NCBI GenBank assembly: GCA_964429225.1
Contig: CAYSAW010000003.1
Coordinates: forward strand, 169,522-233,521
Direction of reading: 5' to 3'
Source: an uncultured bacterium
GTDB lineage: Bacteria > Armatimonadota > DTGP01 > CAYSAW01
Length of the DNA: 64,000 nucleotides
Below the pieces are notes generated by a model. That model was not told the origin of the DNA. It worked only from the letters and a program-made list of their open reading frames with translations, and did no database searches. Positions 1 through 64,000 of the stretch are shown here, piece by piece. Each line of letters opens with the position of its first letter. Within the stretch, counting starts at the first letter, position 1. The position numbers were made by a program, and so were the translations under genes.

Positions 1-180
1 TGGAGGAAGTTTCATAATCTTAAACTCCTTCTCAAAAGAAGCCAATAATTCTTTTAGGATCGGGGAAGGTCATCCCTCTTTTAATTAAGAAGTGAAAAAG
101 GTCTTCCCCCCCCAATCACGAAAAAATGTTTGGAAACCGCTCTTGAGTTTCTTTTACCCCAAAAACAGAGGAGTGGTATT

Positions 181-702
181 ATGGTAGATAACTCTCGCCA
201 ATCTCTTCCATCCGCTGAAAAAATAGTCCGCCTACGTATAACTTGCCTCCAACCTTTAGACCCTACGCAATACGACGCTCAGTTTGGCCTCCAGGACAAA
301 AAGCGAAGAGTATACGAAGGGAGAAAACAATCGAACGGCGACGTTCTCTACGATATTGAAGTCCGAGCCAGGTACGATTCTGAGCGAGGCAAACCCAACT
401 TTTTAGGTCCTTGGACTAATGGGACGCCAGATGAACGCTTTCTTTACTTGGCTTGGATGCCCCTCCATCCTATCCCCCCAGAAGAAAAATCCTTCGGCCC
501 TCCCTTATGGCATCGTCGATCAAAAATATATCTGTCCACAATTCCTTGGGAGCAAATTGAGGAAGTGAACCGCGTCCCCTATGGCCTTCTGGAGATCCAA
601 ATACCCGGCAGGGGGAAAGATGGAGGGCCTTGTTGCCTCCGCCTCCGGGAAAGGTGGGAAATAAAATCGGATCCCTCTTTCCATCCTATCTGTCCTCAAT
701 AA
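181..702 (+). CDS. hypothetical protein (about 174 aa); no domain recognised
   Basis: ORF 130..702. Start placed at the ATG at 181, which follows an AGAGGAG ribosome-binding site (RBS). The ankyrin gene begins 16 nt after the stop, which suggests co-transcription. Confidence 0.45.
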   Translation: MVDNSRQSLPSAEKIVRLRITCLQPLDPTQYDAQFGLQDKKRRVYEGRKQSNGDVLYDIEVRARYDSERGKPNFLGPWTNGTPDERFLYLAWMPLHPIPPEEKSFGPPLWHRRSKIYLSTIPWEQIEEVNRVPYGLLEIQIPGRGKDGGPCCLRLRERWEIKSDPSFHPICPQ

Positions 703-717
703 AAAGGAGAAAGGCTA

Positions 718-1835
718 TGAACCAGCAAGAAGAGCAGGTAAAGGAGCAATTCATAGACGCCGTCAAGCAAGGCGATAAAGATAAAATCCGGGACCTCCTG
801 GAAGGAAGTCCCTACTTACAGCAAAACATTAATGAACCTTGGTTCGCTTTCGACGCTCCGGCGATCGTATACATCGCTGGACGTGGAGATCGCGCCTTGA
901 TAGACCTACTGCTAGAATACGGCGCAGATATTAACGCCAAAAGCCGGTGGTGGGCGGGAAGCTGGGGCGTCCTCCATAGTATTGCCAATTATCAAGGCCT
1001 CGAACTAGCCCCCTATCTCCTCCAGCGAGGAGCTCTATTAGACGCCCATTCGGCCGCTGGTTTAGGGATGCTAGATGAGCTCCGAGAGATGCTTCTTGCA
1101 GACCCCAGCCTAGCCAATGCCCGAGGCCCGGATGGAATGACCCCTCTTCACTTTGCTCGCACCCCGGAAATTGCTGGGCTCCTTCTCAACTACGGAGCAG
1201 ACATTAATGCTCGGGACTTAGATCACCAAGGTACCCCTGCGCAGTGGGCCATAGGTAATCGCCCTGATATCTGCCGATTCCTGATCGAAAGGGGAGCCGA
1301 AGCGGACATCTTTCTCTTCTGCGCCTTAGGGGAGATGGAGCGAGTCCAAGCTTTACTGCAATCCAATCCAGAAATCGTTCACTCCTGGACTCAAGGGGAA
1401 GCTCCCGGTGGACATATTTATGCCTACACTATAGGTATGCCTTCAACCCCCCTCCACGTTGCAGCGCGATTCAACCAATGTGAAATCGCTCGATTGTTGC
1501 TAGAAGCAGGAAGTGACCTTACCGCTCCTGGACCCCACGGAGGGACACCGCTACATTGGGCCGCCTGGTACGGATATAGGGATATGGTTCGGCTACTTCT
1601 GGAGCACGGTGCTCTTTTAGAAGTAACCTGTAAGGATTTTGGGAGCACCCCTCTAGGATGGGCCGCGCATGGTTCTCGTCATTGCAACAACCCCCAAGGC
1701 GACTACGTTGCAGTTGTCGAAGACCTTCTTAAAGCCGGGGCCTCGGTTTATGCTCCGGGGAACCGGTCGGGAGCCACAATCGCATCGCTAGCCAGCGACG
1801 CTATCGCTGGAGTACTCCATCGGTGGGGAGGATAA
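718..1835 (+). CDS. ankyrin-repeat protein
   Basis: Tandem ~33-aa repeats of the G-TPLH.A...G......LL..GAD.NA type (for example GMTPLHFARTPEIAGLLLNYGADINARD). An AAAAGGAG RBS sits 8 nt before the ATG at 718. No signal peptide. Confidence 0.8.
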
Positions 1836-1957
1836 CCTCCCTCTTGGGGGACCTATATCTGCTAGGTCCCCCAAGAAACCCTTCATCTTTGGATCACCCC
1901 TTATCCTTTTGAATTTTAATCACACCAGAGTGGTATGGAACAAGAAGATAAGAGGCA

Positions 1958-3631
1958 ATGAACTATCGTATACCCTACCTCACCACTCAAATCATCCCTT
2001 ACATCGGCAATAAACGAACTCTCTTACCCCTCATTGGTGAAACCTTAAGGCAATACGATGAAAATTATGGGAGAGGGGTCTTCTTCGATCTTTTCGCCGG
2101 TTCAGGAGTCGTCTCCCGCTTGGCAAAAGCTTTAGGATACTCGGTTATCACTAATGATTGGGAGTTCTACGCCTACGTGATTAACCAATGTTATATCCGA
2201 ACTAACGCCTCCGATCTGGACCGGCTGTTTGTCCGCCAAGGGGGCATAGACCAGGTAATTAGAGAGCTGAATCGAGGGATGGAGGTAGGGATTGAAGGCT
2301 ATCTCAGCACCTATTACGCCCCTCGAAAGACAGAGACCGCTGATTACCGTAAAGAACGCCTCTTCTACACTGCCGAAAACGCCCGAGCCATTGACTACGC
2401 CCGCACCGTGATTGAAGACTGGTATCCAGGCTTTGACCTTCCGGAACCCCTTCTTACCGAAAAGTTTATCCTCTTAGCGGTGCTCCTTTATGGATCCGCT
2501 ACTCATACCAATACTTCCGGAGTCTTTAAAGCTTACCATAAAGGCTTCGGGGGACATAGTCAAGATGCCCTTAAACGCATTATGGCCCCCATCCGAATGT
2601 TTCGGCCTGTTCTCATCGACTCCCCCTCGCCGATGTGGGTCCTCTGCGAAGACGCCAATAAGATCGCCGGGTATCGCACGGTGGATATTGCCTATTTAGA
2701 CCCTCCCTATAACCAGCACCAATATGGGAGTAACTATCACCTCCTAAACACCATTGCTCTATGGGATTGCCCTCCTGTTGACAATACTCTCTCTCCTAAA
2801 GGCCATCTCATCAACAAAGGAGGTATACGCCCCGATTGGGTAAAGACCAAGTCACCCTACTGCTACCGCCAAACCGCTCTTACTGCCTTAGAAGACCTTC
2901 TTCAGAAGATAGATGCCCGCCTTATTCTGGTAAGTTACAATACCGAAGGATTGCTAACCATAGATGAGATGATCGACCTTCTGGAGGAGCGCGGAGTCGT
3001 TGACCTAGTTACCAACGAATATGTGCGCTATCGCGGTGGTAAACAGAGTATTCAACGGAAAATCCACAATATTGAATGCCTTTTGATCATCCACTGTGAC
3101 CTCCCCCGATCTTCAAGGAGGCCGACAAAGCAAGTTTATGACCGACTTTGGCAGACCCGATTACGGATACTCCTCCGACAAACTTTCCACCCCCAACGCA
3201 TCAAAACCCTCTTTCCCACTTATCAGGATGAGGGGATTATCCTCACCACAAAGGGCAAGGAGATCCTCTTGCCAATGCGGAGATTCTATCAGTTTATTCT
3301 AGAGCGCATTGATGGGGAAATCCTCACCTCTTGTGAACCTTATTCCTTATACCAACGCCTTGCTCAAGCGGCATTTAAGAACTACGCGGAAGAGATTGAA
3401 GTGCTAACAAACTTTCTATCGGAAGAAACCCAACCAGAAGAAATAAAAATGTTTTCTCAAAGGATTGCCTATCTCTTACGGAAGTTGGCCCACAAGAAAT
3501 ACCAAGAGGTTTTTCATTGCTTGCTTCAACGATTAGAAGAGATACTTCGGCAAAGGAGGGATTTGTTGGAGGAAATCGGTGAAAAGCTCTCTGAAATAAA
3601 GGTCTTGGCTGATAAAAGGTTCAAAGGCTAA
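1958..3631 (+). CDS. Dam/T4Dam-like (D12, alpha-class) N6-adenine DNA methyltransferase with a ~190-aa C-terminal extension of unknown function
   Basis: The N-terminus IPYIGNKRTLLP matches the YTGNKQSLLP signature of D12 MTases. Motif I (FAGSG) precedes motif IV (DPPY in AYLDPPYNQ), the order expected for the alpha class. The MTase fold ends near aa 370. The remaining ~190 aa are predicted helical and carry no recognisable motif. Confidence 0.8.
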   Translation: MNYRIPYLTTQIIPYIGNKRTLLPLIGETLRQYDENYGRGVFFDLFAGSGVVSRLAKALGYSVITNDWEFYAYVINQCYIRTNASDLDRLFVRQGGIDQVIRELNRGMEVGIEGYLSTYYAPRKTETADYRKERLFYTAENARAIDYARTVIEDWYPGFDLPEPLLTEKFILLAVLLYGSATHTNTSGVFKAYHKGFGGHSQDALKRIMAPIRMFRPVLIDSPSPMWVLCEDANKIAGYRTVDIAYLDPPYNQHQYGSNYHLLNTIALWDCPPVDNTLSPKGHLINKGGIRPDWVKTKSPYCYRQTALTALEDLLQKIDARLILVSYNTEGLLTIDEMIDLLEERGVVDLVTNEYVRYRGGKQSIQRKIHNIECLLIIHCDLPRSSRRPTKQVYDRLWQTRLRILLRQTFHPQRIKTLFPTYQDEGIILTTKGKEILLPMRRFYQFILERIDGEILTSCEPYSLYQRLAQAAFKNYAEEIEVLTNFLSEETQPEEIKMFSQRIAYLLRKLAHKKYQEVFHCLLQRLEEILRQRRDLLEEIGEKLSEIKVLADKRFKG

Positions 3632-3773
3632 GCTTCTGTTTTTCATCAAGGTGTAACACCCCTTTATCCTCTACCATCCCTGGGGAATCCCCCTTCTTTG
3701 TCCGATAAAGTAAGAGGATACTCCATCTCCCTCAGCCCACTCAGGGACAGAAGGCGTCAGCAGAGGTTGAAAA

Positions 3774-5243
3774 GTGAAACCTCTCCCTTCCCTGTTAAGC
3801 CCCTTAGGTTGGGGAACCCCATCCCCCTATCTTCAGAGAAGAAGCTCTTCTCCTCTCCCCTTCCTTATCCTGAATCTGTTTCTCTGGGGAGGGCTTCTTG
3901 CTGGGCAATTTCAAGATCAGGAAGCCTTCTCAACCCCAACCCCTCCGATAGACCTACCCGAGGCTTTTGGAAGCCCGATCCGAGTGGGATTAATTCAGTT
4001 TAATCAAAGACAAAGGTTAACCCTCTTCTTACCTCACGGGGGTACCTTAGAGCGGGTGAGTACCCAAGAGAGAGTAAAAACCTTTCCTCAAGGTACATAC
4101 CTCGTCTTCTTTACTCTTAAAAGATCTGGGGTCACCTTAGAAAACGCCTCCTGCAGTGACCCAGAAGGCTTTCGAGTTCTCCCTCCGCCAGGAGGATTAG
4201 TGAAGATCGAGAGGTACCTCTATCCCGGCTGTGTGGAAGTCCTCGCTGAACCCAAGGGAGCTTTACAAGTGATCAACGAAGTCCCCCGGGAAGATTACGT
4301 GGCAGGTGTACTAAGAGCTGAGGGATCTGTAAAGTTCCCCTGGGAGGCAAACCGAGCTCTTTCGGTTTGTATTCGCACCTACGCCGAATATAACCGAGGA
4401 CGGCATAAAGAGCAGGGGTTTGACCTTTGTAACACCACTCATTGTCAGGGATACCGTGGGTTACCCCAAGGCATCCGACCTTACTCCTCCGAGGATTGGG
4501 CCGGCCGGATCACCGCCTCAACTCGAGGAGAAGTCCTCACCTATGAAGGACGATTGATCCCCACCGCCTACAGTACAGATTGCGGAGGCCTTCTGGCGAG
4601 TAATCTTAACGCCGGTTTTGGCCAATCCTTTTGGCCTTTTCTGGCGACAGGAAGAGACTCTAATGGCAAGAGCGATTTCTGCGAAGGGAGTCCGGTACAC
4701 TATTGGAGGCTACGATTGTCTCGAGAGCAACTCGAGAGGGTTCTAAAGAAGTTTTTCATTCAGCCGGGCCAGGTAGAAGACCTTCGGTTGATTTACGAAA
4801 CTCCTGGTGGGCGGGTGCAAAAAGTGCAGTTATGGGGAACACCGAACAAAACCGACCCAGAGAACCCAAAAGCAAGTGGTGGGATAGGGCAAGAAAATTC
4901 TAGCTTTAGTTCAGGAGAACCTTTCCCTCTAAACCCAGAGGACCGAGTTTTGCTGGCCGAGCTACCCGCTTACCAGTTTCGTGCTCAGTTGGGATGGGAT
5001 ACCCTACGATCTACCCTTTTCACCGTAAGACAAAAGGAGGACGGGGAATTCGAGTTCAGCGGGCGGGGATGGGGCCATGGCGTGGGGCTTTGCCTTTGGG
5101 GAGCCCGGGGGATGGTCCTCTCCTCCTCTTGCACCTATGTGGAGATCTTGGCCCACTACTTTCCCAAGGGACAGCTCGTGAAAGAAACCCCTCGAGGCTT
5201 GGTAATGATACCCTCTGGGCGAAAAATTTCGGCGTCACAATAA
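3774..5243 (+). CDS. SpoIID/LytB-domain protein (cell-wall amidase enhancer / lytic transglycosylase family)
   Basis: Central region AGVLRAEGSVKFPWEANRALSVCIRTYAE...GFDLCNTTHCQGYRG and ...TAYSTDCGG are typical of SpoIID/LytB. GTG start with a GAGG RBS. The N-terminal hydrophobic stretch LPFLILNLFLWGGLLAG looks like a signal anchor. Confidence 0.75.
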   Translation: MKPLPSLLSPLGWGTPSPYLQRRSSSPLPFLILNLFLWGGLLAGQFQDQEAFSTPTPPIDLPEAFGSPIRVGLIQFNQRQRLTLFLPHGGTLERVSTQERVKTFPQGTYLVFFTLKRSGVTLENASCSDPEGFRVLPPPGGLVKIERYLYPGCVEVLAEPKGALQVINEVPREDYVAGVLRAEGSVKFPWEANRALSVCIRTYAEYNRGRHKEQGFDLCNTTHCQGYRGLPQGIRPYSSEDWAGRITASTRGEVLTYEGRLIPTAYSTDCGGLLASNLNAGFGQSFWPFLATGRDSNGKSDFCEGSPVHYWRLRLSREQLERVLKKFFIQPGQVEDLRLIYETPGGRVQKVQLWGTPNKTDPENPKASGGIGQENSSFSSGEPFPLNPEDRVLLAELPAYQFRAQLGWDTLRSTLFTVRQKEDGEFEFSGRGWGHGVGLCLWGARGMVLSSSCTYVEILAHYFPKGQLVKETPRGLVMIPSGRKISASQ

Positions 5244-5616
5244 GAACCCCGGTAAACTCCCTTAAGCGAAGGAGATGCTCATCACTGGTGATAAGATAAT
5301 GGGCTTGCCCTTCAACCGCAGTAGCTAAAAATTTATCATCCTCCGAGTCCTCCCGAATCACCGGAGGCACCGCTCTTAATTTGACGGAGTAGCCGTGTCG
5401 GAAAATATCTTCTACCCAACGGAAGAAGTGAAGGTTTCCCTTCACCTGCTTTAACAAAAAAAGCACCTCCTCTTTCACTGGAGGAGAGTAACAGATCTGG
5501 AAAAACTGAAGCCGGCAAGCTTCCAATATCCAGGCAGAGGTGGAACGAGGGTTCCAACGCGCCGCAATGAAGAGATTCGTATCTGCTACAATTCTGAGAG
5601 GAGTAGGCAAAACCAT
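5056..5616 (-). CDS. PIN-domain protein (TIGR00305-like putative toxin) with a basic Arg/Pro-rich C-terminal tail
   Basis: ORF 5056..5697. The likely start is the M of MVLPTPLRIVADTNLF at 5616, which abuts the stop of the upstream DUF721 gene. PIN acidic residues lie in ADTNLF, SEDDKFL and TSDEHL. The last ~60 codons overlap the 3' end of the convergent SpoIID gene. Confidence 0.65.
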   Translation of the reverse strand: MVLPTPLRIVADTNLFIAARWNPRSTSAWILEACRLQFFQICYSPPVKEEVLFLLKQVKGNLHFFRWVEDIFRHGYSVKLRAVPPVIREDSEDDKFLATAVEGQAHYLITSDEHLLRLREFTGVLIVTPKFFAQRVSLPSLEGFLSRAVPWESSGPRSPHRCKRRRGPSPGLPKGKAPRHGPIPAR

Positions 5617-6158
5617 TAGCGAAGTCCTAGACGGCAATAGGGACAAATCTGACCAGGCCCAGGGTGTAGAGCACCACAAGCCAGGCATCTCTTCCACCCT
5701 TCTGAAAGACGTTTCAGACGCCTCTGCTCTTCCCTCTCAAGTAAAGACCGAACCCGATCTTGGTACTCCTCAGGAATTCCCCGAAGACATTTCTGGATTG
5801 CCTCCTGCCGATCTTTAGGGATGGGGGGGAGCTCCTGACTTGGTAGGGGAGGATGAGACGCTGAAACCTCCGGCACCTCCCCTACCCGAACCCACAAGTC
5901 TTTCAGAAGAGGGCGTCCTAAGCGCTGATTTAGCTCCTCAAGGAACTTCTCTTTATACAGCTTGAGCTCACAGGCCCAGGTACTGGAGCTGGCTATTACA
6001 AAAAGGATCCCGTTTCGAGCCCTCTCCACAGTGGTATGCCGAGCAAAATTCGGCCCCGCAACAGTCGGCCATAAAACCCGACACCGCTGTTCCATCTCCC
6101 GATGATGTTGGGGAATCTTCTTAAGGGTGTTTTGCAAAGCAACTTTCAGCTTCAGCAC
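5616..6158 (-). CDS. DUF721-domain protein with a C-terminal zinc ribbon (DciA-like fold)
   Basis: WPTVAGPNFARHTTVERARNGILFVIASSSTWACELKLYKEKFLEELNQRLG fits the DUF721 pattern. The C-terminus CLACG...CPYC is a 4-Cys ribbon. GTG start preceded by AAGGAG at 8 nt. Confidence 0.65.
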   Translation of the reverse strand: MLKLKVALQNTLKKIPQHHREMEQRCRVLWPTVAGPNFARHTTVERARNGILFVIASSSTWACELKLYKEKFLEELNQRLGRPLLKDLWVRVGEVPEVSASHPPLPSQELPPIPKDRQEAIQKCLRGIPEEYQDRVRSLLEREEQRRLKRLSEGWKRCLACGALHPGPGQICPYCRLGLR

Positions 6159-6377
6159 AAGAGAAACTCCTTAATCTTCTCTTTCAGAATTACTGCCGTA
6201 TCCCTTATCAACTCCTCAAACCACTAATTTTTCCGATCGCACAGCTCACTCAGCAAGATCCCTGGTAAAAGACCTATCTCCATAATAATTGCTTTATAGG
6301 CTTCCTCAGACAAATATTCGATACAAAGACGATAAAGTCCTTCAAGATAATGCTCTGCACCTTTAGGGATCAGAAGG

Positions 6378-6471
6378 GGTGAGGATTGAGGATAAAAAGA
6401 GGAAAACTTGGCGCACCCGATTTCGAAATCTATAGTAAGAAGGTGAGGATTGAGGATAAAAAGAGGAAAAC
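6378..6471 (+). repeat. two perfect 30-bp direct repeats (GGTGAGGATTGAGGATAAAAAGAGGAAAAC) separated by a 34-bp unique spacer
   Basis: Copies at 6378..6407 and 6442..6471 are identical. They sit in the 350-bp leader between the Zn-ribbon gene and the DUF721-PIN pair. Confidence 0.8.
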
Positions 6472-6510
6472 CCCTACTCCTTTCTAAATCCCTTGGTTCT
6501 TTAATTGCGG

Positions 6511-6714
6511 TTAGGCAGCAGTGGGTGACTTCTCAACGTAACCGCAATCGTTACATTCGTAATAGCGATCCACTTCCACTAAATGGGGATTGATGGCTCC
6601 ACATTCTGGACAGGACCGTGGGGCGCCTTTCCCCAGAGTTACTTCACAACACTCGGTGGCCCAAACAATGACCTCCGCTAAAATTCCCCCATGACACTTA
6701 GGGCAAGAGGCCAT
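6511..6714 (-). CDS. small zinc-ribbon protein (about 67 aa)
   Basis: MASCPKCHGG...CPECG...CNDCGY carries three CxxC pairs. It starts 71 nt after the lon stop. ORF 6511..6777. Start uncertain. Confidence 0.45.
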   Translation of the reverse strand: MASCPKCHGGILAEVIVWATECCEVTLGKGAPRSCPECGAINPHLVEVDRYYECNDCGYVEKSPTAA

Positions 6715-6785
6715 CCTCCTTCCTCCTCTCAAAGTTCCCAAGTTCCTAGAAACCCTCCTTCGGGAGGGAGAGTTCACTCATGCTT

Positions 6786-9203
6786 CTAACCTTTAACAGT
6801 TTCCAGCTCGAGACTTGGCCTTAAAGCCTCTTCTAAAGCTTCGGGAATCATCCGAACATAAATAAACTCCATCCCCCGACGCACCTCTTCAGGTACCTCC
6901 TCCTCCACATCTTTTTGGTTGCGTTCCGGCAAGATAACCCGCTTGAGGCCTACCCGATGGGCAGCAAGAACCTTCTCTTTAATGCCTCCTACAGGAAGCA
7001 CCCATCCACTAAGAGTGATCTCGCCGGTCATCGCAGTGTCGGGACGAGCCTTTCTACCTGTCGCTGCGCTTACCAACGCGCAAACCATTGTGACACCTGC
7101 ACTTGGCCCATCTTTGGGAACCGCTCCCGCTGGAACATGAATATGTACCCCCTTCCGAGCAAACTCTTCTCCACTTATCCCCAGCTCTCCACTATGGCCC
7201 CGGACCCAGCTCAAAGCGGTTTGCCCACTCTCCCGCATTACATCTCCTAGCATCCCCGTCAAGAGTAACTGTCCCCGGCCCCCCTCTGCGGTGGGAATGA
7301 GTGCGGCCTCCACAACGATGACTTCCCCTCCAAAAGGCGTCCAAGCCAAGCCTAAAGCCACCCCGGGTTGTTCTACCCGATTCACCACTTCTTCCAATTC
7401 AAACCGAGGGTTCCCTAACAATTCCCGAATAACTTCTGGCGTTACTAAAAATTTCTCGGAGGGTTTTTCCAGGCGCTGAAGCACCGTTTTTCGACAGATG
7501 GCCGCAATCTGACGCTCCAAATTGCGAACTCCTGCCTCCCGAGTATAACCCCGGATCAGGAATCTCAACCCCTCCTCGGTAAACTCGATATCTTCTTCAG
7601 TAAGGCCATGCTCCGCTCGCTGGCGAGGGATAAGATGGCGACGGGCAATCTCCACCTTTTCATGCTCAGTGTAACCGCTGATCTCGATAATTTCCATCCG
7701 GTCGCGAAGAGGAGGAGGAATGGGGTCAATCAGATTAGCAGTTGTAATAAACAAGACCTTGGACAGATCAAAAGGAACATCCAGGTAGTGGTCCCGGAAG
7801 CTGTGGTTCTGCTCAGGGTCTAGGACCTCCAGCAAAGCACTAGTAGGGTCCCCTCGGAAATCCATTCCTACCTTGTCGATCTCATCCAACATAAAGACGG
7901 GATTGTTGACCCCCGCCCGGCGAATACCCTGGATAATTTGTCCTGGAAGCGCGCCTACATAAGTCCGACGGTGTCCTCGGATCTCGGCTTCATCTCGAAT
8001 TCCCCCTAAGCTGAAACGCACAAATCGCCGGCCCAGAGCACGAGCGATGCTTCTCCCGAGAGAAGTCTTTCCAACACCCGGAGGCCCTACAAAGCAGAGG
8101 ATAGGTTGTCGCATTTCTGTCCCCCGGAGCTGGCGAACAGCAAAATATTCCACAATGCGCTCTTTAACTTTTTCTAATCCATAGTGATCTTCATCCAGCA
8201 CCCGACGCACCTCGTCAATTTCCAAGCGGTCTTCTGTGCTCACTTGCCAGGGGAGAGACACCAACCATTCTAGATAATTGCGGATCACGGGGTATTCGGC
8301 AGCACCCATCGGCATTCGTTTTAGTCGTTCTAACTCCCTTTCAGCCTCCTTTCGCGCCTCTTCGGGCATCCCCGCCTTTTCGATGCGCTCCCGCAACTCT
8401 TCAATCTCGGCGGTCTGCTCATCTACCTCGCCCAATTCACGCTGAATGGCTTTTAACTGTTCCCGGAGGTAATACTCTCGCTGGGCCTTGCCCATCTCCT
8501 TAGTCACTCGAGACTGAATCTCCGCTTGCAATTCCAGCATCTGGATTTCTCGAATAAGCACGCCCAGCAAGCGCCGGAGACGCTCCATCAAGCGTGTCTC
8601 CGCAAGGATTTCCTGCTTCTCTTTACTATCAAAGCTAATTTGAGCGGCGATCAGATCCCCCAGCTCCTCCGGATCCCGGATCCGGTCCAGTACCCCCAAC
8701 AATTCATCGGGAAGGTTGGGGGAAAGCTGAACGGCCCTCCGAAATTGGTCAGCCAAGGTTCGCTTAAGAGCCTCCAACTCCACTTGTTCTAACTGCGACT
8801 CGGGGTATATCGTCTCCCGAATCTTTACCCGGGCGATAGGATAGGGCGTCTCTTGGAGGGGCTCCCCCAGGTCTATACGCTTAAGGCCCTGAAGGATCAA
8901 ACGAATCCCTTCCGGTTGCTCCAGAAGAGCACGGATGAAGACCGCAGTTCCTACAGGGTAAACATCCCGATATCCGGGGTTCTCCACTGCAGGGTCCTTC
9001 ATTAAAGAACAAGCAATAATGCGTTCCCCTTTAGCGGCTGCATCCCGGACCAGAAGGACACTACTCTCCCTCTGAACAAACCAATGGAGAAGCATTCCAG
9101 GGAAAACAACCGTCTCCCGCATAGGGAGAACCCGGAGGGTATCCGGGATTTGGGGGGAGATCTCGTCCAGGGCGGCAGCTGGGATCGGCAAAGGATTCTC
9201 CAT
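6786..9203 (-). CDS. lon: ATP-dependent protease Lon (La)
   Basis: Walker [17 protein letters not shown], and the protease Ser motif DGPSAGVTM. The N-terminal LON domain is present. The ATG at 9203 has an AAGGAG RBS; the longer ORF to 9221 begins with TTG. Confidence 0.95.
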
Positions 9204-9291
9204 AGTCTCTCCTTGATACAAAAAATATCTAAAACTCAGTTTTTCTCCTTAGCACAGAAATAGGGAACAACAATTTTTATTTCGCCACTCC

Positions 9292-9825
9292 TTAAACCGG
9301 ACGCCTTTGGGTCCAATCCACGTCATCCTGCGGTTCAAAATCTTCAATCCAACCTTCTCCATAAGCTTCCCCAGGAGTATCATCGGCATCCAAGTCCAAA
9401 CCGGTAGGACCAACCTCCACTTCCAGAATCTCCTTTTCTGGGCTAGGAGGATGAAGAGTTCCCTCCGGCAAAAGTCCCCGGGTCTCGGTCAACAAGGTTT
9501 CCACATCCACATAACTCATCTTTCGGAGGTAATCGTCTGCTCCCATCCCCTCCTCAGGAGGAATATCGTGAGGGACCATATCAGAGTCTAAAGGGCCTTT
9601 GGGAGCTCCTTTAACCACGATATCATTATCAAACTCGGGAGGAAAACCCACGTTTGGGATTTCCCCCTTCTTCCTCTCTCGCTCGAGGTATTGACGCAGA
9701 CGCTCAAAGTGGGGGAAAAGGTCTCTAGGTTCCGGATCGTGCTGAAGGATCTCCTCTCCTAAATCCCCGACCTCCCAACCTGTGGCAGTGAACTCCTCCT
9801 CAGGCTCGTCGGAGAAACGCAACAT
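9292..9825 (-). CDS. highly acidic hypothetical protein, probably intrinsically disordered
   Basis: 177 aa rich in D, E and P with no recognisable domain. Good AAGGAG RBS. It lies directly upstream of lon on the same strand. Confidence 0.5.
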   Translation of the reverse strand: MLRFSDEPEEEFTATGWEVGDLGEEILQHDPEPRDLFPHFERLRQYLERERKKGEIPNVGFPPEFDNDIVVKGAPKGPLDSDMVPHDIPPEEGMGADDYLRKMSYVDVETLLTETRGLLPEGTLHPPSPEKEILEVEVGPTGLDLDADDTPGEAYGEGWIEDFEPQDDVDWTQRRPV

Positions 9826-10065
9826 TACCTCGCTCCTTAAATTTTCTCCCCTCTAGAAAAAGCTTCTTTATCCCTCTTCCCACCAAGAGTCCCCTCTTTT
9901 TCAACCCCAAGAGAATAAAAGGGCCTTTCTTCCCTACTCTCCAACTTCTTTTATACCCTATGGAGGAAAAAGGTCAAACAAGGCTCCTCTCCAGCTTCCC
10001 TAAAACGGATAACGGAGGAGTAACCTACCCCCCTAGCAAAAGAAGCTGTGAAGGAGGAAAAACTT

Positions 10066-11427
10066 ATGGAGAAGAAGGATCAGGAACTTTCAGAAACCCA
10101 ACAACAAGGACTGACTCGCCGAGAATTTCTGGGCAAAACCGCAACTTCTGCTTTGGCCTTAACTCTTGGAGCCGAGGCTTTTATTACTAATAGTCAGGTC
10201 TTTGGCGCAAATGAACGAGTCAATATGGGAGTCATCGGTGTAGGAGGGATGGGCAGTGGCCACCTGGGCCGATTAGTAGATTGGTCCAAACAACCGAATC
10301 CCCAAGTAAAAGTGGTCGCGGTCTGCGATGTTTGGAACAAGCGGTTAGAAAATGCTCAACGCCGTGCCCAATGTGAAGGGTATAAGGATTATCGCCGTCT
10401 CCTCGATCGAAAGGATGTCGATGCGGTATTGATCGCCACCCCAGATCATTGGCATGCTAAGATCTCTATTGATGCGATGGAAGCTGGTAAAGATGTCTAC
10501 TGCGAAAAGCCGATGACCCTCTACTGGCATGAGGCAAAGAGAGTGGCTGAAACAGCTCGACGAACTCATCGTGTCTATCAATGTGGCGCTCAATCCTGTA
10601 ATGCGGAACGCTGGCGAGTAGCCCAGCAATTGATCAAGGAGGGAGCCATTGGGCCTAAAGTTTGGGCTCAGAGTGGAGCCTTTCGGAACGACCCTAACGG
10701 TGACTGGAACTGGGGGATTGACCCTTCCGCCAACCCCTCTAACTTGGACTGGGATATGTGGCTCGGATGGCGGTTCGGTTTGGCCCCCAAACGCCCTTGG
10801 GACCCGGAGCGCTATTTCCGTTTCCGCAAATATTGGGATTACTCCGGTGGGTTAGCCACCGACTTGCTCTATCACTCCCTTTCCCATTTGCTCATCGCTC
10901 TAGGACCGGAATTCCCTGTCCGGGTGGTGGCTTCTGGAGGCAACGTGGTCTTCGGTTTGGAAAATGATCATCGGGAGGTCCCAGATAACTTCCATATGAT
11001 TATTGAGTACCCCAGCCACCACACCGTCGTTTTAATGGCAACCCAGGTCAATGACTACGGAGTACCCGACCTCATCCGAGGCCAGCATGCAACAATGCAT
11101 TTTGAAGGCCCTGGCATAGTCCTCCGCTCCCAAGGGCCTTTTATCAAACAGATGACAGAAAAAGCTAATAGTGGGAAGTTCCAAGGGGCCGAAATCATCC
11201 GAGGTCCCGACGGTGGAGTGCGAGAAGTCCGCATTACCGCAGATACGAATGAAGACCAAGGTGCCCATGTGGCTAACTTCTTGGAATGCGTCCGCACCCG
11301 AAAGAAACCCAACCTTGACGCCGACACCGCCTACAAAGTGATGGTACCCATTGCCCTCGGAGTTGCTTCTTATAGAGAAAAGAAAGCCAAACTCTTCGAC
11401 CCTGAAAAAGAGGAAGTGATTCAGTAA
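10066..11427 (+). CDS. Gfo/Idh/MocA-family NAD(P)-dependent oxidoreductase with a twin-arginine (Tat) signal peptide
   Basis: RREFLGKTATSALALTLGAEAF is a Tat motif. MGVIGVGGMGSGH is a Rossmann GxGxxG. AAGGAGG RBS 8 nt before the ATG at 10066. The alternative GTG start at 10048 is less likely. Confidence 0.85.
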   Translation: MEKKDQELSETQQQGLTRREFLGKTATSALALTLGAEAFITNSQVFGANERVNMGVIGVGGMGSGHLGRLVDWSKQPNPQVKVVAVCDVWNKRLENAQRRAQCEGYKDYRRLLDRKDVDAVLIATPDHWHAKISIDAMEAGKDVYCEKPMTLYWHEAKRVAETARRTHRVYQCGAQSCNAERWRVAQQLIKEGAIGPKVWAQSGAFRNDPNGDWNWGIDPSANPSNLDWDMWLGWRFGLAPKRPWDPERYFRFRKYWDYSGGLATDLLYHSLSHLLIALGPEFPVRVVASGGNVVFGLENDHREVPDNFHMIIEYPSHHTVVLMATQVNDYGVPDLIRGQHATMHFEGPGIVLRSQGPFIKQMTEKANSGKFQGAEIIRGPDGGVREVRITADTNEDQGAHVANFLECVRTRKKPNLDADTAYKVMVPIALGVASYREKKAKLFDPEKEEVIQ

Positions 11428-11484
11428 AGTCAAGAAGTAGGTCGGGAGCCTTCTCCCTTCCTAGAAGAAGCACTAAAGATTTTT

Positions 11485-11518
11485 CTGGTGTCTACCAAAT
11501 ATTCAAAGTGGACACCAG
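11485..11518 (+). promoter_or_regulatory. palindrome overlapping the lexA promoter region; candidate LexA operator
   Basis: CTGGTGTC-N18-GACACCAG has perfect 8-bp arms and ends 30 nt before the lexA ATG. Confidence 0.4.
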
Positions 11519-11547
11519 AAATTTTTTTAGGACTACAAGGAGGGGAG

Positions 11548-12162
11548 ATGAGAGAAAAGCTTACGAAGAGGCAGGAACAAGTACTCTCCTTTATCATAGC
11601 ATACCTGCGCAAGGAGGGAGTCCCTCCCACCCTCCAGGAGATTGGCGAGGCTTTGGGTATTCGCAGTTTACGTGGAGTAACGGATCATCTGGAGGCCTTG
11701 GAACGCAAAGGATACATCGAACGACTTTCCGGATCGGCTCGAGGGATTCGCCCAATGGTAGAATGGGATAGATCCTCTATAGTCTCCATCCCTTTAGTCG
11801 GGCATATCACCGCGGGACACCCTATCCTAGCTCAGGAGAACATTGAAGGATATATCCCCTTTCCTCAAGAGCTGGTTTTAGGGTCAGGAATCTATTTCGC
11901 TCTGAAAGTTAAAGGAAACAGTATGGCAGGCGACCATATTGCTGAGGGGGATATAGCGATCATCCGCCAACAACCCTCCATTCAACCTTATGAAATCGCC
12001 GCTGTATTAGTGGGGAATGAGGCTACCCTCAAAAGGGTAGAACAAAAAGGGAAGGAAGTCTATCTTCTCTCCTCGAACCCTCTTTATCCTCCGTTGAAAG
12101 TGCCCGCAGAGGAGGTGAAAATCCTTGGTAAACTGGTCGGTTTACTCCGAAGTTACGCCTAA
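11548..12162 (+). CDS. lexA: LexA repressor
   Basis: The N-terminal winged HTH (TKRQEQVLSFI...PPTLQEIGEALG) is followed by the S24 peptidase fold, with the Ser nucleophile in KVKGNSMAGD and the Lys in ATLKRV. The cleavage-site region is VGHITAGHPI. AGGAGG RBS. Confidence 0.9.
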   Translation: MREKLTKRQEQVLSFIIAYLRKEGVPPTLQEIGEALGIRSLRGVTDHLEALERKGYIERLSGSARGIRPMVEWDRSSIVSIPLVGHITAGHPILAQENIEGYIPFPQELVLGSGIYFALKVKGNSMAGDHIAEGDIAIIRQQPSIQPYEIAAVLVGNEATLKRVEQKGKEVYLLSSNPLYPPLKVPAEEVKILGKLVGLLRSYA

Positions 12163-12657
12163 AAGGACTGGATCCACAACCTTAGAACCTCCCCAGCCGA
12201 GAGAAGCCGTTACCCAGCTCCGCCCAAGAAAAAGGACACGAGGCTTCTGGCAGATTTTAACCTTCCTAAGCAAGCAATCCTCTTCGGCTTTCTGGGCCTG
12301 GGCGATTAAGGGGGGAGCGGATACCCTCACTTATCTCGTTCTACTCTTCGCCTCAGGGGTTGTTGCCCTTCAGGTCATCTTATGGTTCTTAATGCGCTGA
12401 GAGGTAAGCTGAAGAAGCAAATAGGGTTTTAAAAGAACGGCTTACCAGGGGCTTCACCCTCCTTTACCCAACCTAAGGGGATAACTCTCCTCCGCACGGG
12501 ATGGAGTCAAAGAATCTTCCCCCATACAAACAAAAGGAGGCTTCGCGAAGCTCTTCGGTTTAGAGTTTAAAAAAGAGGGCAGATAGATGCTTTTCACTTT
12601 AGGACCTTCACAGCCCTGAACTTGACTCCTCCCTCCCCATCCCTTAAGATGAAAAGA

Positions 12658-12730
12658 GGGTGATGGAGTCCACCCAAGGTTAGTTTCAAACGATAAGAAT
12701 TGCCGATTGCGGCTGATGACTCCTGCACAG
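12658..12730 (+). promoter_or_regulatory. fluoride riboswitch (crcB motif) aptamer
   Basis: GGGUGAUGGAGUCCACCC fits the P1 consensus GGnGAUGGnGUyCnCC. The pseudoknot strands GGAGUC and GACUCC are complementary. A P3 hairpin GCCG-AUUG-CGGC is present. The 3' element CUGAUGACUCCUGC resembles the T. petrophila CUGAUGGCCUCUAC. It lies upstream of crcB. Confidence 0.65.
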
Positions 12731-12764
12731 GTACCGCTTTCGACTGTGCAGGAGTCTTTTTATT
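12718..12764 (+). terminator. intrinsic terminator forming the riboswitch expression platform
   Basis: 13-bp perfect stem GACTCCTGCACAG / CTGTGCAGGAGTC with a 13-nt loop, then TTTTTATT. The 5' stem arm contains the pseudoknot strand GACUCC. Confidence 0.7.
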
Positions 12765-12926
12765 GTAAGCAAGGAAAATTCAGGCGGCCAAAACCCTTTA
12801 AGGACAGACATAGTACAAAGCCTAAGACTCCTCAACTTGGGATAGAACACCCTACTAAGGAGGTAAAAGGGGTTGTTGAGTCCAAGAATTTTTCCCCAAA
12901 AGGAACAGGAGGGGAGAAAGGATAAA

Positions 12927-13337
12927 ATGCTGAAGTGGTTTGCGTTCCCAGAAATCCGACTGTTTTTCAAAATGCTAGCCATAGGATTAGGAGGTTTTGG
13001 AGGCTCGATCGCCCGCTATTTCGTTAGCTTGTGGATCAATTATAAACACCGTACCCACTTCCCCTGGGGTACTCTCATTGTTAATCTTACAGGGGCCTTC
13101 TTATTAGGTTTCATTCTTGCTCTTTTGGAGGAGCGAATGCTCCACCGCAGCTGGTATTATCCCCTCTGCATCGGTTTTGTTGGAGCCTATACCACTTTTT
13201 CTACTTTCGTCTTTGAAACCCTTCACCTGGCGAGCAAAGGTAACCTGTTTTATGCTATGAACAACGCTCTCCTCAGCGTACTCCTGGGAGTCCTCATGGT
13301 ATGGTTAGGCCTAGCAACTGCTAAACTTCTGTTATAA
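12927..13337 (+). CDS. crcB: fluoride ion channel CrcB/Fluc
   Basis: GLGGFGGSIARY, GTLIVNLTGAFLLG and GFVGAYTTFSTF are CrcB signatures. GGAGGGGAG RBS. Preceded by a fluoride riboswitch. Confidence 0.85.
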   Translation: MLKWFAFPEIRLFFKMLAIGLGGFGGSIARYFVSLWINYKHRTHFPWGTLIVNLTGAFLLGFILALLEERMLHRSWYYPLCIGFVGAYTTFSTFVFETLHLASKGNLFYAMNNALLSVLLGVLMVWLGLATAKLLL

Positions 13338-13379
13338 AATGGATTGGAAGCCCCTTCTTCAAAGAGGCAATCAAATAAA

Positions 13380-14567
13380 ATGGAAAACGTTCCCAAAATG
13401 GGTTTAACCTTAAGTAGACAGTCAGCGGTCAAGTTTGTAGTCCTTCTCGGCGTGGTTAGTCTCTTGGCCGATATGACCTATGAAGGCGCTCGCAGCATCA
13501 CCGGTCCTTACCTCGCCTTTCTCGGAGCTTCAGCCACCGTTGTGGGTATTGTCTCCGGGTTAGGTGAGTTCATCGGATATGGAGTCCGGCTCATCTCAGG
13601 TTATCTTAGCGATCGGACTGAACGGTATTGGTTCTTAACCCTCCTGGGTTATAGTCTCAACCTTCTAGCCGTTCCTTTATTGGCCTTCGCTGGATACTGG
13701 GGATTAGCCGCCCTTCTGATTGTTGCAGAACGATTAGGGAAAGCCATTCGCACGCCTCCTCGGGATGCTATGCTCTCTCACGCTACTCAGCAGGTAGGGC
13801 ACGGTTGGGGCTTTGGCCTCCACGAGGCGATGGATCAAATCGGTGCTCTGGCTGGTCCGCTCACTGTCGCTCTCGTGCTTCTCCTCAGTGGAAACTATCG
13901 CCACGCCTTTGCTTTCCTCCTCTTGCCAGCGCTCCTTGCTTTAACTCTTATATTCATCGCCCGTTTTCTTTATCCTCATCCCCAACAGTTAGAAGTAAAA
14001 AAGGCGGAGTTTCAGACGAAAGGTTTCCCCCGAGCTTTCTGGATCTATCTTACTGCAGTAGCCTTGATTGCTGCAGGCTATGCGGATTTTCCTCTAATGG
14101 CCTATCACTTTGAGAAAACGACCTTGGTATCTAAGAACTGGATTCCTCTCTTCTATGGAATAGCTATGGGAGCAGACGCCCTTTCAGCCCTCCTCTTCGG
14201 TCGTTTATTCGATCGCTTCGGCCTTTCGGTCCTCATCGCCAGCACCTTGCTCTCCGCCTTTTTCCCTCCTCTTGCCTTTCTAGGAGGTAAACTCCTCGCT
14301 TTAATGGGAGTGATTCTGTGGGGAATAGGAATGGGAGCACAGGAGTCAATTATGCGAGCGGCAATCGCTCAGATGATCCCTCCCGAACGTCGAGGATCAG
14401 GATATGGTCTCTTCAACACCGGCTATGGCCTCTTCTGGTTTATAGGCAGCGCCCTTATGGGAATCCTCTACGACACCTCCCTGCCAATGCTGGTCCTCTT
14501 CTCTATGATGATGCAAGGGTTATCCCTCCCCTTCTTCTTCATCCTTCACCGAGAGCAAAGGAGGTGA
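13380..14567 (+). CDS. MFS transporter
   Basis: About 12 predicted TM helices. MFS-like GxLSDRxxRY motif (GYLSDRTERYW). Weak RBS; the start could be 13344, 13380 or 13398. Confidence 0.75.
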   Translation: MENVPKMGLTLSRQSAVKFVVLLGVVSLLADMTYEGARSITGPYLAFLGASATVVGIVSGLGEFIGYGVRLISGYLSDRTERYWFLTLLGYSLNLLAVPLLAFAGYWGLAALLIVAERLGKAIRTPPRDAMLSHATQQVGHGWGFGLHEAMDQIGALAGPLTVALVLLLSGNYRHAFAFLLLPALLALTLIFIARFLYPHPQQLEVKKAEFQTKGFPRAFWIYLTAVALIAAGYADFPLMAYHFEKTTLVSKNWIPLFYGIAMGADALSALLFGRLFDRFGLSVLIASTLLSAFFPPLAFLGGKLLALMGVILWGIGMGAQESIMRAAIAQMIPPERRGSGYGLFNTGYGLFWFIGSALMGILYDTSLPMLVLFSMMMQGLSLPFFFILHREQRR

Positions 14568-16175
14568 AGAAGCAGAAGGGTAACCCCATCCTCCTCCACC
14601 AGGACTACAGACCTTGAGCACTGCTCCAGCAGGCACCGAACGGGAAACTTTCCCTGGAAGTTCCTCCTCACGGCCCTCTAAGGAGAGGATGTTTCTCCCT
14701 GGGGCCCCGGGTGCTCCTCCCTGTAAACCATAAGGTCCCTGCTTTCTCCGGTCAGTAATTAAGGTAACGGTTGCTGGAGCAAGGAGTTCAATCTCCCGGC
14801 AGATTCCATCTCCTCCTCGGTGCAGCCCCTTGCCACCACTCCCCTCTCGAATCTCATAGCGCAGAACACGAAGGGGGTAATGAGTTTCCAGAGCTTCAAT
14901 CGGGGTATTGCGAGTGTTTGTCATATGGCACTGGATCGCCGAAGTACCATCCGCCCCAGGCCCTGCTCCGGCCCCCCCTCCCATCGTCTCGTAATAGACA
15001 AAAGGCCGGTGGCGGAAAGGATCCCACCCTCCTAGCATAAGATTATTCATCGTCCCACAGGAAGCCGAAGGGATACGGTCAGGAAGAGCCTGAGCTAAAG
15101 CACCGAAAAGGACATCCACTAACCGCTGAGAGGTCTCCACATTCCCCGCCGAAACCGCCGAGGGAAAACAAGGATTAACAATGCTCCCTTTCGGAGCAAG
15201 GACTCGAACAGGCTTGAGGCACCCATGGTTCATCGGAATGTCTTCTTCCAACAAACATCGGACCACGTAATAACAAGCTGAGAGTGTAACCGCTAGGGGA
15301 GCATTCACTGAACCTTTCCTTTGAGGAGAGGAACCCGTAAAATCGAACTCCAGGGAGGGAAGACCCTCAGGATCAGCTGGGATCCGCAGGGTAACTTTCA
15401 AGCGCACCGGATCATCGCTCACACCATCGTCGTCGAGGTAGTCTTCAAAGGAATAAGTACCAGAAGGCAACTGAGCTAATTGGCTCCGCAAAGACCTCTC
15501 CGCATATTGGATACACTCTTCAATACGTTGCTGAACAATCTCCGGCCCATAAGCTTGGAGGATTCGGAGGAAGGCTTTTTCTCCCACCCGATTGGCAGAT
15601 ATTTGGGCCTGAAGGTCTCCAAGACGTTCCTCCGGGGTACGAACATTTCGGCAGAGGAGGCTCAGGAGATCCTTTTGCAAGCGTCCCCGTCGTAGAAGCT
15701 TAACGGGGGGGATGATCAATCCTTCCTGAAAAATCTCAGTACCCACGAAGAGAGAACCGGGCACCATTCCCCCAATATCGGCGTGGTGGGCACGGTTGGC
15801 AACGAAGGCAAAGGGAGTTTGGGAGTTGCCCCAAAAGATGGGGGCAATCAGAGTAAGGTCTGGCAGGTGGGTACCACTGTAGTAGGGATCATTAGTTAAA
15901 ACCATATCTCCGGGTTGCCATTTTAAAGAGAGGCCTCGTCCTCCTATCTCCTCACGAATTAAGGTGGTCATCAGAAGAGGCATAGCCCCAAGATGGACGG
16001 GGATATGGGCTGCTTGGGAGATAAGCCGTCCCTGGCTATCGAAAAGGGCGCAGGAGTAGTCTCGTCGTTCCTTGATATTGGGGGAATAAGCGGTCCGTTC
16101 TAAGGCCACCCCCATCTCCTCGGCAACACTGGCAAAAAGGTCCGCAAAGAGAGAAATCTCGACCGCAGAAGCCAT
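14520..16175 (-). CDS. hydantoinase B / 5-oxoprolinase B-subunit family protein (HyuB-like)
   Basis: AVEISLFADLFASVAEEMGVALERTAYSPNIKERRDYSCALFDSQGRLISQAAHIPVHLGAM matches the HyuB N-terminus. The ATG at 16175 has a GGAGA RBS. The ORF extends to 16283 with no RBS. The 3' end overlaps the convergent MFS gene by 48 nt. Confidence 0.85.
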   Translation of the reverse strand: MASAVEISLFADLFASVAEEMGVALERTAYSPNIKERRDYSCALFDSQGRLISQAAHIPVHLGAMPLLMTTLIREEIGGRGLSLKWQPGDMVLTNDPYYSGTHLPDLTLIAPIFWGNSQTPFAFVANRAHHADIGGMVPGSLFVGTEIFQEGLIIPPVKLLRRGRLQKDLLSLLCRNVRTPEERLGDLQAQISANRVGEKAFLRILQAYGPEIVQQRIEECIQYAERSLRSQLAQLPSGTYSFEDYLDDDGVSDDPVRLKVTLRIPADPEGLPSLEFDFTGSSPQRKGSVNAPLAVTLSACYYVVRCLLEEDIPMNHGCLKPVRVLAPKGSIVNPCFPSAVSAGNVETSQRLVDVLFGALAQALPDRIPSASCGTMNNLMLGGWDPFRHRPFVYYETMGGGAGAGPGADGTSAIQCHMTNTRNTPIEALETHYPLRVLRYEIREGSGGKGLHRGGDGICREIELLAPATVTLITDRRKQGPYGLQGGAPGAPGRNILSLEGREEELPGKVSRSVPAGAVLKVCSPGGGGWGYPSASSPPLLSVKDEEEGEG

Positions 16176-16360
16176 AGTTTTCTCCGGTTTCCATCGCGGT
16201 TTTAGAGGATAAACCCAGAAATCTGTACCCTCAAACCGCTTCCACCCTTTTAGGGTAATCCCATCCGGTTTCTGGGAGGCCAAGGAAGAAGCCTTTTAAC
16301 ACCCAATACCCTCAGGAAAGCCCATTAATGGATCACTGGGTAGCTTATCCTTAACACTCC

Positions 16361-17629
16361 CTATCCTGAATACAAATCCATTACCAGCTCAGCAAAAAGG
16401 CTGTTGGCCCAAGCAAACCAAGGGCGAGTAAACCGCTGAGGATCGTTGGGGTCAAAGGCTTCATGCATCAATTCCGTATCCGCATCCGTGTCCCTCAGCA
16501 TCACCAAACAATCTTCTGTCTCTGCTTTATCCTGGGCGGTCAATCCCTGCATAATAATAGCGATGGGCCATACACTCCCCTCAAAAGTATGCGGACTTCC
16601 CACTCCTCGAGCGTATTTCCCTTCAAAATAATAAGGATTGGCCTTGGAAAGCACAAAACGACGCGTGTTTTGATAAAGAGAGTCCTCCTTGCTGGTATAA
16701 CCCAGATAGGGGATAGAAAGGAGGCTCGGAACATTGGCGTCATCCATCAAGTTGACATTTCCTTGTCCATCCACTTCATAAGCGTAAATCTCTCCGAACT
16801 CCGGATGTTCCACAATACCATAAGAGTGAATCCCTCGGTCAATCTCAAACTGAAGGTTTTGACACTCTGCAACCAACACTGGATCCCGATAAACAACGTG
16901 GAGAATCTCCTGCAAATAGTTGAGAACCACCACCGCAAACATCTCTGAAGGAATCAAATATCCATAAAGACAAGCATCATCGCTAGGCCGAAAACCACTC
17001 CAGGTCATCCCTGTAGGGATAACAGGATTTCCCCTTCCTTCGTTAGGAAGGGTATCCGAGGGAGGAGCGTTTCGGCGTACAAACCGATAGGAAGAACGCT
17101 GATGGTCTTGCTCAACCCGCCACACCTGCAGAATTTTGGTCACTGCACTAAGCCATTGCTGGTCAAAAACCGAAGTATCCCCTGTCGCTTTCCAATACCG
17201 GTAGGCAAGACGGAGGGGATAGCAGAGGGAATCCACCTCATATTTCCGTTCCCAAATCCAAGGGTTCATCTCCGTCTCATCCGATTGATGTCCCTGGCTA
17301 TTCGGTTCCGGATTAAAAGCGTTAGCATAAGGATCGAGATTGATATAAAAGGCTTGCCGTCGAATAAGGCCTCGAATAACCCTCTGCAACAGGGGGTCCT
17401 CTTTACAATAGGGGATATAGGGATTTACCTGAGCACTGGAATCCCTTAACCACATCGCTGGGATGTCACCCGTAATGATAAAAGTCTCCTCATCAGTGAG
17501 GACCACTGTGGTTTCCAGCGTATTGAGGAGGCAACGACGAAACATCCGGGCAATCTTAGGATCGGGTATGCGTATCTGTTCAATCAGATCCTCCAAAACG
17601 GGGGAATGTAAGGGTTGAGGTGAGTTCAT
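16361..17629 (-). CDS. glycoside hydrolase family 125 (metal-independent exo-alpha-1,6-mannosidase) protein
   Basis: ETFIITGDIPAMWLRDSSAQVNPYIPY is the GH125 (formerly DUF1237) hallmark. AGGAG RBS. Confidence 0.8.
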   Translation of the reverse strand: MNSPQPLHSPVLEDLIEQIRIPDPKIARMFRRCLLNTLETTVVLTDEETFIITGDIPAMWLRDSSAQVNPYIPYCKEDPLLQRVIRGLIRRQAFYINLDPYANAFNPEPNSQGHQSDETEMNPWIWERKYEVDSLCYPLRLAYRYWKATGDTSVFDQQWLSAVTKILQVWRVEQDHQRSSYRFVRRNAPPSDTLPNEGRGNPVIPTGMTWSGFRPSDDACLYGYLIPSEMFAVVVLNYLQEILHVVYRDPVLVAECQNLQFEIDRGIHSYGIVEHPEFGEIYAYEVDGQGNVNLMDDANVPSLLSIPYLGYTSKEDSLYQNTRRFVLSKANPYYFEGKYARGVGSPHTFEGSVWPIAIIMQGLTAQDKAETEDCLVMLRDTDADTELMHEAFDPNDPQRFTRPWFAWANSLFAELVMDLYSG

Positions 17630-17752
17630 CCCGGACTCCTTTCACTTTTTATCTTCTTCCGAGGTTCCCCCTCTCCTTGTCTCCTCCTCACCTTTTTAGA
17701 GGAAGGATGGCTCATCAGAAACCCTCTCTCCCCAACCAAAGGAGGAAGTAAA

Positions 17753-17784
17753 GGGAGTAGCCGTAGGCTTTAGCCTGCGTTAAG
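17753..17784 (+). repeat. dispersed ~28-nt intergenic repeat, copy a (GGGAGTAGCCGTAGGCTTTAGCCTGCGTTAAG)
   Basis: Consensus GGTAGYCGYARGCTTYAGCCTGYRT with an internal CAGGCT/AGCCTG palindrome. 160 nt upstream of the PaoA-like gene. Confidence 0.7.
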
Positions 17785-17944
17785 TTTCGCCCCCCATCCT
17801 AACCCCCTTTATAAGGAGAAAATAGAGGAGAAATGAAAACATATATCTAAAAAAATAAAGGGGGTAGTGCGGTGGCATAGCAGTACAGTGAAGAGGTGAT
17901 TCACGGAAGGGATCAATCCTGATTTAGAGGAGGTATAAGGAGGA

Positions 17945-18646
17945 ATGAGCAAACTGATTGATAAACAAACCCTCTTAGAAGCAGAGGAAATTTCAGGGGA
18001 ATCCCTTGAAGATAACTCGGAAGAAGCCACCGAAACCGCTTTAGAAGCTCGAGTCTCTCGCCGAGGTTTCCTTAAGGGCCTTGGTGGAGGACTAGTAGGG
18101 ACCGCCCTTTTGACCTCCTCCTGTTCTGCAGAGGGACAAGCGGGACGAGCGGTTCGCCTAGGGCCCGGTAAGGTGCCCCTTCGCCTCCAAATCAACGGAA
18201 AGGTTTACCAAACTCAGGTTGAACCCCGGACCACGTTGCTGGATACTCTCCGGGACCACCTAGATATTACCGGCCCTAAGAAGGTGTGCGATCGAGGGGA
18301 ATGTGGAGCTTGCACCGTTCTCTTGAATGGCAAGCCCGTTTACTCCTGTATGATCTTAGCGGTGGACGCCCAAGGGAAGAAAATCACCACCGTGGAAGGC
18401 ATTAGCCAAGGGAATCAGTTACATCCCTTCCAAGAGGAGATGGTGAAACACGATGGCTTAATGTGTGGATTCTGCACCCCAGGCTTTATCGTCAGCATTA
18501 CTGCCCTCTTGGAGAAGAAACCGAACCCCTCTCTAGAAGAGATCAAACGCGCCTGTGCAGGAAATATCTGCCGATGTGGAGCCTACCCCCGCATCTTCTC
18601 GGCAGCTTTGGAGGCGGCAAAACGGCTGAAAGGAGGTGTGGGATAA
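17945..18646 (+). CDS. (2Fe-2S)-binding small subunit of a xanthine-dehydrogenase-family molybdoenzyme, PaoA-like, with a Tat signal
   Basis: RRGFLKGLGGGLVGTALL is a Tat motif. CDRGECGACTV...C is the plant-type 2Fe-2S site and CGFCTPGF...CRCGAY the second 2Fe-2S site. Strong RBS. Confidence 0.85.
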   Translation: MSKLIDKQTLLEAEEISGESLEDNSEEATETALEARVSRRGFLKGLGGGLVGTALLTSSCSAEGQAGRAVRLGPGKVPLRLQINGKVYQTQVEPRTTLLDTLRDHLDITGPKKVCDRGECGACTVLLNGKPVYSCMILAVDAQGKKITTVEGISQGNQLHPFQEEMVKHDGLMCGFCTPGFIVSITALLEKKPNPSLEEIKRACAGNICRCGAYPRIFSAALEAAKRLKGGVG

Positions 18647-20851
18647 ATGCCTAAGATTAAGGTCACTATCCAAGAAAACGGGATTGACCGCGAAGTAGAG
18701 ATCGAGGTTCCAGAAGGTTCTGCCTCTTGGCCTAAACCGGAAGAGATGCAGGTTTTGGGGAAACCCCACCCCCGCCTGGAAGGCCCGGATAAGGTGACAG
18801 GGAAGGCAAAATATACCTATGATATTAACCTGCCGGGCATGCTCTATGGCAAAATCCTTCGCAGTCCCCACGCTCACGCCCGAATCCGCTCCCTTGACCT
18901 CAGCCCTGCGGAGAGGATGCCGGGGGTCAAAGCAGTGATCTCCTTTGACAAAGAAGTTGTTCGGTACTACGGAGAGGAGATCGCTGCGGTAGCGGCGGAG
19001 ACCGAAGCCCAAGCGGAAGATGCCTTGGAAGCTATCAAAGTGGAGTATGATCCCCTGCCTGCGGTCGCCCGAGAAGAAGATGCGATGAAAGAAGGCGCAC
19101 CTCAGGTATACCCCGACCGTCCGAACTACCGGCCGGTAACCCCATCAGAAGAGGGAGACGTGGATGCAGTCTTCGCCCGCAATGATGTGGTTGTTGTGGA
19201 AGCAGAGTATCGCACCCAGGTACAAACCCATTGCTGTCTGGAGACCCATGGTGTTGTCGCCAAATGGGATGATGATAACCATCTCACTGTCTGGGCCTCC
19301 ACCCAAGGCACCCATACCGTTCGGGGGGAACTTGCAGGCCGATTTAACCTCCCTGGCCCTAATGTCCGAGTGATCACCTGGCATATGGGAGGAGGCTTCG
19401 GAAGTAAGTTCGGTGCTGGCGTAGAAGGGGTCGCCGCAGCTCTCTTGGCCCAGAAGGCCGGCCGCCCAGTAAAGCTGATGCTGGATCGAAAAGAGGAACA
19501 ACTAGCTGTAGGAAACCGCCCCTCCAGCATCCAACGTCTCAAAGCAGCAGCCAGCAGAGAGGGAAAGCTCTTGGCCTATGAATGTCGAGCCTATGGAACA
19601 GCCGGCGTCTCTGGAGGGGCAGGTTTCCCTGCCCCTTACATCTACGTGGTTCCTAACCGACGAGTTGCCCAAGAAAATGTCTTCATCCACGCAGGGGGAG
19701 CCAGAGCTATGCGAGCTCCAGGCCATCCCCAAGCATCCTTCGGAATGGAATGCTTAATGGATGAACTAGCCCATAAACTAGGGATGGATCCCATCGAGTT
19801 CCGGAAGAAGAACCTAGGGAACAGCCCAATAGACAACATCCGCCGCCGACAATTTGACCTTGGTGCGGAGGCCATCGGTTGGAACACCCGGAGGAATAAG
19901 GTCCCCGGTGCCGGCTCTGGTCCCATTAAGCGGGGCATCGGCGTCGGTTGTGGCACCTGGGGCGGTGGAGGAGGCCCCGGCAACCAAGTCACCCTCCGCC
20001 TCCACCCGGATGGAAGTGTCGAGCTCCAAAGCGCCATTCAGGATTTGGGCACCGGCACCCGAACCGCCGCTGCCATTGTGGCTGCCGAGGAGCTGGGTAT
20101 CCAACCCCAACAGATTAAGGCCGACATCGGCGACACCCGGTTTGGACCCGCCACCGGTTCCGGTGGCTCCACCACCTTAGGGAGTTTGATCCCTGCAGTT
20201 AAAATGGCCGCCGCCAACGCCAAACAACAACTGTTCCAACGAGTTGCCCCCCTCCTTGGGGTAAAACCGGAAGATCTTATAGCCCGCAACGGGAAAATCC
20301 TGGTAAAAACCGACCCTAACAAAGGGATGACCTGGAAAGAAGCCTGCGCTAAGCTCGGGATGGATATTATCCAAGCGCAGGGTACCTGGGTCCCTGGCCT
20401 TAACACGAGTGGAGTTGCGGGAGTCCAATTCGTCGAGGTGGAGGTAGACACGGAAACCGGTCGGGTGCGCCCCATCAAAGTAGTGGCGGTCCAGGATTGT
20501 GGTCTCGTTGTCAACCCATTAACTGCTGAGAGTCAAATCATCAGCGGAGTCATCCAGGGATTGAGCTATGCCCTCCTGGAGAACCGCATATTGGATCGAG
20601 TGACGTGCCGGATGGTGAACGCTAACTTCGAGGATTACAAAGTGGTGGGGAGCTTTGAGGTTCCCGAAATCGTTCCCATCCTAATGAATATGCCTGAACG
20701 CGGGGTGATCGGTTTGGGAGAGCCTCCGGTAATCCCCACAGCAGGAGCGGTAGCCAACGCGGTGTTTAACGCGATCGGACAACGGATCCGGTCTCTGCCG
20801 ATTACCCCGGATAAAGTTCTCTCTGCTCTCGGAAAGGTGAAGGAGGCCTAA
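18647..20851 (+). CDS. molybdopterin-binding large subunit of a xanthine dehydrogenase / aldehyde oxidase family enzyme (PaoC-like)
   Basis: 734 aa, starting 1 nt after the 2Fe-2S subunit stop. Typical MoCo-subunit stretches are present (GGGFGSK, WHMGGGFG and the QxxG..E region). No signal peptide of its own, so export would be by Tat hitch-hiking on the small subunit. Confidence 0.9.
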   Translation: MPKIKVTIQENGIDREVEIEVPEGSASWPKPEEMQVLGKPHPRLEGPDKVTGKAKYTYDINLPGMLYGKILRSPHAHARIRSLDLSPAERMPGVKAVISFDKEVVRYYGEEIAAVAAETEAQAEDALEAIKVEYDPLPAVAREEDAMKEGAPQVYPDRPNYRPVTPSEEGDVDAVFARNDVVVVEAEYRTQVQTHCCLETHGVVAKWDDDNHLTVWASTQGTHTVRGELAGRFNLPGPNVRVITWHMGGGFGSKFGAGVEGVAAALLAQKAGRPVKLMLDRKEEQLAVGNRPSSIQRLKAAASREGKLLAYECRAYGTAGVSGGAGFPAPYIYVVPNRRVAQENVFIHAGGARAMRAPGHPQASFGMECLMDELAHKLGMDPIEFRKKNLGNSPIDNIRRRQFDLGAEAIGWNTRRNKVPGAGSGPIKRGIGVGCGTWGGGGGPGNQVTLRLHPDGSVELQSAIQDLGTGTRTAAAIVAAEELGIQPQQIKADIGDTRFGPATGSGGSTTLGSLIPAVKMAAANAKQQLFQRVAPLLGVKPEDLIARNGKILVKTDPNKGMTWKEACAKLGMDIIQAQGTWVPGLNTSGVAGVQFVEVEVDTETGRVRPIKVVAVQDCGLVVNPLTAESQIISGVIQGLSYALLENRILDRVTCRMVNANFEDYKVVGSFEVPEIVPILMNMPERGVIGLGEPPVIPTAGAVANAVFNAIGQRIRSLPITPDKVLSALGKVKEA

Positions 20852-20855
20852 GAGA

Positions 20856-21857
20856 ATGAAAGCCTTCGAGTTTGTTCAACCAACTTCCATCCAACAAGCG
20901 ATCCAGATGCTGTCCCCCGGCCGATCAAAAGCGGTGGTTTTAGCAGGAGGCGTGGACCTTCTCGGGGAGCTGAAGGAACGAATCCTTACCCCGGATCGAG
21001 TGATCAACCTTAAAACCATTCCGGGATTAGATAAAATCCAAGTTACTCCCCAAGGACTCCGAATGGGCGCAGTGGTAACCCTCTCGGAGATCGAGGAGCA
21101 CCCCACTATCCGTAAGCAATATCAATGTTTGGCGGAGGCAGCGGGCACAGTAGGCTCCGTACAGATCCGGAACCAGGGAACTATCGGAGGCAATTTATGC
21201 CAACGCCCAAGATGCTGGTACTATCGAAGTCGGGAGCATGTTTGCCTCAAAAAGGGAGGAGGCGTTTGCTTTGCCATCGCTGGGGAAAACCGCTACCACG
21301 CCATCCTCGGAGGCGGCCCCCCTTTTATCGTCCACCCCTCCGATTGTGCCCCTGCTCTCATCGCCTTAGGAGCACGGGTCAAGATCGCCGGTCCTAAGGG
21401 AACCCGGGAAGTTCCCCTGGAAAACTTCTTCTTGCTTCCCTCCCAGGGAGGCATCCTGAAGGAGAATATCCTCCAACCCAACGAGATCCTTACCGAAGTC
21501 TTTGTCCCTACGCCCCAACCCGGTACTCGTAGTGTCTACCTGAAGTTCAATGAGAAAGGGACAATGGACTTCGCCCTTTCGTCAGCAGCCGTTGTCTTAG
21601 TGATGCAAGGGAATAAAGTCCAAGATGCCCGGATTGTCCTAGGAGGAGTAGCCCCCATTCCCTGGAGAGCTCGATCTGCCGAAGCAGTGTTGAAGGGTAA
21701 AACCCTCTCGCCTCAAGTCGCCGAGACCGCGGGAAAAGTCAGCACTCAAGGAGCTACCCCCTTGCGAGATAATGCCTATAAAGTGCCCTTAACTCAAGCA
21801 ATTGTTAAACGGGCCATCTTGGCTGCCGCTTCGGGGAAGCCCGGGGGCATCCTCTAA
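20856..21857 (+). CDS. FAD-binding subunit of a molybdopterin dehydrogenase with a 4-Cys [4Fe-4S] insert (PaoB-like)
   Basis: FAD_binding_5-like N-terminus (AVVLAGGVDLL) and the CO-dehydrogenase flavoprotein C-terminus. CQRPRCWYYRSREHVCLKKGGGVC supplies 4 Cys as in E. coli PaoB. Confidence 0.85.
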   Translation: MKAFEFVQPTSIQQAIQMLSPGRSKAVVLAGGVDLLGELKERILTPDRVINLKTIPGLDKIQVTPQGLRMGAVVTLSEIEEHPTIRKQYQCLAEAAGTVGSVQIRNQGTIGGNLCQRPRCWYYRSREHVCLKKGGGVCFAIAGENRYHAILGGGPPFIVHPSDCAPALIALGARVKIAGPKGTREVPLENFFLLPSQGGILKENILQPNEILTEVFVPTPQPGTRSVYLKFNEKGTMDFALSSAAVVLVMQGNKVQDARIVLGGVAPIPWRARSAEAVLKGKTLSPQVAETAGKVSTQGATPLRDNAYKVPLTQAIVKRAILAAASGKPGGIL

Positions 21858-21951
21858 AAGAAGATCGCTTCGGTTTTCCAACACCCGAAGCTAACACTAA
21901 CCTACCAGTGAAAAGAACCTCTCCCAAGAGGTTCCTATAAGGAGGAAAGAG

Positions 21952-22290
21952 ATGCCTGTGGATCTCTCGGCCCTTATCGAGCAATTGAAACGATTAAGCC
22001 CGCAGGAACGGGAGGAACTTCTTCAACAAGTTCCTGAATTAAGAGGAGGTGCTTCCTCTCAAGAAGAACCCTTAGTAACTGTTCGGATTGAGAAGCCTCC
22101 CCCTCCAGGGCTATGTCAACACCTCCGAACGAAAAAAATGTACCTTGCCGGAGTAGCTGACCCCTTTGAGGACTCCGGCAGCACAGTCTACTGGTGTATG
22201 AAAACGATGACCTGCCCCGGAGCCGACGGAGGCTTTGTAAGTCCAGAAGATTGCCGGGAACATCGCCCCTGCTTTGAACCACGCGACTAG
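21952..22290 (+). CDS. small hypothetical protein (112 aa) with a helical N-terminus ending in GG and a Cys-containing C-terminal part
   Basis: Strong RBS (TAAGGAGGAAAGAG-ATG). No recognised domain. A bidirectional terminator follows. Confidence 0.5.
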   Translation: MPVDLSALIEQLKRLSPQEREELLQQVPELRGGASSQEEPLVTVRIEKPPPPGLCQHLRTKKMYLAGVADPFEDSGSTVYWCMKTMTCPGADGGFVSPEDCREHRPCFEPRD

Positions 22291-22303
22291 GAAACAGAAG
22301 GCA

Positions 22304-22350
22304 GTAGGCAGGAGAGGGCATCCCTCCTGCCTACTGCCTTTCCCCTTTAA
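22304..22350. terminator. bidirectional intrinsic terminator between convergent genes
   Basis: 15-bp perfect inverted repeat GGCAGTAGGCAGGAG-(9 nt)-CTCCTGCCTACTGCC followed by TTTCCCCTTTAAT. Confidence 0.6.
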
Positions 22351-23896
22351 TACCCCCTTCCTGGGATATTAAAGCCCAATTTAACCCTAAGAGGGACCCT
22401 AAAACGGGAGAAGAGGAAACCCAGTTTAAATTCCCTGACCAGATGCCCAAAAAGATGGAACTTATCAAAGCGCAAGCCAATCCTTTCGCTAAAATGAGAG
22501 CTTCCCCTCCCCTCTGAAAAGCGGTCTGCACCAGCAAACGAAGCGCTCGCCAGTAGAGGATAGACATCGCTAAAAGTCCAAGAATACCCATCTTCACCAG
22601 ATAGAAGAGGATACTATTGTGGATATGATCGCTAGGAAGGGTACGCCCCTCTACCGGATCGAAGAAATAAAAACGGTACCCCAACCCCCGGCCCAAGAAG
22701 GGAGACTGCAACCACTCCTGAAAAGCCACTGAAGCTTCGGAAAGCCGAGCTGCCTGTGAGGGGTCTCTCGCCCCCCGAAAAAAGCTCCGAACACGTTCCA
22801 CAAGGAGCTGCTGAACCGAAACATTGCCGGCAAAAAGCTCCACAAAACGGGGTAAGACCAAAACCAAGAAGAACCCTAGGACTAACATCAACCCAAAGGC
22901 ACGCTGGCGCTTCCGTAAATCTAAATAAAAGAGGGAAAGGCTATAACCAAGGAGGAATTGCGCCCATACCGAGCGTGTGAAAGATACCAAAATCCCCAAC
23001 CCCAAGAACCCCTGGAGGGGAAGATGAAAACTCGCTGGCAGTACCCTCAACCGATATAAGCTGGCAAAGAAGAGAATCAAACTCGCAAAGACAATCGTTC
23101 CCGTGGGAATTCCTACATCTCGAACAGAAGAGATCTCCAAAAACCCCGATAAACGACCAAAGAAGGTAATCACCTGCTGTAAGGCCACAAGGATTCCTGC
23201 AATCACCAAAGCATAAGCGAGGAGTTTGACCTGCCGAGGATGACCAATAAGGTGGCTAGTGAGGTAAAAGCTTCCAAGAAAATAAACCAAGGTACGCAGG
23301 TCCCTTAAAAGCTGATAAGAGGAATTCCCCTGAGCTATCCCCCAAAAAGCACTCAACAGAAGCACGCCCACCATTAGAAGAAAGGGCCATCGAAAAGGCC
23401 GGGGGAAAGCTGAAGGAATGGGAGGGGAAATCCCCCTCCTGGAAGTTAGAAGTTGAAAGAAACCCGATAGAAAAGTCGCAAAGACCACCAAATCTAACAA
23501 ACTTAAAGGAAGACCTTTAGGGGAAACTCCCTCCAACTCCAAGCGATACTCCAACATTAAATTGTAATTTACCCCTGCAGAAAGTAATAAAAGGAAGAAC
23601 AAGCTATACTCAAAGCGGTAAAACCCTAAACCGAAGAGGAAGAGACCCAACAAACCTAAACAGGTCACCTCCAGGCCAGCAAAGGAGGAGATCGCCAGGA
23701 GAGTAAGGGCAACTCCTAAAAGGAGAAGAGTTCCATAGCGTTGTAAGGAAGAACGATAGGAGGAGAGAGGCAGAGGAGATGAAGTTCGAAACATCCGCAA
23801 ACCCTTTGAACCCACTATCCTCCCTTCCCCCTTATAAAAGGAGGCCAGGGAGATAAAGTAGCAGGGGGTAGACCTTTGAATTCGGGTAAGGTACAA
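22331..23896 (-). CDS. polytopic membrane protein, possibly of the O-antigen ligase / Wzy-like family
   Basis: At least 10 hydrophobic helices. TTG start at 23896 with no clear alternative. The family assignment is tentative. Confidence 0.4.
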   Translation of the reverse strand: MYLTRIQRSTPCYFISLASFYKGEGRIVGSKGLRMFRTSSPLPLSSYRSSLQRYGTLLLLGVALTLLAISSFAGLEVTCLGLLGLFLFGLGFYRFEYSLFFLLLLSAGVNYNLMLEYRLELEGVSPKGLPLSLLDLVVFATFLSGFFQLLTSRRGISPPIPSAFPRPFRWPFLLMVGVLLLSAFWGIAQGNSSYQLLRDLRTLVYFLGSFYLTSHLIGHPRQVKLLAYALVIAGILVALQQVITFFGRLSGFLEISSVRDVGIPTGTIVFASLILFFASLYRLRVLPASFHLPLQGFLGLGILVSFTRSVWAQFLLGYSLSLFYLDLRKRQRAFGLMLVLGFFLVLVLPRFVELFAGNVSVQQLLVERVRSFFRGARDPSQAARLSEASVAFQEWLQSPFLGRGLGYRFYFFDPVEGRTLPSDHIHNSILFYLVKMGILGLLAMSILYWRALRLLVQTAFQRGGEALILAKGLACALISSIFLGIWSGNLNWVSSSPVLGSLLGLNWALISQEGGIKGERQ

Positions 23897-24015
23897 GGCT
23901 TTGATCCTAGCTTAAAAAGCTTACCTTTCTAAAACCCTTTTTCTTGAGGCCTACCCCAATCTCCCTTTACTTCCTCTCGCTAGGAAGTTACTTCCTCCTT
24001 CTGTCTTGTTAAGAC

Positions 24016-26334
24016 CTACTCTGAGCGTTTCGGGCGGAAGGAGACTCCTACACCAGGCTCCGAATCTCTCTTCCCAGGGCCTGTTGGCTTGCGACCTCGC
24101 AACTCCGGCTTCTCAGGTCCTCTGGGGCCGGCAGGGGAGCGAGGAGGTCCTCCCATAGGCCTGCGCACTCCTGGTCTCGCTCCCATCCGATCTGGTTGGG
24201 GTGCAGAAGGGCGGGAAATTTCGGCTACAGGTTCTCTCTCCTCCTCCGCTTCAGCAGTGGGGATACCTTTACAAGTCAGGTTGATTCTTCCTTGAGCATC
24301 AATCTCGGCTACCCTTACGAGAATTTCATCACCCACATGAAGGGCCTCCTCAATTCTCCGAACCCGGGGCATTCCCAATTCGGTCAAGCGCAGAAGGCCC
24401 TCGCGTCCCGGAAGAATCTCCACAAAAGCCCCAAAATTCATCAACCGAGTAACCCGACCGGGATAAATCTCACCTACTCGGACCTCCCGGGTAATATCCT
24501 CAATCATCCGTTTCGCCCGCTCTCCCGCTTCTGCATCTACACAGGCAATGTACACTTTCCCATCTTGTTCAATCTCGATCTTAGCCCCAGTCTCCGCCTG
24601 GATCTTCTTGATCACCTTACCTCCAGGGCCAATCACGTCTCCAATCTTATCCGGATGGATTTCCACAATAAAGATTCGGGGAGCATAAGGGGAGAGGGTC
24701 TCCCGAGGGGCTGGTATCGTCGCTAGCATCTTATCTAGAATATAGAGACGGGCTTGTCGAGCTTGTTCCAAGCCATCCCGAAGGATGTCGAGGCTTACCC
24801 CCCGAATTTTGCAATCCATCTGAAGGGCAGTAATCCCCGTTTGAGTACCCGCTACCTTAAAGTCCATATCGCCACCAAAGTCCTCCATCCCCTGGATGTC
24901 GGTTAAGACCGCATAACGATCCCCTTCCGTCATCAAACCCATAGCAATACCTGCGACTGGAGCCGTGATCTTAACCCCTGCATCCATTAAAGCCAGGGTG
25001 GAGCCACAAACCGAGGCCATAGAGGTGGATCCATTCGATTCAAGAACTTCAGAGACCAAACGGATGACATAAGGGAAATCCTCAGTGGAGGGGATCATCC
25101 CTCGAATAGCTCGTTCAGCTAGAGCTCCGTGACCAATCTCCCGCCGACCAGGTCCCCTTAAAGGTCGGCACTCCCCTACCGAGAAGGGGGGAAAATTGTA
25201 GTGATGGATAAACCGCTTGGAGGTCTCAGGGCTGATACTATCTAACACCTGCTCCTCTTCCAGAGACCCTAAAGTGACGGTCGTAAGCACCTGGGTTTGC
25301 CCTCGGGTGAAGAGAGCAGAACCATGTACCCTGGGGCATACCCCCACCTCACAAGAGATAGGTCGTACCTCATCTACTTTCCGACCATCCGGGCGCCGGC
25401 CATAATCCAACACGAGTCTTCGGACCGCCTCTTTAACCACCTTATCCACCGCAAGGGCCAGGTCCATCTCTTTATCGGGGAATTGAGGAAGAAGACGCTC
25501 AAAAATCTCCCCCTGAAGTTCAGTAATCCCTGCTTCCCGAGCCACTTTATCCGGGTTTTGGATAGCGGCGAAGATCTCTTCGCCCGCCGTATCTCGCACT
25601 GCTTGGAGGACAAGAGGGTCTCCGGTGATGAGAATGGGGGTAGCTTTAGGCCGCCCCACCTCCTCCACTAATCGCTCTTGAAGCTCGATAATCCTCCGAA
25701 TGATCTGATGACCAAAGGCGATAGCATCAAGGACTTCAGCTTCGGTCACCTGCAAAGCGCCGGCTTCAATCGTGGTGATCGCTTCCTTAGTACCAGCAAC
25801 AACTAAGTCAAGGTCACCCTGCTCCAACTGAGCGTAAGTAGGAAAAGCAATCAATCGACCTTCAACTAGCCCCACTCGTACGGCACCGATAGGGCCATCG
25901 AAGGGGATATCGGAGATGGCCAAGGCAGAGGAAGCCCCGATCATCGCTAAAACATCCGGGGGATTCTGCATATCTACCGAAAGGGGCATACCAATGATCT
26001 GAACGTCATTCCGCATCCCCTCGGGAAACAAAGGACGGATTGGCCGATCCATCAAACGGGCAGTGAGGATGGCTTTTTCTGTAGGACGACCTTCGCGTTT
26101 GCTAAAACTTCCAGGGATCTTCCCAGCGGCATACATCCGCTCCTCAAAATCACAAGTCAGAGGGAAGAAATCGGTACCCTCTCGGACGATGGGCGACATC
26201 ACCGCAGTTACTAAGACCATCGTATCTCCCAGGCGAACGACCACTGCGCCATTAGCCTGTTTTGCTACCCGGCCTGTTTCAATAATCAATTCTCGCCCGT
26301 CTTCTAGGGGCCATTTTACAGTGTACTCTTTCAT
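24016..26334 (-). CDS. pnp: polyribonucleotide nucleotidyltransferase (PNPase) with an Arg/Gly/Pro-rich C-terminal tail
   Basis: Two RNase PH domains, a KH domain and an S1 domain (GRVTRLMNFGAFVEI). About 80 extra C-terminal residues are rich in R, G and P. Confidence 0.95.
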   Translation of the reverse strand: MKEYTVKWPLEDGRELIIETGRVAKQANGAVVVRLGDTMVLVTAVMSPIVREGTDFFPLTCDFEERMYAAGKIPGSFSKREGRPTEKAILTARLMDRPIRPLFPEGMRNDVQIIGMPLSVDMQNPPDVLAMIGASSALAISDIPFDGPIGAVRVGLVEGRLIAFPTYAQLEQGDLDLVVAGTKEAITTIEAGALQVTEAEVLDAIAFGHQIIRRIIELQERLVEEVGRPKATPILITGDPLVLQAVRDTAGEEIFAAIQNPDKVAREAGITELQGEIFERLLPQFPDKEMDLALAVDKVVKEAVRRLVLDYGRRPDGRKVDEVRPISCEVGVCPRVHGSALFTRGQTQVLTTVTLGSLEEEQVLDSISPETSKRFIHHYNFPPFSVGECRPLRGPGRREIGHGALAERAIRGMIPSTEDFPYVIRLVSEVLESNGSTSMASVCGSTLALMDAGVKITAPVAGIAMGLMTEGDRYAVLTDIQGMEDFGGDMDFKVAGTQTGITALQMDCKIRGVSLDILRDGLEQARQARLYILDKMLATIPAPRETLSPYAPRIFIVEIHPDKIGDVIGPGGKVIKKIQAETGAKIEIEQDGKVYIACVDAEAGERAKRMIEDITREVRVGEIYPGRVTRLMNFGAFVEILPGREGLLRLTELGMPRVRRIEEALHVGDEILVRVAEIDAQGRINLTCKGIPTAEAEEEREPVAEISRPSAPQPDRMGARPGVRRPMGGPPRSPAGPRGPEKPELRGRKPTGPGKRDSEPGVGVSFRPKRSE

Positions 26335-26638
26335 CCTTCATCCTTCTCTCTCAAGTGCCCATCCCCCTAGCCCCCTTGATAAGGGGGAATGCGGGATAAG
26401 GAAGCAAGATCCTAGGGCACTTCCCTTTTCCTGTGGGGTTAAGCCTGCCAAGCAGACTTTTGCTCTGCGAAAGAACTGATAGCTCAACAGAGATAAAGGT
26501 ATCGAGGGAGGATTTACCCGTAGGCCTCCACCCGGCCGGGAGGGGGAGAAGAATCTACTCTAACACTGGATAGCCTCTTTAGAAAACAAGGGGTTTTAAG
26601 CTCATCCCCTAAAGCCTAGTTTTCTAGCTTACCCCAAG

Positions 26639-26675
26639 AACAAAAAGAGGCGAAGACAGCCCCTCGGCTGTCCCC
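26639..26675 (-). terminator. possible rpsO attenuator/terminator hairpin ahead of the pnp leader
   Basis: On the minus strand GACAGCC-GAGG-GGCTGTC is followed 6 nt later by TCTTTTTGTT. This is analogous to the partial terminator between rpsO and pnp in E. coli. Confidence 0.35.
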
Positions 26676-26716
26676 AAGGAAACAACTTTTCATCTGACCT
26701 TCAACGAAAACCGAGG

Positions 26717-26992
26717 CTATAGCTTTCGGCGGATACCGAGCTTTGCAGTTAACTCCCGATACTTTGCTGGATTATTTCTCCAAAGATAGCGGAGCAACCG
26801 GTCCCGATGGCCAACCATCATTAAAAGGCCTCGGCGAGAGTGATAATCTTTAGGATGAACCTTCAAATGCTCGGTCAATTGCTGAATTCGGGCGGTTAAC
26901 AAAGCTATCTGGACTTCCGGGGAACCGGTATCTTTCTCGTGCTGGCGGTGCTCCGCGATAATCCGCTCCTTCTGCTCCTTGAGCAACGGCAT
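26717..26992 (-). CDS. rpsO: 30S ribosomal protein S15
   Basis: The full length matches S15 ([40 protein letters not shown]). It sits in the conserved rpsO-pnp arrangement. Confidence 0.95.
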
Positions 26993-27350
26993 TGATCCTA
27001 AATCCTCCTCTGTCCCTCAATACCTTTATCTCAAAGAAAATCATAACATACCTCGAAGTTTGCTGTCAAAAACCAGGGAGAAAATCCTTCAACCTTTCTC
27101 CCCTGCCCAGGTCTGTGGTATGCTTCAATGTAAGTATGAACTCATCTCAAAACCCTCCAGGCGATGATGAAGCAAGCCAGGATCAGGAAGCCCAGGAAGG
27201 TGGAGAGCCTCCTTTCATACCTCACCGCAGCCTCCGAAAGCCCCCTTAAGCCACCCAGGTAAATCTCAACCTACAACGGGTTCTGGTAGTAGGAACACTC
27301 GGCTAGGTACTCCTACCTTGACGGTAGAAAGAGGGATCGGCCGAGGTCCT

Positions 27351-28658
27351 TTAATCCGGCAGAGGCTTGCCTTTGGTCTCCGGGGCAATTAGAGTTACCC
27401 CAATCCCCAGGAGGTAAATAAAGGCGACTACAGAAGCGGCGGTACGAATACTCCCCAAAGAGGCGGATAAGGCTCCCAAAGCAAAAGGCGCTAGAGCAGC
27501 TAAGAAACGCCCCCCGTTGTAACAAACTCCACAACCAGTGGCCCGGACCCGGGTGGGGAAGAGCTCCGGGAAATAAACAGTATAACCTGCGAAAGGCCCC
27601 AAAGTACAAAAACCTAGTAAAGGGAACCAAATCATTGCTTGCCAGAAAGTATAGACATATTGAAAGGTCCCCTGAAGGGCTAAGAAAGAGAGGAGGAAAA
27701 AAAGCACAAAGGCAAACCTTCGATTAGTCTTCTCAGTAACCACGGTAAAGGTGTACATCCCTAAAGCAGCTCCCACTTGTTGAACAAAAAAAGTAATACT
27801 ACGATAAGTTGCCAGCGATCTCTCCGGCAAACCCTTAAGAGCGATAGTAAGAAGATCAGGAGACCAGAATCCGATACCCCAAAGTCCACCTACTCCAGCC
27901 ACTGCCATCAGAGTTCCTACAATTGTATTGCGTCGAAGCAGAGGGTCCCGGAAGAGGTCTCGAAGGGCACCCACTTCCTGATGTTGGGCTATTGCGGTTT
28001 CCTTCGCTTTCTGCCACCGTTCTGGTTCCCGAAGGGAACGGCGAATCCAAAAGACTAAAAGAGCCGGGAGAGCTCCTACCCAAAAGACTGCCCGCCAACC
28101 TAAGCCTATCTGAGCCAGTACCAAAGTGACCACTGCGGCCATCATATTGCCTACCGCCGAAAGAGCTTGTAAAAAGCCCAGGGCCATAGACCGAGAGCGT
28201 TCAGGAAAGACTTCAGCAATTAAAGAGGCACCTGCAGCCCACTCCCCTCCCACTCCCAGAGCGGTCATAAACCGGTAAAAGGCCAATTCCTGCCAGCTGC
28301 GCGCGATCCCAGATAAACCGGTAAAACCCGCATAAATCAGGATTGTTAGAATCATCGCCCGAGTACGTCCTAAGCGATCCCCGAGGACCCCAAAAAGGAA
28401 CCCTCCCAAAGCCCAACCGACAAGGAAGATCGAAGTAATATACCCTCCATAACGGTTGACCTCCCTCTGAAGTGGGCCAGAAGTTCCCTGAGCAAGAATC
28501 AACTCCCTCACAGCGGGTTGACGCACCAAGTTGAAAAGATTCTGATCCATCGTATCAAAAAGCCAGCCTAAGGCAGAGAGGGTCAATACTACCCAGTGAT
28601 AACGGGTAAGGCCCTGCCACCATTTTAAAGGAGTTCTCGATCTTTCAGCAGATCGCAC
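27351..28658 (-). CDS. MFS transporter
   Basis: 12 TM segments. MFS signature GVLGDRLGRTR. GTG start. Confidence 0.8.
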   Translation of the reverse strand: MRSAERSRTPLKWWQGLTRYHWVVLTLSALGWLFDTMDQNLFNLVRQPAVRELILAQGTSGPLQREVNRYGGYITSIFLVGWALGGFLFGVLGDRLGRTRAMILTILIYAGFTGLSGIARSWQELAFYRFMTALGVGGEWAAGASLIAEVFPERSRSMALGFLQALSAVGNMMAAVVTLVLAQIGLGWRAVFWVGALPALLVFWIRRSLREPERWQKAKETAIAQHQEVGALRDLFRDPLLRRNTIVGTLMAVAGVGGLWGIGFWSPDLLTIALKGLPERSLATYRSITFFVQQVGAALGMYTFTVVTEKTNRRFAFVLFFLLSFLALQGTFQYVYTFWQAMIWFPLLGFCTLGPFAGYTVYFPELFPTRVRATGCGVCYNGGRFLAALAPFALGALSASLGSIRTAASVVAFIYLLGIGVTLIAPETKGKPLPD

Positions 28659-28757
28659 CTTGGTTACCTCTCAAAAAGGTCTTCCTCCCTAGAAAAAGAG
28701 AGCCTCCCCCATCTCTCTTTTCGATGCGGGGGCCCCATTTCCTGAAATTCCATAATA

Positions 28758-28769
28758 GAACATATGTTC
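28758..28769. promoter_or_regulatory. Cheo-box-like perfect palindrome GAACATATGTTC (GAAC-N4-GTTC SOS-box type)
   Basis: Perfect 12-bp palindrome in the divergent intergenic region. It is 100 nt upstream of the MFS gene (27351..28658, minus) and 295 nt upstream of the sigma r4-like gene. Confidence 0.35.
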
Positions 28770-28954
28770 CCAAATTGGAGGCTTAACAACCTAATATATT
28801 ATGGAAGGGTTTCTTTTCCCTCGTCTCCCAATGGCACCCTAAAGGGCACAACTATCCCAACGCTCCTCCCCTGGTGGGTCAGGGCTAAGATGAAAGGATG
28901 AGGTCCGGACTCTAAAGAGTAAGACTACCAAACCTGGTCAGAAGGATTGGTTTG

Positions 28955-28982
28955 GGTAGCCGTAGACTTTAGCCTGCGTAAG
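28955..28982 (+). repeat. dispersed repeat copy b (GGGTAGCCGTAGACTTTAGCCTGCGTAAGG)
   Basis: Same family. 80 nt upstream of the sigma r4-like gene. Confidence 0.7.
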
Positions 28983-29063
28983 GCGCATCCTTCAGGCTAA
29001 CGATACCTCTTTGCCCTCGATAAGGGAAGAAACCTGCTCCAAACCTTAGAAAGGGGTTCCCCT

Positions 29064-29465
29064 ATGTCCGAATCTTTTGATCCTTCCTCTCCCTCCCCTC
29101 CTCGCAAACGCTCACCGCGTCCTCTTTCCTTAGAAGTTTTGCCCTCCCCTCCCCCAGGATTCCCTCGATCCCTCACTCAAGCCCTGGTTGAGGAACAACT
29201 CCAGGACCTTATCACTACCCTCCCCCTTACGGAGAGGCAGAAGGAGATTGCTATCCTTAAAGTGGTTTGCAAATATCCTCTTCGAGATATTGCCCGCATC
29301 ATCGGGATACGACGGCAAAACGTCGAAAAACAGTGGGTCAAGATTAAGAAGAAATTCAGCAAAGGGCTAAGAGCATTAGAAGAGGAAATTCCTCCAGGGG
29401 CTTGTCCTTACTACGGATGGCAAGAGGTGTTTCTTCAAACGCTGAAACGAAGAGGTAAAAGATAG
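29064..29465 (+). CDS. stand-alone sigma-70 region-4-like HTH protein with a Pro/Ser-rich N-terminus
   Basis: LTERQKEIAILKVVCKYPLRDIARIIGIRRQNVEKQWVKIKKKF resembles ECF-sigma region 4 (L..ERQR.V..L......s..EIA..lgi....V......A). Confidence 0.5.
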   Translation: MSESFDPSSPSPPRKRSPRPLSLEVLPSPPPGFPRSLTQALVEEQLQDLITTLPLTERQKEIAILKVVCKYPLRDIARIIGIRRQNVEKQWVKIKKKFSKGLRALEEEIPPGACPYYGWQEVFLQTLKRRGKR

Positions 29466-29504
29466 CCAAGAATTTCCACAATTTCCCCTGCCCCAGTTTT
29501 AGTA

Positions 29505-29532
29505 GTAGTCGCAGGCTTTAGCCTGTGTAGAG
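29505..29532 (+). repeat. dispersed repeat copy c (GTAGTCGCAGGCTTTAGCCTGTGTAGAG)
   Basis: Same family. Immediately downstream of the sigma r4-like gene and 340 nt upstream of the nuclease-helicase operon. Confidence 0.7.
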
Positions 29533-29871
29533 TCTGAGTCAAAAGGCTGGTACAAGGCCTGTCCCTACCACCTGCGGGGCCTCCACGCTGGGGATCCAGG
29601 GTGGGCGACATACCCTAAAGGATTCGGCTACTTTGAGCAGAGAATTTCCCCGGAGAGGATAAAAGAGAAGAGAGTGGAGAAATAAGATGGGGTTAAATCA
29701 AGGGGGAGACCCGAACAATGAACAATGCCCCCTCCCCTTTAGTAGGGGCACCCCGCAGGGCGCCCCTACCCTGGTCCTCCCCCACAAGGGAGGAGGGAAA
29801 GGGAGGTAACCCCCCTATCCCCCGTCAACGGAGGATAGGAACATCGGAAAAACAATGAGAAGGATCAAGGG

Positions 29872-30807
29872 ATGAAAGAGCGTATAGCGTTGCTTCGTGA
29901 GAAGATTCAAACTCAAAGATTCCTCGGGCAAGACCCCTCTATCGAAATCTCCCCTGGGGAAGAACTAGAAGATCTTTTGGCCAAGTTTCAAACCGCTCTT
30001 GACTTAAACACCCCCTTAGTATGGGGTGATCACCAATACTACCCCGGAGAAAGCCTGGCAGAAACCTTCTTCTATAGCGGTGTCTCAGCCCTCAATTTGT
30101 GGAATTTTGGTCAAGCGAACGACCGTTTCGAACGCGCTGGAAGGCTCACCCATAACCCTCTTTTGGCCCAACGGATAACGCTCTTCCAATCCCTTTTAAC
30201 CCTTGTTCAGGCCCTCTTTGATACAGGCCCCTATAACACACAGGCAAAGCGTAGAACAGGGCTATCTATTGATAGAAAAATCCTCAACCAGGCCCAGCAA
30301 GTCCTTCAAGGCCTTGACCAAATCCCTCCTCAGGAAAAACAACACTACCAGCAGGAAATCCAGCGGTTAGAAGGCTTATCTCAAAAGCTTGCGCAAGAAG
30401 ATCTTCCCATAAGTATTCTTTGGCATTTTGTCCGGGCTAGAAGAAGCGCTATGGAAAACGAATACCTTACCGCTCTTCTTTGGCTTGTCGCTTTGGATAG
30501 CTATCTCACCTACCACTCTGTTTATGTGGAGAAGACGGAATATCTAACCCATCTTCTGTCCGAAACTCGACAATCGTTAAAACAGTTCCTCGGTCTCTCT
30601 CTCGAAGAGGAACAAACCATAGCCTTGCCCTGTGCCCTAGGATCACTCACCACGCCTTCCCGATTCTGGGACCTCTACGATGCTTTTATACCCGCCCTCG
30701 ATCCATTAGGGGTAGACGTTCAACACGATATCGCCCAATTCCGTATCCAACCCTTTATCCCTCCTCCTAACACCCGGACGGAAGAAGACGATGAGCAAGC
30801 ATCCTGA
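29872..30807 (+). CDS. hypothetical protein (311 aa), predicted mostly alpha-helical, no known domain
   Basis: Its 3' end overlaps the start of the nuclease-helicase gene by 17 nt, indicating translational coupling. Confidence 0.55.
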   Translation: MKERIALLREKIQTQRFLGQDPSIEISPGEELEDLLAKFQTALDLNTPLVWGDHQYYPGESLAETFFYSGVSALNLWNFGQANDRFERAGRLTHNPLLAQRITLFQSLLTLVQALFDTGPYNTQAKRRTGLSIDRKILNQAQQVLQGLDQIPPQEKQHYQQEIQRLEGLSQKLAQEDLPISILWHFVRARRSAMENEYLTALLWLVALDSYLTYHSVYVEKTEYLTHLLSETRQSLKQFLGLSLEEEQTIALPCALGSLTTPSRFWDLYDAFIPALDPLGVDVQHDIAQFRIQPFIPPPNTRTEEDDEQAS

Positions 30808-33800
30808 TTGGTTTCGCCTGGGGCAAAACCCTAACATCCCTCTCTATGTGGATTTTCCTGTAATCGCTCGTCATCTTCGGGATCGTTCCCGCGAATCCCA
30901 AATAGTGGTTGACCTTTTCACGGAGGAGGGGGAACGGTATAGCCGGGCCTATATTTTCCCTCAGGAGTGGTATCCAGGGGCCAAGCATTGCCCCCGTTAC
31001 TCCCATTACTTCCATTGTCTGAGAGCGGTCTTTGAGGGTCTGAGATCCTTAGGCGAAGAAGAGAAGATCCGGCTCCAAATTCTTAAGGCCATCTACCTCC
31101 CTCCAACCGCTGAAAGGCGGGGGCTTATTGTGCTTCTTAAATTCATCTTGGCTCCGGAATACGCCATTGAAGGTGCAAGTTTGGAGACCACCTATCAATG
31201 CCCTCTGCGAACCTATCTGGAGGGGTTTATCGGCCTCTCCCGCTCCGTGTTGAAAACTTCGGAGAGCGTGGATTGGACTGCCGGGAAAGCCATCCATCAG
31301 GGGTATCAAAAGGTCACCGAGGGTTATTTATCCTCCTTGTCTGGCTCCTCCAGCCTAAACCTCGAGGGAGTCTATTACAACACTGTCCGGAGGTCTTGGC
31401 GAGAAGATTTTGTACCCCTCCTCCGAAAGCTCCCTCAAAAAGGGCAACCTCTCGCCCACCACAAACTACCTCTTCAAGCTTGCGAGAGTGTTCTTGATAG
31501 AAGTCAAGAAAAGATCGAGTCCCTAGTAAAGTCTTCCCCTCAGTCCTCTTCCCAAGATGTCCCTTCCTTTCATCTCTATTGTGAACGTTTCCTCTATGCC
31601 CCTAACCGAGGTCTCTCGGGGAAGATGGACCAAATGATTCTAGCTCCGGAAGGAGCCTATCTCACCGAGATTAAAACCCGGATCAGCCGTGGCGGGTTAG
31701 AAGTAAAAGACCCTCGAACGGGGCGGGAAGTTCCAGGAGGTCTACAAGCACTGATTTATCAAGAAATCCTCCGGCAAACATCCCACATTCAGCAAACCTC
31801 TATCGAAATCTTTTATAAAGAGGGTTCCGAGGTTACTTGCGAGGAAATTCCGCTAGAACAACACCCCCTATTAAGTTGCTGTAAGAGGCCCTCCCCCGAT
31901 GATTCTCCCTACGATTGGGACCGGTACCTCGATCTCATTGCCCAGAACCGGAACGTCGGTTTTGTTGCTGAAAGTGGGCTACTCACTGGCTATGACCGAG
32001 AACGGATTGCGGAGGTGATGGAAGCTAACCGTTTTCTCCAACCATTAAATCTCAACTACGATTACGTAGCTCGCTTGGCCCCTTGTTCCCTTTGTCCTGC
32101 CCAGCAGAGGGGTATTTGCCCTCACGCTTACCAATATCGCGATACCCCTCTCTGGCCTCACTTCTTTCGCCATATCCCTGAATCCCTCTATCAATACTGG
32201 GCCTACTTCCATCATCTCCTTACTCAAGAGATCCGGCATCTCCGAGAAAGCCTTTATCGCCTCCTTACCACTGATCTTGCCCAACTAGAGGCTGAAGGGA
32301 CGAGCCTCGGAGGTCTTCGGTTGGTTTCAGCCGAAGAAAACCGGATTATTCTTCAACGGGATAGACCTCTAGAAACTAGACTGCGAGAAGGAGATCGAGT
32401 CCTTCTATCTCCGGAATGTAGTTCTCCCCATCGCCTTACCCAAATCATCAGAGGGAAGGCTCCCGCAACCCTTTCCTCCTCGCAAGAGGGAGAAACTCCC
32501 TCAGAAATGATGCCCCTTTTCCTCTCTATTGAGGGGGAAATCGAGGCCCTAGAGACTTATAAGATAATCCTTAATGTGAAGGATATCAGCCTACCTCCTG
32601 TAAAAACCTATAGGGTAGACCAATTCTTCCATCTTTCTCTAGCCCGATGGCAGATCCAAGGTTTAACCGACTTTCTCGTGAGTTCGATGATGGCGGTATC
32701 TTCCCGGGGGCGAAGGGTTTCTGAGGTCGAGCTCCCTCCTCTGACTCAACTCCTTTTAGGGATAGAAGACCCCTCCCCTTTAACAAAGGGGTATCCCTCC
32801 TCAAGCGAAGAGAATCCTGACCTTTCTGCTGATGAAAAGATCTCCCGCTTTATCCCCCCCTTTGCCGAGTTGAATCCTGAGCAATTAGCAATCCTTCGGA
32901 AGGTTCTCGCTTTGCCCAAAGGCGACTTTCTCCTTATCCAAGGCCCTCCAGGCACAGGCAAAACTCACCTTGTGGCTTGTATGATCGAAGCCCTGGTACG
33001 CCAACAGAAAACCCTTCCTACTTCAGAGGAGGTTCCTGTTTTAGTTCTCACCAACACTCACCGGGCAGCCAACGAAGTGGTGAAAAAACTTCATCATCTT
33101 TGGCAGAAAGGAAACCCCTCAACTGAGGAAATCCGTCCCGACTTGATCCGGATTGGCCCACCTCGGCCAGGATGGGAGCCCGAAGTCCGACAATATACTT
33201 TAATCGAGCGTTTAAAAGTCGCTCATCGGCTACCCTCTCCTCCCTATGGGGAAAAAGAGTGGAGGGATTTTATTACTCTTTTGTATGAAGGGGATACTCT
33301 TTTAAAGCAAGCAAAAATCTTTGTTGGTACCTTGGGAAGCGCGCAAGCAGAGGAATTAAGGGGACGGTTTTTCGCCTATACTATCGTAGATGAAGCGGGT
33401 CAAGCCACGGAACCTGCAACTCTTCAGGCTCTTCGCCATCTCCCTCCAGGTTATGCTGGCCGACTCATCCTAGTAGGAGACCATCAGCAACTACCCCCTG
33501 TTGTTGAAGGACAGCATCCGACTTTTTCCAAACCGCCTCTGACCTCTCCTCTCAAAAGAGCTGGTTTCCGAGAAGAGGATACTCTGCAAACCTCCCTTTT
33601 TGAGCGATTGGCCCGCTTATACCCTCATCGCCTCTTCCTATTAGAGAAACAATACCGGATGAACGAACCTATCTGTACCCTAGTAAGCAAAACCTTCTAC
33701 GAGGGAAAGCTTCAACCGGGACACCCCGAGATTGCTTTGGCTCATCTGGAGAAATGGCTCCCAGAGGGAGGAGAGACCCTCCTTGGGGAGGAAGATTGGG

Positions 33801-34360
33801 GAGAAATTTGGAGCCCCCGCTACGCGATTGTCTTCCTCTGCACTGATGAAGACCCCCGGGCTAAGGATCAGGGGGAGGCAGAAAGCCGATGTAACCACCG
33901 AGAAGCCCAGCTGATCGCCCAAATGTTGGGTACCCTCCTCCAGAAACTACCAGTAGACCGGCGGCCCCAAGTGGAAGAAGGTATTGGAGTTCTTTCCGCT
34001 TACCGTAAGCAAAACAACCTGATCCGCCAGTATCTAGAAGAAGTAGGGATAGGTCAGAATATTCGGGTAGATACCGTAGATCGCTTCCAAGGAGGCCAAA
34101 AACCGGTAATATGCATTAGCTTAGTCAACCACAACCCCGAAGGTAGTATCGGCCTCCTACACTCTGACCCACGGCGTTTCAATGTAGCCCTCTCCCGAGC
34201 CCAGTATAAACTCATTTTAGTAGGAAGCCGACAAACCTTCACTCGCTTAAGGGGAGACACAGAAGATTCGGCAAAAGAGAAATATCTTCAACTCTTTCAA
34301 TTAATCGAGCAGATGGCTGAAACCGGTAAAGCTCTGATCCTCTCTACAAAAGACCTTTGA
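30791..34360 (+). CDS. Dna2-like nuclease-helicase: unknown N-terminal domain, RecB/Cas4-family PD-(D/E)xK nuclease with a Cys cluster, and C-terminal SF1B (Upf1/Dna2-like) helicase
   Basis: Nuclease motifs GKMD(280)QMIL, YLTE(293)IK(295)T and Q(319)ALIY(323) give the D...ExK...QxxxY pattern. The Cys cluster is C264...C432-x2-C435-x7-C443. Helicase motifs are Walker A GPPGTGKT (aa 717-724), DEAGQ, LILVGDHQQLPPV, VDRFQGGQK and RRFNVALSRAQ. Confidence 0.85.
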   Translation: MSKHPDWFRLGQNPNIPLYVDFPVIARHLRDRSRESQIVVDLFTEEGERYSRAYIFPQEWYPGAKHCPRYSHYFHCLRAVFEGLRSLGEEEKIRLQILKAIYLPPTAERRGLIVLLKFILAPEYAIEGASLETTYQCPLRTYLEGFIGLSRSVLKTSESVDWTAGKAIHQGYQKVTEGYLSSLSGSSSLNLEGVYYNTVRRSWREDFVPLLRKLPQKGQPLAHHKLPLQACESVLDRSQEKIESLVKSSPQSSSQDVPSFHLYCERFLYAPNRGLSGKMDQMILAPEGAYLTEIKTRISRGGLEVKDPRTGREVPGGLQALIYQEILRQTSHIQQTSIEIFYKEGSEVTCEEIPLEQHPLLSCCKRPSPDDSPYDWDRYLDLIAQNRNVGFVAESGLLTGYDRERIAEVMEANRFLQPLNLNYDYVARLAPCSLCPAQQRGICPHAYQYRDTPLWPHFFRHIPESLYQYWAYFHHLLTQEIRHLRESLYRLLTTDLAQLEAEGTSLGGLRLVSAEENRIILQRDRPLETRLREGDRVLLSPECSSPHRLTQIIRGKAPATLSSSQEGETPSEMMPLFLSIEGEIEALETYKIILNVKDISLPPVKTYRVDQFFHLSLARWQIQGLTDFLVSSMMAVSSRGRRVSEVELPPLTQLLLGIEDPSPLTKGYPSSSEENPDLSADEKISRFIPPFAELNPEQLAILRKVLALPKGDFLLIQGPPGTGKTHLVACMIEALVRQQKTLPTSEEVPVLVLTNTHRAANEVVKKLHHLWQKGNPSTEEIRPDLIRIGPPRPGWEPEVRQYTLIERLKVAHRLPSPPYGEKEWRDFITLLYEGDTLLKQAKIFVGTLGSAQAEELRGRFFAYTIVDEAGQATEPATLQALRHLPPGYAGRLILVGDHQQLPPVVEGQHPTFSKPPLTSPLKRAGFREEDTLQTSLFERLARLYPHRLFLLEKQYRMNEPICTLVSKTFYEGKLQPGHPEIALAHLEKWLPEGGETLLGEEDWGEIWSPRYAIVFLCTDEDPRAKDQGEAESRCNHREAQLIAQMLGTLLQKLPVDRRPQVEEGIGVLSAYRKQNNLIRQYLEEVGIGQNIRVDTVDRFQGGQKPVICISLVNHNPEGSIGLLHSDPRRFNVALSRAQYKLILVGSRQTFTRLRGDTEDSAKEKYLQLFQLIEQMAETGKALILSTKDL

Positions 34361-34391
34361 GCTGACTGGGAAAGTGGGCCAATCAGCACCT

Positions 34392-35186
34392 TTAACCGGG
34401 TTTCTGGGCCACAAAATAAGTGCGATCGGTATTTTTGGTGGGAGGGGCCAAAGTCCAGGCTTGGTACTGAGCGAGGACTTTAAAGCCAGCTACTTCGAGA
34501 AACCGCTGGAGATCCTCTCGGGGGTAGTAACGCTGGTAATGAACCTCCTGAAATTCCCGGGTAATCCCATTATATCTCACAATGAAACGCATATCCACTC
34601 GGCATAATCGCCGTTCAGGGTCATAACGGCTCTTCCAGATATATTCTAGACGACGGCTTCGGGTTACCCCTCGTTGAGTGAAAAGGTCCATTCGATAAGC
34701 GTACTCATCGTTCACGTCGAAGATAAAGGCTCCTCCAGGACGGAGATGGTGATAGACTCGATGGAAAGCTCCCTGAACCTCCTCGGGGTTGAGAACATAA
34801 TTTAAGCTGTCAAAAAGGCAAACTACCAAGTCAAATTCCTCTTCCAAGGACAAATCTTGCATTTTCTGGCAGTAATAGCGAATTCCCCATCCGAGGGACC
34901 TCTGTTGGGCCTCCTGAATCATAGCGGGGGAGGCATCTACTCCCACCACTTCCCATCCCAGCCGTCTTAACAACCGGCTGAAGCGCCCCGTCCCACAAGC
35001 CAGATCAAGAACTTTATGCACTTTTATATGATAAAGTTCCAGCAGTTCCTGGAGGTAGCCCACCCAACTTTCATAGGGCACTCCAGCCATCAGATCATCA
35101 TACCAAGGGGCAATTTCACTAAAAGCGTTGGGGGAAGAAAAGGGGTCCTCCGCTTCTTTCGGCGCGTCTGAGGAGAAGTTTCCCAT
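34392..35186 (-). CDS. class I SAM-dependent methyltransferase (small-molecule / UbiE-like type)
   Basis: Motif I VLDLACGTGRFS, with post-I acidic residue VGVDAS. No DPPY or other DNA-MTase motifs. Confidence 0.75.
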   Translation of the reverse strand: MGNFSSDAPKEAEDPFSSPNAFSEIAPWYDDLMAGVPYESWVGYLQELLELYHIKVHKVLDLACGTGRFSRLLRRLGWEVVGVDASPAMIQEAQQRSLGWGIRYYCQKMQDLSLEEEFDLVVCLFDSLNYVLNPEEVQGAFHRVYHHLRPGGAFIFDVNDEYAYRMDLFTQRGVTRSRRLEYIWKSRYDPERRLCRVDMRFIVRYNGITREFQEVHYQRYYPREDLQRFLEVAGFKVLAQYQAWTLAPPTKNTDRTYFVAQKPG

Positions 35187-35204
35187 TCTTTTTCCCTTCT
35201 TTGG

Positions 35205-35924
35205 CTACTTAACTCCGGATACAAAGAACATTGTATAAGTGCCTGGTTCAAGGGCTACCTGGCTTTCTTCAAGGGTTTCGATCTCAAACCACTCACTAAG
35301 GCGTTGCTCCACATCTTCTCGGTTCCAGAAATGCAACCCTCGGCCATCCGGAAGCCGAAAATGGTTAGGGCCAATAGGATCCCCTCGGCCATATTCCCCA
35401 TCCTGAGTAGAGCGGATTGCTGCGAAAAAAAGAGCACCGGGAAGCATTGTACGATAAAACTCCTCTAGAATAAATCGAATCTCCTCGTCGGTAAAATCCT
35501 GGTTCAAGAAATCGAAGGAATAAACCGCACCAAAGAAATCGTCCGAAACAGGTACCCCATCCAAGACATCTACCCAAACAGGGTTCAACATAGTGACCAA
35601 GGGGGTATTGATGACCCGGGACTGGACAATCTTGATAGCGACTTCTGAAAAATCCAAGGCCATCGTTTCTAGGTCCAATCCAGCAAAATAGAGGCTATCC
35701 CGTCCTGTACCGCATCCAGCATCCAGCACCATCATCTGAACTCCCCTATCGCGCATCTGCCGACCGGCAAAAAGGGCAAAGGCATTCGGTTCCTTTCCCA
35801 AATAATCAGGGTTCTCCCGCCATATGTTATCCCAAGGAGTGGAAGCCCTCTGTTGAAAACCCTGGGTGAAAAATTTCTTATAAAGCTCTTCAGCCATAAG
35901 CTCTATATCCGTGGTTCTTCTCAA
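35205..35924 (-). CDS. class I SAM-dependent methyltransferase, TehB/TPMT-like
   Basis: VLDAGCGTGRDSLYFAGLDLETMALDFSEVAI resembles the TehB motif LDLGCGNGRNSLYL. TTG start with an AGAGGAG RBS. Confidence 0.7.
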   Translation of the reverse strand: MRRTTDIELMAEELYKKFFTQGFQQRASTPWDNIWRENPDYLGKEPNAFALFAGRQMRDRGVQMMVLDAGCGTGRDSLYFAGLDLETMALDFSEVAIKIVQSRVINTPLVTMLNPVWVDVLDGVPVSDDFFGAVYSFDFLNQDFTDEEIRFILEEFYRTMLPGALFFAAIRSTQDGEYGRGDPIGPNHFRLPDGRGLHFWNREDVEQRLSEWFEIETLEESQVALEPGTYTMFFVSGVK

Positions 35925-36217
35925 ACGCTCCTCTTTTATTTTCTTTGATCCCCCCCTTCTTGCCCTTTAAAGGTGATCCAATGAGGCAAAAAGACTCGTC
36001 GGGTGATCAAAAACTTTATCGAAGGGTATAGAAGAAGACCTAGTTGCCCCTCAATCCATTCTCCTTCTACAATAATAATGCTCCTCACTCTCAAAACTCA
36101 GCTCAGTGAGAAAGGACCTAAGACCCCTCGGAAGAAGCAGAATCCGAAGAAAAGGGTATCCAATGAGACGAGGGATCAACCCCCGGGGAGGATCCTTTTA
36201 AAGAGGAGGTAACGAGA

Positions 36218-36988
36218 ATGCGACAAGTCATCCTAGGAGATACAGGAATCCAGGTTTCGCGCCTTTGTATCGGCACAGGCACCAACGGTTGGGGTGGGCG
36301 TTCCAACCAAACCTCTTTAGGTTTGAAGGGGCTAGCTAACCTTCTTCGGTTCGCCTATGAACAGGGAATCAACTTCTGGGACTCCGCGGACCAATATGGC
36401 AGTCATCCTCACATCCGCGAAGCGTTGAAGACTCTAGACCGTCAATCGGTGGTGATTACGACCAAAACAGTGGCTCAAACCGCGGAGCAGATGCGCTCGG
36501 ATTTAGATCGCTTTCGCCAAGAGCTGAACACTGACTATCTTGACATCGTCCTCCTCCACTGTATGACCTCTCCTGATTGGCCAATAAAGATGAAGCCGGT
36601 GATGGAGGTCCTTAGTGAAGCCAAAGAGCAGGGAATTGTCCGAGCCACAGGCGTCTCCTGCCACGATTTTCGAGCTTTTCAGAGGGCCTCGGAGGAACCT
36701 TGGGTGGAAGTGGTTCTGGCCCGGATCAACTATTCGGGGATCCATATGGACGCCTCTCCTCAAGAGGTGATCCCTGTTTTAGAGAAGATGCATCGCTTAG
36801 GTAAAGGCCTTTATGGAATGAAGGTGATGGGTCAAGGAAGTTTGGGGAAGGATCCCCGGAAAGCTCTGAGATTCGTCTTGGGACTTCCCTGCGTGGATGC
36901 AGTAGTAGTTGGTATGGAAAGTGCTCGAGAGATCCTTGAGAATGTCCGTCTTGTCGAGGAGATTGATGGAGCTCTCGTCTCCCTCTAA
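36218..36988 (+). CDS. aldo/keto reductase family oxidoreductase
   Basis: The N-terminal LGDTGIQVSRLCIGTG and internal features fit a short AKR. Strong RBS. Confidence 0.8.
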   Translation: MRQVILGDTGIQVSRLCIGTGTNGWGGRSNQTSLGLKGLANLLRFAYEQGINFWDSADQYGSHPHIREALKTLDRQSVVITTKTVAQTAEQMRSDLDRFRQELNTDYLDIVLLHCMTSPDWPIKMKPVMEVLSEAKEQGIVRATGVSCHDFRAFQRASEEPWVEVVLARINYSGIHMDASPQEVIPVLEKMHRLGKGLYGMKVMGQGSLGKDPRKALRFVLGLPCVDAVVVGMESAREILENVRLVEEIDGALVSL

Positions 36989-37378
36989 GGATTGGGAGCG
37001 GAAAGGGATACCTAATCAGACCTAAGGAACAACTCACTCTCCTCCCGGAGGCATCCACCCACCACTGAAACCTTTAGAGGCATCTACTACCCGGACGATG
37101 AGAATTATAGGAAGCCATTATTATAGCAGAGTGAGCTCGACTGCTGGCGTTACCCCTCACGAACACAGGATACAGACCGACTTATAGTTATGCTGAGCCG
37201 CCAAAGGGTCAGGAAGCTATAGAAAACCTTTCAGGACCTTCAACAGTGTAGCTCACAACATTCCTCTAAGAGAAGAGGGAATAACTTTGCTCTTTGCAGA
37301 AACAAAACTTGAGCTCCTTTCCCAACGGCTCAATAAGCAGAAACAAGACAACTCTAAAGGAGGCTAAATACAAGCATT

Positions 37379-38314
37379 ATGATTACTCCCGAAAAACAGT
37401 ATTCTTTAACTTCCGAACAAGTAGAATGTTATCGTGAAGAAGGTTATGTGTTGGTAGAAGGGGTCTTTACACCCGAGGAATGCGCTTACTTCCGAGAGGA
37501 AGCCCATCGCCTTGCCCAAAGGTTAGCAGAAGTTCACGCCGAAGGCGCCCGCTTCTCCGGCTGGGGAAGCGCCGCAAAAGTCACCGACCTCCCCCGGGAA
37601 TTGCTTCACTGCCACAACGTGCAATATCATAGCGCGGTCTTCTCCCGCCTTATTGTGGACCCTCGCTTAACCGACCGGGCCGCTGACCTCATCGGCCCCA
37701 ACATTCAACTGCATCACACCAAGCTGTTCATTAAACCGCCGGAGAAGGGTGCCCCTTTCCCAATGCACCAAGATTACCCTTACTTTCCCCACGAAAAACA
37801 CACAATGATGGCTGCTATCATCCACTTTGATGACGCCCCAGAAGAGAAGGGATGTGTTCGAGTGATACCAAGGAGTCACCGTTTAGGACCTCTAGAGCAC
37901 CTCACCGAAGGGGGTTTCCATCTCCCTGTAGAACAATATCCCCTCTCTTCCGCCCTCCCTCTTCCGGCAAAGGCAGGGGATATCCTCTTCTTCAATTACC
38001 TCACGATTCACGGTTCCGGAGTCAACACCAGCCAGGAAGCTCGAACAACCCTCCTTGTACAAATGCGAGACCCAACAGACCATCCTACTGTACTCACCCA
38101 CTTATCCCGAGGGCAAGGAATGATGCTAAGAGGCATTGACCCCGAAGCGGATGCAGGGGTCCACGTGTCATCGGAGTCCCGCTATGCCAAACAGCTGATC
38201 CGGCAAAAAGCCAAAGAGGGACCCGGTGAGAATCGTGGGGATGCGGAGTACCGCATCCCTATTGCTACGGAGGAGGACTCTAGGGCAGAACGAAGAGAGT
38301 TGTGGAATCCCTAG
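37379..38314 (+). CDS. phytanoyl-CoA dioxygenase (PhyH) family Fe(II)/2-oxoglutarate-dependent oxygenase
   Basis: HQDYPYF...H provides an HxD...H facial triad. Typical PhyH length. Confidence 0.8.
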   Translation: MITPEKQYSLTSEQVECYREEGYVLVEGVFTPEECAYFREEAHRLAQRLAEVHAEGARFSGWGSAAKVTDLPRELLHCHNVQYHSAVFSRLIVDPRLTDRAADLIGPNIQLHHTKLFIKPPEKGAPFPMHQDYPYFPHEKHTMMAAIIHFDDAPEEKGCVRVIPRSHRLGPLEHLTEGGFHLPVEQYPLSSALPLPAKAGDILFFNYLTIHGSGVNTSQEARTTLLVQMRDPTDHPTVLTHLSRGQGMMLRGIDPEADAGVHVSSESRYAKQLIRQKAKEGPGENRGDAEYRIPIATEEDSRAERRELWNP

Positions 38315-38333
38315 TTCCAGAGGAAAGATAACG

Positions 38334-39224
38334 ATGCAAGAACTCATCCGTGGTATTCTTCCTCCTCTAACCACCCCCTTTGACGAGGAGGAAGAAATTG
38401 ATGAAAAGGCTTTGCGGGCCGAAGTACGGTACCTCATTGAAGTGGCCCAGGTACACGGACTTGTGGTAGGTGGGAGTACCGGCGAAGGACACACTCTAAC
38501 CCCCGAAGAGGTCCGTCAAATTACCGCTATCACCCTGGAAGAAGTCCAAGGAAGAGTTCCGGTGATTACAGGGATCATCACCAATAGCACCAAATCCGCT
38601 ATAGAACGAGGAAAAGCCGTTGCAGACCTCGGAGTAACCGCCCTCCAGGTTACCCCTGTCCACTACCTCTTTCGGCCGGATGATCAAGCAATGCGGGATC
38701 ACTTTATGGCTATCACAGAGAACACAGGCCTGCCTCTTATTATCTACAATGTGGTCCCCTGGGCCTACCTCTCCCCCCAACTCCTTACCGAGATCGTCAC
38801 TGAAGTGGAAGGAGTGATCGGAGTTAAACAAAGTGCTGGCGACCTCAAGCTCCTTGCCGACCTTCTACTAATGCTTGGAGATCAAGGAGTAATCCTTTCC
38901 GCAGTAGACGCCCTACTCTACCCCTCCTTTGTCCTAGGCGCCCATGGAGCAGTCGCCGCAATCCTCACCGCAGTGCCTACCCTGGGTGTTGAACTATGGG
39001 AGGCAGTCCATCAGGGGAACCATTGTCGAGCCTTGGAACTCCACCAACATCTCTTACGCCTCTGGAACGCTCTCCAAGGAGACAATTTGCCAGCAAGGGT
39101 CAAATATGCGATGGAACTCCAGGGGCGACGAGGAGGTAAAGTGCGTGCCCCAATGTCCAAGGTCAATAGGGCCCAAGCTGAGGCGATCCGTAAAGCCCTC
39201 CAAATTGTAGGACTACTCTCCTAA
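38334..39224 (+). CDS. dihydrodipicolinate synthase / N-acetylneuraminate lyase family (DapA-like) aldolase
   Basis: VGGSTGEGHTLTPEE and the Schiff-base Lys region IGVKQSAGD. ORF from 38226, but the ATG at 38334 has an RBS. Confidence 0.85.
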   Translation: MQELIRGILPPLTTPFDEEEEIDEKALRAEVRYLIEVAQVHGLVVGGSTGEGHTLTPEEVRQITAITLEEVQGRVPVITGIITNSTKSAIERGKAVADLGVTALQVTPVHYLFRPDDQAMRDHFMAITENTGLPLIIYNVVPWAYLSPQLLTEIVTEVEGVIGVKQSAGDLKLLADLLLMLGDQGVILSAVDALLYPSFVLGAHGAVAAILTAVPTLGVELWEAVHQGNHCRALELHQHLLRLWNALQGDNLPARVKYAMELQGRRGGKVRAPMSKVNRAQAEAIRKALQIVGLLS

Positions 39225-39451
39225 GGGTGTTCCCCTCCCCTAGAATACTCCCCATTAGCTAGGTGAACCGGCTCTCTTCTTACACCCACATTAGTCCTCT
39301 TTTTTTACACTCCCTACATCACGAACAGATCAATCCCTCTCTCCCCTTCCCGAAAGGAGAAGAAAAAGCAACCGAGAACAACATTTTGGGAGTTTTCTCC
39401 CTAGCAGGATAAAGCTTAATCGAATATCCCTTTTGAGAAGGAGCTCTCTGG

Positions 39452-40990
39452 TTGCTAGCGCGGGTTTACTCTTCTGCCATCTACGGCATCGAAGGCTACA
39501 TTGTCGAGGTGGAAGCGGACATCTCCCCAGCAGGAATGCCCTATTTTGGGATCGTGGGTCTGCCGGATAAAGCGGTGCAAGAATCTCGAGAGCGAGTACG
39601 GGCAGCTATCCGGAATTCGGGATTATTCTTCCCTGGAGGGAATCGAATTGTTATCAATCTTGCTCCTGCAGATGTAAAGAAAGAAGGCCCTGGCTTAGAT
39701 CTCCCCATTGCTCTAGGTATTCTCAGTGCCACCGAACAGCTCTCCGCTCCCGACTTGGAGGATTGGGTTTTTCTCGGAGAACTCGCTCTCGATGGCTCGG
39801 TCCGGCCGGTAAACGGCGTCCTGCCCATCGCTTTAGCAGCTCGCCGAGCCGGCAAGAGTTATCTAGCTGTACCCACCGATAATGCACCAGAAGCAGCAGT
39901 AGTTGGCTCAATGAAAGTGTACGCCATACAAAGCCTAACAGAACTCGTTCAACTGCTTCAAAACCCCCAAGAACGAAAACCTGTCCCCCCAATAGCGGTG
40001 GAGAACTTGTTAAGTGACCCTTGCTATGAAGCGGACTTCGCCGATGTAAAAGGGCAGGAACATGCCAAACGGGCCTTGGAAGTTGCTGCCGCTGGTGCCC
40101 ATAACATTATTATGATCGGCCCACCAGGCTCCGGGAAAACAATGCTGGCCCGACGTATTCCGGGAATTTTACCCCCGATGACTCTGGAGGAGGCTCTGGA
40201 AGTCACCAAGCTGTACAGCGTAACTGGGCGTCTTCCTGCTAAAACCTCCTTAATCACTACTCGCCCTTTCCGTTCTCCTCACCACACAGTAAGTAACGCT
40301 GGATTGATTGGAGGGGGAAGTACTCCTCAGCCAGGAGAGGTCAGCTTGGCCCACCACGGTGTCCTCTTCTTAGACGAACTCCCCGAATTCAAGCGAGATG
40401 TACTCGAAGTCCTCCGCCAACCTCTAGAGGATGGCGTTGTAACAATCTCGCGAGCAGCCGGAAGTCTCTCCTACCCCGCCCAATTTATCTTGGTGGGCGC
40501 AATGAATCCCTGCCCCTGTGGATTTCTTACTGACCCCTCTAAAAACTGCACCTGCTCTCCTTCCGCCGTTCAACGCTATCTCATGCGTATCTCCGGCCCC
40601 CTCCTGGACCGAATTGACCTACATATTGAAGTACCTCGCCTTAAGCAGGAAGAACTCCTGGGGAAACCCTCCTCCGCCTCTTCGGCAGAAATCCGACAAC
40701 GCGTAACGCAAGCGCGCCAAAAACAACAGAAGCGCTTTAGAGGGTTGGGCATCTTCGCCAACGGACAGATGAAGTCCCGGCATATCCGAGAGTTCTGTAA
40801 AGTTGACTCCCAAGGTATGGCCCTGCTCCGTACAGCGGTTCAACAACTCAACCTCTCTGCCCGGGCCTATGACCGTATCCTCAAAGTAGCTCGTACCATC
40901 GCTGATTTGGCAGGGTGTGAGGAGATTGAGGTCAGTCACATCGCTGAGGCGATTCAATATCGGAGTATGGACCGTAGGCTATGGCTGTAA
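39452..40990 (+). CDS. YifB/ComM-family Mg-chelatase-like AAA+ ATPase
   Basis: N-terminal Lon-like domain, Walker A GPPGSGKT, sensor regions, and the C-terminal ChlI-like domain. TTG start with an AAGGAG RBS. Confidence 0.9.
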
Positions 40991-40999
40991 CCTCCACCT

Positions 41000-42286
41000 T
41001 CACTCCTTGCGGTCAAGCACTAGAAAGGACTCGAGGTGAGGAGTCCGAGGGAAGAAGTTATACAACCGGCGCCACACAACACGATAACTATCACAGAGAA
41101 GGCAGACATCCCGGGCCTGGGTTGAGGGGTTGCAGGAGAGGTAGAGGAGACGTTTGGGCCGCTCTTTCAAGATCTTCTTCACCACCTTAGGATGCAGGCC
41201 CGCCCGGGGAGGATCCAGAATTAATACCCGATGGGGTTGAATCTCCTCCAACAACTTCTCCGCTCGACCCGCTCGAACCTCAAACTTACCCTCTAAGCCA
41301 TTCAAAAGAATGTTCTGCTTCGCAAAGTTAATGGCCTGTTGATCACTCTCCACCAATATACAATGCTGGATCCTCTCACTTAGGGCGATCCCAATACTGC
41401 CTACTCCACTGTAGTAATCCACTACCTCATCGTTCTCGACAAAAACCTGCATATCCCTTAAAGCTTGCTCAAAAACGGGAAGATTAATCTGGAAAAAGCT
41501 TAAAAGTCCGTACCGAAGGCGCTTTTCCAACACCGTTTCCACCAATTCCTCTTCCCCCTCGGTAAAAAGGAGAGCAGTAGGAACAGAAGCAGGCGTTCTG
41601 GGGTCAGAGAAGAAGAGTGAGAGCCCCTTCAGCGGAGCCTCTAGGGAGATCCGGTCCCTCAGGCGGAAATACGGATCGGAGACAAAGAGGCCAGCAATCA
41701 CCTCTCCGAGCCGATTGCTTCGGAGGATTAACGATTTTAACTGACTAGCTTTTGCCTGCTGATCCTTCAACCAGCGGCCGAGGATTACTCCTGCTTGTAG
41801 AATCGATGCCTGAGCAAGGCAACAACCGGTTACAGGGATGACCTCCCAGCTCCCGCGCTTGAAAAAGCCCAAACAAAGACCTTCCGCCGTCTCTGTAAAA
41901 CTGAATTCCATCTTATTCCGATAACCGAAGGCTACACCATCGGTGTAAACCTCCACATCCTCTAAATCCAAGCCTCCTATCCCCCGGAAAGTCTCCTTGG
42001 TTATCTCACCTTTCCACCAAAGCTCCTGATCATCAGCGAGAATCTGCCAAGGACTACAGGAGAGAAAGTGATCCTCCACAGGTTCCCGACGCTCCGGGGA
42101 TGGTTTTAAAATCTGAACTGCAATCCCTTCTGCATAGGTTCGCTTCTTCTTGATTAAATCTACCAACACCCGCTCCCCTGGAAGGGCATTCCAGCAGAAA
42201 ACAATTCGTCCACTGCCATCTCTACCTAAACCCTGACCCCCAAACACTAATTTCTCGACCATTACTTCCTTGAAGGTTTTTTCCAT
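41000..42286 (-). CDS. TRAM-domain 23S rRNA (uracil-5)-methyltransferase, RlmD/RumA family
   Basis: N-terminal TRAM domain (GGQGLGR...GERVLVD) and a C-terminal SAM MTase domain with the catalytic Cys region. The likely start is MEKTF; the longer ORF reaches 42394. Confidence 0.8.
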   Translation of the reverse strand: MEKTFKEVMVEKLVFGGQGLGRDGSGRIVFCWNALPGERVLVDLIKKKRTYAEGIAVQILKPSPERREPVEDHFLSCSPWQILADDQELWWKGEITKETFRGIGGLDLEDVEVYTDGVAFGYRNKMEFSFTETAEGLCLGFFKRGSWEVIPVTGCCLAQASILQAGVILGRWLKDQQAKASQLKSLILRSNRLGEVIAGLFVSDPYFRLRDRISLEAPLKGLSLFFSDPRTPASVPTALLFTEGEEELVETVLEKRLRYGLLSFFQINLPVFEQALRDMQVFVENDEVVDYYSGVGSIGIALSERIQHCILVESDQQAINFAKQNILLNGLEGKFEVRAGRAEKLLEEIQPHRVLILDPPRAGLHPKVVKKILKERPKRLLYLSCNPSTQARDVCLLCDSYRVVWRRLYNFFPRTPHLESFLVLDRKE

Positions 42287-42418
42287 CGCAGAAGCTTCCC
42301 TTTCAACCAATAGAAACACTCCGCTTAGGATGAACAAGCTTACTTTCCACGACCATATCGGAGATGAGGAAAAAATCAAGTCTCGAATCGGCAATTGTCA
42401 ATCGCTTTTCCCTTCCTT

Positions 42419-44800
42419 TTATTTCGGCGTAAAGAGGAAGGGACGCGAAATCAGTCCCCCTGCTGATTGCGCGGGGTTTAACCCTGTACTAACCCGAAGG
42501 ACGATCACGTTAGTCATACCTGGACGCAGGGCTTTAGTGACTTCCACTTCCATCGGCGTGGGACGAACATAGGCCTCCATATAAGGACGATGGCCAATAT
42601 ATTTCCCATTGACCCAACACCATGCCTCTGTCTCCACAGTAGGCACATAAAGTATTACCTTCTTCCCTTTTGCCGAATTAGGAACGTTGACTTTAAACCG
42701 GTACCAAAGGTAACCGACATAGGGGTATCCTTGCTGATCTATATAGCCCTGACAATAAAAGGGTTTAGTTACTAAAATAGGTTTCCAACCCGCTTCGTTA
42801 AGGCGCTGATGGTACCATCCAGCAAAAATCCCTTCGTCGTGGGGATCAGTGTGGAACAGTGCCCTTTCGGGCAAGAAGGTTACCAACTCTCCAGTCTTTC
42901 CTGAAGTCATATTTGCTAACGACTGATAAAATTTCTGCCGATCTAAAACACCCCAATACCAAATGCCGGAGTGGTAGCGGGTTTCGTCAAACCAGATATA
43001 GAAGGGGTTAATCGCGTAAAGTTGCCGGCGCAGTTTCATCATTCGTTCCGCCTGTCGTTCTGCCTCAGCGAAATTCCCCTTTGCCTCTGCCCTGTTCATC
43101 GCTACATAGGCCCGAAGATGCTCGTAGATAAGTCGATCCGCTCGAACGTGCAGCCGAGCCCGTTCTGTATCGGCAAGTCGCTCCGCTTGGGCAAGGTACT
43201 TCTGCAGTATCGCTAGCAGTTCCGGCGTATAGACCTCAGGCAGGATCCGGTCTTCGTGCCCATGCATCGGTGTCTTCTCAATAGTCTCCTCAATAGTATC
43301 ATAAAAGGCCCGCATAGGCTGAGCAGCCTTACCGTACCAATGGGCATAGAAATCCTTCAAGATAGCCTCTCCATCGGCGTTAGCGTTCCACTCCAGTTGA
43401 GCACGAAGGTAACGACTAGCAATACCACACTCTGCCCACACATTACGCGCTTCGTCAAAGAAACCGATAACCCCCCACTTCTTCAGCAGAGGAAAATCTC
43501 GGCGCAGTTTGCGGGTCTCTGGCAAGGGTGTCAGTGCTGACACCAGCATTTGCTCATTATATCCGTAAACCCAAACGTTCTTGCTTAACTCGCACCAACG
43601 CTTTAACATCTGCCCCTGCCGAACTTTCTGCCAGCAGTGAGGGTCATCGTAAGCATGTAAAGTACAACTCCATATAGCGGCGAACATCACAACAATGTGG
43701 TCATCCAGCTGGATACCCTGGGGAGGAAGGTTCCGGTTGGCATATCCGTTGGTTGCTATATAGACTTCAGGAAACTCCTTACGCACTTCAGCGGTAACCC
43801 GGTTGACAAAGGAAAACCATTCCTCACTAATGCTCACTTCACCCGGAACCCCCGGCCGGCCTAACAGATCTACAAACCCTTGATTTAAGCGAACCGTCTC
43901 CGGGCTGTAATCCCGGGGCAACCCATCGTCAGGGGCAAAACCGTAGGAGTTAGCACCCGGATTTTTGCGGAAGAAGTCTTTAATAATACCAGAAGCAATT
44001 TCAACTGCTTTGGGGTGAGTCAAGTTAGGGAGATAAGGGTTACGACTGCCATCGAGGTTCATCGCAAAGTATTCAGGATGCTCCTTGAAATACTGGTCTG
44101 CCGGTAAAATGTTCCGAGCGCTGCTGTCGGCGGGAATAGCGAACATCGGATCAGGATTCATCTTATTGCGGATCTTCCAACGACGCTCCTGCTCCGCCAG
44201 ATCTGGGGAAATATGTACCCACCAATTGCGCATAATGAAATCAGGACGCTCTCGCACAAACAATTCTGGGACAACAATGGTGCTCCGCTTCGGCACATAT
44301 TCACCATACTCGCCAGGCATAAACCAACGGACCCCAAGGCGGTTCAAGAAGTCGTAGACTGCATACTCTGTACCGTGATAAGGCCCTTCATCATTGCCCG
44401 CCAGCACTAAGCGATTACCCCGACAAAGAATGATGAACCCTTCTTCCCGACGAGCGTTGGTCAACCCCGAAGGGATAGACGCCTTCATTACCTCGGTAAA
44501 CCGGCTTTTGCCTATAAGAAGCAAAAGGCCTTTCGGGTTTTGGCTATCAGGAACGATGGGAAGCTTCGCTCCCGAAATTTTCTCAAGGTATCGCTGTAAC
44601 TCCTCGGCTGCCATCTTCACTTTTTCGTTGGCCTTGGCCGAAATAACGATCACCGCCTTGGGTTGGCCATTCACCACAAGGGCTAACCCTTTGGCGCTAG
44701 CCTTTCCTAGCAGGCAAAGGATTCCTAAAACAGTTACCTCGGCAAAAACTTTTATACCTCTTTGTCTTAGGACTGCTACGAGATATGCAACGGGAACCAT
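42419..44800 (-). CDS. secreted DUF4838-like putative glycoside hydrolase with a C-terminal galactose-binding-like domain
   Basis: Signal peptide. The N-terminus GQPKAVIVISAKANEKVKMAAEELQRYLEKISGAKLPIV matches the DUF4838 signature start. A C-terminal beta-sandwich is likely. Confidence 0.5.
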   Translation of the reverse strand: MVPVAYLVAVLRQRGIKVFAEVTVLGILCLLGKASAKGLALVVNGQPKAVIVISAKANEKVKMAAEELQRYLEKISGAKLPIVPDSQNPKGLLLLIGKSRFTEVMKASIPSGLTNARREEGFIILCRGNRLVLAGNDEGPYHGTEYAVYDFLNRLGVRWFMPGEYGEYVPKRSTIVVPELFVRERPDFIMRNWWVHISPDLAEQERRWKIRNKMNPDPMFAIPADSSARNILPADQYFKEHPEYFAMNLDGSRNPYLPNLTHPKAVEIASGIIKDFFRKNPGANSYGFAPDDGLPRDYSPETVRLNQGFVDLLGRPGVPGEVSISEEWFSFVNRVTAEVRKEFPEVYIATNGYANRNLPPQGIQLDDHIVVMFAAIWSCTLHAYDDPHCWQKVRQGQMLKRWCELSKNVWVYGYNEQMLVSALTPLPETRKLRRDFPLLKKWGVIGFFDEARNVWAECGIASRYLRAQLEWNANADGEAILKDFYAHWYGKAAQPMRAFYDTIEETIEKTPMHGHEDRILPEVYTPELLAILQKYLAQAERLADTERARLHVRADRLIYEHLRAYVAMNRAEAKGNFAEAERQAERMMKLRRQLYAINPFYIWFDETRYHSGIWYWGVLDRQKFYQSLANMTSGKTGELVTFLPERALFHTDPHDEGIFAGWYHQRLNEAGWKPILVTKPFYCQGYIDQQGYPYVGYLWYRFKVNVPNSAKGKKVILYVPTVETEAWCWVNGKYIGHRPYMEAYVRPTPMEVEVTKALRPGMTNVIVLRVSTGLNPAQSAGGLISRPFLFTPK

Positions 44801-44832
44801 CTTACCCCCCGCTCCTCCTCTAGGATAGAATT

Positions 44833-47800
44833 TTAAGGACGTTCTCCTTCTGATTGGCTTAACGCCACGGTCACAAAGCTTCGAGCGGAGATAGCCACTT
44901 CCACCGCGCCTTGCCGAAGGGAAAGTCGCTTTTGCGGTTTGCCCAACAGATCAGTTTGCCATGCCTGCTGGATGTGCAGACCAGGCAAAGTACACCGAAC
45001 TTGAATACGCTGAAAGGTTGGATTGTAAAGCCGGACGAACAACCGTGCCCCGTCGCGTATTATCCCACCAACGACAACCGTTTCAGGTTCAATCCGTAAT
45101 AACGATGCCATCGGTAGCTCAGGTGATTTCGTAAGCCATCCTTCTTGTTCACCGTCCCTCCACACCGCTTCATCGCCACCTTTTCGAGGGTCGGGCATCG
45201 TCACTAATCTTTCCCACCCAAACTTGGTTGCCCGAAGGGGGTCGAACCTCCCTAGATCGAAGCTCACCGAAAAGGCAAACACCAAGTCACCGCCTTGCTC
45301 CGCTTTGTAGTTCGTATCCCAGTAGTTGTTGAGCACATATGCGAACAACCAACCGTTGATATGATCGAGCTTACTGCGCCATCGTCCTTTAAAGAAATCG
45401 TTCACTGTAAGCAAAGGAGTATGAGGCATTGCCAAATATGCAGTCACTGAACCATCGCTTACCGCTGCAAAGCTATGAGTGGCGAACCATTCTCGACACC
45501 CCCCAGGCAACTGCTCTTTCTCCACTTGAAGCACCCCGTAGGGCAACTCTACAAACGCCTGCCCTTTTTCTGGATACTGCAGTTTGAATGGAAAAGCAAA
45601 ATAACCTGCCTCTTTTGCCGTTGTTGGTTCTTTGTGCAAGACGTTCAAAAAAGTCAGCCGTCTATCCGGCTGAACGATGACCCAGGTGTCAACGGGTGGC
45701 GTTTTTTCGCCGCGCCGGCGAAGGCACAACACTGCTAGAACCGGCCCATTTTCCACTAACTGTACTTGCGTCTGCGTATGGGTATAAACCTGAAACCTCG
45801 GTTCGGCGAGATGCTCCCGAACCAGCCGCGTCCCTTCCCCTCCCAATACATAAAGGAACTGGTTTAAGCCATAACCGCTTTGGACATCTACCCACTCGCG
45901 CCTTGACCAACGGTCTCGCAAGCTGATGACTGCGCCTGTCTTGGGATCAAAACGCAACTGGAAGTCGGGCGTTTCCCACATCCACTCACCACCACCCTGC
46001 TTCAGTAGCAGACCTGCTTGTAGTGCAGAGTCCTTGCCGATATCTCGATCATTAGAAGCGGGTGCTTCCAACAAATAGCTGCGATAACCCAGCGGTGGGA
46101 CCTGCTCCGCTATGAAGAATAACCGCCCGTCTTGCTTTTGAACGGGTAGTAAGCGTTGAGTGACAGCATCACGAACTCGCACAGATGATTGATCCTTGGG
46201 CAAGCGAACACTAACCAAAATGTCACGGGACCAAGACAAATCATTCCAAACGACAACAGCTTGCCTAGAGCCACTGTAGCGCAGGCCATTAGCTTGGGTC
46301 ACAGACCTTGCCAACATTCCCGCCTTTTTCGCCGCCCGCTCCGCGAACGCCGCCTTGATCGCCCATTGGTGGCGGGTTTGCTCGTGATAAGGCTCAGAGA
46401 TACTACACCAAGCACCCCAGGTATGCTCGTCATAAAAGAGCACTTCATCCCAGGCATCTTGGATAGTGTCCACAGGGAAAACATAACTGGGGTTGTGGAA
46501 GGACATTAAGGCGTAGCGCCGCTGAGCCGCTTCTAGATCCGTTTTTGCCCAGCGCACCAATGAGGTTTCATAAGCTGACGAAGCAGCACCGTCCTCCCAA
46601 TAGACACCCATATCACCCCGGAAGACGGGTAGCACCTTAGCAAACTTCCTTTCCACATAGCGGAAGAACTCGTCCACCCGCGTGAGGAGGATTTGAGGGT
46701 AGTCCCACTGCTTGTTCCACTCCCAAACAACCTCAGCATAACGTGGATCTAGCGGTTCATTGTCACCGAATGCACCATAAACGAAAACAGCGTCATAAGG
46801 ATAATCCTCTCGGTCAAATCCACGCAGCCACAGAGGGAGGCGACGGATGGTTTCCTCTACACTACGTGTTAACCCTAACTCCGACGCTTGGGCATAACCC
46901 TGAGTGAAGATCGCCAGAATTCGTGAGCCATCTAGCCCCTCCCACCAAAAAGGTGACTGCTGAAGCTGGCGAGGAGCATAACGAAAAACGGGGGCGCGAT
47001 GTTGGTTGACTCCTTCGGCAAAGTAGCGAATGCCAGCTTGTGAAAGTAACATAGGCATTGTTCCGACAGAAGTCGGTACATCGGTCAGGATAGCAGACTC
47101 CACACGGAACCTATGCTCTTGCCCCAACGCCTGCGCTCGCGTCAACGCTTGCACCAGCTCTTCACCTGAGCAAAGCCCGGTCAACATATTCAGGTATAAG
47201 CCCTGCAACCCTATACGCCCCTCCCGAACACGTTCCATCAATCGCTCAAATGGTCTTTGGCTGTGCCGACGGAAAAGGAATGCCTGAAACGCTACCTCTA
47301 GGTTCCACTTGAACAACGGGTTCCTAGCACATGCTTCTAAAGCGGCAGTGGTGTTTTCGTTGTGTCGAACAAAAACACGTTCTTGAAAATCAGTGTAGCC
47401 AATGTCCGTATGAGTGGATGGAGTGATGAAAACCTTCCATCGGCGCTCTTTATGTCCTTCAAACTCGGTATGGCGTTCCTGGGAACCGACCTGTACGGAG
47501 AGCCGCACTCGTTCGGATCCCTTAAAGGGCGAAACGAACAGGTAGAAAGTATTACTACCCGGGAGCAGATGTACAGTTTGCCTCAACTTTCTAGCACCGC
47601 TGAGGCGCACTATTCCGGAACCCTCTAACCCAACATTGTCCAAAATCACCCGAATTGCTTGCCTTAACTTTCCGCTTACTCGTTTGAAGAACATCGTGGA
47701 CTCCACGCTCACACTGGCGATTTCAGGCCCTTGCGGCATTATTAAGCCTCCTTCCAGCCAAAGAGCATCATAGAGCAGCCAGCTCCCTGCAACAGTAGTA

Positions 47801-48312
47801 AGGGTTATGTAATTACGTCCTGGCTGTAAGTAATGAGCGGGAAAAAACAAAGGCAGAACAAACTCTTGGCCAATGCTAGGGTTCGCCAAAGCACGCTCAT
47901 CCGTACCTCTAGGCAACTGAAAGCAGTAATGAGCCTTAGCGTTGATATCAATTTCCAACAAGGGTGGATCAACAGGATGGGTGTTCACAAAGTCTAAAGT
48001 GAAACGGCAAGCACCTGAGGGGGCTGCTGAAAGGTTAAACTCTATACGAAAGGAATGTTGCCGAGATCCCGCCCAAAAGTCGGCGGGACCGGGGTGGATA
48101 AACGACCAATCGCGCTCCGGTCGGCTTTGCCCCAACTGAAAGACAACGTCCCGAGGAAAGCGATAGGAATACTCAGTGTAGCGCCCAGCTCCAGCGAACT
48201 CTCCGTAGCGATTATCAGCCACACCGATACTCCAAAGAACTTCAGCACTCACTCCACTTGTCACCATCATCCAGAGCCATACGCCTAACCATCTGCCCCT
48301 TCGCTTAACCAA
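44833..48312 (-). CDS. large secreted glycoside hydrolase, probably GH38 alpha-mannosidase-like
   Basis: Signal peptide (TTG start with a GGAGG RBS). FITPSTHTDIGYT and VREGRIGLQGLY resemble GH38 N-terminal-domain motifs. The family is not certain. Confidence 0.45.
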   Translation of the reverse strand: MVKRRGRWLGVWLWMMVTSGVSAEVLWSIGVADNRYGEFAGAGRYTEYSYRFPRDVVFQLGQSRPERDWSFIHPGPADFWAGSRQHSFRIEFNLSAAPSGACRFTLDFVNTHPVDPPLLEIDINAKAHYCFQLPRGTDERALANPSIGQEFVLPLFFPAHYLQPGRNYITLTTVAGSWLLYDALWLEGGLIMPQGPEIASVSVESTMFFKRVSGKLRQAIRVILDNVGLEGSGIVRLSGARKLRQTVHLLPGSNTFYLFVSPFKGSERVRLSVQVGSQERHTEFEGHKERRWKVFITPSTHTDIGYTDFQERVFVRHNENTTAALEACARNPLFKWNLEVAFQAFLFRRHSQRPFERLMERVREGRIGLQGLYLNMLTGLCSGEELVQALTRAQALGQEHRFRVESAILTDVPTSVGTMPMLLSQAGIRYFAEGVNQHRAPVFRYAPRQLQQSPFWWEGLDGSRILAIFTQGYAQASELGLTRSVEETIRRLPLWLRGFDREDYPYDAVFVYGAFGDNEPLDPRYAEVVWEWNKQWDYPQILLTRVDEFFRYVERKFAKVLPVFRGDMGVYWEDGAASSAYETSLVRWAKTDLEAAQRRYALMSFHNPSYVFPVDTIQDAWDEVLFYDEHTWGAWCSISEPYHEQTRHQWAIKAAFAERAAKKAGMLARSVTQANGLRYSGSRQAVVVWNDLSWSRDILVSVRLPKDQSSVRVRDAVTQRLLPVQKQDGRLFFIAEQVPPLGYRSYLLEAPASNDRDIGKDSALQAGLLLKQGGGEWMWETPDFQLRFDPKTGAVISLRDRWSRREWVDVQSGYGLNQFLYVLGGEGTRLVREHLAEPRFQVYTHTQTQVQLVENGPVLAVLCLRRRGEKTPPVDTWVIVQPDRRLTFLNVLHKEPTTAKEAGYFAFPFKLQYPEKGQAFVELPYGVLQVEKEQLPGGCREWFATHSFAAVSDGSVTAYLAMPHTPLLTVNDFFKGRWRSKLDHINGWLFAYVLNNYWDTNYKAEQGGDLVFAFSVSFDLGRFDPLRATKFGWERLVTMPDPRKGGDEAVWRDGEQEGWLTKSPELPMASLLRIEPETVVVGGIIRDGARLFVRLYNPTFQRIQVRCTLPGLHIQQAWQTDLLGKPQKRLSLRQGAVEVAISARSFVTVALSQSEGERP

Positions 48313-48507
48313 CTTTCTCCCCTCCTACTGTGGTCACCGCCCGCATTATACCGCAAAACTCAAGAGGCGTTAAGAGAGACCAGAGAGCTAGCTAGTAGGA
48401 ATAAGATCCTGGAAAGGACAGGCATAAAAATTCAATAGGAGAAGATCAAAAGATTATGGAAGAAAAATCAGGAGAGAGAAACAAACCCCTGAAGTGGGAG
48501 ACTAAAA

Positions 48508-49314
48508 GTGAAGACGGAACATCCTCACCCCTCTAATGGTAATCCCTGGGCCGATGGTTGGGACTACGAACTCTATATGGGCCGGTGGAGCAAGCTCTTA
48601 GCAGGAGAGTTTCTCAAATGGCTGACTGTACCCCCGGGAAGCTACTGGTTGGACGTCGGTTGTGGCACTGGAGCCCTCCTGCAGAGAATCTTGGAACTCG
48701 CCTCGCCACAAATTGTGATTGGGATAGACCCCTGGAAAGAGTGTATTGAATTCGCAAGGGCTTATATCTCTGATCCGCGCGCCTGGTTTATTCGGGGAAA
48801 TGGGCAAACCCTAAGCTTTGTGGATAAGTGTTTTGACGCCGTTGTCGCAGGCCTTTCCCTTGATAAGATGCCAGATCCTCTTCTCGCCGTGAAAGAGTGG
48901 TCCCGGGTCACCCGACCGGGAGGAATCCTTGCAGGATACGTCTGGGACTTCGCTGGGGAGATGCAAATGTTGCGCTTCTTTTGGGACACCGCAGTGGAGA
49001 TAGACCCTCCAGCCCACAAGTGGGACCACGCCCAACGGTATCCTCTCTGCAAACCAGAACTTCTCCTCGATCTATTCTGCTCGGCCGGGCTGCAAAAAGT
49101 TGAAGTTTGCTCGTTGATTATTCCAACCCTCTTCCAAGATTTTGAGGACTACTGGGTACCCTTCCTCCGCAACGAATCCTATCTCCAATCTCTCGAGGAA
49201 GAGCGTCGTACCCTTTTGAGAAACCGCCTTTGTTCCAGGCTTCCTATCCAAGCAAAGGGTTCCATTCCTCTGATCGCTCGGGCTTGGGCTGTTCGAGGGA
49301 TACGCTTAGCCTAG
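48508..49314 (+). CDS. class I SAM-dependent methyltransferase
   Basis: Motif I WLDVGCGTGALL. GTG start at 48508; the alternative ATG is at 48577. Confidence 0.7.
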   Translation: MKTEHPHPSNGNPWADGWDYELYMGRWSKLLAGEFLKWLTVPPGSYWLDVGCGTGALLQRILELASPQIVIGIDPWKECIEFARAYISDPRAWFIRGNGQTLSFVDKCFDAVVAGLSLDKMPDPLLAVKEWSRVTRPGGILAGYVWDFAGEMQMLRFFWDTAVEIDPPAHKWDHAQRYPLCKPELLLDLFCSAGLQKVEVCSLIIPTLFQDFEDYWVPFLRNESYLQSLEEERRTLLRNRLCSRLPIQAKGSIPLIARAWAVRGIRLA

Positions 49315-49566
49315 TAATAAGGATTGGGTGTTTCCAACCTCTTCCACAAAAGGAATCTCATTCCTGTCTCATAATGGATTTAGCCTATCAATAGACCTCT
49401 TCCACCTCTCCTTCTATAGCCTAAAAGGAAACTCTCCTCGTTTTCTCCAACAGAGAGAGGAGGGGGATAAGTCATCGGGGATGGGGAAATCCTTCTTGGA
49501 TGTCCTTGGGAAAAGAGGCCTTCTCTCTTGAAGAAGAGCTGTTGACACTATGAGAGGAGTAGCTTT

Positions 49567-50979
49567 ATGGGGCAGTACTTCGTCATCCCAATAGAAGTGA
49601 GGGAGGTCCCTGCCCAAGCGGAATTTGTTCCCGTCTCCGTGTCTCTTTCCTGGGACTCTCTTTTAAAACAAGGAGGTCTTTCAGGGGCAGTAGACGAACA
49701 CTCCTTGCGCCTCTACCGAGTGGAACCGGAGGGGAGGGAAGTGGAAGAAGTCTTTCAATATACTCCAGAAGTCCAGGGTCGCTATCCAGAGAGACGCCTC
49801 TTGCCCGAGACGCCCGAAACCGTAAGTTGGGTGGGAGAATGGTCTGCAGAAGCCGTACCCTCCTCTCTACGAGGGTCAGGCACTTTAACCTGGATAGTCA
49901 AAGGAGGAAACTCCTCACCCCTGAGGTACAATCTTTACCTGAGAATCCCTTCCCAGGGACGCTTTGTCCAAGTCCCCTATCCTCCTTACAACTTACGATA
50001 CTTTGATCCTCAGGGTAATCCGACTCCTGTTCGTTGGTTTCCCAGCCTCCAAATCCGGCCTCAATGGCCTTTGGGAGGGACTTTGTCTCTCTTGTACCAA
50101 GGAGAACCTTTAACCATATATCACCTTGGGCCAAGTTTCTCTGAAAAACTCAAAACCCTCTCCCTTTCTCCCTTTGAACCTCGCCGGCCCTATTTTTATC
50201 CCGTTTATGGTCCTGGGAAAGCCAGTCTTACCGAACTGGGCAAACCCCACGATCCCACTGGAAGCCATGCCCACCACTATTCCCTCTGGATTGCTCATGC
50301 AAACATCTCGGGAAAGGATTTTTGGTCCGAGCGCGGGGGTTGGCTTATCCACCAACGGTTTGACCTTATGGAAGATGGCCCGCTCTTCGCGCGTTTCCTC
50401 CAGCAAATCCATTGGAGCGATGGGGAACAAGTATTGCTCAGGGAAAAACGCCAGGTCACCTATTACCTCCCTGCGGATTCCTTTCGCCTAATAGACCTTG
50501 AATTAGAGCTAGCCCCTATGGAGGAAAAACCTCTTATCCTAGGGAAAACCCCCTTTGGATTCCTCGCCGTCCGCGTTGCTCAATCGCTGACGGTTTTTGA
50601 CGGGGCTGGAGAGATTCTCACTTCAGAAGGCTACCGGAATGAAGAAGGAGCCTTGGGAAAGCGGTCTGCTTGGCTTGATCTCTCCGGACCCATTGGGCAA
50701 GGTCTTTGGGGAGGGGTAGCTCTCTTCGACCATCCGGATAACCCACGCTATCCTACCTTCTGGCATTGTCGGAATGATGGTTGGGCAGGATCTGCCTTTA
50801 ACTATGAAGACCCCTGGGTCCTTGAACCGGGTTATCCTCTCCGCCTGCGCTACCGAATCCTCCTCCACCAACACAATGCCAAAGAAGGGGAGGTTACCCG
50901 CCACTATCAGGAATTTATCTGCCGGCCTAAGGTTTTGGTCGCTGGATTGCAACCAACAGAAAAGGAGATGGGAGGATAA
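49567..50979 (+). CDS. two-domain protein with a C-terminal DUF6807 / PmoA-like domain
   Basis: HAHHYSLWIAHANISGKDFW and the conserved W/H-rich C-terminal half fit DUF6807. Strong RBS. This family commonly occurs alongside Gfo/Idh/MocA genes in PVC-like genomes. Confidence 0.5.
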   Translation: MGQYFVIPIEVREVPAQAEFVPVSVSLSWDSLLKQGGLSGAVDEHSLRLYRVEPEGREVEEVFQYTPEVQGRYPERRLLPETPETVSWVGEWSAEAVPSSLRGSGTLTWIVKGGNSSPLRYNLYLRIPSQGRFVQVPYPPYNLRYFDPQGNPTPVRWFPSLQIRPQWPLGGTLSLLYQGEPLTIYHLGPSFSEKLKTLSLSPFEPRRPYFYPVYGPGKASLTELGKPHDPTGSHAHHYSLWIAHANISGKDFWSERGGWLIHQRFDLMEDGPLFARFLQQIHWSDGEQVLLREKRQVTYYLPADSFRLIDLELELAPMEEKPLILGKTPFGFLAVRVAQSLTVFDGAGEILTSEGYRNEEGALGKRSAWLDLSGPIGQGLWGGVALFDHPDNPRYPTFWHCRNDGWAGSAFNYEDPWVLEPGYPLRLRYRILLHQHNAKEGEVTRHYQEFICRPKVLVAGLQPTEKEMGG

Positions 50980-51027
50980 ACCCTCTCTTTTTAATAAAAG
51001 CCTAACCCTTGCAAATGCGGAGAAAGG

Positions 51028-51828
51028 ATGCTAGCCCCTAGCATTATTGAGATAGTTTTCCTTGTTGTTTTACTCCTCCTTTCACCCATAACAGGAAACG
51101 AAACAATCCAGAAAAACTGTGACACAGGTAAGAGAGAAGAAGCCCTTAAAAGGGCCTTCCGATTCCTGGAGTATTTATTCGATCCTTCCCTCGATTTGCT
51201 TCCCGAATACCCTGGTGCCAAAGTTTATTGGCTTTATCACGATAACTATCTCGCCAGCAAAATCTTAAAGCCGGTACGACCAGACATCACCCAACGTATT
51301 GAAAAAGCCATCCACCACTACGGAGTAACCTACTCCGGTAAAATTGAAATCCTCTTTGGGGAAGCAAAACACCCTCTCCCCTTCCGCATCCCGGAACTGG
51401 TGACTGTTGCCTGGAAGGGGCCAAAACAGATCCGCACTGAACGGATCACCAACCGAATTCTTAAAGATTGGCAGGAATATAGCGATCTACTCTTTCTGGC
51501 AGGGATCGCTCAAGCGAGAACTCAACCTCAGCAAGCGATTCAGTACTTTCGCCAAGCCCTGGAGATGTGGGATGGCAGAGGCTTCTATGACCGAGTGGCA
51601 CAAAATCACCATCTCTACAGCACTTATAAGCTAGCTCTTGCTCTTCTTGCCGCGAGAAAACTAAAACAACCTCTGCCGATGAGAGAAGAGATCCTGACTC
51701 GATTACTGAGGCAACAAGATTCTTCCGGGGGGTTTATCACTGATTACAACATAGAGGGTCAACCTGTAGGCCTACCCAATGTGGAAACAACCTGCTTAGT
51801 TATTTTAGCCTTGTCCCCCAAAGGCTAA
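51028..51828 (+). CDS. hypothetical secreted or membrane-anchored protein
   Basis: N-terminal hydrophobic helix and a GGAGAAAGG RBS. A weak QQDSSGGF stretch resembles a prenyltransferase/terpene-cyclase repeat. Confidence 0.45.
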   Translation: MLAPSIIEIVFLVVLLLLSPITGNETIQKNCDTGKREEALKRAFRFLEYLFDPSLDLLPEYPGAKVYWLYHDNYLASKILKPVRPDITQRIEKAIHHYGVTYSGKIEILFGEAKHPLPFRIPELVTVAWKGPKQIRTERITNRILKDWQEYSDLLFLAGIAQARTQPQQAIQYFRQALEMWDGRGFYDRVAQNHHLYSTYKLALALLAARKLKQPLPMREEILTRLLRQQDSSGGFITDYNIEGQPVGLPNVETTCLVILALSPKG

Positions 51829-51834
51829 GCATGA

Positions 51835-53208
51835 TCATTGGAGGTGAATCCGGCGGGCCTCCTCCAACTGCTCTCTCACCCTCTCTGGCGCCGTACCCCC
51901 GAAAGACTTCCGGCTTGCAACACTTTCGCGAATCGTGGGCACTCGATAATGATCCGGGAAACCAGGCCAAAAACGACGCAATTCCTCAAGGGAGAGGGCC
52001 GAAAGCGATCTCCCTTCTTGTTCACAATAGAGGACCATCCGACCGACGATCTCATGAGCTTGGCGGAAGGGTACTCCCTGCATAGCAATAAAATCGGCAA
52101 TATCCGTGGCCACTATAAAACCGGTATCTGCCAGCTGTTCCATCCGTTCGGGAATAAAGGTGGCGGTCTTTAACATCCCTGCAAAAACTTCCAAAGCGCC
52201 CTGTAATGTATCCACTGTATCGAAAAGGGCCTCCTTATCCTCCTGGAGGTCAGTGTTGTAAGTAAGAGGTAGGCCTTTTAAAACGGTGAGAAGCCCCAAA
52301 AGGTGGCCATAAACTCGTCCGGTTTTACCCCGAACCAGTTCGGCCACATCGGGATTCTTCTTCTGGGGCATAATACTAGAGCCTGTGGTATAGGCATCAT
52401 CCAGGATCAGAAACCCGAACTCTGGAGCGGTCCAAAGGGTGATCTCCTGGGCCAATCGGGAGAGGTGCATCATTGTTAACGCAGAGAAGGCCAAGAATTC
52501 GACTACAAAATCCCGGTCTGCAACTGCATCCATCGAGTTAGGGCAGGGGGCAATAAACCCTAATTCTCTTGCTACCTCCTCCCGGTCTATAGGAAAGGGG
52601 GTTCCCGCTAAGGCGGAGGCACCTAAGGGGCAGTAGTTCATTCGGCGTAGCGCCTCCTGCAATCGCTCCCAATCTCGCTGGAACATCCAGAAATAGGCCA
52701 GGAGATGATGGGCCAAGGTTACAGGCTGTGCATGTTGGAGGTGGGTAAATCCGGGCATAATCGTTTCAAGGTGCTCTTCCGCTTGCTCCAGCAGAACCCC
52801 TTGAAGTTGACGGAGAAGACCCGCGATTCGCTCCCCCTCCTCCCTTAACCAGAGACGGAGGTCGGTTACCACTTGGTCGTTCCGGCTTCGGGCAGTGTGA
52901 AGCTTACCGGCAACTCCACCGATCAGCTCCCGCAAACGGACCTCCACTGCAGTATGAATATCTTCCGCAGAAGGGTCAAAACAAGGCTGGCCTCCCTCCA
53001 CCTCCTCTAAAATTTGCTGAAGCCCTCGAAGAATTTGATCCCCCTCTTCCTGAGAAAGAATCCCCTGCCGTTGAAGCATTCGAGCATGGGCAATACTTCC
53101 TATCACATCCTGCCGAGCAAGGCGGACATCGAAGGGGAAACTTCGCAGAAACTCCTGCGCCTTCTCCTCCGTGGGTTTAGCAAAACGTCCTCCCCAAAGC
53201 TGAGTCAT
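51835..53208 (-). CDS. argH: argininosuccinate lyase
   Basis: MTQLWGGRF N-terminus and the fumarate-lyase signature GSSIMPQKKNP. Confidence 0.95.
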   Translation of the reverse strand: MTQLWGGRFAKPTEEKAQEFLRSFPFDVRLARQDVIGSIAHARMLQRQGILSQEEGDQILRGLQQILEEVEGGQPCFDPSAEDIHTAVEVRLRELIGGVAGKLHTARSRNDQVVTDLRLWLREEGERIAGLLRQLQGVLLEQAEEHLETIMPGFTHLQHAQPVTLAHHLLAYFWMFQRDWERLQEALRRMNYCPLGASALAGTPFPIDREEVARELGFIAPCPNSMDAVADRDFVVEFLAFSALTMMHLSRLAQEITLWTAPEFGFLILDDAYTTGSSIMPQKKNPDVAELVRGKTGRVYGHLLGLLTVLKGLPLTYNTDLQEDKEALFDTVDTLQGALEVFAGMLKTATFIPERMEQLADTGFIVATDIADFIAMQGVPFRQAHEIVGRMVLYCEQEGRSLSALSLEELRRFWPGFPDHYRVPTIRESVASRKSFGGTAPERVREQLEEARRIHLQ

Positions 53209-53283
53209 CGTCGTTCCTACTAAAGACTAGAAAGCCTCAGCACTCACCCAAGTCTGTGGGTAAGACAAGGCTTGGACCCTTCT

Positions 53284-54528
53284 TTATCCTCCTTTGAGCA
53301 AAGCCCGGAAGGGGGATAGTTGACCGCTAACCGCTGTCTGCTGTTGACTAAGCTGAAGGTACATCCGTGCTTGAAGGCCGTGAGTTTTCACCGTTCCCAC
53401 CGATTCCCGCTGATCAAAGGCTTTGGAATCAAAAGAAGCGAGCTCTTCCGAGTAGAGCGCCCAATCGCTTCTTCGGCCAATCACTGTACAATAACCCTTG
53501 AACAACCGAAGGCGAACGGTACCAGTGACCCGGCGCTGAGTAGCTTGAATAAAGGCGTCCAAATCCTCTTTAAGAGGGTCAAGCCATAGGCCAGCGTAGG
53601 CCAAGCGAGCCCATTCCGCATCCACTAATGCCTTAAAACGCTGCTCTTCGGCGGTAAGCACCAAGGCTTCCAGCGCCTTATGAGCAGTGATAAAGGTAAC
53701 TGCCGCCGGGCATTCATAGTTCTCTCGAACTTTCAGGCCCAAAAGACGGTCCTCCATAATATCTATTCGGCCCACTCCATATTCCCCCGCAATTCGGTTC
53801 AAAGTTTGAACCAAAAGTACAGGAGATAGGCGTTGGCCATCCAGAGCAACAGGTATCCCCTCTTCAAACGTGATTTCAATGACCTTAGGTTCATTAGGGG
53901 TCTCTGCTGGGTTTTTAGTCCACTGGTAAATCTCCTCCGGCGGGGTGTAATCTGGTTCTTCCAAGCGTCCTCCCTCAATGCTTCGCCCCCAAAGATTCTC
54001 ATCTATAGACCAAATTTTTTCCGCTGTCTGGGAAATGGGAACACCCTTGCGCCGGGCATATTCGATTTCTTCAGAGCGTGTAAGATTCTTCTCCCGCATT
54101 GGGGCAATAATCTCTGCATCCGGCATCAAAGCACGGATCATAAACTCGATGCGAAACTGGTCATTCCCTTTGCCCGTGCACCCATGGCCAAAAGCCTTTG
54201 CCCCCACCTTCTGGGCTACTTGAACCGCTTTTAGAGCGATTAAAGGTCGAGCCAAAGCGGTACTTAAAGGGTACCCCTCATAGCTCCCATTGGCTTGAAC
54301 CGCCGGCCAGCAGAGGTATCGGACAAACTCTTCTTTAGCATCAACCGTATAATGTTCCGTCCCCAAAGCCCGAGCCTTTTGCTCGGCTTGGGCAATATCC
54401 TCCGGCGGTTGACCAACATCCACGGTTACCGTGATGATGTGGTCGAAACCATATTCCTCCCGTATCATCGGGATACACACTGAGGTATCCAACCCTCCCG
54501 AATAAACCAAAACCACCTTTCTGCTCAT
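53284..54528 (-). CDS. argG: argininosuccinate synthase
   Basis: The N-terminal P-loop AYSGGLDTS and conserved full length. AGGAG RBS before the ATG at 54528. Confidence 0.95.
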   Translation of the reverse strand: MSRKVVLVYSGGLDTSVCIPMIREEYGFDHIITVTVDVGQPPEDIAQAEQKARALGTEHYTVDAKEEFVRYLCWPAVQANGSYEGYPLSTALARPLIALKAVQVAQKVGAKAFGHGCTGKGNDQFRIEFMIRALMPDAEIIAPMREKNLTRSEEIEYARRKGVPISQTAEKIWSIDENLWGRSIEGGRLEEPDYTPPEEIYQWTKNPAETPNEPKVIEITFEEGIPVALDGQRLSPVLLVQTLNRIAGEYGVGRIDIMEDRLLGLKVRENYECPAAVTFITAHKALEALVLTAEEQRFKALVDAEWARLAYAGLWLDPLKEDLDAFIQATQRRVTGTVRLRLFKGYCTVIGRRSDWALYSEELASFDSKAFDQRESVGTVKTHGLQARMYLQLSQQQTAVSGQLSPFRALLKGG

Positions 54529-54642
54529 CAAAATACTCCTAAACTCCAAATTTTACGACTTTAGCACCTGAGAAACCCCAAAATATTATTCCCAAGAAAA
54601 AGGTTGGAGGGCAATGATCTGCTTTCTCCCCACACTGAGGCC

Positions 54643-55767
54643 TTATCCACCCTCCAAGGCTTGAGCCAGGTCTTCCATTAAATCCTCCGGATGCTCCAGG
54701 CCGATAGAAAGCCGAAGCAGATTGTCCGGCGTCCTTGTTCCCGGCCCTTCTATCGAGGCCCGGTGCTCAATAAGACTTTCGACTCCGCCTAAGCTGGTAG
54801 CACGGGTGAAAAGACGCACCTTGCCTGCCACTGCCACCGCTCGATCCTGCCCTCCTTTCACCTGGAAAGAGAGTACCCCTCCAAACATTGTCATCTGGCG
54901 AACCGCAATCTCATATCCCGGATGGTCTTCCAAGCCGGGGTAATGCACTACTTCAACTGCAGGATGATTCTTTAAAAACTGGGCGATTTTCAGAGCAGTC
55001 TCTGACTGAGCACGAACCCGATAAGGCAAGGTTTTAAGCCCCCGGCGAGTCAACCAACAGTCAAAGGGAGAGAGCACCGCTCCTCCAGAACACTGGATTT
55101 TACGGATTCTCTGAAAAAAATCATCCTCAACCTTGGCAATGACCGCCCCTCCCAAGGCATCACTATGGCCATTGAGGTACTTAGTGGTGGAGTAGACAAC
55201 GAAATCCGCCCCCCACTCAAAAGGGCGTTGAAGTACCGGAGTAGCCCAAGTATTATCACACACGCAGAAAGCCCCCACCTGATGAGCCAGATTGGAAATC
55301 CGAGCGATATCCGTAATCTTCAACAGAGGATTAGAAGGGGTTTCAATCAAAAGGATCTTAACCCTAAGATCAAGCACCCTTTCCACCTGGAGTGGGTTGG
55401 TCATATCCGCAAAAGTAACTTCCAACCCCCAAGGAGCTAGAATCTCCTGCAACAGGCCAGCCGTCCCATAATAAAGATCCCAAGGGGCGATTACCCGATC
55501 CCCCGGTGAAAGAGCCTGGAAAAGACTCATCATTGCGGAGGAGCCGGAGGAAAACACTGCACAAGCGGATCCTCCTTCCAAAACCGAGAGGCATTTTTCC
55601 AAAGCCTCTCGGTTTGGATTACCCAACCGAGTATAGATATACCCCCTGGGATAGCTCCCATCTTCAGCCCGCTCAAAAGTGGTCGAAAGATAAAGGGGCG
55701 GAGTGATAGCTCCCGAAGTGGGGTCAACTGTCTCGCCTGCATGCACCGCTAAGGTCTCGATCCTCAC
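54643..55767 (-). CDS. PLP-dependent Cys/Met-metabolism enzyme (cystathionine gamma-synthase / beta-lyase / gamma-lyase family)
   Basis: Family-typical N-terminus ETLAVHAG and the PLP-Lys region YSTTKYLNGHSD. GTG start with a strong RBS. Confidence 0.85.
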   Translation of the reverse strand: MRIETLAVHAGETVDPTSGAITPPLYLSTTFERAEDGSYPRGYIYTRLGNPNREALEKCLSVLEGGSACAVFSSGSSAMMSLFQALSPGDRVIAPWDLYYGTAGLLQEILAPWGLEVTFADMTNPLQVERVLDLRVKILLIETPSNPLLKITDIARISNLAHQVGAFCVCDNTWATPVLQRPFEWGADFVVYSTTKYLNGHSDALGGAVIAKVEDDFFQRIRKIQCSGGAVLSPFDCWLTRRGLKTLPYRVRAQSETALKIAQFLKNHPAVEVVHYPGLEDHPGYEIAVRQMTMFGGVLSFQVKGGQDRAVAVAGKVRLFTRATSLGGVESLIEHRASIEGPGTRTPDNLLRLSIGLEHPEDLMEDLAQALEGG

Positions 55768-55800
55768 CCCTTGTCTCCTCTCCTTGAAATAAGAAGAAGC

Positions 55801-57483
55801 CTATCTCATCGCTTGATTCAGCAGATCCCCAAACTCCTCTAACAAATCGTACCTTCTAAGCCAAGTGGTGTACATCAGCCCTCGAACTTGAGGGGTCTTG
55901 CGAGCTAAAGCAAGCCAATCCTCCACATCTTTCAAGGTGTCCGCATCATAGTAACAAGCGATTAAGGTCTGAAAATTCCGGCTGGCGAAGAAGCGTAGGC
56001 TATTCTCTCGAGGCTCTCCCCCCCAAACTGCAATTACTAAATCTTTAGGGACATAATTCCAAGAGCCTGTAAAATCCCCTTGCACCAAGTAGTAGTTGCT
56101 GTGGGCATTATGATGAGGGTCCAACATATCCGACCAGATGTAGATCTGGGCTTTGGGGTTATATTTGCGAAGGATTTGCACCTCCTTGGTAACACATTCC
56201 CCCAATAACCGAGCCATACTCTTCCCTTCACACCGTTTACAGGTTCCTCCCATTCGCACTTCATCCATACTCAAAAGAATACGCTTGGGATGAAGATATT
56301 TTGCCAGCAACTGGGCTTCATGGTCAAAGATTTCATAAAGCTCTGGCTCCGCCATACAAACGGTGACCTGATCTTGGTAAATCACCATCGGATGGTACCA
56401 ACTAACTCGCAACCGCTGTCCCTCTCGAATACAACTGCCCTTTAGGATTTGCAAGGAGGGAGCTTCCCGGTCTACATTGTAAAAATTAAAATCAGGGTCT
56501 ACGAGGGGAGCATAATCTTTTCCCTCCTCATAAATCACATTGCCCTCTTCACTCCGGACCGTAACAGGAGTCCCCGGACGCCGTAAAACGTTGATAGGGC
56601 CTACCTCTTCCAGGGTAACATCATCTAGCCATACCTTGCCTTCCCGCCCTCCCCAAACCCCCGCATAAAGACGGACGGAGTCGTAACCGAGGCTGTTAAA
56701 GAGGAGGGTTACCTTACGCCAATCGGAAGAGGGGGGAATATCAAATTGGCGAGGGGCCAAATCCCGGTCTCCCGCGAGGACCAAAATACGGAAGAGATTA
56801 CTAGGCCTTAGGCCTTCTGTTCTCACCCATAGACTTACCCGATAACACCGATAGGGATGGACTTTTACCTCCTGCATCACTCGGGCATTGCCCGCTGGCT
56901 GAGCAGAGAAATTTTCCATACGGATAGAAGTTTTGCCGCTGTGAACGATTTGGTGGTCCGGGAAGCTCACTACTCCTGGCTCATCGTGGAAGTTCCAACC
57001 CCGAAAGCGGTTACCTTCCAACTCTTCAAAGCCTCCATTAACCAAGCGCACTGGCGGATCGGGAAGAAGAAGCCCTCTTCCTTCTCGAACAATAAACAGA
57101 GCCTCTTTAACCGGCAGACCCTCGGCGAGATTCCGATTATGGGAAAGAACCCCTCCTCCATAGCCAATAGAAAAAACACTGGGGATCAGCTCCAAACCAT
57201 TGTGCTCACAAAAGGCCTTTACCTCTTGAAGCCGGCGAAAGTATTCGGGAGGCTGTTTACAGAGGATGTCTAGGTTGGCTGAAAGTACAGCCCCGTTATA
57301 GCCGTGCTTGGCTGCCCTTTCAATAATTTGACGCAGAACTTGGACATCCTGATCCCTGCGGAGGCTCCATCCGAAAAGCCATACAAAACGATCTTGGAAA
57401 GCGCTTAAAGAGTTACCTGGGGCTAACAATCCCATCACCACCAAAAGGATAAGAAGCTTTCCGAAAATGGGAAAACGGATCAT
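55801..57483 (-). CDS. secreted hypothetical protein with a central CBM4/9-like carbohydrate-binding module
   Basis: Signal peptide MIRFPIFGKLLILLVVMGLLAPGNSLSA. NGGFEELEGNRFRGW is typical of CBM_4_9. It is embedded in the arg gene cluster. Confidence 0.5.
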   Translation of the reverse strand: MIRFPIFGKLLILLVVMGLLAPGNSLSAFQDRFVWLFGWSLRRDQDVQVLRQIIERAAKHGYNGAVLSANLDILCKQPPEYFRRLQEVKAFCEHNGLELIPSVFSIGYGGGVLSHNRNLAEGLPVKEALFIVREGRGLLLPDPPVRLVNGGFEELEGNRFRGWNFHDEPGVVSFPDHQIVHSGKTSIRMENFSAQPAGNARVMQEVKVHPYRCYRVSLWVRTEGLRPSNLFRILVLAGDRDLAPRQFDIPPSSDWRKVTLLFNSLGYDSVRLYAGVWGGREGKVWLDDVTLEEVGPINVLRRPGTPVTVRSEEGNVIYEEGKDYAPLVDPDFNFYNVDREAPSLQILKGSCIREGQRLRVSWYHPMVIYQDQVTVCMAEPELYEIFDHEAQLLAKYLHPKRILLSMDEVRMGGTCKRCEGKSMARLLGECVTKEVQILRKYNPKAQIYIWSDMLDPHHNAHSNYYLVQGDFTGSWNYVPKDLVIAVWGGEPRENSLRFFASRNFQTLIACYYDADTLKDVEDWLALARKTPQVRGLMYTTWLRRYDLLEEFGDLLNQAMR

Positions 57484-57502
57484 CTCTCTGAAGCCCACCC
57501 TT

Positions 57503-58525
57503 CTAGAGAGTCTGACGGCCTAAAGACGTGGGTTGTCCACTTAAAAGGAAGAGGAGAAGAGCTTTTTGAACGTACAACCGATTTTCTGCTTGGTCGAGTA
57601 CAACAGACTGAGGGCCATCTATCATTTCATCCGTGATCTCTTCCCCTCGATGAGCAGGAAGGCAATGCATTATAATTGCATCTGGCTTGGCGTAAGTTAC
57701 TAATTGAGAGTTTACTTGATAACCGGCCAGATCTCGGCGTCGTTCCTCAGCTTCCTCCTCCTGCCCCATAGAAATCCAGACGTCGGTGTAAACCGCATCT
57801 GCTCCCATCACTGCCGAACGAGGATCTTGAAGAATCTCGATGACCGCCCCTGAGGCCTGGGCCAATTCTTGGGCACGAGTCACCACTTCCGGCAGAGGTT
57901 CGTATCCTGAAGGGCAAGCTACTCTTAGGTGGGTACCGTAGAGAGCGGAGATTAAAATCAGTGAATGACAAACATTGTTTCCATCTCCTACCCAAGCCAG
58001 CTGGATTTTGGAAGGCTCACCTTTATACTCCTCAAGGGTCATAAAATCGGCAAGAACTTGGCAAGGATGTTCCAAATCCGAGAGGGCGTTAATCACAGGT
58101 ATTTGGGCATATCGAGCAAGGATCTCGAGGTGCTGATGCCGGTAAACCCGGGCAGCGATGGCGTGAACCCAGCGATCCAAATTCCGGGCAATATCGGGGA
58201 CGCTCTCCCGGGAACCCATCATTACCTCCTCTGGCCCCAAATAAATAGCCGTGCCCCCCAACTGCTCCATCGCCAATTGGAGAGTGACCCGAGTCCTCAG
58301 AGACGGCTTCTCAAAGAGGAGGGCTAAATGTTTCGCGTAAAGGGCTTTACGAAACTCATCCTCAACAGGAGAAATATGCTGTCGAGCCTTCAGCTTTCGG
58401 GCTGCGGCGATAATCAACCGCGCCTCCTCAAGGGTGAGGTCTGCAATGGATAAAAGGTCTCGCCCTCGTAAAGGATTATGCGCCAGTAAACGTGGAAGAG
58501 TAATCGGCTCCATTTTCCCCTTCAT
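57503..58525 (-). CDS. argF: ornithine carbamoyltransferase
   Basis: The carbamoyl-phosphate motif SLRTR (STRTR-like) and the HCLP motif HCLPAHRGEE. Confidence 0.9.
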   Translation of the reverse strand: MKGKMEPITLPRLLAHNPLRGRDLLSIADLTLEEARLIIAAARKLKARQHISPVEDEFRKALYAKHLALLFEKPSLRTRVTLQLAMEQLGGTAIYLGPEEVMMGSRESVPDIARNLDRWVHAIAARVYRHQHLEILARYAQIPVINALSDLEHPCQVLADFMTLEEYKGEPSKIQLAWVGDGNNVCHSLILISALYGTHLRVACPSGYEPLPEVVTRAQELAQASGAVIEILQDPRSAVMGADAVYTDVWISMGQEEEAEERRRDLAGYQVNSQLVTYAKPDAIIMHCLPAHRGEEITDEMIDGPQSVVLDQAENRLYVQKALLLFLLSGQPTSLGRQTL

Positions 58526-58534
58526 AACAATGGC

Positions 58535-59776
58535 TTAAGATACCCCATATTGGTCAATCACCTGCTCTAAAATTGCCAAACCCTGGTAAACATCCTCTTC
58601 CGGGATCACTAGCGCGGGTAGAAGTCGGATAGTGTATTCACTGGAGGCGTTGATCACTAAGCCTTTCTCAAGGGCAGAAAGCATCACTTCTCGAGCCACT
58701 GGCTTTGCCAAGTCAAAACCGATCATCAACCCAAGACCACGAATATCGGTGATCGCCCTAGTGCGCTCCCTGATTTTATAAAGCTCGGAGAGGAAGAGCT
58801 GGCCTAATCGTTCTGCTCGCTGGATCAACTGCTCCTCCTTAAGAACCTTTAGAGCGGTAAGCGCTGCCGTACAAGAAGCCGGATTCCCCCCAAACGTACA
58901 CCCGTGGTCACCAGGGACAAAAGCCGAGGCGACTTCCGGCTTAGCTAAACAAACCCCTATAGGTAAACCTCCCCCCAGGGTTTTAGCATTGGTGACGATA
59001 TCCGGTACAATGTCATAGTGTTCATAGGCCCAGAAACGACCAGTTCGCCCAAAACCGGTTTGTACTTCATCCAAGATCAGGAGGAGGCCCTTTTCATCAC
59101 AAAGTTGGCGCACTCCCTGAAGGTACTCTCGAGTAGCCGGGTAGATCCCACTCTCTCCGAGAATTGGCTCCAGCATCACCGCACAGGTATGAGGGCCAAT
59201 AGCTTCTTCCAGAGCTTGGAGATCATTAAAAGGGACATAACGGAAACCCTCCGGGAGAGGCTCAAAACCCTTTTGAAACTTCGGTTGACCAGTTGCGGTG
59301 ATTGTGGCGAGGGTTCTGCCATGAAAAGAGTTTAAAGCAGTAATAATTTCATAGTAAGCCTCCCCCCGGTTCTGCTTGGCCCATTTCCGAGCTAGCTTGA
59401 TAGCAGTTTCGTTCACTTCCGCTCCCGAATTATTAAAAAAAGCCCGACAGCAAGGGGTTGTTTCCGCCAGCAAAGAGGCTAACCGCCCCAGAGAGTAGTG
59501 GTAAAAATCGTTAGAGAGGAAAAGCAGACGGTCAGCCTGTTGGCGGAGGGCCTCAGCAATAGCAGGGTGGGAATGCCCTAAAGCATTGCCAGCTCGCCCT
59601 CCACTTTCAAAATCAATATACTCCCTCCCTTCTGCATCCCATAACCGGGCGCCTCGGCCTTTTACAAAAACCACTGGCAGGCGGGTATAAGTCCGCATCA
59701 CATACTGATCAATCCATTCTTTAACTTGCTCTCCATCCACCGTCTCGGGTATGGGCACCCAATCCTGCTCGATCAT
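58535..59776 (-). CDS. argD: acetylornithine aminotransferase (class III PLP aminotransferase)
   Basis: Class-III aminotransferase fold with the DEVQTGFGRTG PLP region. Good RBS. Confidence 0.9.
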   Translation of the reverse strand: MIEQDWVPIPETVDGEQVKEWIDQYVMRTYTRLPVVFVKGRGARLWDAEGREYIDFESGGRAGNALGHSHPAIAEALRQQADRLLFLSNDFYHYSLGRLASLLAETTPCCRAFFNNSGAEVNETAIKLARKWAKQNRGEAYYEIITALNSFHGRTLATITATGQPKFQKGFEPLPEGFRYVPFNDLQALEEAIGPHTCAVMLEPILGESGIYPATREYLQGVRQLCDEKGLLLILDEVQTGFGRTGRFWAYEHYDIVPDIVTNAKTLGGGLPIGVCLAKPEVASAFVPGDHGCTFGGNPASCTAALTALKVLKEEQLIQRAERLGQLFLSELYKIRERTRAITDIRGLGLMIGFDLAKPVAREVMLSALEKGLVINASSEYTIRLLPALVIPEEDVYQGLAILEQVIDQYGVS

Positions 59777-60205
59777 CCTCCTGTTTCTCCTTTCCTTAAA
59801 GGCTGGCTTAGCCTCTCAGAGCCTCCCAAAACACAAAAGTCTCCTTTAGAGTCTTCTAATCTCAAAAAGCCTCTTGGACCTCTGGGTTGTCAGGAGTAGA
59901 TAGAGGAAGGCCAGAACCAAAGGTTCAAACTCGGAATCGCTCCCTAACCCTTCTCTGGTTGATCCAGACCTTACCTCCCTGATTCCCTTTCTCAACTTTT
60001 TGGGCTCATTTTCAGTGTAAACTCTCTCTTCTAGCGAAGTCAAAGACCCCTTGAGCTAAAGAGAGTTTTATCATAAGGGCAACCCCCAATCTGGGCCAAA
60101 GTTTGGCCTGCTTTAAAAGGACGTTCCTTAGTTCAAAGGGCTAGGCTTCCGATGAATCCTTAGGTTTGGTAGCGTTCCTTTCCGGTAGGGTTTCGGTAGT
60201 CGCAA

Positions 60206-60234
60206 GCTTCAGCCTGCATCCCCTCCCTCGCCCG
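60206..60234 (+). repeat. dispersed repeat copy d (GGTAGTCGCAAGCTTCAGCCTGCATCCCC), with a degenerate partial copy at 60323..60348
   Basis: Same family. Located in the 700-bp intergenic region between argD and the PDZ/radical-SAM gene. Confidence 0.6.
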
Positions 60235-60472
60235 CGGGGGATTATAGAAGAGGTGCACTCTAAAAGGTGCGACTACCTGATGCCCTCCCCCCTTGTGGAG
60301 GAGGGTTAGGGTGAGGGATAAATAGCTGCAGGCTTTAGGTAAAAGGAGCTAAGCTCGGTAGCAAGCTTTCGCCTATACCCAAGATTGAGTAAAGGCAGGC
60401 CTAAAGACCTACCTTAAAAAAGTTGACAGAGGCCCCAGAATCCGATAGGCTTAAAGGCGGTGCTGTAAAACG

Positions 60473-61852
60473 ATGGCAAAGACTCTTCATTTATACCCCG
60501 CGCCCGCGGTTATAAGAGAAGTCTCTACCCGACGAAAACCTTCTCCCGGAGGAATCGTGGAGGCAGTCCACCCAGGTTCTCCAGCAGACCGAGCCGGGAT
60601 CAAACCTGGGGATCGTCTTATTGCTATTGATCATACTCCTGTGCAAGACCTCCTGGATTATCGCTTTCGCACCAGTGGAGAACCCTGCCTCCTCACCTTC
60701 GAAACCTCCGAAGGGAGGCAGATTCAGTTTCGTAAGCCAGCTTTTGAGGACGCCGGTGTAGAGTTTGCCTCCGAACTCTTTGATCGGGTTCGGATTTGCA
60801 ACAATAATTGCCCCTTCTGCTTCATTTACCAGCTTCCTAAAGGGATGCGCCCCTCCCTCTATATTAAAGATGATGACTACCGCCTCTCTTTTATGCACGG
60901 CAACTATATTACCCTAACTAACCTTACCGAGGAGGAATTCGAACGTATCTGCCAGCAACGAATCAGCCCCCTCTACGTCAGTGTCCATGCTACTATACCC
61001 GAAGTCCGAGCCCGTCTCTTAGGAAATCCTCACGGAGGCGATATCCTCACCCCCTTACGCAAGCTCATCGACGCCCGCATCCAAGTCCATTGCCAAATCG
61101 TCTTTTGCCCTACCATTAACGACCGGGAAGTGCTAGACCAGACGCTGACGGACCTTGCTCAACTCTACCCAGGGACCCAGTCTGTGGCGATTGTGCCTGT
61201 AGCAATGGGAAAACACGTGCCCAAAAAGCGCCGCCTTCCTACCACTTCCCCCGAACTTGCTCGATACACCATCCGACAAGTTCACTTCCGGCAAAAAGAA
61301 TTTCTGAAAACTTTGGGAACCCGTTTCGCTTTCCTGGCGGATGAGTTCTACTTTCTGGCCGGAGAACCGATCCCCGGTTACGCCCATTATGAAGGCTTCC
61401 CCCAGCTAGAAGATGGTATCGGTTTAGTTCGCCTCCTCTGGCATCAATGGGGATACCTCCGACGAACCCTCCCCCAAAAACTCCCCCTTAAATACCGCAT
61501 CACCCTGATTACCGGGGTTTTGGGCCAACCCTCCATTGCTCCTGTTGTCGCAGACCTCAACCGGATTGAGAATCTTCAAGTGGATATCCTAGTGGTTCCC
61601 AACCGTTTCTTCGGTGAAAGCATCACAGTAACAGGCCTCCTTACCGGCCAGGATATTCTAACCCAATGTCTCTCCTATTTGAAAACTCGGAAAGCCCCCC
61701 AAGAATGGTGGATACCCGATGTAACCCTGCGAGACAACCGTTTTCTCGATGACCTCGAACCTCGGCATATCGAAACCACAACAGGAATCCCGGTAAGAAT
61801 TATTCCTGCCTCTGCTAAGGGTCTTAGAGAAGCGATTAAAAGCTTGGCCTAA
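60473..61852 (+). CDS. PDZ-domain plus radical-SAM (CxxxCxxC) DUF512-family protein
   Basis: N-terminal PDZ (GSPADRAGIKPGDRLIAIDH). CNNNCPFC is a Cx3Cx2C radical-SAM motif. The C-terminus is DUF512-like. Confidence 0.75.
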   Translation: MAKTLHLYPAPAVIREVSTRRKPSPGGIVEAVHPGSPADRAGIKPGDRLIAIDHTPVQDLLDYRFRTSGEPCLLTFETSEGRQIQFRKPAFEDAGVEFASELFDRVRICNNNCPFCFIYQLPKGMRPSLYIKDDDYRLSFMHGNYITLTNLTEEEFERICQQRISPLYVSVHATIPEVRARLLGNPHGGDILTPLRKLIDARIQVHCQIVFCPTINDREVLDQTLTDLAQLYPGTQSVAIVPVAMGKHVPKKRRLPTTSPELARYTIRQVHFRQKEFLKTLGTRFAFLADEFYFLAGEPIPGYAHYEGFPQLEDGIGLVRLLWHQWGYLRRTLPQKLPLKYRITLITGVLGQPSIAPVVADLNRIENLQVDILVVPNRFFGESITVTGLLTGQDILTQCLSYLKTRKAPQEWWIPDVTLRDNRFLDDLEPRHIETTTGIPVRIIPASAKGLREAIKSLA

Positions 61853-62253
61853 TCACTAATCACCTCCTGGAGGCCTCCAGAAGACCACACCTAGCGCGAT
61901 TTCCTCTTCGATCAGGTTAAAGTCATCTGGCGAGAGAAAGGAACACCGGTTCCTACCAACTTCTTGAGAGTTGGAGCATATAAGACTAAGACTCCTGAGA
62001 TAGATTCTCAGGATGGCGATAAACCGGGCTTTGAAGTAGGGGAACGGTGTATTCTCTAATCACAAGTTTTTACCCTCCGCATTCCTCTAGAATAGAGAAA
62101 TCGACCAAATCACCCTTCCAAAACTCTTTCCCAACCCAGGTAGGGGTGCAATTCATTATACCCCTACCTTGCAAGGATTGGAGGAAGCCTGAGGCTAGAA
62201 CCCAAATAGGTCTATTGGGGGAAAATCCTCCCTAACCTATTAAGGAGAAAACT

Positions 62254-63258
62254 ATGCCAGGAATTGCAATTGCCAGTTTTGCCCACGTTCACACGGAAGG
62301 ATACGCCCGAGAGCTCGCTCAACTTCCCGAGGTCAAAATTGTGGGAATTTGGGATGAGGAGCCTGAGAGAGGAAAAGCTGCGGCCCAACGCTATCAAACC
62401 TCCTTTGAACCGAACTTAGAGAAGCTCTTACAACAGGAAGAAGTTGAGGGAGTAGTCCTTTGTTCCCCCACTTCGATGCACCGAGAAATTGTGGAAGCCT
62501 GTGCCCGTTACAAAAAAGCAGTCTTCTGTGAAAAACCCTTGGCAGTCAATACCCAAGAAGCCAAAGCAATAGTAAAAACGGTTGAGGAGAGTGGTATCCT
62601 CTTCTTGATGTGTTTTCCTTCCCGAACGCGTCCCGAGGCTTTACTGGCCAAGCGTATTGTTGAGGAGAAACTCATCGGTGAGATTACCCAAGCTCGGGCC
62701 AGCACAGGTCACTCCGCCGCTCTAGACGACTGGTGGAAACCGGGGAATTGGTTCCGCGACCCCCTCCGAGCCGGCGGAGGAGGGTTCCTCGACTTAGGTG
62801 TCCATCGGATGGACCTCCTTCGGTGGCTTCTGGGGAAACCCCGCTGTGTCACCGCCCGGATTGTCAACTTTACCGGAAAGTACGAAGTAGACGATAGTGG
62901 GATAGCAGTCATCGAGTTTGCTTCCGGTACTCTTGCCAGCCTGGATGCTGGTTGGGTGCGGCGAAGTGGTGCTAGCCCTCTAGAGCTCTATGGAACCGAA
63001 GGCTTTTATGCCATTGGCTACCCAGGCCGTGGCCCTCTCTTCCAATCCACTGCCCTCGAATATGCTCACCTAAAAGGACAATTAGAAGTTCAATTGGGGC
63101 CTGGCCTCGACAGTCCCCTCCGCCAATTTGTCCAATGCCTTACTGAGAAGAAAGCCCCCTCAATTACCGTATATGATGGTTATAACGCTACAGAGTTAAT
63201 GGAAGCCTGCTACCGCTCCTCTCAGGAAGGCCGAACAATCGAACTCCCCCTTGACTAA
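62254..63258 (+). CDS. Gfo/Idh/MocA family oxidoreductase
   Basis: Rossmann N-terminus and Gfo/Idh/MocA C-terminal domain. AAGGAG RBS. Confidence 0.85.
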   Translation: MPGIAIASFAHVHTEGYARELAQLPEVKIVGIWDEEPERGKAAAQRYQTSFEPNLEKLLQQEEVEGVVLCSPTSMHREIVEACARYKKAVFCEKPLAVNTQEAKAIVKTVEESGILFLMCFPSRTRPEALLAKRIVEEKLIGEITQARASTGHSAALDDWWKPGNWFRDPLRAGGGGFLDLGVHRMDLLRWLLGKPRCVTARIVNFTGKYEVDDSGIAVIEFASGTLASLDAGWVRRSGASPLELYGTEGFYAIGYPGRGPLFQSTALEYAHLKGQLEVQLGPGLDSPLRQFVQCLTEKKAPSITVYDGYNATELMEACYRSSQEGRTIELPLD

Positions 63259-63613
63259 AAGTGATTTCACAATTCTGTTCAAGCAGAGGAGGATAAAAAC
63301 CAGGACAACAAACACCCTATAGAGGGTATAGACTCGTGACAGTGAACTCCAAGATGATAGGAAGGCTTTTATCAATCGAACGCCCATTTGATAACTGAGC
63401 GCTAATCCCTAATCAAATCTCCCCTCCTTCCCTTAGAGTAAAGGTCCTTCGCCCCCTCCTACAAACCCCTTTCGAGGGAGTACAAGCTCCTCTCTCTTCC
63501 TTAGCAAATGTCCCTATTTACAAAAGCAAGCCTCCTACCCCACTCTCCCAAGGATCCCTCTTTGCAACTTCCCAAAGAGTAAAACGTCTAAGATTGAGGG
63601 GAAGGAAAGAACG

Positions 63614-64000
63614 ATGAAAAAACAGCAATCTTTAAAAAATATGCAGACTCAAAAGAGACTTCTGGCTATCCTTCTGATGGGAGGTTCTCTCTTCCTAGGC
63701 TTAAACGTATTCCTTCGCTCGGATCCTAAAGCTTCGGGAGAAAGAACCTCCCAGCCTCGGCAGAAGAGTTCAATCGCTAAGCAGCAATCCGTTGATCCCA
63801 AAGGACCTAAGCCTCTTATGGCCTACTCTGCTCTCCTTCACACCAATCCCTTCGCCCCAATGGTTAAAGCAAACGGGCGCCGGAACGGTTCTCGCCAGAA
63901 TACCTTAGTAGAAGGTACCTCGCCTCTGGCTCCTCTTCCTCCCTTAGGTGTGGACTTGAAGGTCGTACCCTCCGACTCTAAGACTACAGACAAAAATAAA
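63614..64000 (+). CDS. 5' part of a gene for a hypothetical protein with an N-terminal TM anchor; runs off the window
   Basis: The ATG at 63614 has a GGAAGGAAAG RBS and the frame stays open to the window end (129 codons). Not in the ORF track because it is truncated. Confidence 0.35.
   Translation, partial: MKKQQSLKNMQTQKRLLAILLMGGSLFLGLNVFLRSDPKASGERTSQPRQKSSIAKQQSVDPKGPKPLMAYSALLHTNPFAPMVKANGRRNGSRQNTLVEGTSPLAPLPPLGVDLKVVPSDSKTTDKNK

Follow-up and report, generated by a model that had tools for sequence, protein, structure and literature searches.

The stretch of DNA analysed here, referred to as the window, comprises 64,000 nt and harbors two overlapping genes, named A and B (Table 1). 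The reading frames and their 17 nt overlap, as delimited in a preceding sequence-only reading of this DNA, were borne out on the sequence. The window also contains genes for Lon, PNPase and S15 as well as metabolic genes, with PNPase and S15 about 4-6 kb upstream of A-B. No mobile-element genes were seen in the window, nor were rRNA or tRNA genes or HIP1 repeats of the cyanobacterial type. Comparison with the closest relative (locus L004) revealed purifying selection on both genes (dN/dS: A, 0.17; B, 0.10).

Table 1. Features of the A-B locus. Nucleotide positions refer to the window, residue numbers to protein B.
Feature	Position (nt)	Strand	Description
HTH protein gene	29064-29465	+	133 aa; sigma-70 region-4-like, below threshold; possible regulator
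Leader	29466-29871	+	406 nt; palindrome and two GC-rich hairpins
Leader palindrome	29511-29527		GCAGGCTTTAGCCTGTG
Leader GC-rich hairpins	29742-29769, 29814-29839		
Gene A	29872-30807	+	311 aa, ATG start; predicted TPR-like partner subunit of B
A/B overlap	30791-30807	+	17 nt, start codon of B to stop codon of A
Gene B	30791-34360	+	1189 aa, ATG start; Dna2-type nuclease-helicase
B residues 1-125	30791-31165	+	Beta-rich N-terminal domain in the model, at the position of the OB domain of Dna2
B residues 126-445	31166-32125	+	RecB-family PD-(D/E)xK nuclease with iron-staple cysteine arrangement
B residues 464-634	32180-32692	+	Dna2-like helical stalk and beta-barrel, separating nuclease and motor
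B residues 690-1150	32858-34240	+	SF1B Upf1/Dna2-type helicase core; Pfam AAA_11/AAA_12
B helicase motifs			GPPGTGKT (718-725), DEAGQ (867-871), GDHQQLPPVV (896-905), VDTVDRFQGG (1093-1102), NVALSRA (1131-1137)

The helicase half of B scored far above the Pfam thresholds (AAA_12, E 2e-47; AAA_11, E 2.5e-34). Walker A, DEAGQ and motifs III, V and VI did not vary among 19 aligned family members, which are 40-86% identical to the window protein. Both results confirmed the earlier claim of a complete SF1B helicase of the Upf1/Dna2 type at the C-terminus.

The nuclease motifs of B (G277-x-x-D280, E293-I-K295 and Q319-x3-Y323) are located N-terminal to the motor. The iron-staple set consists of C137 before the nuclease core and C432-x2-C435-x7-C443 after it. 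D280, E293, K295, Q319, Y323, C432, C435, C443 and K724, which had all been named in the sequence-only reading, were present and invariant in the alignment, as was C137. A degeneration of the nuclease or helicase motifs, considered earlier as a reason to dismiss the assignment, was not seen in the 19 aligned sequences, in which the motifs were intact and invariant. The cysteines of B are in the iron-staple arrangement, which predicts a nuclease of the Fe-S type, and have the spacing CX2CX7C compared to the usual CX2CX5C. Since the invariant C137 (in 'YxCP') represents the fourth, N-terminal cysteine of the iron staple, residues ~126-250 belong to the nuclease domain. The former statement that the first ~250 aa match nothing therefore holds for residues ~1-125 only. 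These residues gave no match to PDB sequences and had no detectable sequence similarity to Dna2, and they contain the invariant stretches E59-W60-x-P62 and S71-H72-Y73.

Window B did not match the Pfam nuclease models, while PDDEXK_1 (PF12705) matched 5/9 relatives with a best E-value of 3.9e-13 and is assigned to many relatives in the precomputed Pfam annotation. Scans of the B N-terminus against Pfam, PADLOC, NCBIfam and PHROGs gave nothing else except for one weak Cas4 match in PADLOC. A profile of the N-terminal 660 aa gave only chance matches to PDB sequences (complement C8 gamma). It is only through the fold, and through PF12705 in the relatives, that the nuclease can be recognized as homologous to Dna2.

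Over the full length of B, DNA2 was the best match in sequence-profile and in structural comparison, at an identity of only ~19-24%. The profile match to the PDB (E 9e-63) reaches beyond the helicase, with an alignment beginning at profile position 448, well before it. A Foldseek search with the model of B returned DNA2 as the best match with E 8e-44 over ~1240 columns. The overall fold of the model, including stalk and beta-barrel (H464-502, E505-611, H616-634), superposes on Dna2, which was the only structural match to cover nuclease, barrel and motor together. The next closest helicase structures were those of the RNA helicases Upf1, Senataxin, IGHMBP2 and Sen1. Mouse DNA2 (5EAN, 5EAW, 5EAX) has the same domain order as B, and its RecB-type nuclease likewise carries one cysteine on the N-terminal side and three on the C-terminal side. 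The active-site positions of human DNA2, which we take to be D277 and K654, are close to D280 and K724 of B. B carries the whole Dna2 layout in order: beta-rich domain, nuclease, stalk/barrel and SF1B motor. Motifs, profile and Foldseek matches all supported the initial assignment of B as a Dna2-like Fe-S-type nuclease with an SF1B helicase. The B family is probably a distinct class, with a layout that matches eukaryotic Dna2 over its full length. In contrast to DNA2, B is bacterial, its gene shares an operon with that of a putatively TPR-like partner and usually also with a gene for a Cys4-His protein, and counterparts of the DNA2 partners RPA, Sgs1/BLM and the replisome are not known for B.

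The model of protein A was all-helical, a putative TPR-like solenoid, and the fold-search matches of this model were TPR-type proteins. A catalytic signature was not found in A. Invariant residues of A are R16, F17, G19, D21, P22, W77, Q100/R101, D149, Y159, W184 and R188. Scans against Pfam, NCBIfam, PADLOC and PHROGs gave no family match, in agreement with the earlier view that A lies outside any described family. The A family is very small, with 37 representatives in a collection of 1.84 billion proteins; all of them are stand-alone proteins of similar size. A word-indexed homologue search retrieved 2 proteins with a single sequence and 4 with an alignment; the family was seen only when the ORFs adjoining B homologues were searched with an HMM. 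We propose that A may act as a non-catalytic helical partner subunit of B.

A third gene, C, is coupled to A-B in most relatives and absent from the lineage of the window. It encodes a protein of ~170-220 aa with an invariant Cys4-His motif, for which Pfam, PADLOC, NCBIfam and PHROGs gave no match. A relationship of C to A was rejected (hhalign probability 0.2%), and so was the idea that the 133-aa HTH protein upstream of A is a diverged copy of C (hhalign probability 0.2%).

The pairing of A with B, noticed before at this single locus, turned out to be conserved. A homologue of A was located directly upstream of B in 25/28 genome loci and in 34/48 metagenome loci, and all named genome loci belong to Chloroflexota. 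Each of the 59 A homologues found in the loci examined adjoined B (59/59), and a stop/start overlap of 1-20 nt was available in 24/26 loci having both genes. Thermomicrobium roseum (T. roseum) DSM 5159 has the full three-gene version (TRD_RS12340 to TRD_RS12350), for which RefSeq lists three overlapping CDS, the A/B overlap being annotated as 8 nt. The pairwise identities of A and of B were correlated (Spearman 0.87). We concluded that A and B are co-inherited and translationally coupled across Chloroflexota. From the gene arrangement only, we infer that the two proteins may also interact physically. One clade has B without A in the order C-B (2 genome and 10 metagenome loci), and B occurs alone at loci L005 and L034. 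Since some lineages have B without A, A is not obligatory. A description of the A-B pair was found neither in Pfam, NCBIfam, PADLOC and PHROGs nor in any paper found, in line with the earlier suspicion.

The HTH gene and the leader upstream of A had been read as a stand-alone sigma region-4 regulator and a structured leader preceding the pair. A match of the HTH protein to sigma-70 region 4 was present, but it stayed below the curated cut-offs of Pfam (22.9 bits, cut-off 25.7) and NCBIfam (33.2, cut-off 42.9), and the gene is lineage-specific. The leader had a fold z-score of -3.4 and matched no Rfam family. Its palindrome was also found at positions 28962, 17763 and 60202, giving four intergenic sites in the window, and was therefore rejected as an operon-specific operator. 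Because the HTH gene and the leader are common only to the window and its closest relative L004, they lie outside the conserved module. A Cheo-type LexA box (GAAC-N4-GTTC) was absent upstream of A, with 4 weak matches over 58 loci, a point against the reading as a maintenance enzyme.

To our knowledge, the biochemistry of bacterial Dna2-like enzymes comes essentially from one study, that of Bad. Bad from Geobacillus stearothermophilus (WP_053413574; 1245 aa) has, like B, a bacterial Fe-S nuclease N-terminal to an SF1B motor, and has one more domain, of unknown function (PMC7430649). The gap between D150 and K815 of Bad is 665 residues, compared to 444 residues between D280 and K724 of B, and this different motif spacing suggests that the two represent separate classes. 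A second bacterial DNA2-like class was described in Mycobacteria and Rhodococcus, and bacterial DNA2-like proteins were characterized as sporadic and annotated only as 'AAA'; the study mentions no conserved partner genes and has no Chloroflexota among its taxa (PMC7430649). AddAB, RecBCD and AdnAB are, as A-B may be, multi-subunit helicase-nuclease machines with a RecB-family nuclease, with an iron staple in AddB. They use an SF1A UvrD-like motor, a C-terminal nuclease and a large partner whose folds resemble helicases, whereas A-B has an SF1B motor, an N-terminal nuclease and a 311-aa predicted helical partner. By analogy to these machines, a role of A-B in end resection is possible.

On balance, we consider it rather probable that the locus is a chromosomal, translationally coupled operon in which B encodes a Dna2-type enzyme and A its dedicated, non-catalytic subunit of TPR-like fold, with maintenance as the likeliest role. 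By analogy to Dna2 and to Bad (PMC7430649) we infer that B would cleave ssDNA and translocate in 5'-to-3' direction; the activities of Bad, ssDNA endonuclease and 5'-to-3' translocase, are presumably common to both enzymes. B would engage ssDNA at a free 5' end or flap and thread it through the nuclease, which would be placed ahead of the motor and cut ssDNA during ATP-driven translocation. A, and C where present, would be made in a fixed ratio with B and may serve as adaptor or gating subunits that either bring B to its substrate or to a partner or hold its nuclease in check. Genome maintenance, by 5'-end resection or by processing of flaps or stalled forks, is the most likely cellular role of the module, and its assignment is the weakest step of the interpretation.

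Anti-phage defence, which the sequence-only reading had put forward as a candidate function, appears less likely. Mokosh is a system with a PLD-family nuclease, either as separate MkoB or fused in MkoC. Nhi combines nuclease and helicase in one polypeptide, acts on DNA intermediates and gives immunity (PMC11084316), and A-B could by its similar architecture be an Nhi-like module against phages or plasmids that degrades replication intermediates of the invader, with A (and C) as sensor or regulator; we regard this as rather unlikely. The narrow and patchy distribution with varying accessory genes (A-B-C, A-B, C-B, B alone) would fit such a function, as would the Type III-like methyltransferase adjoining the related Bad (PMC7430649). 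The helicase half also matched the PADLOC models MkoA, MkoC and DpdJ strongly, but these matches were confined to residues 691-1178, the generic SF1B core, and the N-terminal 660 aa of nine B members gave only the Cas4 match (E 0.024) in a library that may be without an Nhi model. For the same reason the lack of PADLOC matches outside the helicase core, by which B differs from Nhi, has to be read with this possible gap of the library in mind; further differences are the two or three coupled genes, compared to a single gene in Nhi, and the lack of a defence-island context. The flanking genes have housekeeping functions and are syntenic within clades, each clade having its own conserved set. Defence families were not enriched among 117 flanking proteins, and the module was absent from phage genomes and IMG/VR, all of which argues against defence. 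The only plasmid match was a 918-kb non-mobilizable replicon of T. roseum. A stable context is compatible with defence, as some defence genes are chromosomally stable.

It is improbable that B is an RNA enzyme for surveillance or decay, similar to Upf1, Sen1 or Mokosh, with A as an adaptor. The RNA helicases that follow Dna2 among the structural matches would agree with this, as would MkoA as the best PADLOC match of B (helicase core, E 8.8e-75) and the location of PNPase and S15 in the window, but the latter adjacency is absent from other loci. Furthermore, Dna2 alone accounts for nuclease, barrel and motor together, and B has an N-terminal RecB-type nuclease instead of the PLD nuclease of Mokosh, with no PLD domain detected by Pfam in A or B. 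Iron-staple nucleases of the RecB type have ssDNA as established target in Dna2 and AddB. For such a nuclease ahead of an SF1B motor, action on ssDNA was also shown for Bad (PMC7430649), which speaks against an RNA substrate. Even less probable, to a degree that we hardly consider it, is that A is functionally unrelated to B and adjacent merely by operon packing. The lineages with B but without A would be in line with packing, whereas the strict adjacency of all A homologues to B, the overlaps maintained across classes with otherwise different flanks, and the tiny family of uniformly stand-alone members of similar size speak against it.

The reading as a Dna2-type enzyme with a dedicated subunit can be extended. 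RPA and RecQ-family proteins are the partners of eukaryotic Dna2. A-B(-C) could constitute a bacterial Dna2 holoenzyme of several subunits that has so far gone unrecognised, and serve Thermomicrobiales, Dehalococcoidia and related Chloroflexota as their main machine for 5'-end resection or flap processing, with the TPR-like adaptor and the Cys4-His protein taking the roles of those partners; we regard this extension as unlikely. If it were true, the module would be informative for the origin of Dna2, as its layout is eukaryote-like and extends to the N-terminal domain. As far as we found, no bacterial Dna2-like enzyme had before been assigned conserved accessory subunits translationally coupled to it; A and C are the first such candidates and offer experimental handles on the targeting or restraint of a Dna2-like enzyme. 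For A, C and the B N-terminal domain, all three of which are orphan families, this would provide a functional context. Our results suggest that a phylum rich in thermophiles may process DNA ends with a machine other than RecBCD, AddAB or AdnAB.

The operon proposed in the sequence-only reading was found in the window, with the start of ORF B overlapping ORF A by 17 nt (see the table). All residues named in that reading (D280, E293-I-K295, Q319-x3-Y323, C432-x2-C435-x7-C443 and K724) were present at their positions, and its anatomy of the locus was essentially right. A showed 62% identity (67% over aligned codons) to its homologue in the closest relative, locus L004 on a metagenomic contig, and B showed 86% identity over the full length and 84% across the N-terminal 680 aa. 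The dN/dS values against L004 were 0.17 for A and 0.10 for B, and purifying selection acts on both genes. The stretch directly upstream of A bears hairpins in the window and is coding in L004, so the start of A differs between the two lineages.

Features of the operon, of its surroundings and of related loci
Feature	Locus	Position	Strand	Remarks
ORF A	window	29872-30807	+	311 aa, ATG start
ORF B	window	30791-34360	+	1189 aa, ATG start
~150 nt 5' of A start	window	29716-29871		two GC-rich hairpins
Hairpin	window	29742-29769
Hairpin	window	29814-29839
Counterpart of 29716-29871	L004	~355-450		coding, N-terminal extension of A homologue
Palindrome GCAGGCTTTAGCCTGYG	window	17763-17779		intergenic, up to 3 mismatches
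Palindrome GCAGGCTTTAGCCTGYG	window	28962-28978		intergenic, up to 3 mismatches
Palindrome GCAGGCTTTAGCCTGYG	window	29511-29527		intergenic, up to 3 mismatches
Palindrome GCAGGCTTTAGCCTGYG	window	60202-60218		intergenic, up to 3 mismatches
Gene C	L033 (T. roseum)	12395-13009		TRD_RS12350
Gene C	L007, L009, L011, L013-L018, L020-L023, L025-L032
557-aa protein	window	1958-3631		D12-class N6-adenine DNA methyltransferase domain in first ~270 residues; C-terminal half unassigned
Fluoride riboswitch	window	12650-12732		Rfam RF01734, 45.3 bits, upstream of crcB
crcB	window	12873-13337		fluoride channel gene
565-aa ORF	window	55801-57498	-	no Pfam match at E 1e-5

Residues ~690-1150 of B comprise the two halves of an Upf1-type SF1B helicase (Pfam AAA_11, 2.5e-34; AAA_12, 2e-47). 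When the N-terminal 680 aa were used as query, 22 protein clusters were returned; the majority were full-length proteins (~1100-1190 aa) with 90-100% query coverage, and many carried a precomputed PF12705 (PDDEXK_1) match. B of the window itself stayed below the Pfam nuclease threshold; PDDEXK_1 was matched by five of nine relatives (best E-value 3.9e-13). In an alignment of 19 family members with 40-86% identity to the window protein (40-45% for the Chloroflexota proteins; the G+C content of the window is ~50%), the nuclease residues D280, E293, K295, Q319 and Y323, the cysteines C137, C432, C435 and C443, and the helicase motifs I, II, III, V and VI were invariant. The motifs are thus not degenerate. 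C264, just N-terminal to the nuclease core, was not conserved among these members. It is C137, within a 'YxCP' motif, that is conserved as the N-terminal cysteine, and with the three C-terminal ones it makes up the iron-staple arrangement known from AddB, Dna2 and Bad, the DNA2-like helicase-nuclease of Geobacillus stearothermophilus (PMC7430649). As the N-terminal iron-staple cysteine, C137 places residues ~126-250 in the nuclease domain; the statement that the first ~250 aa match nothing therefore held for residues 1-125 only.

The best PDB sequence match of the B family profile was mouse DNA2 (E 9e-63), in an alignment beginning at profile position 448, well N-terminal to the helicase. The AlphaFold model of B (pLDDT 82, pTM 0.86, 19-sequence alignment as input) predicted a beta-rich N-terminal domain (residues 1-125), the nuclease, a helical stalk with a beta-barrel (464-634), two RecA-like domains and a C-terminal helix. 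In a Foldseek search with this model the top-ranked entries were the three crystal structures of Dna2 (E 8e-44, ~1240 aligned columns, TMt 0.62-0.64), followed by IGHMBP2 and Upf1, which matched through the helicase region only (E 1e-29). The domain composition of B and the integrity of its motifs are clear, and the Pfam matches, invariant motifs, profile match, model layout and Foldseek order together identify B, at the level of sequence and predicted structure, as a bona fide Dna2-type nuclease-helicase.

With patterns specific to B we scanned 185,579 species, each represented by a single genome, and obtained 28 loci, not counting that of the window. All named ones were Chloroflexota (Thermomicrobiales, Thermomicrobium, Thermalbibacter, Dehalococcoidia and Chloroflexia MAGs). 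In 25 of these 28 loci, HMM or phmmer searches of the surrounding ORFs placed a homologue of A directly 5' of B. Of the 26 loci that carry A as well as B (the window and L004 among them), 24 had a plausible B start overlapping the A stop by 1-20 nt, and in two a spacer of 650-730 nt separated the genes. Metagenomes yielded 48 further B loci, 34 with A upstream, ten with C upstream and no A, one with neither, and three too short to judge. The pairwise identities of A and B correlated across loci (Spearman 0.87). The coupling of A and B is conserved, and the pairing with an unknown partner, rightly noted as undescribed from the window alone, is real and recurs in neighbourhoods across genomes and metagenomes. 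Besides A-B-C (the majority) we observed A-B (window lineage, L006, L010), C-B and B alone. The last was seen in a sub-clade of two loci, L005 and L034, in which B has a longer N-terminus and neither A nor C is nearby, so B is evidently able to exist without accessory genes.

No match to A was found in Pfam, PADLOC, NCBIfam or PHROGs, and word-indexed searches returned only A itself and three relatives. When 1.84 billion cluster representatives were searched exhaustively by HMM, the family grew to 37 proteins. Most had 275-331 aa, 331 aa being the maximum, and a few were short fragments; no visible fusion to a further domain occurred in any of them. Invariant residues are an N-terminal 'RF-G-DP' motif, W77, Q100/R101, D149, Y159, W184 and R188. 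The model of A (pLDDT 77, pTM 0.72, 4-sequence alignment as input) was predicted to be all-helical save one short hairpin, with no apparent catalytic fold or motif. A is a non-enzymatic helical protein.

The third gene, C, encodes ~170-220 aa with a helical C-terminal half and the motif Cys-...-Cys-x2-His-x-Cys-x5-Cys (invariant C22, C53, H56, C58 and C64, numbered as in the protein of locus L014); Pfam, PADLOC, NCBIfam and PHROGs scans gave no family match. In most relatives C is translationally coupled to the B stop, which it overlaps in 19 genome loci. In two further genome loci C precedes B, an order confined to one clade, in which A is missing. C was absent from the window, L004, L005, L006 and L010. 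In Thermomicrobium roseum DSM 5159 the trio is annotated in RefSeq as 'hypothetical' (TRD_RS12340), 'AAA domain-containing protein' (TRD_RS12345) and 'hypothetical' (TRD_RS12350), with overlaps of 8 and 11 nt, on a 918-kb non-mobilizable replicon.

The regulator and leader upstream of A had been taken as part of the system, which was not borne out. The 133-aa HTH protein matched sigma-70 region 4 only under the curated cut-offs, and among the loci compared its gene was present solely in the window and L004; as a relative of C it was rejected, the two being unrelated on comparison. The 406-nt leader, which contains the two hairpins, was predicted to fold somewhat more stably than its shuffled versions (z -3.4) and matched no Rfam family. 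HTH gene and leader are lineage-specific and lie outside the conserved module. The HTH gene is bracketed by two copies of the palindromic 17-mer GCAGGCTTTAGCCTGYG, which sits in a 25-nt repeat probably noticed in the earlier reading. With four intergenic sites across the window (0.25 expected by chance), the palindrome is a dispersed motif and was rejected as an operon-specific operator; it may serve as a binding site for a regulator or be a small repeat of the dispersed kind.

The operon is set among ordinary chromosomal genes, with an MFS transporter, S15 and PNPase upstream and two SAM methyltransferases, an aldo-keto reductase, PhyH and DHDPS downstream, the downstream genes being shared with L004. 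Elsewhere the window encodes Lon, a hydantoinase, a ComM-like protein and glycosidases; its riboswitch-crcB arrangement is an ordinary, textbook one, and the 557-aa methyltransferase protein, 26 kb away, suggests no tie to the operon. Flanks of the other loci were syntenic inside a clade and different between clades: in Thermomicrobium, MFS, S8 peptidase and upp before A-B-C; in a group labelled Dehalococcoidia, a Memo-like gene, A-B-C and a glycosyltransferase; and MgtE, A-B-C, an enolase-superfamily gene and EAL/HDOD in Thermalbibacter-like genomes.

The sequence-only reading leaned towards defence, with Nhi (nuclease-helicase immunity) as the known example, and this slant was not borne out. 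Among 117 flanking proteins compared with PADLOC and Pfam, metabolic and transport families were found, the sole defence-model matches being isolated and generic (GlgB, one Ser/Thr kinase, one helicase), and the B-specific search of 50,697 phage genomes and IMG/VR gave no match. There was thus no enrichment of defence genes among these neighbours; the pattern is that of a chromosomal function passed on vertically and not of a defence island, which is no proof of a housekeeping role. Nhi is moreover a single gene, in contrast to the coupled two- or three-gene module described here, and we consider an Nhi-like role unlikely. An RNA-directed activity of B is very improbable.

Of the bacterial DNA2-like proteins known, one class comprises Bad and related proteins of Firmicutes and Proteobacteria, and another is found in Mycobacteria and Rhodococcus; a Chloroflexota class or conserved partner genes are not mentioned in that paper (PMC7430649). 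We found no literature link between Dna2-like proteins and Chloroflexota. Bad differs by its published motif spacing (D150/K815 versus D280/K724 in B) and its context, a Type III-like methyltransferase (PMC7430649). The Mokosh nuclease is a PLD, unlike that of B, and AddAB, RecBCD and AdnAB have SF1A motors and C-terminal nucleases, unlike the SF1B enzyme B with its N-terminal nuclease. All features of the Dna2-type architecture that can be checked from sequence or model were present, and the defining features of Nhi, Mokosh and AddAB-type systems were absent. We classify the locus as a bacterial DNA2-like enzyme that follows the Dna2 layout along its whole length and has putative dedicated accessory subunits, and not as a system of an entirely new category.

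Bad, an Fe-S protein whose nuclease is placed ahead of the motor, acts as ssDNA endonuclease, 5'->3' translocase and helicase (PMC7430649). By analogy with Dna2 and Bad, B would load onto a free 5' ssDNA end or flap, thread the ssDNA through its nuclease, and move 5'->3' on ATP while cleaving it. Coupling would ensure that A is made in a fixed ratio with B; A would most simply be a scaffold targeting or gating B, and C may be a metal-binding accessory subunit in most lineages. With moderate confidence, we regard this mechanism in the service of genome maintenance (end resection, or processing of flaps or stalled forks) as the most likely role. The locus is a solid, testable lead for researchers working on helicase-nucleases and on genome maintenance in Chloroflexota.
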